From Kofleriaceae bacterium (GTDB lineage: Bacteria > Myxococcota_A > Polyangia > Haliangiales > Haliangiaceae), in the NCBI GenBank assembly GCA_046597055.1, contig JBKJLC010000198.1, positions 1-36,469 of the forward strand: a stretch of DNA of 36,469 nucleotides, written 5' to 3'. This document shows, piece by piece, positions 1 through 36,469 of the stretch. The notes under the pieces are model-generated. The model saw only the letters and a program-made list of their open reading frames with translations, did not search any database and was not told the DNA's origin. The translations under genes were made by a program, and so were the position numbers. Positions within the stretch are counted from its first letter, which is position 1; each line of letters begins with the position of its first letter.

Positions 1-20
1 CGGGGGTGGAATCGCCGGGC

Positions 21-74
21 CGGGAGCGGGAGCGGGGGCGGCGGGAGCGGGAGAAGGAGAAGGAGAAGGAGAAG
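21..74 (+). repeat. Purine-rich hexamer microsatellite: (GGGAGC)n followed by (GAGAAG)4
   Basis: cgggagcgggagcgggggcggcgggagcgg, then gagaag four times at 51-74. Confidence 0.8.
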
Positions 75-111
75 GAACCCCAGCCCGCCCTCCCCCTCCC
101 CCGTCGCAGCC

Positions 112-634
112 ATGCAGCGCGGACGCGGCGGGCGAGCCCGCGCCCGGACCACCTCGGGGAGCGCGGTCACCGACGCGGTCGCCAGCGCGACCGACGACGG
201 TGGCGAGGAGTCAGAGAACAAGTTCGTGGCGCGCGCCGTGAGCAGAGCGCTCATCCGCCAGCTGCGTCCCATCGTGGCGATGATCCCGCGCCACGACGCC
301 GACCTGGCCAGGCAGCTGCAGCGCGCGGCGAGCAGCGTCCACCTCAACCTCAGCGAGTCACAGGGGCGCGAGGCCGGCGATCGCCGCCGCTTCTTCGAGT
401 TCGCCGCCGGCAGCGCCTTCGAGGTGCGCGGCGCGCGCGAGGCTGCCGACGACTGGGGATGGATCGGCGACGTCGCCGCGGTGCTGGGCGATCGCGCGCG
501 GATGCTCGATCTCCTCGAGCAGGCGTTCGTGGTCCACGACCCGTGGACACCCGCAGATCGCGCTGGTCCCCGAGTTCGATCGCTACCGCAGCGAGCCCCG
601 GTTCGTCGCGCTGATCGATCGACTGCGCCTGTAG
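112..634 (+). pseudogene. Four-helix-bundle protein (23S rRNA IVS/TIGR02436-like) joined to a TPR-type C-terminal tail; +1 frameshift near 550-552
   Basis: DLARQLQRAASSVHLNLSESQGR...RRRFFEFAAGSAFEV motif. Removing one C at 550-552 gives ...HDPWTPQIALVPEFDRYRSEPRFVALIDRLRL* with stop at 632-634. The frame is open from position 1, so the start may lie upstream. Confidence 0.65.
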
Positions 635-745
635 CCGCGCCCGCGAACCCGCGGAGTCCGCCGCAGATTGCCGGGTTTCGACGTGCGGGAGCACGCCGGC
701 CACCCGGTATCACGCAACAGGCGTCCGTCACGCCAGGGAGAGATC

Positions 746-2248
746 ATGCGACAGATCCGTCGAGCTTCGTTCACCGCGTTTGCTCTGCTCGTCTTCATGC
801 TGCTGAGCGCCTGCGCCAGCGACGACCCGCGGCCGGGCACCGGCACGGTCTCGGTCAGCCTGGTCGGCCAGGCGGCCTCGGGCACGATCTATCGGCTGCG
901 CCGCGCCATCGTCCTGGTGCAGGGGCCGGCGTCGACCACGTTCTGGAACACCGAGGACGATCTCACGCGCACGACGCTGTCGGCCAACGTGGCGGCCGGC
1001 GACTACTACTCGTTCCTGCAAGAGGGATGGCAGCTCGAGAAGCTGGTCGCCGGCAACCCACCGGCGCCGGTCACCGCCCAGCTGATCTCGCCCAACCCGA
1101 CCTACTTCACCGTCGTCGATGACATGCGCACCACCGTGCCGCTCCGGTTCCGCGTCCCCGAGGGCGAGATCGACATGGACCAGGGCTACGGCATCGTCAT
1201 CGAGGTCGAGGAGGAGACCTCGGTGACGCCCGGCTACTGCACCACCGACGCCCAGTGCGGCGGCGGCCAGACCTGCTGCCTCGCCGGGTTCCTCGGCACC
1301 TGTCGCGCGCTGACCGCGGGCCAGGCGTGTCCGCTGCCCGACCTGACGGTGTCGGCCGACGCCGCTCGGACGAGCCTGTCGATCGGGCACGAGACGTTCG
1401 CGCCGACCAGCTGCGCGCTGGTCGAGGGCTGCGTCGCCGGCCCCGGCGATCGCCGCCTGCTCCGCTTCTCGACCGAGACGCCCAACATCGGCGCGGTCGA
1501 CATGGTCCTCGGGGATCCGTCGACCCAGCCCGGTTTCGAGTCGTCGACCTGCCACGGTCACTATCACTTCGAGGGCTACGCCGAGTACCAGCTGCTCGAC
1601 AAGACCGGCGCGGTGGCGGCGACCGGCCACAAGCAGGCGTTCTGTCTGCTCGACCTGCAGTCGTTGCCGGGTACCACCACCGGGCCGCGCTTCCACTGCG
1701 GATTCCAGGGCATCTCGGCCGGCTGGAGCGACGTCTACGGGTCCGGGCTGGACTGCCAGTGGGTCGACATCACCGGCGTCGCGCCCGGCTCGTACCTGCT
1801 GCGCATCACCGTCAACGGCGCGCGCACGCTGCCCGAGAGCAACTACGACAACAACACCATCCAGGTGCCGGTCACGATCCCGGCCGACGGGGTGATCGAG
1901 CCGCCCGGCGATCCGCTGGCGGCCTGTAGCGCGCCGGTGGTCGGGCCCAACCGCGACTGCGGCTGGGAGGTCGCCAGTGGTCAGCAGGCCGTGGCGTGCG
2001 TGCCCGGCACGCCGGTGACCCTCGGCTGCGGCTGTGGCACCGACACCTGCGGCAGCGATCCGGTGCTGCGCGTGTGCGACGGTGGCGAGGCGTGCATCGC
2101 GGCGACCGCGCTCGCGTCGATCGACGATACCTGCGGCCTCTGTCCGCAGGCTGGGTTCGTATGCCCGGCCAGCGGCACGTACACCGTCTTGACCGCGCCG
2201 TACGCGCCGGGCTCGGCGTACGCGTGCCAGGTGTCGGCGACGCCGTAG
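746..2248 (+). CDS. Lysyl oxidase family lipoprotein with Cys-rich flanking domains
   Basis: Lipobox LSAC; RRLLRFST..PNIG, CHGHYH, GHKQAFC, GISAGWSDVY, DCQWVDITG motifs; GGGAG upstream of ATG 746. Confidence 0.88.
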   Translation: MRQIRRASFTAFALLVFMLLSACASDDPRPGTGTVSVSLVGQAASGTIYRLRRAIVLVQGPASTTFWNTEDDLTRTTLSANVAAGDYYSFLQEGWQLEKLVAGNPPAPVTAQLISPNPTYFTVVDDMRTTVPLRFRVPEGEIDMDQGYGIVIEVEEETSVTPGYCTTDAQCGGGQTCCLAGFLGTCRALTAGQACPLPDLTVSADAARTSLSIGHETFAPTSCALVEGCVAGPGDRRLLRFSTETPNIGAVDMVLGDPSTQPGFESSTCHGHYHFEGYAEYQLLDKTGAVAATGHKQAFCLLDLQSLPGTTTGPRFHCGFQGISAGWSDVYGSGLDCQWVDITGVAPGSYLLRITVNGARTLPESNYDNNTIQVPVTIPADGVIEPPGDPLAACSAPVVGPNRDCGWEVASGQQAVACVPGTPVTLGCGCGTDTCGSDPVLRVCDGGEACIAATALASIDDTCGLCPQAGFVCPASGTYTVLTAPYAPGSAYACQVSATP

Positions 2249-2281
2249 CAGGTAGCGGCGCCGGGAACGCGGGGCGCGAAT

Positions 2282-3013
2282 GTGAGCAGACCGCCCCGCG
2301 GGCAGCCGTGGGGTGGACCGGCGTCGAGCGGCTGGGCCACCTCGCCGAGCCCGCCGATGGATCCCGCAAATGCCCCGCCCGCGGGGTCCGCGCCGACCGC
2401 GCCGGTCGCGACGCCCGGCATGGCGCCGACCGCGGCCAGCGAGCGTCGCATCCGGTTCAACGCCGTCCCGCTCGACGCGCGCGGCCTGCAGACGATCGTG
2501 CAGCTCGAGACCCACGCCGGGACCCGCCTGGTCGACGGCGACTACTGGTACGATCCGACCAGCGGCATCAGCGGGCCCTGGGGCGGCGGCGGCTACGTGC
2601 TGCTGCCGGCCGGCCTGCCGCTGGGCGGTCCGCTGCCGGCCCACGCCTCGGGCGGGGGCGACGGCCGCCTCACCGGCGTGTTCGTGAATGGCCGCGAGCT
2701 GCACCCGAACGACGTCGCGACCCTGCGCAGGTTCATCCAGGTGGTCCCGGGCCGGTACTGGTTCGACGCGCGCGGCAACGTCGGCATCGAGGGCGGCCAG
2801 GCGCTGTTCAACGTCTACGCGCTGGCGCAGGCCCAGCAGGCTCAGCAGTCGGGCGGGATGCACACCAGCAGCTGGGGGCCGGGCAAGACCTGGGTCGGCG
2901 GCGGCGCCAGCGGCTCGAGCTGGGGCTCGGAGGGCGGGCGCATCACGAACGACTGCAGCTACGACCCCAGCGACGGCGCCGGCGTGGTGTGCAGCAAGAC
3001 CCAGAAGTGGTGA
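2282..3013 (+). CDS. Hypothetical protein with a GDYWYD...GVFVNGRELH...PGRYW domain (similar to plant XLG/EDR4-like proteins)
   Basis: Coding-like codon usage; Pro-rich N-terminus; recognisable aromatic motifs; start uncertain (GTG 2282 or ATG 2357). Confidence 0.75.
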   Translation: MSRPPRGQPWGGPASSGWATSPSPPMDPANAPPAGSAPTAPVATPGMAPTAASERRIRFNAVPLDARGLQTIVQLETHAGTRLVDGDYWYDPTSGISGPWGGGGYVLLPAGLPLGGPLPAHASGGGDGRLTGVFVNGRELHPNDVATLRRFIQVVPGRYWFDARGNVGIEGGQALFNVYALAQAQQAQQSGGMHTSSWGPGKTWVGGGASGSSWGSEGGRITNDCSYDPSDGAGVVCSKTQKW

Positions 3014-3144
3014 TCGTCCGCAACACGGGCAGCCACCGCGGTAGCCTGCGGCCGCGCGGGACGCGGGCCTGCGCCGACGCAGCGACTTCGATCGTGGGGG
3101 GATTCACAGGGCCGGATCTGGCTTTGTTTTCTGTCCGAACTATC

Positions 3145-3181
3145 TACGTGAATGCACGTAACATACTTTGTTCGTTGAACA
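3145..3181. promoter_or_regulatory. AT-rich promoter region with two inverted repeats upstream of the GH26 gene
   Basis: TACGTG-aatg-CACGTA (3145-3160) and TGTTC-gtt-GAACA (3169-3181) in a locally AT-rich stretch. Confidence 0.45.
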
Positions 3182-3319
3182 TTCTGTTGACCGATCCCCG
3201 TTGGCTTGGTAGTCGGAGGGGGTGGCGTCCTCGGAGGACCGCCACCACCGGGCCGCGGCCGCCACCGTCGCGCGCCCCACTACTCACGCGTCGATCCAGG
3301 TCGACGAGAGGGGGATCGT

Positions 3320-4327
3320 ATGTCCACGTCCGGCCCGAAGAGATCATCACGCGGGATCATCGCCAGCGCGATCGCCGTGAGCGTCGCCAGTGTCGCCCTG
3401 GTCGCCTGCACCGACGACCTGACCCAACCGGACGGGCCGCTGCCCGAGCTCGCGGCGCCGGCGTCGGCGTCGGTCCCGCCGGCCGAGGGCGCGCTGCTCG
3501 GCGCGTTCGTCGGGGTCGGCACCGAGAGCGCCGAAGACTTCGCGGCCGAAGAGGAGCTGATCGGCCGGCGCTGGGTGATCGACAACCGCTTCTACTCGTC
3601 GGAGGACTGGATCAACGATCGCACTCGCTGGGACATCGCCCACCACAAGATCCCGATGATCACGTGGGAGCCACAGCACCAGACGCTCGACGACATCATC
3701 GCTGGCGTCCACGATGACAACATCCGGACCCGAGCCACCGGCGCGCGCGACCTCGGGGTCGAGATCTTCATGCGCTGGGGCCACGAGATGAACGGCAACT
3801 GGTACCCGTGGAGCGGCGCCAAGAACGGCGGGGCCGCCGGCGGTGCTGCCAAGTACATCGCGGCCTACCGCCACGTCCACGACCTGTTCCGCGAGGTCGG
3901 CGCCACCAACGTGGTGTGGGTGTGGTGCCCGCTGGTCACCGACGTCCCCGCCGAGCCGTGGAACCACTGGACCCACTACTACCCGGGCGACGCGTACGTC
4001 GACTGGGTCGGGCTCGACGCCTACAACTGGGGCTCGTCGGCGCCGTGCTGCGTGTGGCAGAGCTTCTCGACGCTGGTCGCGCAGCTGTACGGCGACTACG
4101 CCGGCAAGAAGCCGCTGATGTTGCCCGAGACGTCCTCGGCCGAGGTCGGCGGTGACAAGGCCGCCTGGATCCGCGACATGCACACCGCGCTCATGACCGA
4201 CTTCACCGCGATCAAGGCCGTCGTCTGGTTCGACATCGACAAGGAGACCGACTGGCGGATCGCGTCATCGCCCGCGACCCTGGCCGCATTCAAGGCGATG
4301 GCCCACGCGCCTTACTTCAATCCCTAG
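3320..4327 (+). CDS. Glycoside hydrolase family 26 (beta-mannanase-like) lipoprotein
   Basis: MRWGHEMNGNWYPW, YYPGDAYVDWVGLDAYN and KPLMLPET motifs; lipobox-like LVAC; GAGGGG upstream of ATG 3320. Confidence 0.9.
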   Translation: MSTSGPKRSSRGIIASAIAVSVASVALVACTDDLTQPDGPLPELAAPASASVPPAEGALLGAFVGVGTESAEDFAAEEELIGRRWVIDNRFYSSEDWINDRTRWDIAHHKIPMITWEPQHQTLDDIIAGVHDDNIRTRATGARDLGVEIFMRWGHEMNGNWYPWSGAKNGGAAGGAAKYIAAYRHVHDLFREVGATNVVWVWCPLVTDVPAEPWNHWTHYYPGDAYVDWVGLDAYNWGSSAPCCVWQSFSTLVAQLYGDYAGKKPLMLPETSSAEVGGDKAAWIRDMHTALMTDFTAIKAVVWFDIDKETDWRIASSPATLAAFKAMAHAPYFNP

Positions 4328-4346
4328 CGAGCGCTCCCGCTCATGA

Positions 4347-5069
4347 TCACGGTGGTTGCGGGCGTGCGTCACGCGCGACCGCCTCGGGCCAGCCGTCGGT
4401 GTTGATCCACAGCCGGTGGAGCTCGCGCGGGCTATCGGGCGGCAGCGCGCCGCGACCGTGGAGCATGCGGTGATTGTCGACGATGACCACCTCGCCAGCG
4501 CCGAGCTCGACGCCCACGAGGGCGGCCGGGTCGTCGCCGCGGAACCGCTCGATCAGGCGTGCCGCCACCGCACGCTCGCGTGGATCGGTGGGCACCTGCA
4601 GCTGCGGCGGCAGCCAGAAGAAGCGCGACGGGGCCGCGCCCCGGGCCTCGACCACCGGCACCAGCGGGCGCGCCGCCGGCGGCAGATCATCCATCAGGTC
4701 GGCGCAGCGCAGCCGTTCGGCGAGCCGCTGGTCGTCGGCGTCGAGGTGAGCGAAGGCGACCCGGGCGTCGAGGTAGAGGTTGGTCACCGGAGTCCGGCAC
4801 GGCGTGACGCAGTGCCAGGCGCACAGGTTGGCGCGCACGCTGTCGGTGTGGAATGGCACCGGCCGCGGGCTCATCACGAAGCGGCGCGAGCTCGGCTCGA
4901 CGAAGACCCGGAGCTCGGACCAGACGGTGCCGAGCTGGCGGGCGAAGTCGAGGAAGCGCGCCGAGCTCACGCGCTGCCGGATGTGGACGACGCCACGCTC
5001 GGCCAGGTGGGCGCGCGCCTCCGCGATGGCGTCGGCGCGGTCGAGGCTGGCCATCATCGGGGCGATCAC
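4347..5069 (-). CDS. TauD/TfdA-family Fe(II)/2-oxoglutarate-dependent dioxygenase
   Basis: HxD motif PFHTDS and distal DNHRMLHGR...RELHRLW; start overlaps the upstream stop (GTGA). Confidence 0.85.
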   Translation of the reverse strand: MIAPMMASLDRADAIAEARAHLAERGVVHIRQRVSSARFLDFARQLGTVWSELRVFVEPSSRRFVMSPRPVPFHTDSVRANLCAWHCVTPCRTPVTNLYLDARVAFAHLDADDQRLAERLRCADLMDDLPPAARPLVPVVEARGAAPSRFFWLPPQLQVPTDPRERAVAARLIERFRGDDPAALVGVELGAGEVVIVDNHRMLHGRGALPPDSPRELHRLWINTDGWPEAVARDARPQPP

Positions 5070-5572
5070 GGTGCACCGGCCGGGCGGCCCCAGGCGCGGA
5101 AGCGCTGGCCGAGGCTCGCGACCGGATAGCGGCGCTGGTAGCCGTCGTACCAGCGGGCCGCGACGTCAGGGCCGAGCTGCTGGTAGACGCGGGCGATCTG
5201 CGCGCGCAGGGCGGCGCGCTGCTGGTCGGCGGTGGCGGCACTGTCCTCGACGCCGGGCTGATGGTGGACGTAACCGCCGAGGTGGTCGTCGCAGAAGGCC
5301 GCGTAGGCGCGCGTCGACAGGATGAACGCGTGCCACAGCTCGTCGACCAGGGTCATCGAGGGCGTGATCACCAGCGAGGTGGCGCGATGGCTGGCGCACA
5401 GCCACAGCCAGCGCAGCGTGTCGGCCCACAGCTCGTCGGCCTCGTCGGCGCCGAGGTCCCAGGTGGCGGCGAAGCGATCGACGATCGCGGGCTGGCGGTA
5501 GCCGAGGACCTGGGCCAGCGGCTGCGGCGGGCGGGGCACGCCATGGAGCGGAAGGCTTGATGGGAGCGGCAT
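5066..5572 (-). CDS. Glycine-rich-domain (GRDP/DUF1399-like) protein
   Basis: VDELWHAFILSTRAYAAFC...GGYVHHQP signature; ATG at 5572. Confidence 0.75.
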   Translation of the reverse strand: MPLPSSLPLHGVPRPPQPLAQVLGYRQPAIVDRFAATWDLGADEADELWADTLRWLWLCASHRATSLVITPSMTLVDELWHAFILSTRAYAAFCDDHLGGYVHHQPGVEDSAATADQQRAALRAQIARVYQQLGPDVAARWYDGYQRRYPVASLGQRFRAWGRPAGAP

Positions 5573-5670
5573 GGCGACCCGACATTGCAGCCGCCATGCC
5601 CGGTGGGCGCGGCGTCGCGGCGCTCGCAAGGTCGCGCATCGACGGGGCGGCCGGCACGAAGGCGCGGTAA

Positions 5671-5797
5671 GACGGCGCGATCGCGCTGGAGGTGGAGCCC
5701 GCGCGCGTTGCCCGCGGGCAACGGCAGGCCGGTCGAGGCGGCGACGGCGCGATCGGCGCTGGAGGTGGAGCCCCGCGCGTTCCCTGCGGGCAACAGC
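5671..5797. repeat. Two ~55-bp imperfect direct repeats; the first contains an 18-bp perfect palindrome
   Basis: Copies at 5671-5725 and 5743-5797; CGTTGCCCGCGGGCAACG at 5706-5723. Confidence 0.85.
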
Positions 5798-5958
5798 GAC
5801 GGGGCGAGGGTGCTCGCGGAGCGCGCGCTGCCGCGACGAAGTGAGCCGGCGCGCGCAGATGTCGCGCTCGCGATGTCACGCCGGTCTGGCACGCGACGTG
5901 AAGTTGCTGCGTCCATCGTCAACAACGACGACCACCACTCCAGCCACAGGATGATCCC

Positions 5959-6186
5959 ATGAAGCATTCCAAGCCTGCCCCGACCGCCGCCCCCGCCACC
6001 ACGACCGACGCCGCCGACCGTGAGCGGGCGATCGACGCCCTGCTCGCCACCGTCACTGGCGGCGGCGGCGCGACCTGCTTCAACCCCGCCATCGCGGCCG
6101 GCGCGACCTGCTTCAGCCCCGCCGTCGCGGCCGGCGCGACCTGCTTCTCGCCGGCGCTGGTGATGATGCCGTTCGACGAGCGCTGA
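5959..6186 (+). CDS. Putative RiPP precursor: double-glycine-type leader plus three 11-aa tandem cores GATCF(N/S)PA
   Basis: IDALLATVTGG leader motif; cores start at 6067, 6100 and 6133 (33-nt period); AGGA upstream; hairpin downstream. Confidence 0.75.
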   Translation: MKHSKPAPTAAPATTTDAADRERAIDALLATVTGGGGATCFNPAIAAGATCFSPAVAAGATCFSPALVMMPFDER

Positions 6187-6194
6187 CGCGAGTA

Positions 6195-6217
6195 GCCGCG
6201 GTCAGCGTGACCGCGGC
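6195..6217 (+). terminator. GC-rich hairpin after the putative precursor (terminator or mRNA-stabilising stem)
   Basis: GCCGCGGTCA-gcg-TGACCGCGGC, 10-bp perfect stem; no U-tract. Confidence 0.45.
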
Positions 6218-6301
6218 CGCCCGGTCGTGCGCAATGCCACATCGTGCCGGTTTCAACGACTTCAACAGAGCGCCTACCGTGCGTGATAGTGACGAACCGG
6301 C

Positions 6302-7435
6302 ATGATCATCTTTTACGGGCACCGCTTCTACGGGCGTATCGACGGTCACGGCGCCGAGTACCTGGCGACCACATTCGCGCATGTCTACTTCCTGCCGCTG
6401 TTCCCGACCGGCTCAAGGTGGGTGACGCGTCAGGTCGGCGATCAGGTCCTGGGCTTCGACGTGAAGCTGTCCGCGCGGAGCGTGGCGGCCGCCTATCTGC
6501 GGATCTGGGCACCTCTCTTGGCGCTCGGACTGGGCGCCACGCTGACGATCCCCGGCATCGCCGTGGCCGTCGGGCTGCTCGCGCTATCGGCGTGGAGCTG
6601 GACCTGGCTCCGGATCCGCGGCGGGCACGAACGCCGCCGCGCGCTGCTCAATCAGATCGCCTTCGGAGCCGCCTGTGATCCGATGCGCCGCCCGGTCGCG
6701 CAGTGCGAAGCGCTCCGCTGCGAGGTCGACCAGCGCTTCGCCGAGGTGAGCGGCGCTCGCACCCCGGAGGACGTCGCACGGTTCGGCGCCGACTCACCGG
6801 CGCACGCAGCCCTGGCCTACGCGTCGCTCCGGTTGGTGGCCGCGATCGCGGGCGGTGACACTGGTCGCAAGGCGCGCGCGGTGTCGGACTCCCTCCTCGA
6901 CAACGTCTCCACCGGCGATGCGAGGGCGCTCGCCGACGGCGGTCCCTACCGCGTCGAGGCGCGCGCCTCGGACTCGGTCGTCTCCGCGTTGGAGGCCGCG
7001 GCGGCCGCTGTGATCCAGGCGCAGGATCGCGGCATCGACGAGTCGATCCGCGCGGCTCAGCCGGCCAGCGCCTGGGACAACAGCCCCGAGAACCCGGCCG
7101 TCAAGGAGGAGATCGCGCGCAACAAGGCGCAGCGTGCGGGCACCAACCGCCTTGCCTGGGTCGCGCTCGTCGTCGTGGCTGTGGCGAGCGGCGCGTACGT
7201 GATCTACGACATCGCCACGAAGCACGTCGCCACCGATCGGGCGCTCACCGAGCTCCGCAGCATCAGCGACGAGCTCTGCCGGTGCCCGACCCGCGCCTGC
7301 TTCGTCGACCTGCTCGAGGCGCGCAGACCCGCCATCGACCGCGCCGAGCGCACCGTACGAGAGAACGAATCGAGCGACTCGGAGCTCGATCAGCTCGCCG
7401 ACCGGGCTGAGCGCTGTTACGACGCACTGCCGTAG
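6302..7435 (+). CDS. Hypothetical membrane protein
   Basis: MIIFYG...FAHVYFLPLFP N-terminus; several hydrophobic segments; C-terminal CxC...C...C. Confidence 0.75.
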   Translation: MIIFYGHRFYGRIDGHGAEYLATTFAHVYFLPLFPTGSRWVTRQVGDQVLGFDVKLSARSVAAAYLRIWAPLLALGLGATLTIPGIAVAVGLLALSAWSWTWLRIRGGHERRRALLNQIAFGAACDPMRRPVAQCEALRCEVDQRFAEVSGARTPEDVARFGADSPAHAALAYASLRLVAAIAGGDTGRKARAVSDSLLDNVSTGDARALADGGPYRVEARASDSVVSALEAAAAAVIQAQDRGIDESIRAAQPASAWDNSPENPAVKEEIARNKAQRAGTNRLAWVALVVVAVASGAYVIYDIATKHVATDRALTELRSISDELCRCPTRACFVDLLEARRPAIDRAERTVRENESSDSELDQLADRAERCYDALP

Positions 7436-7676
7436 CTGCGGCCAGCTCGCCCCGCGCCGGTCGCGCACGACGCGTGGACGGTGTCCGACGCTCGCGTCGC
7501 CCGGCGTTCACGTTCGCGCAGGTCGCGATCGTGACGTTCGGTGTCGTCGGGTGGCTCCCACCGGTCGCTGGTCGCGGGTCGTCGCCTCGGGCCGGCGCAC
7601 ACCAGCGTGCGTGCTACGCCTCGGGCGCCGACGACTCGGCCGCGGGCAGCTCACCGTCGCGGTGGCCGAGTCCGGA

Positions 7677-8390
7677 TCACCACCAGGCCCGCGCCGTGCG
7701 TCGGGTGACCAGGATGTCGCCGGTCGCGGTCCGGGCGACCACGTGGACGATGCGACCGGCCGGCAGGTCGATCAGCACGCGGTCGCCGGCGGGCGTCGCC
7801 GTCAGCGGCCGCGAGCTCGGCACGCCGTCGACGTAGGCCACCAGCGTGGCCGCGCGCAGGTCGACCGTCGGCGAGGTCAGCGCCCAGCGCTCGCCGGCGC
7901 GCTCCAGCTGGTCGCGGCCGGCGCGGGCCGGCCGTGACGCCGGCGCCACCAGCCGTCGAGCCCGAGCACGTCACCGCCGCGGGTGCCCTGCAGCGCGAGC
8001 CGCGCGAGCAGCGGGAGGTTGTTGTCATGCGGCCAGTCGGGCTGGAAGCTCACCGACCAGCTGGCGACGGTCAGGCTGGCGAACAGGCTGACCGCGGCGG
8101 CGGTGCGGGTGCGCAGGCCGATCAGCACGGCGACCGTCGCCAGCCAGGCGAGCCACTCGGCCGCGCGGATCGCGGCCGACGGCGGCGGTGCGTCGCCCAG
8201 CAGCATGAGGATGCCGACCGGGTGATAGACCTCGAGCGGCGCGCGCGCCGGGTCGACGATGGTGGGGGTGCTCGGTCAGCCGCGCGAGCGTGAGCAAGAC
8301 CGATCCGGCGACCCCGATCCGCACGGCGGCGGCGCTGACGCCCCCGCCGGACTCGTACCAGTACCGCTGCCAGCGCGTCGGCGTGCCCAC
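7677..8390 (-). pseudogene. Disrupted HTTM-like membrane protein gene (frameshift plus apparent internal deletion)
   Basis: Coding-like pieces in three successive frames: RWQRYWY..AAVRIGVAG; IGLRTRTAAAVSL...HDNNLPLL...GDVLGLDGWW; GRDQLERAGERW...RAWW*. Extra base in the G5 run at 8264-8268. Confidence 0.6.
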
Positions 8391-8480
8391 GATCCCGACT
8401 ACCACGCGCGAGCCCGCGCCCGCGAAGGTCAACACTGGCACCCGTGCGGCCGTGCGCACCGCCCGGCAGAGACTGGAATC

Positions 8481-9065
8481 TCAGTCCACGACGGGTAGGC
8501 CCGGCGCGGCCGGCGCGGTGGGCGCCGCGGCCTCACCGGCCGGCGCCGCGGCCGGGGCCGCGCCGAGCACGACGACCCAGGCCGAGCCCAGCGCCTCGCC
8601 GCGCTTGACCGCCGCGCAGGTCTGCTGGCCATCGGCGACGTCGGGGACCTCGGAGTGGACGTAGATGATCGCGTTGCCGCCGGCCTCCCGGGCCTTCGTG
8701 CGCAGCTCGGTGACCACGTGCTTCTTGTCGAACGTGAGGCTCGCCGGAGTCAGGCCGGTTTCGCTCGGCGCGTAGTCGTTGATGGCGCAAGCGCCGTCGA
8801 TGTCGACCAGCTTGACGGTGCCCAGGATCCGGTGGCCGAAGCCGGGCTCGGCCTTGAGCTCGTTCTCGCGGAGCGAGAACCCGTCGGGACCGGTCCCGTA
8901 GAACACCCTCACGTCCTGCGGCGTGGCGACGATGGGCGCCGAGGTCCGCGATGCGTCGTACTCGCCGTAGGCGTCGAAGCGCGTGCTGGAGAAGACGGCC
9001 GGGCCGCACCCGATCGATCCGGCTGCCAGCGAGAGAAGAATGATCGAGAGCAGGGACGACCGCAT
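8481..9065 (-). CDS. Hypothetical lipoprotein
   Basis: Signal peptide with SIGC; ELRTKAREAGGNAIIYV motif reminiscent of YbjQ/RcsF-like folds. Confidence 0.75.
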   Translation of the reverse strand: MRSSLLSIILLSLAAGSIGCGPAVFSSTRFDAYGEYDASRTSAPIVATPQDVRVFYGTGPDGFSLRENELKAEPGFGHRILGTVKLVDIDGACAINDYAPSETGLTPASLTFDKKHVVTELRTKAREAGGNAIIYVHSEVPDVADGQQTCAAVKRGEALGSAWVVVLGAAPAAAPAGEAAAPTAPAAPGLPVVD

Positions 9066-9210
9066 GGCGGATAGATACGCGATGCCGGCGTCACTCCGGC
9101 GTGCACACACCGGCAAACGACGTGGTGCGCCGAGAGTCGCGCAACCTTCGGCCGACCGACCCCGCGCCTACATGCCGAGGCCAAGCCTGCGGCCGTGGTA
9201 CCCACGTTCG

Positions 9211-10122
9211 GTGCACCTCCTCTTCTGCGGCTCGGGCTGGCCCGACATCGTCGACCGGATCGCCGCCCGGCTGGCCCCGGGCGACACCATTGGGCGCTGG
9301 GATCGCGCGCGGCCGCTCGCCGACGAGCTCGCCGCCACCGCGGTCGACGTGCTGTTGCCGTCGAACGCCCACGTCGACGCCGCGGCGATCGCGGCCGGGG
9401 CGCACGCGCTGCGCCTGATCCAGCAGCCGGCCGCCGGCACCGACGCGATCGACCTGGCCGCCGCCGCCGCCCACGGCATCCCGGTGTGCAACGCGCCCGG
9501 CGCCAACCAGACCGCGGTCGCCGAGGCCGCGCTGCTGCTCCTGCTGCTCTGCGCGCGCCGGTGGCCGGTCGCGCGGGCAGCGTTCGAGCGCGGCGCGATC
9601 GGGACGCCGCTCGGCACCGAGCTGGCAGGCGCCCGGCTGGTCGTGGTCGGCACCGGCAAGACCGGCGCGGCCCTGGCCGAGCGGGCGCGCGCGCTCGGCA
9701 TGGACGTCCTCGGCCTCGACTCGCGCACCGGACGCGGCGAGCGGCTGGCCGCCTTCGCCCGCGCCGACGCGGTGAGCCTGCACTGCCCGCTGACGACGGC
9801 GACCCGTGGCCTGATCGACGCCGAGGCGCTGGCCGCGCTGCCCGCCCACGCGATCCTGGTCAACGTCGCGCGCGGCCCCGTGATCGACCGGGCCGCGCTC
9901 GCCGACGCGCTGGCGCGCGGCCACCTCGGCGGGGTCGGGCTCGACGTCTACTGGGACGAGCCGTGGGACCCGCGTGATCCGATGTTCGCTGACCCGCGGG
10001 TGGTGACGCTGCCCCATGTGGCTGGTTCGACCACACGAGCGTTCGACGCCATCGCGGCGATCGTCGTCGAGAACCTCGCTCGGATCGCGAGCGGCGAGCC
10101 GCTGCGACATCGTATCTCCTAG
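9211..10122 (+). CDS. D-isomer-specific 2-hydroxyacid dehydrogenase
   Basis: [24 protein letters not shown] and PHVAG motifs; GTG 9211 chosen as start. Confidence 0.9.
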
Positions 10123-10128
10123 CCCAGA

Positions 10129-10157
10129 TTGCCCCCCGCCAACAAACTGCATACAGT
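10129..10157 (+). promoter_or_regulatory. Sigma70-like promoter of sdhCAB
   Basis: TTGCCC-17 bp-TACAGT, ending 45 nt upstream of sdhC. Confidence 0.5.
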
Positions 10158-10202
10158 CCGCGCGCTCCGGCATCTCACGGAGCAGATCACGAGGTTTAAG
10201 GC

Positions 10203-10883
10203 ATGAGCTGGTTCATCGGCTACGCGCGCTCGTCGGTGGGCGCCAAGCAGATCATGGCCCTCACCGGTCTGGCGCTGCTCCTGTTCACCATCGCCCACAT
10301 GGTCGGGCACCTCGGCATGTTCGGCGGGCGCGACGCCTACAACGGCTACGCACACTTCCTGCAGGGCCTGGGCGTCGTGAAGTGGCTGGTGCGCGCCGGC
10401 CTGCTCGCGGTCCTGGCGATCCACGTCGCGTCCGCGATCGGCCTGGCCCGCGCCAACGCCGCGGCCCGCCCGCACAAGTACGCGGTCGTCCGCTACGTGA
10501 GGACATCGATCTTCGCGCGCACGATGCTGTGGACCGGGCTCATCATCTTCGTCTTCATCGGGTTCCACCTCGCGCACTTCACGCTCGGCTGGGTCCAGCC
10601 CGAGGCGTTCCACACGCTCGACGACAAGGGCCGCTACGACGCGTACTCGATGTTCGTGATCGGCTTCCAGAACGTCGCCATCCTGGGGCTCTACCTGGTC
10701 GCCACCGCGCTCCTGTCGATGCACCTCGCCCACGGCGCGTCGAGCTGGTTCCAGTCGCTCGGCTGGCGCCACCCCAAGTACGACCGGCTGATCGACCTGC
10801 TGGGCCCGGTCCTCGCGGTCGTGCTGATCGTCGGCTACGCGGCGCCACCGATCGCAGTCGCGCTCAACCTCATCAAGCTGTGA
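10203..10883 (+). CDS. sdhC: Succinate dehydrogenase/fumarate reductase cytochrome b subunit
   Basis: [14 protein letters not shown], five TM helices with heme His, [13 protein letters not shown]; first gene of the operon. Confidence 0.93.
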
Positions 10884-10888
10884 CCACC

Positions 10889-13602
<2,714 letters not shown>

Positions 13603-13612
13603 TCCGGTCGGT

Positions 13613-13642
13613 TTCCGATCACAAGTCTTCATGTGATCGGAA
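13613..13642 (+). terminator. Hairpin immediately after sdhB
   Basis: TTCCGATCACA-8 nt-TGTGATCGGAA, 11-bp perfect stem. Confidence 0.55.
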
Positions 13643-13652
13643 GCGCTCACCT

Positions 13653-13822
13653 TTCCCGGTGGCCCTGAGCCGGCGCCGCAGGCGCCGGGTCGAAGGGCAG
13701 AGCGCCAAGGTGCCGCACGTGATCTTCGACGGACTGCCCTTCAGGGACACCGGGGAAGATGTGCGGGATCCTGAGGCGCGCCCTTCGACACGGCGCCTAC
13801 GGCGCCGGCTCAGGGCGAACGG
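13653..13822. repeat. REP-like palindromic element cluster between convergent sdhB and SDR
   Basis: 37-bp inverted copies at 13662-13698 and 13780-13816 with 2 mismatches, CCCTTCGAC...CTCAGGGCGAACGG type; degenerate third unit at ~13724-13758. Confidence 0.75.
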
Positions 13823-13888
13823 ATGAAGGTCGCCCCGCTCGAAAAATTCCGTTCCGTCGGCACTCGCTGCCGCTGCCGATGCCCGCGG

Positions 13889-14581
13889 CTACAGCGCGCC
13901 GCCCGGCGGCATGACCACGACCTCGTCGATCGCGATCGCCGGCCGGGCCAGGATGGCGACCACGATGCCGGCCAGGTCGTCGGGCTTCATCATCTTGCTG
14001 CGGTCGAAGCCGGGGCGGTCGTCCCAGATCGCGGTGTCGGTGGCGCCCGGCAGGACGGTGGTCACCCGGATGCCGTAGCTGCGGGCCTCCTCGGCGAGGA
14101 CGCGCATGAGGCCGAGCTGGCCGGCCTTGGCCGCGGTGTAGCCGGCAGCGTCGGGGAACGCGCGCTGGGCCGCGACCGAGCTGACCGCGACGATGTGGCC
14201 GGCCCGGCGCGGCTGCATGGTGCGCAGGGCCTCGCGCGCGCACAGGAACGTGCCGATGACGTGGGTGTCGAGCATCGCGCGCAGGTCGGCGACGGTGGCG
14301 GTGTGCAGCGGCGCGAACACGCCGACCCCGGCGGCGCACACCAGGATGTCGAGCGCGGGCAGCTCGGCCACCCGGGCCCGCACCGCGGCCTCGTCGGTGA
14401 CGTCGAGCCCGACCCCGACCACCTGTCCGGCTACCGGACGCTGGGTCAGCGCCGGGTCCGGGAACCGCCGGGCCCAGGCCACCACCGCGGCGCCCTCGCG
14501 CGCGAGCGCGGCGGCGATCGCGGCGCCGATGCCGGTCGAGCCGCCGGTGACCGCCGCCACCTTGCCGAGCAGGCGGGTCAC
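13889..14581 (-). CDS. Short-chain dehydrogenase/reductase (SDR)
   Basis: TGGSTGIG, CAAG, VSSVAA, YTAAK and PGATDT motifs; GTGA overlap with the trmFO stop. Confidence 0.92.
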   Translation of the reverse strand: MTRLLGKVAAVTGGSTGIGAAIAAALAREGAAVVAWARRFPDPALTQRPVAGQVVGVGLDVTDEAAVRARVAELPALDILVCAAGVGVFAPLHTATVADLRAMLDTHVIGTFLCAREALRTMQPRRAGHIVAVSSVAAQRAFPDAAGYTAAKAGQLGLMRVLAEEARSYGIRVTTVLPGATDTAIWDDRPGFDRSKMMKPDDLAGIVVAILARPAIAIDEVVVMPPGGAL

Positions 14582-15981
14582 GCCGCCACCCGCTGGCCCG
14601 CGATCCAGACGCCGAGATCCTCGATCGCGCGCGCGATCTGGAACTTGCGCCGGCCCTGCTTGTCGTGGCGGTGGGTGACGATCGTCGCCGGCGGCAGCAG
14701 GCCGTAGTTCACGTTGGTGGGCTGGTACTTCGCGCCGGGCTCGCGGGGCCCGGTGACGTGGTGGTAGAGGGCGCCGAGCATCGTGGTCGGCGGCGGCGGG
14801 TCGAGCGCGCGGCCGGCCAGCTCGTCGGCGAGCAGCCAGGCGCACACCAGGCCGATCGCGCAGCTCTCGATGTAGCCCTCGACCCCGGTGAGGAGGCCGG
14901 CGAAGCGCAGGTCGGGCTGGGTGCGCAGCTCGAGCCGGCGGCCGAGCAGATTGGGCGCGTCGACGTAGGTGTTGCGATGGATCGAGCCGAACCGCAGCCA
15001 CTCGGCGTGGGCGAGCGCCGGCACCATCGCGAAGATCCGCTGCTGCTCGGGATAGGCCAGCCGGGTCTGGAACCCGACCAGGTTGTACGCGGTCAGGTAG
15101 CGGTTCTCCGGACGCAGCTGGATCACGGCGTATGGCCAGCGCCCGGTGCGCGGGTCGGTCAGCCCGACCGGTCGCATCGGGCCGTAGCGCAGGACATCCA
15201 TGCCGCGGTCGGCCATGACCTCGATCGGCAGGCAGCTCTCGAAGTACCGCGGCTCCTCGAACTCGTGCGGCATCACCCGCCGGCCGGCCCGCACCGCCTC
15301 GACAAAGGCGACGTAGGTGTCCTTGTCCATCGGGCAGTTGATGTAGTCACCCGGGGTCGCCTGGTCGTCCTCGCCCGCCTCGTCCGGCCGCTCCGCCAGC
15401 GCCGGCGCCGGCGGCGAGTTCCGGTCCCAGCGCGACTTGTGGTAGGCGCAATCCATGTCGATCGACTCGGCCGCGACGATCGGCGCGATCGCGTCGTAGA
15501 AGTACATGCGCTCGCCGCCGAGCTGCTTGCGGATCACGGTGCCGAGCGGGCCGCCGGTCAGCGGCCCGGTGGCGACGATCACCGGCCCGGTCGGCAGCTC
15601 GTCGAGCGGACGCCGCTCGATCCGGATGTTGCGGTGCAGCGCGAGCCGGACCGTGAGCTCGCGGCCGAAGCCGAACCGCTCGACCGCCAGCGCCTGGCCG
15701 GCGGGCACCCGGTGGCGATCGGCCGACTCGATCACGACCGACCCGGCCCGCCGCAGCTCGTCCTTGAGCAGCCCGGCCGGGGTGTCGCGATCGTTGGAGC
15801 GCAGCGAGTTGGAGCACACCAGCTCGCCGAGCAGCGGCGTCTGGTGCGCCGGCGACATCGCGGTCGGCTTCTGCTCGACCAGCGCGACCCGCAGCCCGCG
15901 CTCCGCGAGCTGCCAGGCCGCCTCACAGCCGGCCATCCCGCCGCCGACGACGGTCACGTCAGAGTCACGCCAGGCGGTCAC
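14578..15981 (-). CDS. trmFO: Methylenetetrahydrofolate--tRNA-(uracil-5-)-methyltransferase
   Basis: VVGGGMAGCEAAWQ, ELVCSNSL, YFYDAIAP, YNLVGFQT, GSIHRNTY and GVEGYIES motifs. Confidence 0.96.
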   Translation of the reverse strand: MTAWRDSDVTVVGGGMAGCEAAWQLAERGLRVALVEQKPTAMSPAHQTPLLGELVCSNSLRSNDRDTPAGLLKDELRRAGSVVIESADRHRVPAGQALAVERFGFGRELTVRLALHRNIRIERRPLDELPTGPVIVATGPLTGGPLGTVIRKQLGGERMYFYDAIAPIVAAESIDMDCAYHKSRWDRNSPPAPALAERPDEAGEDDQATPGDYINCPMDKDTYVAFVEAVRAGRRVMPHEFEEPRYFESCLPIEVMADRGMDVLRYGPMRPVGLTDPRTGRWPYAVIQLRPENRYLTAYNLVGFQTRLAYPEQQRIFAMVPALAHAEWLRFGSIHRNTYVDAPNLLGRRLELRTQPDLRFAGLLTGVEGYIESCAIGLVCAWLLADELAGRALDPPPPTTMLGALYHHVTGPREPGAKYQPTNVNYGLLPPATIVTHRHDKQGRRKFQIARAIEDLGVWIAGQRVAA

Positions 15982-16014
15982 GCGCGGACCTTACACCCTC
16001 GCCGGTCCGCTCGC

Positions 16015-18663
<2,649 letters not shown>

Positions 18664-18670
18664 GGGGACC

Positions 18671-19537
18671 TCAGGTGACAGGCGCTGCGGAGCGGAGGTA
18701 GGCGGCGCCGGCGACCGGGACGATCCAGCCGGCGGCTTCGAGATCGGAGAGAACCACGAGCGCGGCCCCCAGACGGAGGCCGGTGGTGGCGGAAACGTCA
18801 CCGGCGTCGCGCGGTTGCGCGGCATCGAGGACGTCCCACACCTGCTGCTCGACGGCGGTGAGCGCCCGCCGATCGAGGCGGCGCGCGTGCCCCAGGAGGG
18901 CGCGGTCGAGATCGGCACCGGTCTCGATGACCGCGGCGCCCGACGCGAGCAGCGCCTGGGTGCCGGGCGATCCCGGGACCGCGGCGACCTGGCGACCGAG
19001 GTCGGCCGCAGCCCGGGCGGTGTGCAGCGATCCGGACCGTGCGCTCGCGCTCACGACCACCACCAGATCCGCGAGCGCGGCGATCACCCGGTTGCGGCGC
19101 ACGAAGTTGCCCGCGTACGGCTGGGTGCCGGTCGGGAACATCGAGATGAGCGCGCCGCCGCGATCGACCACGGCCGTGTAGAGCGCGCTGTGGCGATCCG
19201 GATAGATGATGTCGATGCCGGTCCCGACCACGACCACGGTGGAGCCGCCGGCGGCGAGGGCGCCCCGATGGGCAGCGGCGTCGACCCCGAGCGCGCCGCC
19301 CGAGACGACCACCGCACCCGCGCCGACCGCGTGCGAAGCGAGGGCGTGGGCGGTGGCGATGGCCTCGGCGGAGGCGGCGCGGGCCCCGACCAGCGCGACC
19401 GAAAACCGAGCATCCACAATCGTTCCCAGGACATGCAGGCTGGGCAGAGGCCGGCCGAATGCATGGCTCGAGGCCTGGAGGCGCCGCGGGTAGGCGGCGT
19501 CCCCTGGTTCGATCTGGCGTACCCGCTCCTCGCTCAC
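18671..19537 (-). CDS. dprA: DNA-processing protein DprA (Smf)
   Basis: VALVGAR, VSGGALGVDAAAHRGAL, NFVRRNRVIAAL and SGSLHTA; C-terminal winged-helix; upstream of topA. Confidence 0.92.
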   Translation of the reverse strand: MSEERVRQIEPGDAAYPRRLQASSHAFGRPLPSLHVLGTIVDARFSVALVGARAASAEAIATAHALASHAVGAGAVVVSGGALGVDAAAHRGALAAGGSTVVVVGTGIDIIYPDRHSALYTAVVDRGGALISMFPTGTQPYAGNFVRRNRVIAALADLVVVVSASARSGSLHTARAAADLGRQVAAVPGSPGTQALLASGAAVIETGADLDRALLGHARRLDRRALTAVEQQVWDVLDAAQPRDAGDVSATTGLRLGAALVVLSDLEAAGWIVPVAGAAYLRSAAPVT

Positions 19538-19620
19538 AAGGGGGTAGCCTTTAGCGACCGGCCGGGCCCCCGTCAAGGGCAAGGCGATCGCGCTGAACGA
19601 TCTCGGTCAGTTACCGGACG

Positions 19621-20889
19621 TTATTGTTTGCGCATCATGACGAGGTCGCCTGGCCCCATCTCTTCCACGGCCAGCGTGATGAGCCCCACCGACAGCTGCG
19701 GACCCACCTCGACCAGGACGATCTCGCCCAGCGCGCGGGCCGGGAAGGCGCGGTCGTCCTGCCCGACCATGTCCGTGGGACCGCCCTTCCGGTCAAGCGC
19801 GTCACCGCGGCGGACCACGAACAGCCGGTTGCCGGGCTTCACGCCCTGCTTCTGGCCGAGGTCGATGAACACGACCTCGCCGGTGCCGATCAGCTGATCG
19901 GACGTGAGCATCGCGACCACCGTGCCCTGCACGTCGACCTCGTTGCGCGCCGGCGGCACCGTCCGGAAGGTCCGGAGCAAGGGACCGACCCGCGCGCCCC
20001 GTTCGATCTCGGTGTTCGCGGTGGTGATGCGCGCGCGGGCGTACTTGCCCTGCTTGACGCTCAGGATCTGGACCTCGCCCAGCAGCCGGACGTACGAGCC
20101 CACGACCTTCTTGGTGTCGGGATGCACCGCCTTCTGATCTTCGGCGTAGACCGAGTACCGCGCGCCGATCTTGGGCACCGCGTCGGTCGGGTACGAGACG
20201 TAGATCTCGTCGCCGGTCGAGAGCAGCGCCTTGTCCTCGATCGAGCCGACCACGAACATGCTCGAGTCGAGGCTGGCCTTGTCGATGAACGCGACCTGGC
20301 GGACCGCGACCTCGAAGCGGCGCGCCGGGGTCGGCGCGTCGGCCGCTCGCGCCGGGCCGGTCTCGGCCTCGAGGCCAGGATCCCCCATGCCGACCGGGGC
20401 CAGGAAGCCCTTCGGCAGGAGCCGGACCAGGTCGCCGGGGTAGATCCAGTGCGGGTTGGTGATCTGCGCGTTCGACGCCCAGACCTTGGGCCACTGCCAC
20501 GGGTCGTTGAAGTAGTACCAGCAGATGTCCCACAGCGTGTCGCCGCGGCGGACCACGTGCAGCTCGGGGGTCGGTCCGGCGTGCAAGACGACGTTCTCCT
20601 CGACGGTGTCGCGCGGGGCGATGTCGTCGTAGTGGTAGACGCCACCCGGGCTGGACGGGGCGTCACTCGCCGGCTTGCCATCGGGGCCGATCACGATCAC
20701 GGTCGGCTTGGCCGCCGGCGTGGTCGCCGGGGCCGACGTGCTGCCGTAGGCGCCGACGTCGGTGGACGGATCGTAGGTCCCGACATCGGGGCTGGTCGGC
20801 TGCGCCGGCGTCGCCGGCTGAGCCCAGACGGGCGCGGCGGCGGCACCGAGCGCGAGCACGGCGGTCGCGAGCAGCGAGGAGTGCGTCAT
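19621..20889 (-). CDS. LysM peptidoglycan-binding domain protein, secreted
   Basis: HVVRRGDTLWDIC...PWQWPKVW...ITNPHWIYPGD; signal peptide; GGAGG upstream; typical dprA neighbour. Confidence 0.9.
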   Translation of the reverse strand: MTHSSLLATAVLALGAAAAPVWAQPATPAQPTSPDVGTYDPSTDVGAYGSTSAPATTPAAKPTVIVIGPDGKPASDAPSSPGGVYHYDDIAPRDTVEENVVLHAGPTPELHVVRRGDTLWDICWYYFNDPWQWPKVWASNAQITNPHWIYPGDLVRLLPKGFLAPVGMGDPGLEAETGPARAADAPTPARRFEVAVRQVAFIDKASLDSSMFVVGSIEDKALLSTGDEIYVSYPTDAVPKIGARYSVYAEDQKAVHPDTKKVVGSYVRLLGEVQILSVKQGKYARARITTANTEIERGARVGPLLRTFRTVPPARNEVDVQGTVVAMLTSDQLIGTGEVVFIDLGQKQGVKPGNRLFVVRRGDALDRKGGPTDMVGQDDRAFPARALGEIVLVEVGPQLSVGLITLAVEEMGPGDLVMMRKQ

Positions 20890-20915
20890 CGTGACCTCCG
20901 ACAGGCGCGAGCGCG

Positions 20916-21824
20916 TCACAGGGCCTCCAGCCGCGCCGTGGCGATCGCGGCGGGGGACGAGCCAGGATAGAGCGAGACGACCTGCTCGAGGGCGGCGCGC
21001 GCCTTCACGCGGTCGCCGAGCGCCTGGTACGAGAAGCCGATCTTGAGCAGGGCATCGGGGACCTTGTTGCCGCGCGGGTAGTGCGCGACGGTGGCGCGGA
21101 ACTCCGTGATCGCGCGCGGGTAGTCCTTCTGGTCGTAGTAGGACTCGCCGAGCCAGTACTGCGCGTTGTCGGCGTACTCGTGACCCGGGAAGCGCGCGAC
21201 CAGCTCGCGGAAGCTGGTGATCGCGGCCGCGTGCTCGCGCCCGCGCAAGGCGGTGGTGCCACGCCGGTACAGCTCGAGCGCGGCATCGCTGCCGGCGGCG
21301 CCGGTCGCCGGGGGTGCCGACCCGCGCGGGACGCCGGGCCCCCGGCCGGTGCTGCCGAGGTCGACCGAGGTGGGTAGATCGCGGAGCTCGGTGCGCGGGG
21401 CCCGGGCCCGGGCCGTCCGCGGGCGCGGCGGCGGCGGCTCGTCGGCGCGCAGCTCGTCGGGATCGATCACGACCGGCGGCCGGTTGGCCTGGTCGACGTA
21501 GACGATCTCGGTGCCGTCGTCAGCGGTGCCGACCAGCCGGCCGTCCTCGGGCACGTCGTCGGGCGACAGGATCTCGACCGGCAGCGTCGGCGCGACCTCG
21601 CCGCGCGGCGCGAGCGCGCGGGTCTCGAGGCGGTCCTCGAGCAGCGCGACCTGGTTCTCGAGGTCGCGCCGCTTGCGCCGCTCGGCGCGGAGCTCGGCCC
21701 GCATCGTGTCGACCGTGGACGCGAGCTTCTGGTTGTCGCTGCGGGCCTTCGTCATCGGGCCGCCGCAGGCGATGGCGGTCGGAGCGACGAGGCCGAACGC
21801 AACGGCCAGATGGAGGGCTCGCAC
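20916..21824 (-). CDS. cpoB: Tol-Pal system protein YbgF/CpoB-like TPR lipoprotein
   Basis: YADNAQYWLGESYY...KVPDALLKIG...YPGS; N-terminal coiled coil; AIAC lipobox-like motif. Confidence 0.85.
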   Translation of the reverse strand: MRALHLAVAFGLVAPTAIACGGPMTKARSDNQKLASTVDTMRAELRAERRKRRDLENQVALLEDRLETRALAPRGEVAPTLPVEILSPDDVPEDGRLVGTADDGTEIVYVDQANRPPVVIDPDELRADEPPPPRPRTARARAPRTELRDLPTSVDLGSTGRGPGVPRGSAPPATGAAGSDAALELYRRGTTALRGREHAAAITSFRELVARFPGHEYADNAQYWLGESYYDQKDYPRAITEFRATVAHYPRGNKVPDALLKIGFSYQALGDRVKARAALEQVVSLYPGSSPAAIATARLEAL

Positions 21825-21976
21825 CGGTAGATGGTAGGAGCGCGCGGGAGCCAGGGCAAATAAAGCGGGCGCCGATGGCACGCATCGATAAGTCCTTACC
21901 GAGGCGGCGGAGCGCCCGGCCCGGCGCGGCGGCCACGCGCTCCCGCGCCGGTGCGCGGCGGCGGCGGCGGCCGTCG

Positions 21977-22915
21977 TCAGGACGGCGACGGCCGCGCGCT
22001 GCACGACGCGACGATCTTGTCGGCGCCGAGCGCGAGCAGCATGTCGGCGGCGGCGACCCCGAGCGCTTCGGCGTTCGCGATCGGGCCGCGCTGGGTCGCG
22101 CGCAGGATCTTGCTGCCGTCGGGCAGGCCGCACAGCGCGTCGAGGATGAGCTCGCCGCCCACGGTGCGCGCGTACGCGGCGAGCGGGGTCTGGCAGCTGC
22201 CGCCCATGCGCAGCAGGAAGCTGCGCTCGGCGACGACCCGGCGCTCCTCGTCGGGGTCGTGGATCGCGGCGCGGACCCGGCCGATCGTCTCGTCGTCGCC
22301 GGCGCGGGTCTCGATCCCGAGCACGCCCTGGGCGACCGCGGGCAGGCTGAGCTCGACCGGCAGCAGCTGGGTGATGCGATCGGCCAGGCCCAGGCGGTGC
22401 AGCCCCGCGGCCGCGAGCACGATCGCGTCGTACTCGCCGTCGTCGAGCTTGCGGACCCGGGTCGGCACGTTGCCGCGCAGCATCTTGATGATCAGATCGG
22501 GCCGGCGCGCGAGCAGCTGGCACTGGCGGCGCAGGCTCGAGGTCCCGACCACCGCGCCGCGCGCGAGCTCGTCGAGCGAGGCCCCCTTCGACAGCAGCGC
22601 GTCGTTGGCGATCTCGCGGGTGCTCACCGCGGCCAGCACCAGGCCGGGCGCCAGCTCGGCCGGCACGTCCTTCATGCTGTGCACGGCGATCTGGGCGCGC
22701 CCGTCGACCAGCGCGGCCTCGATCTCCTTGACGAACAGGGCCTTGCCGCCGACCTGGCTCAGCGGCACGTCGAGGATGAGGTCGCCCTGGGTCTTGAGCA
22801 CCAGCAGCTCGACGGTGACGCCGGGCGCCACCACCGCCAGCCGCGCCTTCACGTGCTCGGCCTGCCAGAGGGCCAGCGCGCTCCCGCGCGTCGCGATCAC
22901 CAGTCGGTCCATCAT
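21977..22915 (-). CDS. hemC: Hydroxymethylbilane synthase (porphobilinogen deaminase)
   Basis: IATRGSALALWQ, GGKALFVKE, VHSMKDVP, GTSSLRR, LRGNVPTR and GGSCQTP motifs. Confidence 0.96.
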   Translation of the reverse strand: MMDRLVIATRGSALALWQAEHVKARLAVVAPGVTVELLVLKTQGDLILDVPLSQVGGKALFVKEIEAALVDGRAQIAVHSMKDVPAELAPGLVLAAVSTREIANDALLSKGASLDELARGAVVGTSSLRRQCQLLARRPDLIIKMLRGNVPTRVRKLDDGEYDAIVLAAAGLHRLGLADRITQLLPVELSLPAVAQGVLGIETRAGDDETIGRVRAAIHDPDEERRVVAERSFLLRMGGSCQTPLAAYARTVGGELILDALCGLPDGSKILRATQRGPIANAEALGVAAADMLLALGADKIVASCSARPSPS

Positions 22916-22919
22916 CGCA

Positions 22920-24311
<1,392 letters not shown>

Positions 24312-24315
24312 CGGC

Positions 24316-25134
24316 CTAGCCCTCCAGGGCGCGGCGGACGAAGTAGATGGCGAGCACCATCAGCGCGGCGCCGAACCCGGCGACCGCCATCCACGCCGTC
24401 CGCCGGCCGCGCCAGCCCAGCCCGAGCCGGACCGCGACCAGGGCCGCGTAGGTCAGCCAGGTGATGATCGCGATCGGATACTCGGGCCGCAACATGGTGT
24501 CGCCGCGCTGGGCGACCCAGGTGATGCCGAGCACCACCGCGGCGGTGAACACCGGGAACCCGGCCAGCACCAGCCGCTGCGACAGCTTGTCGAGCGCCTC
24601 GAGCGGCGCGTCCTGGTGCTTGAACGACAGGTTGTCGAAGCGCTTCTTCTTGAGGTTGCGCTCCTCGATCAAGTAGATCGACGCCAGCGCGGTCGCCAGC
24701 GCGAACACGCCAACGCCGACGGTCGCGAGCGAAATATGGATGCGGCCGAGCAGGGTCAGATCGGCCTGGGGCTGACCGACCGGCGATAGCCGGGCCGCGA
24801 TCAGCACGCCGAGCACGATCGGCGACAGGATCGCGCCGGCCAGCTCGAGCCGGTAGCGCAGCGCGGCCAGCAGGTAGCCGCCCGCGATGATCCACGCCAG
24901 CAGGCCGAGCGCCTCGCGCACCGACGCCGCCGGATGGACCCGGAGCACGCCGCGCCAGCCGATGTCGACCCCGTGCGCGATCAGCGCGAGCACCAGGAGC
25001 GCGCGGGCCGCGCCCAGCCAGCCAAGCCGGTTCTGCAGAAAGGTCAGCAGGAACCCGACCGAGGCCAGCCCGTAGAGCACCACCGCGACCCAGAAGGCCG
25101 GCGAGGGCGTGACCGAGAGCAGGCGATCCGACAT
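24316..25134 (-). CDS. ccsA: Cytochrome c assembly protein family (CcsA/HemX-like) membrane protein
   Basis: About 8 TM helices, HISLA, ERNLKKK, LEALDKL and GWRGRRTAW; upstream of hemA. Confidence 0.8.
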   Translation of the reverse strand: MSDRLLSVTPSPAFWVAVVLYGLASVGFLLTFLQNRLGWLGAARALLVLALIAHGVDIGWRGVLRVHPAASVREALGLLAWIIAGGYLLAALRYRLELAGAILSPIVLGVLIAARLSPVGQPQADLTLLGRIHISLATVGVGVFALATALASIYLIEERNLKKKRFDNLSFKHQDAPLEALDKLSQRLVLAGFPVFTAAVVLGITWVAQRGDTMLRPEYPIAIITWLTYAALVAVRLGLGWRGRRTAWMAVAGFGAALMVLAIYFVRRALEG

Positions 25135-25137
25135 GGG

Positions 25138-25434
25138 TCAGATGAGGGGGGTGCCGACGAAGCCGGCGACCACCTCGTACGCGGTGTCCACGTAGATGAC
25201 CGAGCTCGCCATGTGATCGGCGCCCATCTCGGCGAGCTGGTCCTCGTCCTTGACCCGGCCGATCAGGTCGTGGGGGTCGGCCTCGTTGCCGGCGACCCGC
25301 TCGAAGTAGACGGCGGGCTTGATCTCGAACGCGCGGGCCAGCTCGCTGAGCACCATCCGGCTGCCCTCGAGCGAGATCTTGCCCTCGGCGGACCACGCCT
25401 CGAGGCGCGGGTTGGAGATGAACAATCGGGCCAC
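25138..25434 (-). CDS. Conserved hypothetical protein
   Basis: DPHDLIGRVK...MGADHMASSVIY..TAYEV..GFVG; GGAGG RBS; TATGAT upstream; first gene of the hem operon. Confidence 0.75.
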   Translation of the reverse strand: MARLFISNPRLEAWSAEGKISLEGSRMVLSELARAFEIKPAVYFERVAGNEADPHDLIGRVKDEDQLAEMGADHMASSVIYVDTAYEVVAGFVGTPLI

Positions 25435-25586
25435 TCGTCCTCCGCCGGGACGCCCCGGACTTGCGCGATCATAGGCGCTTCCGGCCGGACCGGCAAAGCA
25501 CCTGAGTGCGCGTCCTGCCCGGTGGGCCAGTTGCTCGCGCCGGTGGCCGGGGCTACAACCGGGATCCCGTTTTCAAGGAGTCCGCG

Positions 25587-25916
<330 letters not shown>

Positions 25917-26017
25917 GCGCAGGGGCGATTCGGCCCACACGCGACCGCGCGACAGCCTCCTGTAATCGGTCGCGGACACTTGTCCGGGAAGCGTCGCGCG
26001 CGCAATAGAATGGGGTC

Positions 26018-27088
26018 GTGGCCCCTGCCACCGTACTTCCACGCGTCGGGCGCACGCCGATGTTCGACGAGCTCGACCTCGACGACCTCGAGTCCGTGCG
26101 TCTGCTGTTGCGTGGCGACTCGGTGGTCGACTGGCACCGGCTGTCGTTCCACGACGAGGCCGCGGTCGACCGGTTCCTGCGGCTGTGCGAGCTCGACCCG
26201 TCGTCCGACGCCGAGATGATGCGGCTCGAGGCGGTGCGGGCCGACGCGGTCGACTACCTGACCCGCGTCTACCAGCTCGCCCTGCCCGACGAGGTCGCCG
26301 ACGAGGTCGCCGCCCGCGATCTCTTGCTGATGGCCTCGCGCAGCGGCCCGCACCAGCGCGCCGCCTGCGTGGTGCTGAAGGTGATGCACATCATCTATCA
26401 CCTGGCCGGGCGGCAGGCGCTGCTGCGCCTGTCGGTGTCCGACGACGCGATCTTCCGCGAGGTCGAGCTCAAGGTGGTGCGGGTGGTCGAGGAGCTGCGC
26501 GCGGCCGGCTCGGCGGTCGCCGAGTTCGAGTGGAGCCGCAAGCCGCGCGACTCGCAGATCACCAAGCTGCTCGCCAAGCGGTCGACCATCGCCGCCAACA
26601 TCTACGACAAGCTGCGCTTCCGGCTGATCGTCCCGAGCTTCGACGACCTGGTCCCGACCCTGGCGACCCTGACCCGGCAGCTGATCCCGTTCAACTACGT
26701 CGTCCCCGGCGAGTCGGTCAACCAGCTGGTCGACCTGCAGGGCGTGGTGGCGGCGCGACCGCGGCTCAGTCAGCTCGCCAGCGAGCTGCAGCCCCAGGGG
26801 GGCAACCCGCTGAAGCCGCCGCCGACCAACGAGTTCTCGGGTCCCGAATACCGCATCATCAACTTCGTCGCCGACCTGCCGCTGCGGCTCGACCGGCTGG
26901 TACCCAAGTTCGACCCCGGGCCCGCCGAGAGCCACGTGGTCTTCGTGCTCACCGAGTTCCAGATCGCCGACAAGGCGACCGCCGCCGCCAACGAGAGCGG
27001 CGCCTGCAGCCACGAGGCGTACAAGACCCGCCAGCACGAGCGGGTGCGGATGCGCCTGCTCCGCACGCCCGACGACCCGCCCGAGTGA
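26018..27088 (+). CDS. TIGR04552-like protein with RelA/SpoT-type nucleotidyltransferase motifs
   Basis: LESVRLLLRGDSVVDW N-terminus; RKPRDSQITKL, IYDKLRFR, EFQI and HEAYK. Confidence 0.8.
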   Translation: MAPATVLPRVGRTPMFDELDLDDLESVRLLLRGDSVVDWHRLSFHDEAAVDRFLRLCELDPSSDAEMMRLEAVRADAVDYLTRVYQLALPDEVADEVAARDLLLMASRSGPHQRAACVVLKVMHIIYHLAGRQALLRLSVSDDAIFREVELKVVRVVEELRAAGSAVAEFEWSRKPRDSQITKLLAKRSTIAANIYDKLRFRLIVPSFDDLVPTLATLTRQLIPFNYVVPGESVNQLVDLQGVVAARPRLSQLASELQPQGGNPLKPPPTNEFSGPEYRIINFVADLPLRLDRLVPKFDPGPAESHVVFVLTEFQIADKATAAANESGACSHEAYKTRQHERVRMRLLRTPDDPPE

Positions 27089-27756
27089 GCCGGCGTCGCC
27101 CGCCGGTGGTGCGCGCCGTGGTCCTGGTCCTGTGCCTGTCGGCGTGCGCCTCCGAGCCGCCGTCCGCGGGCCACGAGCGCGGGCGCTGCCGCGCCGACCG
27201 CGGGTGTGACGACGGGCTCGCGTGCTGGTCGGAGCGGTGCGTGCGGCCGCCGGGCGCGGACTGCGTTGCGGTCGGCGCGCGGCTCGCCGCCGTCGAGTCC
27301 GGCGACCACGCCGGCCGCCCGCGCGGCGCGATCGTGCAGCAGCTCACCGGCGCGTGCCGGACCGCGCGGCTGACCGCGGCCGAGGGCGCGTGCCTGATCG
27401 AGGCGACCACCGACGACGAGCTGGGCCGGTGCCCGCGCGCGTTGCTCCCCGCGCTGGCCGGCGACCGCCGGGGCTGCGAGCGGCTGGCCGCCCACGTGGC
27501 GAGCCTCACGCGGGCCGAGCTCGCCCGCCGCGCGAACCTGCGCTCGTTGCTGGGCCCGGTGATCGACCAGCTCGGCCCGACCGTGACGCGGTCGTGCGTG
27601 GAGGACCGGTGGACCGACGAGACCAAGGCCTGCGTCCAGGACGCCACCGGCTACGACGACGGCGAGGCCTGCCTCGACCAGCTCGACCCCGCCGACCGGC
27701 GTGCGCTGGAGCGCCGGCTGACGATGCTGGTCAAGCGCGGCATGGCGATGCCGTGA
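27085..27756 (+). CDS. Hypothetical Cys-rich lipoprotein
   Basis: GTGA overlap with the upstream stop; LSAC lipobox; many Cys. Confidence 0.72.
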   Translation: MSRRRPPVVRAVVLVLCLSACASEPPSAGHERGRCRADRGCDDGLACWSERCVRPPGADCVAVGARLAAVESGDHAGRPRGAIVQQLTGACRTARLTAAEGACLIEATTDDELGRCPRALLPALAGDRRGCERLAAHVASLTRAELARRANLRSLLGPVIDQLGPTVTRSCVEDRWTDETKACVQDATGYDDGEACLDQLDPADRRALERRLTMLVKRGMAMP

Positions 27757-27823
27757 GGCGATCGCGCCGCCGCTCGCAACCGCCCGACCGCCCGGACCTT
27801 CCTGAGGTCCGAGAGTTGCCAGG

Positions 27824-28987
27824 GTGAGGCCTCCCGGGTACACCGAGGGCGTGGCCGGCGCCGAGGAGTCTATCCGCACGGATCCGCGCCTCGCGGTCGC
27901 CGACGCCCTGCTGAACGCCGAGTCTCCGGCGGCCGTCGCCGACGCGGTCGCGCGCGCGCTGCCCGCCGCCACCGGTGCGGACCGCGCGCTGCTGACGACC
28001 GCACCGTCCCCGACCACGCCGGTGGCGCACGCCGCCGCGGCCGGCGCCGAGGTGTGGCTGGGCTCGCCCGCCGACCTGCTGGCCCGCTATCCCGCGGGCG
28101 CCGAGGACGCGCTGGCCAGCGGGGCCCAGGCCTGGGTCGCCCTGCCGTTGGTGCCGCCCGGGGCCCCGGGCGCACGCCGGCCCCGTCGGCCGGCCGCGCT
28201 GACCCTCGCGTTCGCCAGCGCCCAGCGGTTTGACGCCGAGCAGCAAGACCGGCTGCGCGCGCTGGCTCGGCAGGTCGCGGTGGCGCTGCACCGCGCCGAG
28301 CTGCTCGACGGCCAGCGGTCGGCGGTCCGGTTTGCGGACGAGCAGATCGGGATCTTCGCCCACGACCTCCGGTCGCCGCTGGGCGCCATCGCGCTGACCG
28401 CCGACACCCTGCTGTCGGGCCAGCCCGATCCGTCGACCCAGCGCCGGTTCCTGCTGATCCAGCGCGGCACCAAGCGCATGGAGCGGATGCTCAACCAGGT
28501 GGTCGACTTCACGCGCAGCCAGCTCGGCAGCGGCCTGACCTTCACGCCCACGAGCGGCGACCTCGGCGCGCTCGCGACCACCGCCGCCCAGGAGGCCGGG
28601 GTCCGCACCGGCCGCAAGGTCGAGGTCTCGACCATGGGCAGCGGGCGCGGGGCCTGGGACGCCGACCGGATGCCGCAGGCGGTCGCGAACCTGATCGGCA
28701 ACGCCGCCGAGCACGGCGATCCGAGCGCGCCGGTGCGGGTCGATCTCGACGGCACCCATCCGGACCGGATCGTCCTCGCGGTCTGGAACGCCGGGGCGAT
28801 CGACGCCGAGGAAGCGGCCGCGGTGTTCGAGCCGTTCCGCGGCGGCCGCTCGCGTGGCAAGACCTCGGGGCTCGGCCTCGGCCTGCACCTCGCGCGGATG
28901 ATCATCGAGGCGCACGGCGGGTCGATCGCGGTCGAGTCGGGCCCGGGCACGGGCACGACCTTCACGCTTCAGCTGCCGCGGGGCTGA
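27824..28987 (+). CDS. Sensor histidine kinase (GAF-like + HisKA + HATPase)
   Basis: AHDLRSPL H-box, NLIGNA N-box, GLGLGL G2 box, HGGSI...GTTF; start may be GTG 27851. Confidence 0.9.
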   Translation: MRPPGYTEGVAGAEESIRTDPRLAVADALLNAESPAAVADAVARALPAATGADRALLTTAPSPTTPVAHAAAAGAEVWLGSPADLLARYPAGAEDALASGAQAWVALPLVPPGAPGARRPRRPAALTLAFASAQRFDAEQQDRLRALARQVAVALHRAELLDGQRSAVRFADEQIGIFAHDLRSPLGAIALTADTLLSGQPDPSTQRRFLLIQRGTKRMERMLNQVVDFTRSQLGSGLTFTPTSGDLGALATTAAQEAGVRTGRKVEVSTMGSGRGAWDADRMPQAVANLIGNAAEHGDPSAPVRVDLDGTHPDRIVLAVWNAGAIDAEEAAAVFEPFRGGRSRGKTSGLGLGLHLARMIIEAHGGSIAVESGPGTGTTFTLQLPRG

Positions 28988-29054
28988 CCGGCCGCGCGGT
29001 CGACGTGGGTGCGGGCCGGGTGGGATCCGCGGCCGCGCCGGTGCATGATCGGGC

Positions 29055-29444
29055 ATGGTCATCCTTGCCTCTCGTCTCGGTCGGGCCGCGCGGGTCGCCG
29101 CGCTCCTGGCCGCCGGTTGCGGCCCGTCCACGCCGGCGCCGGCGCCCCCGGCCTCGCCCGGCCCGACCGCCGTACCGGCGGCGACGGTGGTGACGCTCGC
29201 GCGGCTCGAGCACGGCGACCGCGCCTGCTACGTGGTGGTCGACGGCAGCGCCGGCGAGCAGTCGCTGCCCGGGGCCTTCGCGCTGTGTCCCGGGAACGAG
29301 TCCGACGCGAGCGCGCTGATCGGCCGGCGGGTCACCTACACGACCGAGCCGGCCAGCGTGCTCGCCGCGTCGTGCGAGGGGAACCCGGATTGCGGCAAGT
29401 CCGACCAGGTCGACCTGGTGACGACGATCTCGCCGGTGCCGTGA
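29055..29444 (+). CDS. Hypothetical lipoprotein
   Basis: LAAGC lipobox; GDRACY...LC...SCEGNPDCG. Confidence 0.7.
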   Translation: MVILASRLGRAARVAALLAAGCGPSTPAPAPPASPGPTAVPAATVVTLARLEHGDRACYVVVDGSAGEQSLPGAFALCPGNESDASALIGRRVTYTTEPASVLAASCEGNPDCGKSDQVDLVTTISPVP

Positions 29445-29475
29445 CCGCGGCGCGGCGCCGCGCCATGATCGCGGC

Positions 29476-32555
<3,080 letters not shown>

Positions 32556-32574
32556 GACCGCCTCGGCGGCCGGC

Positions 32575-33117
32575 TCACGGGGCCAGCCCCTCGAGCGCGT
32601 GGTCGCGCTCGCGCTGGGTGCGGGCGAACGCGGCGTCGACCCGGCGGTAGAGCCGCAGGACCAGCGGCCCGAGCGCGCCGCTCGCGATCGCGACCAGCGC
32701 GACCTCGAGCAGCTCGGTGCGGAGCTCGGCCAGGGGCTGACCGCTGCCCATGCGGACCAGCACGGTGAGCAGGGTCGCGACCGCGCCGATCGCGGCGGCG
32801 AAGCCGACGGTGACCGCCCAGCCGCGCACCAGGATCCGGCGCTGGACCAGCTGTCCGAGCACGCAGGTGAAGCCGGCGACCAGCGCGCCGGTCCCGGCCG
32901 GCGCGCCCGACAGCAGATCGGTCAGATACCCGGCGATCACCGCGGCGGCGACCGGCCCGGCCAGCCCCCGGCGGGCGGTCAGCCCGAGGTAGCCGGCGGT
33001 GACCGCCGCGATGTCGGGCGGGGTGGTGCGAAGGGGGCCGAGCGGCATCACCATCCACATCGCGCCGAGCACCAGCGTGACGCCGTAGCAGATGAGGACG
33101 AGGGTTGCGCTGCGCAT
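32575..33117 (-). CDS. mreD: Rod shape-determining protein MreD-like membrane protein
   Basis: Highly hydrophobic, PPDIA and GYLTDLLSGAP.G; position between mreC and mrdA. Confidence 0.75.
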   Translation of the reverse strand: MRSATLVLICYGVTLVLGAMWMVMPLGPLRTTPPDIAAVTAGYLGLTARRGLAGPVAAAVIAGYLTDLLSGAPAGTGALVAGFTCVLGQLVQRRILVRGWAVTVGFAAAIGAVATLLTVLVRMGSGQPLAELRTELLEVALVAIASGALGPLVLRLYRRVDAAFARTQRERDHALEGLAP

Positions 33118-33387
33118 GGCCCTGCCGGAGGGGCGACGGTCCTACCACAGGGTCCGAGCGGGATCGATCCTGAATCCGGGACGGCCCAGGCGGCGGCAGC
33201 CCGCCCGTCACGAGCGCTAGCGCCACAGTGTGGGGCCGCGATCGTGCCGGGGCGCGCGCCGCGCCGGTGCACCGTCGACGAACCCGCCCGGGTTCGAGCA
33301 GATCGGCGGCCGGGCGTGACTCACCGCCGGGGCATGTAGCTTGCAGCCGACCTGAACGACCGTGCCGACACGCGCGAGGGGGATGTC

Positions 33388-34122
33388 ATGAAGACCGCCA
33401 TGCTGACCGGAGTCGTTGTCGTCCTGGCCGCGGGTGGGGTGACCGCCCAGCCCACGGCCCCGGCCCCGGCCCCGGTTGCCGCACCACCCCCGCCGGTCGC
33501 ACCGAGCCCCAAAGGCGACGAGCAGACGCCGGAGCGGGTCCCGAGCCGTATTCCGGCAACGAACAAGCCGGCCGCGCCGGCCCGCGCCGGCAAGATCGAC
33601 GTCGCGCTCGAGGCGCGGATCAAGCCGTGGCCGTGGCTCGCGCGCAGCGCGGTGGTCACCACCCACGCGCGATACGGGGCACCGGCCGAGGCCAGCGACA
33701 GCCTGGTGATCTGGAACCAGGTCGGCCCGTGGAAGCAGGTGATCGTCCACCGCGCGGCGGCCGAGCACCAGTTTCCCGCCGCGCACCAGGACGTGCTCGA
33801 GCAGGTGATCGCGCTGGCGGTGCCGGCCGACAAGTTCGACGACCTGGCCGCGTTCGACGGCAGCGTGACCGCCCACCGCACCCGCGGCGAGCTGTCCGCC
33901 GCGTGCGACGTGGAGGCGATGAACTTCCTCGCACTCAACCTCGCCCACGACATCATCACCGACCAGCGGACGGTCGCCGAGGCGCGCGCGATGCTGGCGA
34001 AGACCGCGGCCGCGTACCGGCGTGGCGCCCGCGATCCGATGACCCTGCGGTTGACCTTCGAGCTGCCGACCGGGCCGACCGCGGATCCTGATCAGGCCAC
34101 GGGCCAGGTTACCCAGCGCTGA
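33388..34122 (+). CDS. Hypothetical secreted protein, antisense within the mre cluster
   Basis: Signal peptide, Pro-rich linker, then GPWK...HQFPAAHQDVLEQ...FDGSV...RTRGELSAACDVEAMNFLALNLAHDI; GAGGGGG RBS. Confidence 0.8.
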   Translation: MKTAMLTGVVVVLAAGGVTAQPTAPAPAPVAAPPPPVAPSPKGDEQTPERVPSRIPATNKPAAPARAGKIDVALEARIKPWPWLARSAVVTTHARYGAPAEASDSLVIWNQVGPWKQVIVHRAAAEHQFPAAHQDVLEQVIALAVPADKFDDLAAFDGSVTAHRTRGELSAACDVEAMNFLALNLAHDIITDQRTVAEARAMLAKTAAAYRRGARDPMTLRLTFELPTGPTADPDQATGQVTQR

Positions 34123-34241
34123 CCGCCCCGCGAGGCGGCTCTGGTTCCGTACAGATCGGGCGCGGCCTCCGGGCCGCGGCCGATCGAAAGGGAGGGTGGG
34201 ATTCGAAAGAATCACAGCCGCTGACTCGCCTTGGGATCGGC

Positions 34242-35180
34242 TCAGTACGGGCGCACGCTGAACGCTGGATCGCTGCGGCGATCCTTCTTCTTCGCAGACG
34301 GATCGGGCGGCGGCGGCGGCGCCAGCAGCACCAGCACCGCGCGCAGGCGCGAGAACGACACCGCGGGTCGCACCTCGACCTCCTGGAACATTCCGTAGTC
34401 CTTGGTCGAGACCTTGGATACCGTGCCGACGCGGATGCCGGCCGGGAACGCGCCGCCCAGGCCCGACGTGTAGATCTGATCGTCGACCTGCACGGTCAGG
34501 TCGAGGGTCGGGTCGCTGGCGCGCTCGAGCCACTCGATCTTGCAGGCGTAGCGATCCTTGGCACCCAGGCCGGTGAGGATGCCGCGACCACCGGTGCGCT
34601 GGACCACGACCTCGACCGACGAGCGGGGATCGGTCGTGAGCAGCACGTCGGCATGGTTGCCGTAGACCGTCTCGATGCGACCGACCAGCGCCGCCTCGTG
34701 ATCGTCGTTGACGTGCAGCGACGAGATCACCGGCATGCCGGGCTCGACCTCGCCGGCGCCGCGATCGAGGCGCAGCCGGAGCACCCGGAACGACGGCGAC
34801 AGGCTGGCGGCGACCACCCGGGCCCCAAGGGTGTCAGCCTCGGTCTTGCCCTTCAGCATCGCGACCTCCTCGAGGGCCTCGATGTCGAACGCCTTGCGCG
34901 CCATTGCGGCCAGCTCGCGGCGCAGCCGCAGGTTCTCGTCGCGTAGCTCGCGGTTCTCGTCCTCGACGTCGGTGAGCGCGACGTAGCCGCCCCACACCGA
35001 GCCGGCCTGACCGACCAGCCACGACACCGCGGCCTGGAGCGGCGCGCTGATGCGCAGCACCGCCTGATCGACGGCCCCGACCTCGGTCGGGGTGCGCAGG
35101 CTGGCGCGCAGCACCAGCGCCGGGATGATCAGGAACAGGACCGCGAGGCCCCAGTCGATCAGGCGCCGCCGCAGCGTCAC
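34242..35180 (-). CDS. mreC: Rod shape-determining protein MreC
   Basis: N-terminal TM, ENRELRDEN coiled coil, LDRG, LVGRI and TSGLGGAFPAGI.VG motifs. Confidence 0.92.
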   Translation of the reverse strand: MTLRRRLIDWGLAVLFLIIPALVLRASLRTPTEVGAVDQAVLRISAPLQAAVSWLVGQAGSVWGGYVALTDVEDENRELRDENLRLRRELAAMARKAFDIEALEEVAMLKGKTEADTLGARVVAASLSPSFRVLRLRLDRGAGEVEPGMPVISSLHVNDDHEAALVGRIETVYGNHADVLLTTDPRSSVEVVVQRTGGRGILTGLGAKDRYACKIEWLERASDPTLDLTVQVDDQIYTSGLGGAFPAGIRVGTVSKVSTKDYGMFQEVEVRPAVSFSRLRAVLVLLAPPPPPDPSAKKKDRRSDPAFSVRPY

Positions 35181-35218
35181 CCGGGCACCGGTCTACCTGA
35201 CGAGCGGCGCAACGCGAC

Positions 35219-36469
<1,251 letters not shown>

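Follow-up and report, generated by a model that had tools for sequence, protein, structure and literature searches.

A divergent peptide gene, a PF27765 protein and a TauD-type oxygenase form a candidate RiPP-like cassette in a soil myxobacterium

The locus analyzed here probably encodes a RiPP-like cassette of an undescribed class, consisting of three genes for a precursor peptide, a PF27765 protein that would bind its leader and a TauD-type enzyme that would oxidize its core, with cleavage and export provided in trans. The 75-aa product would be the precursor, with an amphipathic leader helix (RERAIDALLATVT) and a GGGG end ahead of three repeated Cys units. The C-terminal helices of the PF27765 protein (residues 119-146, plus 70-72) are predicted to form a groove for the hydrophobic leader face made up of I25, L28, L29 and V32, and the end of the leader may be directed toward the invariant His/Asp/Cys motif of the same protein in a geometry suited to presentation of the core. 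The translationally coupled TauD enzyme would then oxidize the presented units with Fe(II), 2-oxoglutarate and O2, with side-chain hydroxylation as the most likely outcome and the same change expected on each repeat. Cleavage after GG or AG as well as export could be performed in trans by a C39-peptidase ABC transporter encoded in the genome; six C39 peptidase genes are located elsewhere in the same genome, while none is present within the window (the whole stretch of 36,469 nucleotides analyzed). The first-pass annotation had placed the locus outside the recognized RiPP classes, and this held up, since none of the curated RiPP precursor or enzyme families tested was matched. The three-gene cassette is small and suited to direct reconstitution.

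The window spans positions 1-36,469 of the forward strand of contig JBKJLC010000198.1 from the assembly GCA_046597055.1 of a Kofleriaceae bacterium, a soil myxobacterium, and the features of the locus are listed in Table 1. ORF calling and a 33-nt repeat confirmed the proposed 75-aa ORF, in which a leader precedes three tandem Cys units and which is divergent from a gene pair. With 386 bp between this ORF and the two-gene operon, the candidate precursor gene lies directly beside the putative tailoring genes. The GTGA overlap that had been proposed to couple both minus-strand genes was recovered from the ORF coordinates, with bases 5066-5069 containing the TGA stop codon of the 168-aa gene as well as the GTG start codon of the TauD gene, and this GTG matches the start of the TauD ortholog in G030, a genome from another genus. 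For the 168-aa gene, the ATG at 5572, which gives the form present in the protein collection (P0001), is the likely start, while the TTG at 5629 is less likely. A Pfam scan of the 28 window ORFs assigned a GH26 enzyme, a lysyl-oxidase-like protein and housekeeping genes to the rest of the window and detected no radical SAM, LanM, YcaO, MNIO, protease or transporter gene, as the first-pass annotation had claimed. Gene order, start/stop coupling, repeats, motifs and their conservation in other genomes are all established at the level of sequence.

Table 1. Coordinates of the features of the candidate cassette (window positions; aa, residues of the 75-aa peptide)
Feature	Position	Strand	Remarks
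240-aa short TauD/TfdA-family Fe(II)/2OG oxygenase gene	4347..5069	-	triad H74, D76, H204
168-aa PF27765 (UCP032817-like) protein gene	5066..5572	-	all-helical; conserved D77/E78/H81/C94/H103/H104 motif; predicted leader-binding partner
Divergent intergenic region	5573..5958	.	direct repeat and palindromes inside
Precursor peptide gene (candidate)	5959..6186	+	75 aa plus stop; ORF calling
Leader of the 75-aa peptide	aa 1-37, 5959-6069	+	GGGG at its end
Predicted bound leader helix	aa 21-33, 6019-6057	+	interface residues of the complex model
Cys unit 1	aa 38-48, 6070-6102	+	33-nt tandem repeat
Cys unit 2	aa 49-59, 6103-6135	+	33-nt tandem repeat
Cys unit 3	aa 60-75, 6136-6183	+	33-nt tandem repeat
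Three tandem Cys units together	6070..6183	+	TRF and repeat finding
Stem-loop, perfect 10-bp stem	6195..6217	+	directly 3' of the peptide stop codon

The 168-aa protein belongs to PF27765 (UCP032817-like), a Pfam family without assigned function, as indicated by the precomputed label PF27765.1 (Pfam 38) on P0001-P0003 and by Atlas neighbors of which 73-96% carry PF27765, and its gene is single-copy in the genome. The DELWHxFIL..YxxFC..HH.P signature attributed to it is present as DELWHAFIL...YAAFC...HHQP. Comparison of 50 family members revealed that D77, W80, H81, F83, Y90, H104, P106 and W141 are invariant, while E78, C94 and H103 are conserved in at least 90%. The protein matched no Pfam family at E<=10 in a Pfam copy that does not contain the PF27765 model, and NCBIfam likewise yielded nothing. 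Its predicted fold is confident (pLDDT 91.8) and all-helical with no strands. Foldseek produced no match in the PDB at E<=0.001, the best being a non-significant ECF sigma factor (0.46), VIA-align found none of 48161 chains at Z>=5 (best Z 3.6), and phmmer and profile searches of PDB sequences gave nothing significant. Among the Foldseek matches listed, the only HD-domain chain was a Cas3 HD (E 2.4), and no RRE chain was present among the fold matches from Foldseek or VIA-align. No description of the family was found in the open-access literature searched for UCP032817, PF27765 and RiPP, TauD or leader-peptide themes. The new sulfoxide-forming enzyme family CoiH was rejected as a candidate; according to a bioRxiv preprint (2026-08-27) it is a different protein, longer and associated with class I lanthipeptide clusters.

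The label GRDP/DUF1399-like, originally given to the 168-aa protein, stands at most as probable remote homology and fails as a model match. The PF07173 model detected neither this protein nor any other in the whole genome at E<=10, whereas an hhalign comparison of the profile of the window protein with one true PF07173 member resulted in a probability of 62% (E 7.5e-5) over 103 columns with the motifs aligned. Both groups have a (D)xxWHxH/FxL...Y...C...H motif in common, and some PF27765 family members are named 'glycine-rich domain-containing protein' by NCBI. The TauD subfamily of the window also recurs with bacterial PF07173 members, either in coupled genes or in fusions. Three PF07173 matches were present in 151 Myxococcota genomes, all of them TauD-linked and two of them TauD fusions. 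On the other hand, a CWHDC...CWHAC tail in cis distinguishes the PF07173 members. DUF1399 is known from plant glycine-rich domain proteins, and the titles and abstract openings of the DUF1399 papers listed mentioned nothing on bacterial peptides.

Recognition of the leader by the cluster-encoded PF27765 protein is supported by complex prediction. In three runs the leader helix was placed in the groove of the 168-aa protein with ipSAE values of 0.81, 0.79 and 0.81, while the best value among three controls was 0.00; 116 of 157 solved complexes and 2 of 215 mismatched pairs attain the ipSAE mark used. Since the fold is without a PDB match, the passing score cannot be recall of a solved complex. 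The contacts agreed between runs by at least 38% at a partner pLDDT of about 50 (at least 49), a value at which the position of the core in the model is uncertain. The suggestion that this protein might be a peptide-binding partner is therefore supported by a controlled prediction with the interface on the leader helix. The invariant or near-invariant residues D77, E78, H81, C94, H103 and H104 are located outside the predicted leader groove.

The adjoining gene encodes, as proposed, an Fe(II)/2OG oxygenase with an intact HxD...H triad, a type of enzyme that tailors several RiPP classes. The match to TauD (PF02668) was clear (E 3.9e-14; score 53.6 bits, cut-off 27), and the triad consists of H74, D76 and H204, the latter within DNHRMLHGR starting at position 198. 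All three residues are kept in 10 aligned relatives tied to PF27765 or GRDP-like domains, and the subfamily of this oxygenase adjoins or is fused with such domains.

The same three genes in the same arrangement were found in one other genus (G030), with identities of 61.5% for the peptide, 62% for the PF27765 protein and 66% for TauD. The PF27765 family itself is far larger, with 2967 representative clusters at E<=1e-3, a number that falls to 543 at E<=1e-10. A genome scan yielded 361 relatives, of which 80 loci were kept, distributed over Myxococcota, Bacteroidota, Cyanobacteria, Gamma- and Betaproteobacteria, CPR, Planctomycetota and Bdellovibrionota. In at least seven phyla, PF27765 members were located beside short ORFs with a shared amphipathic leader, often GG-ended, and Cys-containing cores. 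A leader HMM built from 25 ORFs chosen by coordinate was run on 21929 stop-to-stop segments of 87 loci and gave 46 matches of at least 8 bits. Of these, 45 had the same strand as the PF27765 gene, and 45 were no more than 1.2 kb away from that gene. Within the 80 loci, 44 matches were near and one was far, despite 1.5 times more residues searched far away. Such a match was present in 38 of the 80 loci and in 15 of the 57 non-seed loci, while additional leader/Cys candidates in further loci were recognized by eye only. Cys in the seed ORFs proves nothing, because these were picked by eye or via a Cys-requiring filter; the non-seed matches, to which no Cys filter was applied, contained Cys in the core in 21 of 21 cases. 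The matches combine the conserved leader with very diverse Cys cores. The leader of the window peptide did not score above 0 bits and its G030 ortholog reached 3.3 bits, so the place of the window peptide in this leader family rests on pattern, ortholog and complex model. The adjacency of short leader peptides that the first-pass annotation had suggested as a check was observed in many phyla as leader/Cys ORFs beside PF27765, while repeated TCFxP cores occur in only two genomes.

The neighborhood of the family includes a variety of enzymes and exporters. Among 83 flanking ORFs, surveyed in loci with G+C up to 62%, three encode TauD proteins, seven S9 peptidases, seven HlyD, two C39-ABC transporters (PCAT) and three methyltransferases, along with a GT2, a LanB C-terminal domain and a fatty-acid hydroxylase. 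PF27765 domains are also fused to TauD (P0113), JmjC (P0101), methyltransferases (P0084, P0123) and GT4 (P0137), and the PF27765 motif is retained in these fusion proteins. TauD near the PF27765 family is in the minority, with five clear cases among the 80 loci and two weak or distant ones.

These patterns bear on the role of the PF27765 protein, which could itself be a metal-dependent (e.g. Zn or Fe), family-defining maturase, binding the leader and targeting the core Cys thiol, which it might activate or hold for alkylation, cross-linking or oxidation, with TauD as an optional second tailoring step. We regard this as rather unlikely, even though Cys was the only feature common to all cores in the matches obtained without a Cys filter and the conserved polar residues outside the groove are kept in every fusion type. 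Many loci (L041, L054, L066, L076, L077 and L092), which contain peptide, PF27765 and exporters only, with no other enzyme seen in the two flanking ORFs, favor such a maturase, as does the Cys/His-rich tail of GRDP-like relatives, an in-cis counterpart of the Cys peptides encoded in trans at PF27765 loci. The PF27765 fold matches no known enzyme, though, its conserved residues could be structural, and the range of unrelated enzymes to which it is fused is what one would rather expect of a recognition module. A broader proposal, which we hold only tentatively, combines both functions: PF27765 and its GRDP-like sisters may constitute a new fold with two roles, gripping the amphipathic leader helix and, through an invariant His/Asp/Cys and probably metal-binding site, acting on or holding Cys thiols. 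They would then define a very large cross-phylum superfamily of Cys-directed ribosomal peptides in which TauD, methyltransferases, glycosyltransferases, LanB and S9 peptidases are optional modules and GRDP-like proteins with the Cys/His-rich tail represent the cis (self-substrate) form. If true, this would also provide a first clue to the biochemistry of the plant GRDP/DUF1399 domain.

An unmodified bacteriocin- or microcin-like peptide of the double-glycine type, with the 168-aa protein serving as immunity or escort protein and TauD functionally unrelated, appears improbable. Immunity proteins are often encoded by small genes beside bacteriocin genes. The locus resembles double-glycine leader systems (class II bacteriocins, cyanobacterial GG-leader RiPPs; C39 PCATs) in its amphipathic leader helix and GG end, PCAT and HlyD exporters are frequent neighbors of the family in other phyla, and 15 precursors of other loci exhibited weak likeness, all of it sub-threshold, to RaxX, XyeA, CCRG-2, bacteriocin_sig and Bacteriocin_IIc. 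It differs from these systems in that the window is without a PCAT, a dedicated conserved partner protein is present, and the peptide matched no NCBIfam or Pfam family, including the curated GG-leader models. The start/stop overlap of the 168-aa gene with TauD, the repeated occurrence of the family beside or fused to TauD, JmjC, methyltransferases and glycosyltransferases, and the polar residues that are invariant across phyla all argue against this reading, as does the prediction that this soluble all-helical protein binds the leader, a part that is removed before the peptide acts.

The proposed cassette with a PF27765 leader binder has partial counterparts among known systems. Multi-core precursors occur in cyanobactins and some graspetides; tandem near-identical units that differ in number between orthologs (three here, two in G030) are found in this peptide as well, while the locus has neither a cyanobactin protease nor an ATP-grasp gene. 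The PqqD-like RRE is a small leader-binding domain, alone or fused to many tailoring enzymes, in which a winged helix-turn-helix pairs with the leader as a beta-strand. PF27765 is also a small predicted leader binder that is standalone or fused to varied enzymes, but it is all-helical, with the leader helix predicted in a helical groove and an invariant His/Asp/Cys motif. According to its description, the Sma RiPP cluster contains a two-enzyme cascade of the Fe(II)/2OG oxygenase SmaO and the second small protein SmaX, which acts on a precursor with a GG motif and PCAT export. Certain organisms encode SmaO and SmaX as one fused protein, and related clusters include TauD-like relatives; SmaX itself contains an HD domain (DUF6817/HD_4 according to HHpred), and the substrate residue is Asp (PMC12186529). 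An oxygenase is accompanied by a second small protein in both systems. They differ in that SmaX has an HD domain while the 168-aa protein has neither a Pfam match at E<=10 nor a PDB fold, and in that the Asp of the Sma substrate stands against Cys as the common core residue here.

If the proposed reading is correct, the window provides one point of access to an unrecognized class of RiPPs, and thousands of relatives of its hallmark protein are distributed among soil, marine, freshwater and CPR bacteria. Mining tools for known classes would miss such a class, because no function is assigned to its hallmark and its precursors fall outside all curated families; precursor prediction would instead be possible via the leader HMM combined with adjacency to PF27765. 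It would also introduce a second mode of leader recognition, structurally unrelated to the PqqD-like RRE, and a testable function for GRDP/DUF1399, which in plants has been studied by phenotype only.

Closer examination of the small ORF supported its status as a gene. TRF detected a tandem repeat with a 33-nt period at 6062-6147 (2.6 copies, 94% matches) within the peptide coding DNA, and a second repeat search placed the copies at 6066-6098, 6099-6131 and 6132-6164. ATCF(N/S)PA opens all three Cys units, with GG or AG in front of each. The ORF and its G030 ortholog (E 5.6e-18) had both been annotated as genes in two earlier records. When a collection of 5.8 billion proteins was queried with the peptide, only the window product and the G030 ortholog emerged among 311 candidates, and a metagenome scan with the three closest proteins revealed four distant loci, none of them with TCF cores; the TCF(N/S)P peptide type is thus known from only two genomes. 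GC3 of the ORF was 0.93 (0.88-0.92 for real window genes), compared with 0.81 for the antisense ORF and 0.65 for the +2 frame. Alignment with the G030 ortholog resulted in 24 identical, 13 synonymous-only and 20 nonsynonymous codons, with differences highest at the third codon position (22 versus 15 and 11). Spurious ORFs are numerous in high-GC DNA, but that this one is not a gene and both proteins act on a small molecule or another protein is very improbable given these in-frame GC3 and codon patterns, the variation in unit number with preservation of the frame, the hairpin right behind the stop codon, the comparable mini-ORFs beside the family in many phyla and the passing complex prediction.

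The DNA flanking the peptide gene contained further elements. A scan of 4200-6500 for consensus promoters and terminators found nothing, and the hairpin at 6195-6217 was missed because it is without a T-run. Folding of 6184-6235 gave -28 kcal/mol (z -2.58), and an equally good fold was obtained in 2 of 200 shuffles. The divergent intergenic region contains a palindrome that is absent from the G030 locus. It is part of a tandem direct repeat of about 72 bp with copies at 5671-5742 and 5743-5814, each of which carries one palindrome, GTTGCCCGCGGGCAAC at 5707-5722 and a variant at 5779-5794, with three matches observed versus 0.01 expected.

Three genes encoding a 75-aa peptide, a 168-aa protein and a 240-aa protein form a cassette that is known from two genomes. 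It appears to be a rare member of an apparently undescribed RiPP-like family that is very widespread and has as its hallmark, judging from structural models, what is apparently a new helical leader-binding protein. The first-pass annotation had described an ORF with a leader and three Cys-containing units that diverges from a coupled gene pair, and we confirmed the coordinates, the repeat and the overlap at 5066-5069, bases common to the TGA stop of the 168-aa gene and the GTG start of the 240-aa gene. The remaining window carries housekeeping genes (succinate dehydrogenase/fumarate reductase-type subunits, topoisomerase I, hemA/hemC, thioredoxin, PBP2 and MreBC). None of the 28 window ORFs scanned encoded radical SAM, YcaO, lanthipeptide (LanM), MNIO, peptidase or transporter functions, in agreement with what had been noted before. 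A secreted-looking, Cys-rich lysyl-oxidase-like protein of 526 aa (PF01186, E 1e-34) is encoded in the window as well; this family is better known from animals.

Coordinates of features in the window and at loci around relatives of the 168-aa protein or PF07173 genes (L numbers)
Sequence	Feature	Position	Strand	Remark
Window	Lysyl-oxidase-like protein	668-2248	+	
Window	GH26 glycosidase gene	3206-4327	+	Bounds cassette on one side
Window	240-aa protein gene	5069-4347	-	GTG start, downstream of 168-aa gene
Window	168-aa protein gene	5572-5069, stop 5068-5066	-	P0001, form in protein collection
Window	Tandem direct repeat, ~72 bp	5671-5814		Divergent promoter region
Window	16-nt palindrome	5707-5722		In one repeat copy
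Window	16-nt palindrome, variant	5779-5794		In other repeat copy
Window	75-aa peptide ORF	5959-6186	+	386 bp from minus-strand pair
Window	377-aa ORF	6302-7435	+	No annotation; bounds cassette on other side
L039	Precursor with repeated Cys motifs	4549-4818		
L076	Precursor with repeated Cys motifs	4583-4925		
L077	Precursor with repeated Cys motifs	4572-4923		
L044	Precursor with repeated Cys motifs	4757-4900		
L070	Precursor with repeated Cys motifs	1391-1627		
L084	Bacteroidota 34-35-aa peptide	1277-1384		
L091	Bacteroidota 34-35-aa peptide	4836-4943		
L086	Bacteroidota 34-35-aa peptide	4842-4946		
L093	Bacteroidota 34-35-aa peptide	4834-4938		
L094	Bacteroidota 34-35-aa peptide	4835-4939		
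L013	ORFs preceding same-genus PF27765 homolog	5109-5402, 5633-5866	-	
L012	ORF preceding same-genus PF27765 homolog	7738-8118	+	
L011	ORF preceding same-genus PF27765 homolog	7448-7819	+	
L096	Myxococcota PF07173 protein	1288-2568	-	
L097	Myxococcota PF07173 protein	484-1827	+	
L095	Myxococcota PF07173 protein	1282-1761	-	
L022	Kaistella-type locus	3606-4484, 4716-4922, 5441-6364		

As far as sequence can tell, the 75-aa peptide gene is real. Its GC3 was 0.93, compared with 0.88-0.92 for neighbouring genes, 0.81 for the antisense ORF and 0.65 for the +2 frame, and its coding DNA contains a 33-nt tandem repeat (94% matches between copies) encoding three units that start ATCF(N/S)PA, with GG or AG in front of every unit. 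The stop codon is followed by a stem-loop with a perfect 10-bp stem (-28 kcal/mol, z -2.58). An identical divergent gene arrangement was found in a MAG of the same family and a different genus (G030), with identities of 66% for TauD, 62% for the 168-aa protein and 61.5% for the peptide (E 5.6e-18), which there has 57 aa and two units versus three. Among the aligned peptide codons 24 were identical, 13 differed only synonymously and 20 changed the residue, while differences by codon position numbered 22 at the third and 15 and 11 at the others. Both peptide ORFs had been gene-called by the depositors, and no further relatives were found among 311 candidates in a 5.8-billion-protein collection. 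The ~72-bp repeat with its palindromes (3 matches to the pattern versus 0.01 expected) could be a regulator binding site; the palindrome was absent at the orthologous G030 locus.

The 240-aa protein is a short TauD/TfdA-family member (Pfam E 3.9e-14, 53.6 bits) whose H74, D76 and H204 line up with the iron triad of nine relatives, which bears out its earlier assignment as an Fe(II)/2OG oxygenase with an intact HxD...H triad. The 168-aa protein, encoded by a single-copy gene, had no match in local Pfam and NCBIfam copies even at E≤10; its precomputed label is PF27765 ('UCP032817-like' in Pfam 38.1), a family with no assigned function that comprises 2967 representative clusters at a cut-off of E≤1e-3 (543 at E≤1e-10). 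Across 50 aligned members D77, W80, H81, F83, Y90, H104, P106 and W141 were invariant, and E78, C94, G99 and H103 were conserved in at least 90%. The AlphaFold2 model from this alignment was all-helical (pLDDT 91.8, pTM 0.87). No PDB counterpart of the fold was detected by Foldseek (best E 0.46) or by VIA-align over 48161 chains (best Z 3.6), and PDB sequence and profile searches returned nothing.

Out of 361 genomic relatives found for the 168-aa protein, the best 80 were taken and the small ORFs around them listed. Same-strand short ORFs recurred beside PF27765 genes, with an amphipathic leader, often ending in GG, GA or SG, followed by a short Cys-containing core. A leader HMM from 25 ORFs taken by coordinate, with seeds chosen visually or through a filter that demanded Cys and leaders mostly from lower-G+C loci, was run on 21929 stop-to-stop segments from 87 loci. 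Of the 46 segments scoring at least 8 bits, 45 shared the strand of PF27765 and 45 were no more than 1.2 kb away from that gene; in the 80 loci 44 matches were near and one far, with 1.5x more residues searched far. All 21 non-seed matches, obtained with no Cys criterion, carried Cys in the core. The anticipated adjacency of short GG-leader peptides to homologs held insofar as leader/Cys mini-ORFs recur, but a match of at least 8 bits was present in only 38 of the 80 loci (non-seed loci: 15/57 at 8 bits, 24/57 at 6 bits). The window's own leader did not score above 0 bits (G030 ortholog, 3.3 bits) and fits the family by pattern, with charged residues followed by I-D-A-L-L-x-T-V-x-G-G. Three of four additional metagenome loci had a similar mini-ORF, the fourth being a ~1.07-kb contig with little flanking sequence.

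Internal core repeats were common in the family, as in the tabulated precursors, and since other family precursors repeat Cys motifs, repetition of the Cys unit is a family trait and not a peculiarity of the window. Repeat types in these precursors included six C-R-G-G-G-G (Cylindrospermum), F-C-x-E (Alteromonas) and C-N-G-x-C (Uabimicrobium), and C-P-P-P-R-L occurred twice in the precursor of a Saprospiraceae MAG. The cores of the Bacteroidota 34-35-aa peptides, which form a subfamily, contained His-Cys pairs (HC...HC); PF27765 and a conserved ~300-aa protein without Pfam family follow each of them, and outer-membrane barrel/receptor genes or a CobW-type GTPase near some of them hint at metal-binding peptides. 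PF27765 homologs in same-genus relatives of the window organism were 36-38% identical and preceded by ORFs of 77-126 aa with a signal-peptide-like N-terminus and a conserved acidic helix, as well as a Cys-rich C-terminal end in L012 and L013; these may represent a secreted-precursor variant.

Among 83 ORFs flanking the PF27765 gene in loci with G+C ≤62%, TauD was directly downstream in three cases (two CPR bacteria, one Oligoflexales), and S9 peptidases (7), HlyD proteins (7), C39-peptidase ABC transporters (2), another ABC transporter (1), methyltransferases (3), a GT2, a lanthipeptide dehydratase C-terminal domain and a fatty-acid hydroxylase were also encoded. By tblastn, extra TauD genes were located near PF27765 in L015 and L088; those detected in L045 and L049 were weaker or lay farther away. 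Five of 16 longer or odd members were fusions, to TauD (P0113), JmjC (P0101), a SAM methyltransferase (P0084, P0123) or GT4 (P0137), and several of the 16 were tandem duplications; the D/E-x-W-H...HH-x-P motif was retained in all fusion types. A domain travelling with unrelated tailoring enzymes beside peptides that share a leader and differ in core is the signature expected of a leader-recognition module. Two tandem PF27765 domains were seen in P0004, P0008, P0098, P0101 and P0136, one copy in P0098 and P0101 having no match to the searched D-x-x-W-H pattern. The PF27765 gene of Kaistella and its relatives lies between a LanB C-terminal-domain dehydratase and an S9 peptidase, and the precursor is rich in Thr and Cys.

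The earlier suggestion of the 168-aa protein as a peptide-binding partner was strengthened by complex prediction, in which the protein (50-row alignment) was folded with the 75-aa peptide in three runs and three controls, reaching ipSAE values of 0.81, 0.79 and 0.81 versus 0.00 for the best control. In the tool calibration, which applies only roughly to a user-supplied alignment such as ours, 116/157 solved complexes and 2/215 mismatched pairs reached the ipSAE mark. Contact agreement between runs was at least 38% and the pLDDT of the peptide ~50 (at least 49). As no relative of this fold has been solved, the pass is unlikely to be a known complex reproduced by the predictor. Confident contacts involved peptide residues 21, 24-26, 28-29 and 31-33, i.e. 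the conserved leader helix (I25, L28, L29, V32), and residues 70-72 and 119-146 of the 168-aa protein, with the N-terminal end of the helix touching 130-131 and the C-terminal end 119-123 and 142-146. In the model, which supports binding of the leader helix by the 168-aa protein, the latter end was near the start of the helix after the HH-x-P loop; the GGGG linker and first unit would emerge near the invariant motif, the core itself being placed without confidence.

We infer that the 168-aa protein would present the repeated units for oxidation by the coupled TauD, most likely a side-chain hydroxylation, and that cleavage after GG or AG and then export would both be provided in trans; the genome has six C39-peptidase genes, all on contigs other than this one. 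The invariant His/Asp/Cys site may instead have a catalytic or thiol-holding role, a serious alternative because the site is not part of the leader groove, the cores have only Cys in common and exporters were the sole flanking genes seen at several loci. The divergent arrangement, start/stop coupling, iron triad, core repeats, second-genus conservation and family-wide mini-ORF adjacency are established at the sequence level, and the initial interpretation, in which the two proteins would modify the peptide, is supported as far as computation allows.

The closest working analogue found in print is SmaO/SmaX (PMC12186529), in which an Fe(II)/2OG oxygenase and a second small protein, sometimes fused, act on a GG-motif precursor exported by PCAT; in contrast to the present system, SmaX has an HD domain and Asp is the substrate residue. 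PqqD-like RREs are alike in logic, but the predicted architecture and binding mode of the 168-aa protein differ from theirs. CoiH, a recently reported new RiPP enzyme family (bioRxiv preprint), is unrelated to the 168-aa protein. The family itself is apparently undescribed: in the openly searchable literature we found no mention of PF27765 or UCP032817, and broader searches of the same scope for such a system returned nothing relevant. In line with the earlier view that the locus fits no recognised class, it matched none of the curated RiPP precursor or enzyme families tested.

The label 'GRDP/DUF1399-like' is probably right as remote homology only and not as a PF07173 model match: at E≤10 this model detected neither the 168-aa protein nor any other protein of the genome. 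When profiles were compared, the PF27765 alignment and one PF07173 member aligned DxxWH...Y..C...H over 103 columns (probability 62%, E 7.5e-5), and some PF27765 members are named 'glycine-rich domain-containing protein' by NCBI. No paper linking GRDP/DUF1399 to peptides was found in the openly searchable literature. PF07173 members occurred in 3/151 Myxococcota genomes, and all three genes were tied to the window's TauD subfamily: one is directly upstream of a TauD 31% identical to that of the window (E 3e-22), and two encode fusions (426 and 447 aa) with TauD N-terminal and the GRDP-like domain C-terminal. All three proteins end in a Cys/His-rich tail with two CWHxC motifs (CWHDC...CWHAC) and resemble a cis form of what the peptide-plus-PF27765 loci encode as separate genes.

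Follow-up and report, generated by a model that had tools for sequence, protein, structure and literature searches.

Organization of the locus

The window, i.e. the whole stretch of 36,469 nucleotides analysed here, is an entire contig (C18) of a host genome of 8.4 Mb with 72% G+C. It carries a short open reading frame (ORF) for a repeat-containing precursor peptide and, divergent from it, a two-gene operon encoding a GRDP-like protein and a TauD-type Fe/2OG oxygenase. These two partner genes were absent from the first-pass annotation; with them, what had been an orphan precursor becomes a cassette. The cassette is also present in G107, a second Kofleriaceae-family genome belonging to another genus, in which the precursor orthologue is P0002. 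The features are distributed as follows:

4347..5069, minus strand: TauD-family Fe(II)/2-oxoglutarate oxygenase, 240 aa; 4-nt overlap of its start with the stop of the GRDP-like gene, likewise in G107 (PF02668, alignment)
5066..5572, minus strand: GRDP-like/UCP032817-like (PF27765) protein, 168 aa when started at ATG, in a frame that is open from TTG 5629; predicted leader-binding maturase (Atlas, profiles, model)
5683..5797, no strand assigned: two copies of an intergenic repeat of about 43 nt, each with a GTTGCC-N4-GGCAAC-type palindrome; candidate activator sites (repeat search)
5887..5902, plus strand: 16-nt non-coding element, identical in G107, beginning with TGGCACG (G107 comparison)
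5948..5951, plus strand: AGGA, ribosome-binding-site-like; AGGA is also found 5' of the ATG in G107 (sequence, G107 comparison)
5959..6186, plus strand: precursor ORF, 75 aa, with leader M1-G35, three 11-aa units and a short C-terminal follower (ORF list, translation, orthologue P0002)
6016..6063, plus strand: leader helix and double-Gly (D20-G35); predicted GRDP-like docking site, predicted C39 cut after G35 (alignment, leader profile)
6067..6099, plus strand: unit 1, GATCFNPAIAA (repeat period 33)
6100..6132, plus strand: unit 2, GATCFSPAVAA, DNA 94% identical to unit 1 (repeat and codon comparison)
6133..6165, plus strand: unit 3, GATCFSPALVM, codon-level orthologue of the last G107 unit (codon comparison)

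The 75-aa peptide with three units and a 33-nt period, as initially described, was recovered (ORF 5959-6186; units 6067-6165). G+C content at the three codon positions of this ORF is 0.63, 0.67 and 0.93. The three units reach a TRF score of 151, compared to 60 for the next best of the 72 rows obtained on the window, and to a maximum of 70 in 500 codon shuffles. The pattern ATCF[NS]P occurs three times in the six frames of the 8.4-Mb genome, each time in this ORF. The repeats were also found in public data: a contig of run X1, which may be the source sample, spans 5500-6214, contains the three units and differs at one position, outside the ORF. The best public-run carriers of the sequence are soil metagenomes of one study; none of the carriers listed is an RNA run, and runs X5, X6 and X8 contain short unrelated pieces only.

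Three other genes of the window were noted. A 377-aa ORF with hydrophobic segments and no Pfam or NCBIfam match lies 3' of the precursor (6302-7435, plus strand) and is absent beside the G107 cassette. A lysyl oxidase-domain protein with a Cys-rich repeat (668-2248, plus strand) and a GH26 glycoside hydrolase (3206-4327, plus strand) are unrelated to the cassette.

Conservation of the precursor and of its upstream region

The first-pass annotation had proposed a conserved double-Gly-type precursor, and one homologous peptide was indeed found among 311 candidates: P0002 (57 aa, two units, two Cys in all). G107 provides the sole significant precursor match outside the host in 147 genomes of the order, and below it there is noise only. 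It contains the three genes arranged as in the window, including the 4-nt overlap, in unrelated flanks, the two partner proteins being 57% and 67% identical to those of the window. Further TCF-type precursors were found neither in the metagenome scan nor among 8,000 longer proteins, the single-protein scan of genome contigs gave no match, and the best score of an Atlas search (0.84) was uninformative; according to these searches the precursor is known from two genomes only. No claim is based on the unpublished genomes G037 and G038.

Comparison of the units shows how the repeat was built. Between units 1 and 2 there are two non-synonymous changes (AAC>AGC and ATC>GTC) and no synonymous ones. 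Unit 2 therefore arose recently by copying of unit 1, and AGC/TCG does not represent a synonymous switch; silent differences are observed only in comparisons with unit 3 or with the orthologue. The codons of unit 1 match the first G107 unit, and those of unit 3 the last one. It had been argued initially that the differences between repeats point to selection on the peptide; the argument fails for units 1 and 2, but its conclusion stands. In the 37 codons aligned with P0002, a small sample, 28 residues are identical in the sense frame, with pN 0.186 and pS 0.398. The resulting ratio of 0.47 equals that of the neighbouring TauD gene (0.193/0.415). The same comparison on the antisense frame 5919-6242, which the first-pass annotation had considered as a possible better explanation of the repeats, gives 24 identical residues out of 37, with pN 0.23, pS 0.277 and a ratio of 0.83. 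Although the antisense frame is uninterrupted in the two genomes and has its third codon positions in common with the sense frame, these ratios favour the latter, whose start (MK) and end (ER-stop) are kept in G107.

Upstream of the ORF, TGGCACG at the beginning of the 16-nt element is a sequence which we take to be sigma-54 -24 box-like; the -12 box is imperfect. The palindrome is perfect at 5707-5722 and degenerate at 5778-5794, and one such palindrome is present upstream in G107. Neither a sigma-70 promoter nor a terminator was found in 4200-6400, and Rfam gave no match in 5000-6400. The sigma-54-like box and the palindromes suggest, at the level of sequence, that expression of the precursor is regulated. 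The TGGCACG sequence is not a general property of the family: a match lies upstream of 5 out of 16 family precursors, and two of these five are inside the upstream gene.

Leader and predicted processing

Residues G34 and G35 are invariant in 13 aligned peptides. The available text of PMC10885120 gives as a rule for C39 leaders a GG, GA or GS end with hydrophobic residues (L, I, V, M, A) at positions -4, -7 and -12, and by this rule the precursor leader is suited to a cut after G35, with V32 (-4), L29 (-7) and A24 (-12). The corresponding residues of P0002 are V, L and L. The leader had first been described as resembling (E/D)xLxxVxGG: the GG, V(-4), L(-7) and A(-12) are present, but the literal motif does not fit, the Asp being at -10.

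The proposal that AAG could be an inter-core cleavage site is not supported for a C39 enzyme. A cut after AG would have I/V at -4 but N/S at -7 and G at -12, a cut after GA would have P at -7, and hydrophobic residues are therefore missing at -7 and -12 (P/N and G/A). At the same place the G107 orthologue has EGG with a hydrophobic -4, which makes this spacer a constrained linker. A C39 enzyme is unlikely, as judged from these residues, to free the cores one by one. Either a different protease has to be assumed or a product in which the cores remain linked, and one of these is the probable fate of the units.

The C39-ABC transporter which the initial proposal placed elsewhere was sought in the genome. 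Six C39 matches were found, two of them full-length C39-ABC genes on contigs C190 and C245, and the window contig contains no gene for a C39-domain transporter or protease. Similarly, none of the four C39 matches of G107 is on the cassette contig. Two regions of this kind were noted in passing: at C190:7214-11200 (G000) a separate double-Gly hydrophobic peptide accompanies a C39-ABC gene and an HlyD-like gene, and at C42:1-5449 (G000) a cut C39 gene lies 3' of a 1,132-aa ORF which by eye is lanthipeptide dehydratase-like.

The leader was also examined with profiles. With a Myxococcota leader profile built without the window and G107, the precursor ranks 10th among the 59,813 small ORFs of the genome with 5.9 bits, below the 9-bit threshold, and P0002 scores 12.4 bits. 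With a leader profile trained mostly on low-GC hosts it obtains -1.8 bits and rank 936 out of 59,813.

The GRDP-like protein

The 168-aa protein has no direct Pfam or NCBIfam match. Its assignment comes from Atlas comparison with PF27765 clusters (0.94, 221 of 256 features, recognition 2280, just below the guide value of 2300) and from a profile-profile match (97% probability, E 7e-11) to proteins which are themselves above the PF07173 cut-off, an indirect link to PF07173; one relative is named 'glycine-rich domain-containing protein' by NCBI. The gene is single-copy in the host genome and present in 20 of the 147 genomes of the order, and the profile gathers 8,953 clusters at E<=0.001. Alignment of the family reveals invariant D, W, H, T, Y, H and P and near-invariant C and H; the invariant residues include D77-x-x-W80-H81, Y90 and H104-x-P106. 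E78 is invariant in 18 rows and not in the wider GRDP-like set.

The predicted model is all-helical by DSSP (pLDDT 88). Fold searches gave no clear match (Foldseek best E 2.1; VIA best Z 3.7 and 4.6), from which a new fold is not implied. No PDB sequence matches the protein, borosin and BURP enzymes included, and for RRE (PqqD-like) and BURP folds the all-helical model likewise gave nothing higher than these two Z values among the matches listed. In the literature searched, which has limited coverage of subscription journals, no paper connects UCP032817, PF27765, DUF1399 or GRDP-like domains with RiPPs, and no biochemical function of PF07173 or PF27765 was found. The terms sought are absent from PMC13489965, and the available part of PMC8939145 contains nothing specific for this question.

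Association with Cys-containing peptides across the family

To our knowledge, plant GRDP proteins have been studied by phenotype only. The genomic context of bacterial relatives was analyzed on the best 80 of 154 confirmed GRDP-like loci from named genomes, which belong to Myxococcota, Bacteroidota, Gammaproteobacteria, Cyanobacteria and others. Leader profiles were seeded by eye and iterated, with a threshold of at least 9 bits. A leader-like small ORF is present in 54 of the 80 loci and in none when the same ORFs are reversed, a count which is partly in-sample. In leave-cluster-out tests the candidate headed the list of about 73 small ORFs per locus at 38 of 39 loci, the single miss being a tie with a local tandem copy. 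The leader consensus is approximately K-x-x-L-I-E-x-L-L-x-K-N. Cores are enriched in Cys (13.6% compared to a background of 2.8%), at least one Cys is found in all 50 peptide groups (42 picked by profile, 8 added by eye), and in most family cores the Cys residues lie close together (CxC, CC, CxxC). None of 20 family peptides reaches an NCBIfam cut-off.

Half of the leaders (27/54) have no GG-type end, which means that the helix is conserved for a different purpose than C39 cleavage. Within 4 kb, a C39-ABC family gene is found in 18 of the 80 loci (a representative was checked) and HlyD in 10. GG-type ends are found in 9 of the 13 leaders with a linked transporter versus 18 of the other 41, which is not a significant difference (p=0.2).

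Other neighbours at family loci are methyltransferases, P450, JmjC, 2OG oxygenases, glycosyltransferases and DUF6817. At nine loci (L073, L100, L107, L110, L115, L132, L134, L138 and L140) the peptide and the domain are present with no recognisable tailoring enzyme among the scanned neighbours. The number of such loci is at least nine, the final scan having covered 41 of the 79 listed genes and earlier scans the others, and this favours the domain as the enzyme. Carriers in culture include Cystobacter fuscus (L073), Paraliomyxa miuraensis (L140), Fulvivirga imtechensis (L134/L137) and Pseudoalteromonas luteoviolacea (L078/L118).

Several variants of the locus were observed. At L008, L010 and L011 (G124, G134 and G130) a Ser/Thr kinase-like gene flanks the GRDP-like gene on one side. 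On the other side are one to three short proteins that combine signal-peptide-like N-termini with an internal leader-like helix and Cys-Cys-containing ends, which suggests a Sec-exported branch. In Fulvivirga and relatives (L110, L117, L130, L132, L134, L137, L138, L141, L149 and L150) the GRDP-like gene is followed by a sensor histidine kinase of 1,100 aa, and a peptide was found at most of these loci, which could constitute a peptide signalling module. At L003/L075, L004/L077, L159 and L160 it overlaps, in a different frame, an ORF for a very short peptide; at L003/L004 an ornithine cyclodeaminase-family gene and a 448-aa ORF come next. At L116 and L127 it adjoins a DUF6817 (SmaX-family) gene and a gene for a 245-aa protein, the peptides of L127 having a GD motif. 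Partner enzymes are nucleotidyltransferase-like at L078 and L087, an asparagine synthase at L080, a PLP decarboxylase at L097, a methyltransferase plus P450 at L118-L123 and L136, and an aminotransferase plus lantibiotic dehydratase at L144.

Natural fusions

The domain and its putative substrate are also found in one polypeptide. Among the top 150 relatives, 14 have at least three Cys in their last 40 residues; one of these is the domain itself, which leaves 13 Cys tails. Most fused tails are preceded by a leader-like helix, a likeness which rests on inspection of the alignment since leader profiles at 8 bits or more recognise 1 of the 150 relatives, fused or unfused. The AlphaFold2 model of the fusion P0024 (pTM 0.85; pLDDT 95 for the helix, 60-68 for the linker and 50-64 for the Cys tail) fits with a leader-like helix docked on the domain. 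A leader-like stretch is N-terminal in P0042. Some domain-leader-core fusions have no second enzyme domain, and in others the domain is fused to TauD (P0050), JmjC (P0104), methyltransferases (P0110, P0118) or a glycosyltransferase (P0095). Separately, GRDP-like proteins with Gly/Cys low-complexity tails or tandem domains, which are TIGR04222-tail-like, were noted (L178, L179, P0067, P0128).

The oxygenase and the Cys-aromatic motif

The oxygenase scores 53.6 bits against PF02668 (cut-off 27). Its HxD...H triad and the 2OG Arg are intact, H74, D76, H204 and R215 being invariant in 9 rows. The nearest solved relatives (7TCL, 7N7V, BBOX, PvcB) are small-molecule hydroxylases and desaturases, which makes Phe beta-hydroxylation the simplest guess; desaturation or a Cys-aryl link are possible alternatives.

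Which residues the enzyme may act on is suggested by the cores. A Cys-[FWY] pair, which is TCF in the precursor studied here, is present in 6 of 8 TauD-linked peptide groups versus 4 of 42 others (p=3e-4), in a test made post hoc on kin which are not independent; when the window and G107 are excluded, the proportions are 4/6 and 4/42 (p=0.005). Counted per Cys, 12 of 35 are followed by an aromatic residue in TauD-linked cores and 4 of 145 elsewhere. As counter-examples, the TauD-linked cores of L079 and L092 have no such pair. When 401 genomes of the phylum were searched with a TauD-only profile, 11 matches outside the host were obtained, 8 of them above 130 bits. Seven of these eight have as neighbour or fusion partner a GRDP-like domain with a twice-repeated Cys-Trp-His (CWH) tail at its end, four of the seven being single TauD-domain-tail ORFs; the eighth is close to the end of a contig. 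The proportion is to be read with the fact that the CWH lineage was represented by one member in the profile (A4). The CWH tails were found after the Cys-aromatic test and agree with it. Among the loci, TauD-GRDP-like-CWH tail ORFs are fused at L163, L164, L165 and L168 and split at L054-L056, L166, L167 and L173, and the tail is highly conserved.

Comparison with known systems

No family of a known RiPP class (lanthipeptide, YcaO, rSAM, graspetide, MNIO, lasso) was detected with Pfam and NCBIfam on the precursor and its neighbours from 668 to 10119. TIGR04222/MNIO was considered as an assignment for the window locus and rejected, there being no MNIO (DUF692), DUF2063 or TIGR04222 match among window proteins.

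Four described systems have features in common with the cassette. Substrates of C39-peptidase ABC transporters (PCATs, such as LahT and ComA in the available text of PMC10885120) share the GG end and the hydrophobic -4, -7 and -12 residues, and C39-ABC and HlyD genes are found beside 18 and 10 of the 80 family loci. They differ in that the cassette has no known class-defining enzyme and no transporter on its contig, and that half of the GRDP-like family leaders keep the helix and not the GG. In the part of PMC12186529 available, 24 GG-precursor/PCAT clusters without a known class-defining enzyme are reported. The same part of that source describes SmaO-SmaX, in which a Fe/2OG oxygenase is likewise a secondary RiPP enzyme, whereas the cassette has a short oxygenase of the TauD family, whose link is to Cys-aromatic motifs and not to Asp. 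Burpitides (plant BURP-domain) and borosins have split and fused autocatalytic pathways according to the accessible portion of PMC11253845. The GRDP-like domain is similarly found stand-alone beside a precursor or fused to a putative core, and cores are repeated, but the system is bacterial, its cores are Cys-centred, a leader-like helix separates domain and core, and no sequence match relates the domain to these enzymes. Finally, MNIO Cys peptides (bufferins, methanobactins) have minimal clusters in which Cys is the presumed target, and TIGR04222 tails are treated as MNIO substrates in the portion of PMC12452194 available, which resembles the Gly/Cys tails of L178/L179; the cassette differs from what is described there by its double-Gly-type leader instead of a Sec signal.

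Proposed pathway and alternative explanations

A precursor with leader and core is co-conserved with genes for putative modifying enzymes, as is general for RiPPs, and ORF 5959-6186 is very probably translated as a precursor of this type. We propose that the GRDP-like protein would grip the leader helix, an interaction which is rather probable, and could modify the Cys of each TCF unit through a D/H/H site. That the domain is itself the Cys-modifying enzyme, presumably metal-dependent and oxidative, has about an even chance of being right. The TauD-type oxygenase would then oxidise the Phe adjacent to the Cys; that it acts on the Cys-aromatic motif, most simply by beta-hydroxylation, is on balance the expectation we favour. 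A C39 transporter encoded elsewhere may cut after Gly35 and export the tandem cores, a step for and against which we would weigh the chances equally. The complete chain, i.e. GRDP-like binding and Cys modification, Phe oxidation, and C39 cleavage and export, with a predicted chemistry, is evenly balanced between right and wrong. New enzymes that define a RiPP class are seldom found and in most cases come with new chemistry; the cassette probably represents a new RiPP class with a candidate new maturase family.

The same cassette could be read differently, with the GRDP-like domain as a non-catalytic leader-binding scaffold or chaperone, RRE-like in role with another fold, and the oxygenase as sole modifier. 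We consider this rather unlikely, though it accounts for the variety of partners to which the domain is fused or adjacent (TauD, JmjC, methyltransferases, glycosyltransferase, P450, nucleotidyltransferase-like) and for a domain to which no catalytic fold can be assigned. The loci, at least nine, where peptide and domain occur with no recognisable enzyme nearby argue against a scaffold, as do the domain-leader-core fusions devoid of a second enzyme domain; the invariant D, W, H, T, Y, H and P, moreover, seem to resemble an active or metal site more than a peptide groove.

It is improbable that the peptide escapes covalent modification and acts as a Cys metal ligand or a signalling peptide, the GRDP-like protein loading or holding the metal. 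The closely spaced Cys of most family cores would suit such a role, L091 adjoins a heavy-metal P-type ATPase, and the sensor kinases 3' of several Bacteroidota loci hint at signalling. But the precursor has three Cys in 75 aa, 11 residues apart, i.e. one per unit with no CxxC and no His, and the orthologue has two in all; clusters of CxC, CxxC or CC and a high Cys content, as in metallothionein-like proteins, are lacking. The metal-binding role offered initially as an alternative is thus the weaker reading, and it leaves the coupled oxygenase, its domain-tail fusion and the Cys-aromatic bias unexplained. That the repeats are slippage in non-coding DNA or a property of the antisense frame is very improbable indeed: recent duplication of unit 2 and an open antisense frame with common third positions would allow it, but the better conserved frame is the sense one, with the TauD-like ratio, it is the sense ORF whose MK start, ER-stop, AGGA and upstream 16-mer are kept, and its leader matches peptides at other loci.

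Returning to the RiPP cassette with an active GRDP-like domain, its extension to the family is more speculative. We put forward tentatively, with the chances somewhat against it, that the GRDP-like/DUF1399/UCP032817 domain is a new class-defining peptide-modifying metalloenzyme without a recognised solved fold, existing in split and autocatalytic fused forms. It would define a large and so far unrecognised class of RiPPs in Myxococcota, Bacteroidota, Gammaproteobacteria and Cyanobacteria; GRDP proteins from elsewhere, plants included, would then carry its substrates in their Gly/Cys tails, and the window locus would be the three-gene multicore case, in which a TauD-type oxygenase acts on Cys-Phe. 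The smallest form of the system would consist of one 170-residue protein together with a peptide, or of one fusion protein of about 215 residues. A role which can be tested is thereby proposed for a domain family that comprises thousands of clusters and is related to the plant GRDP proteins.
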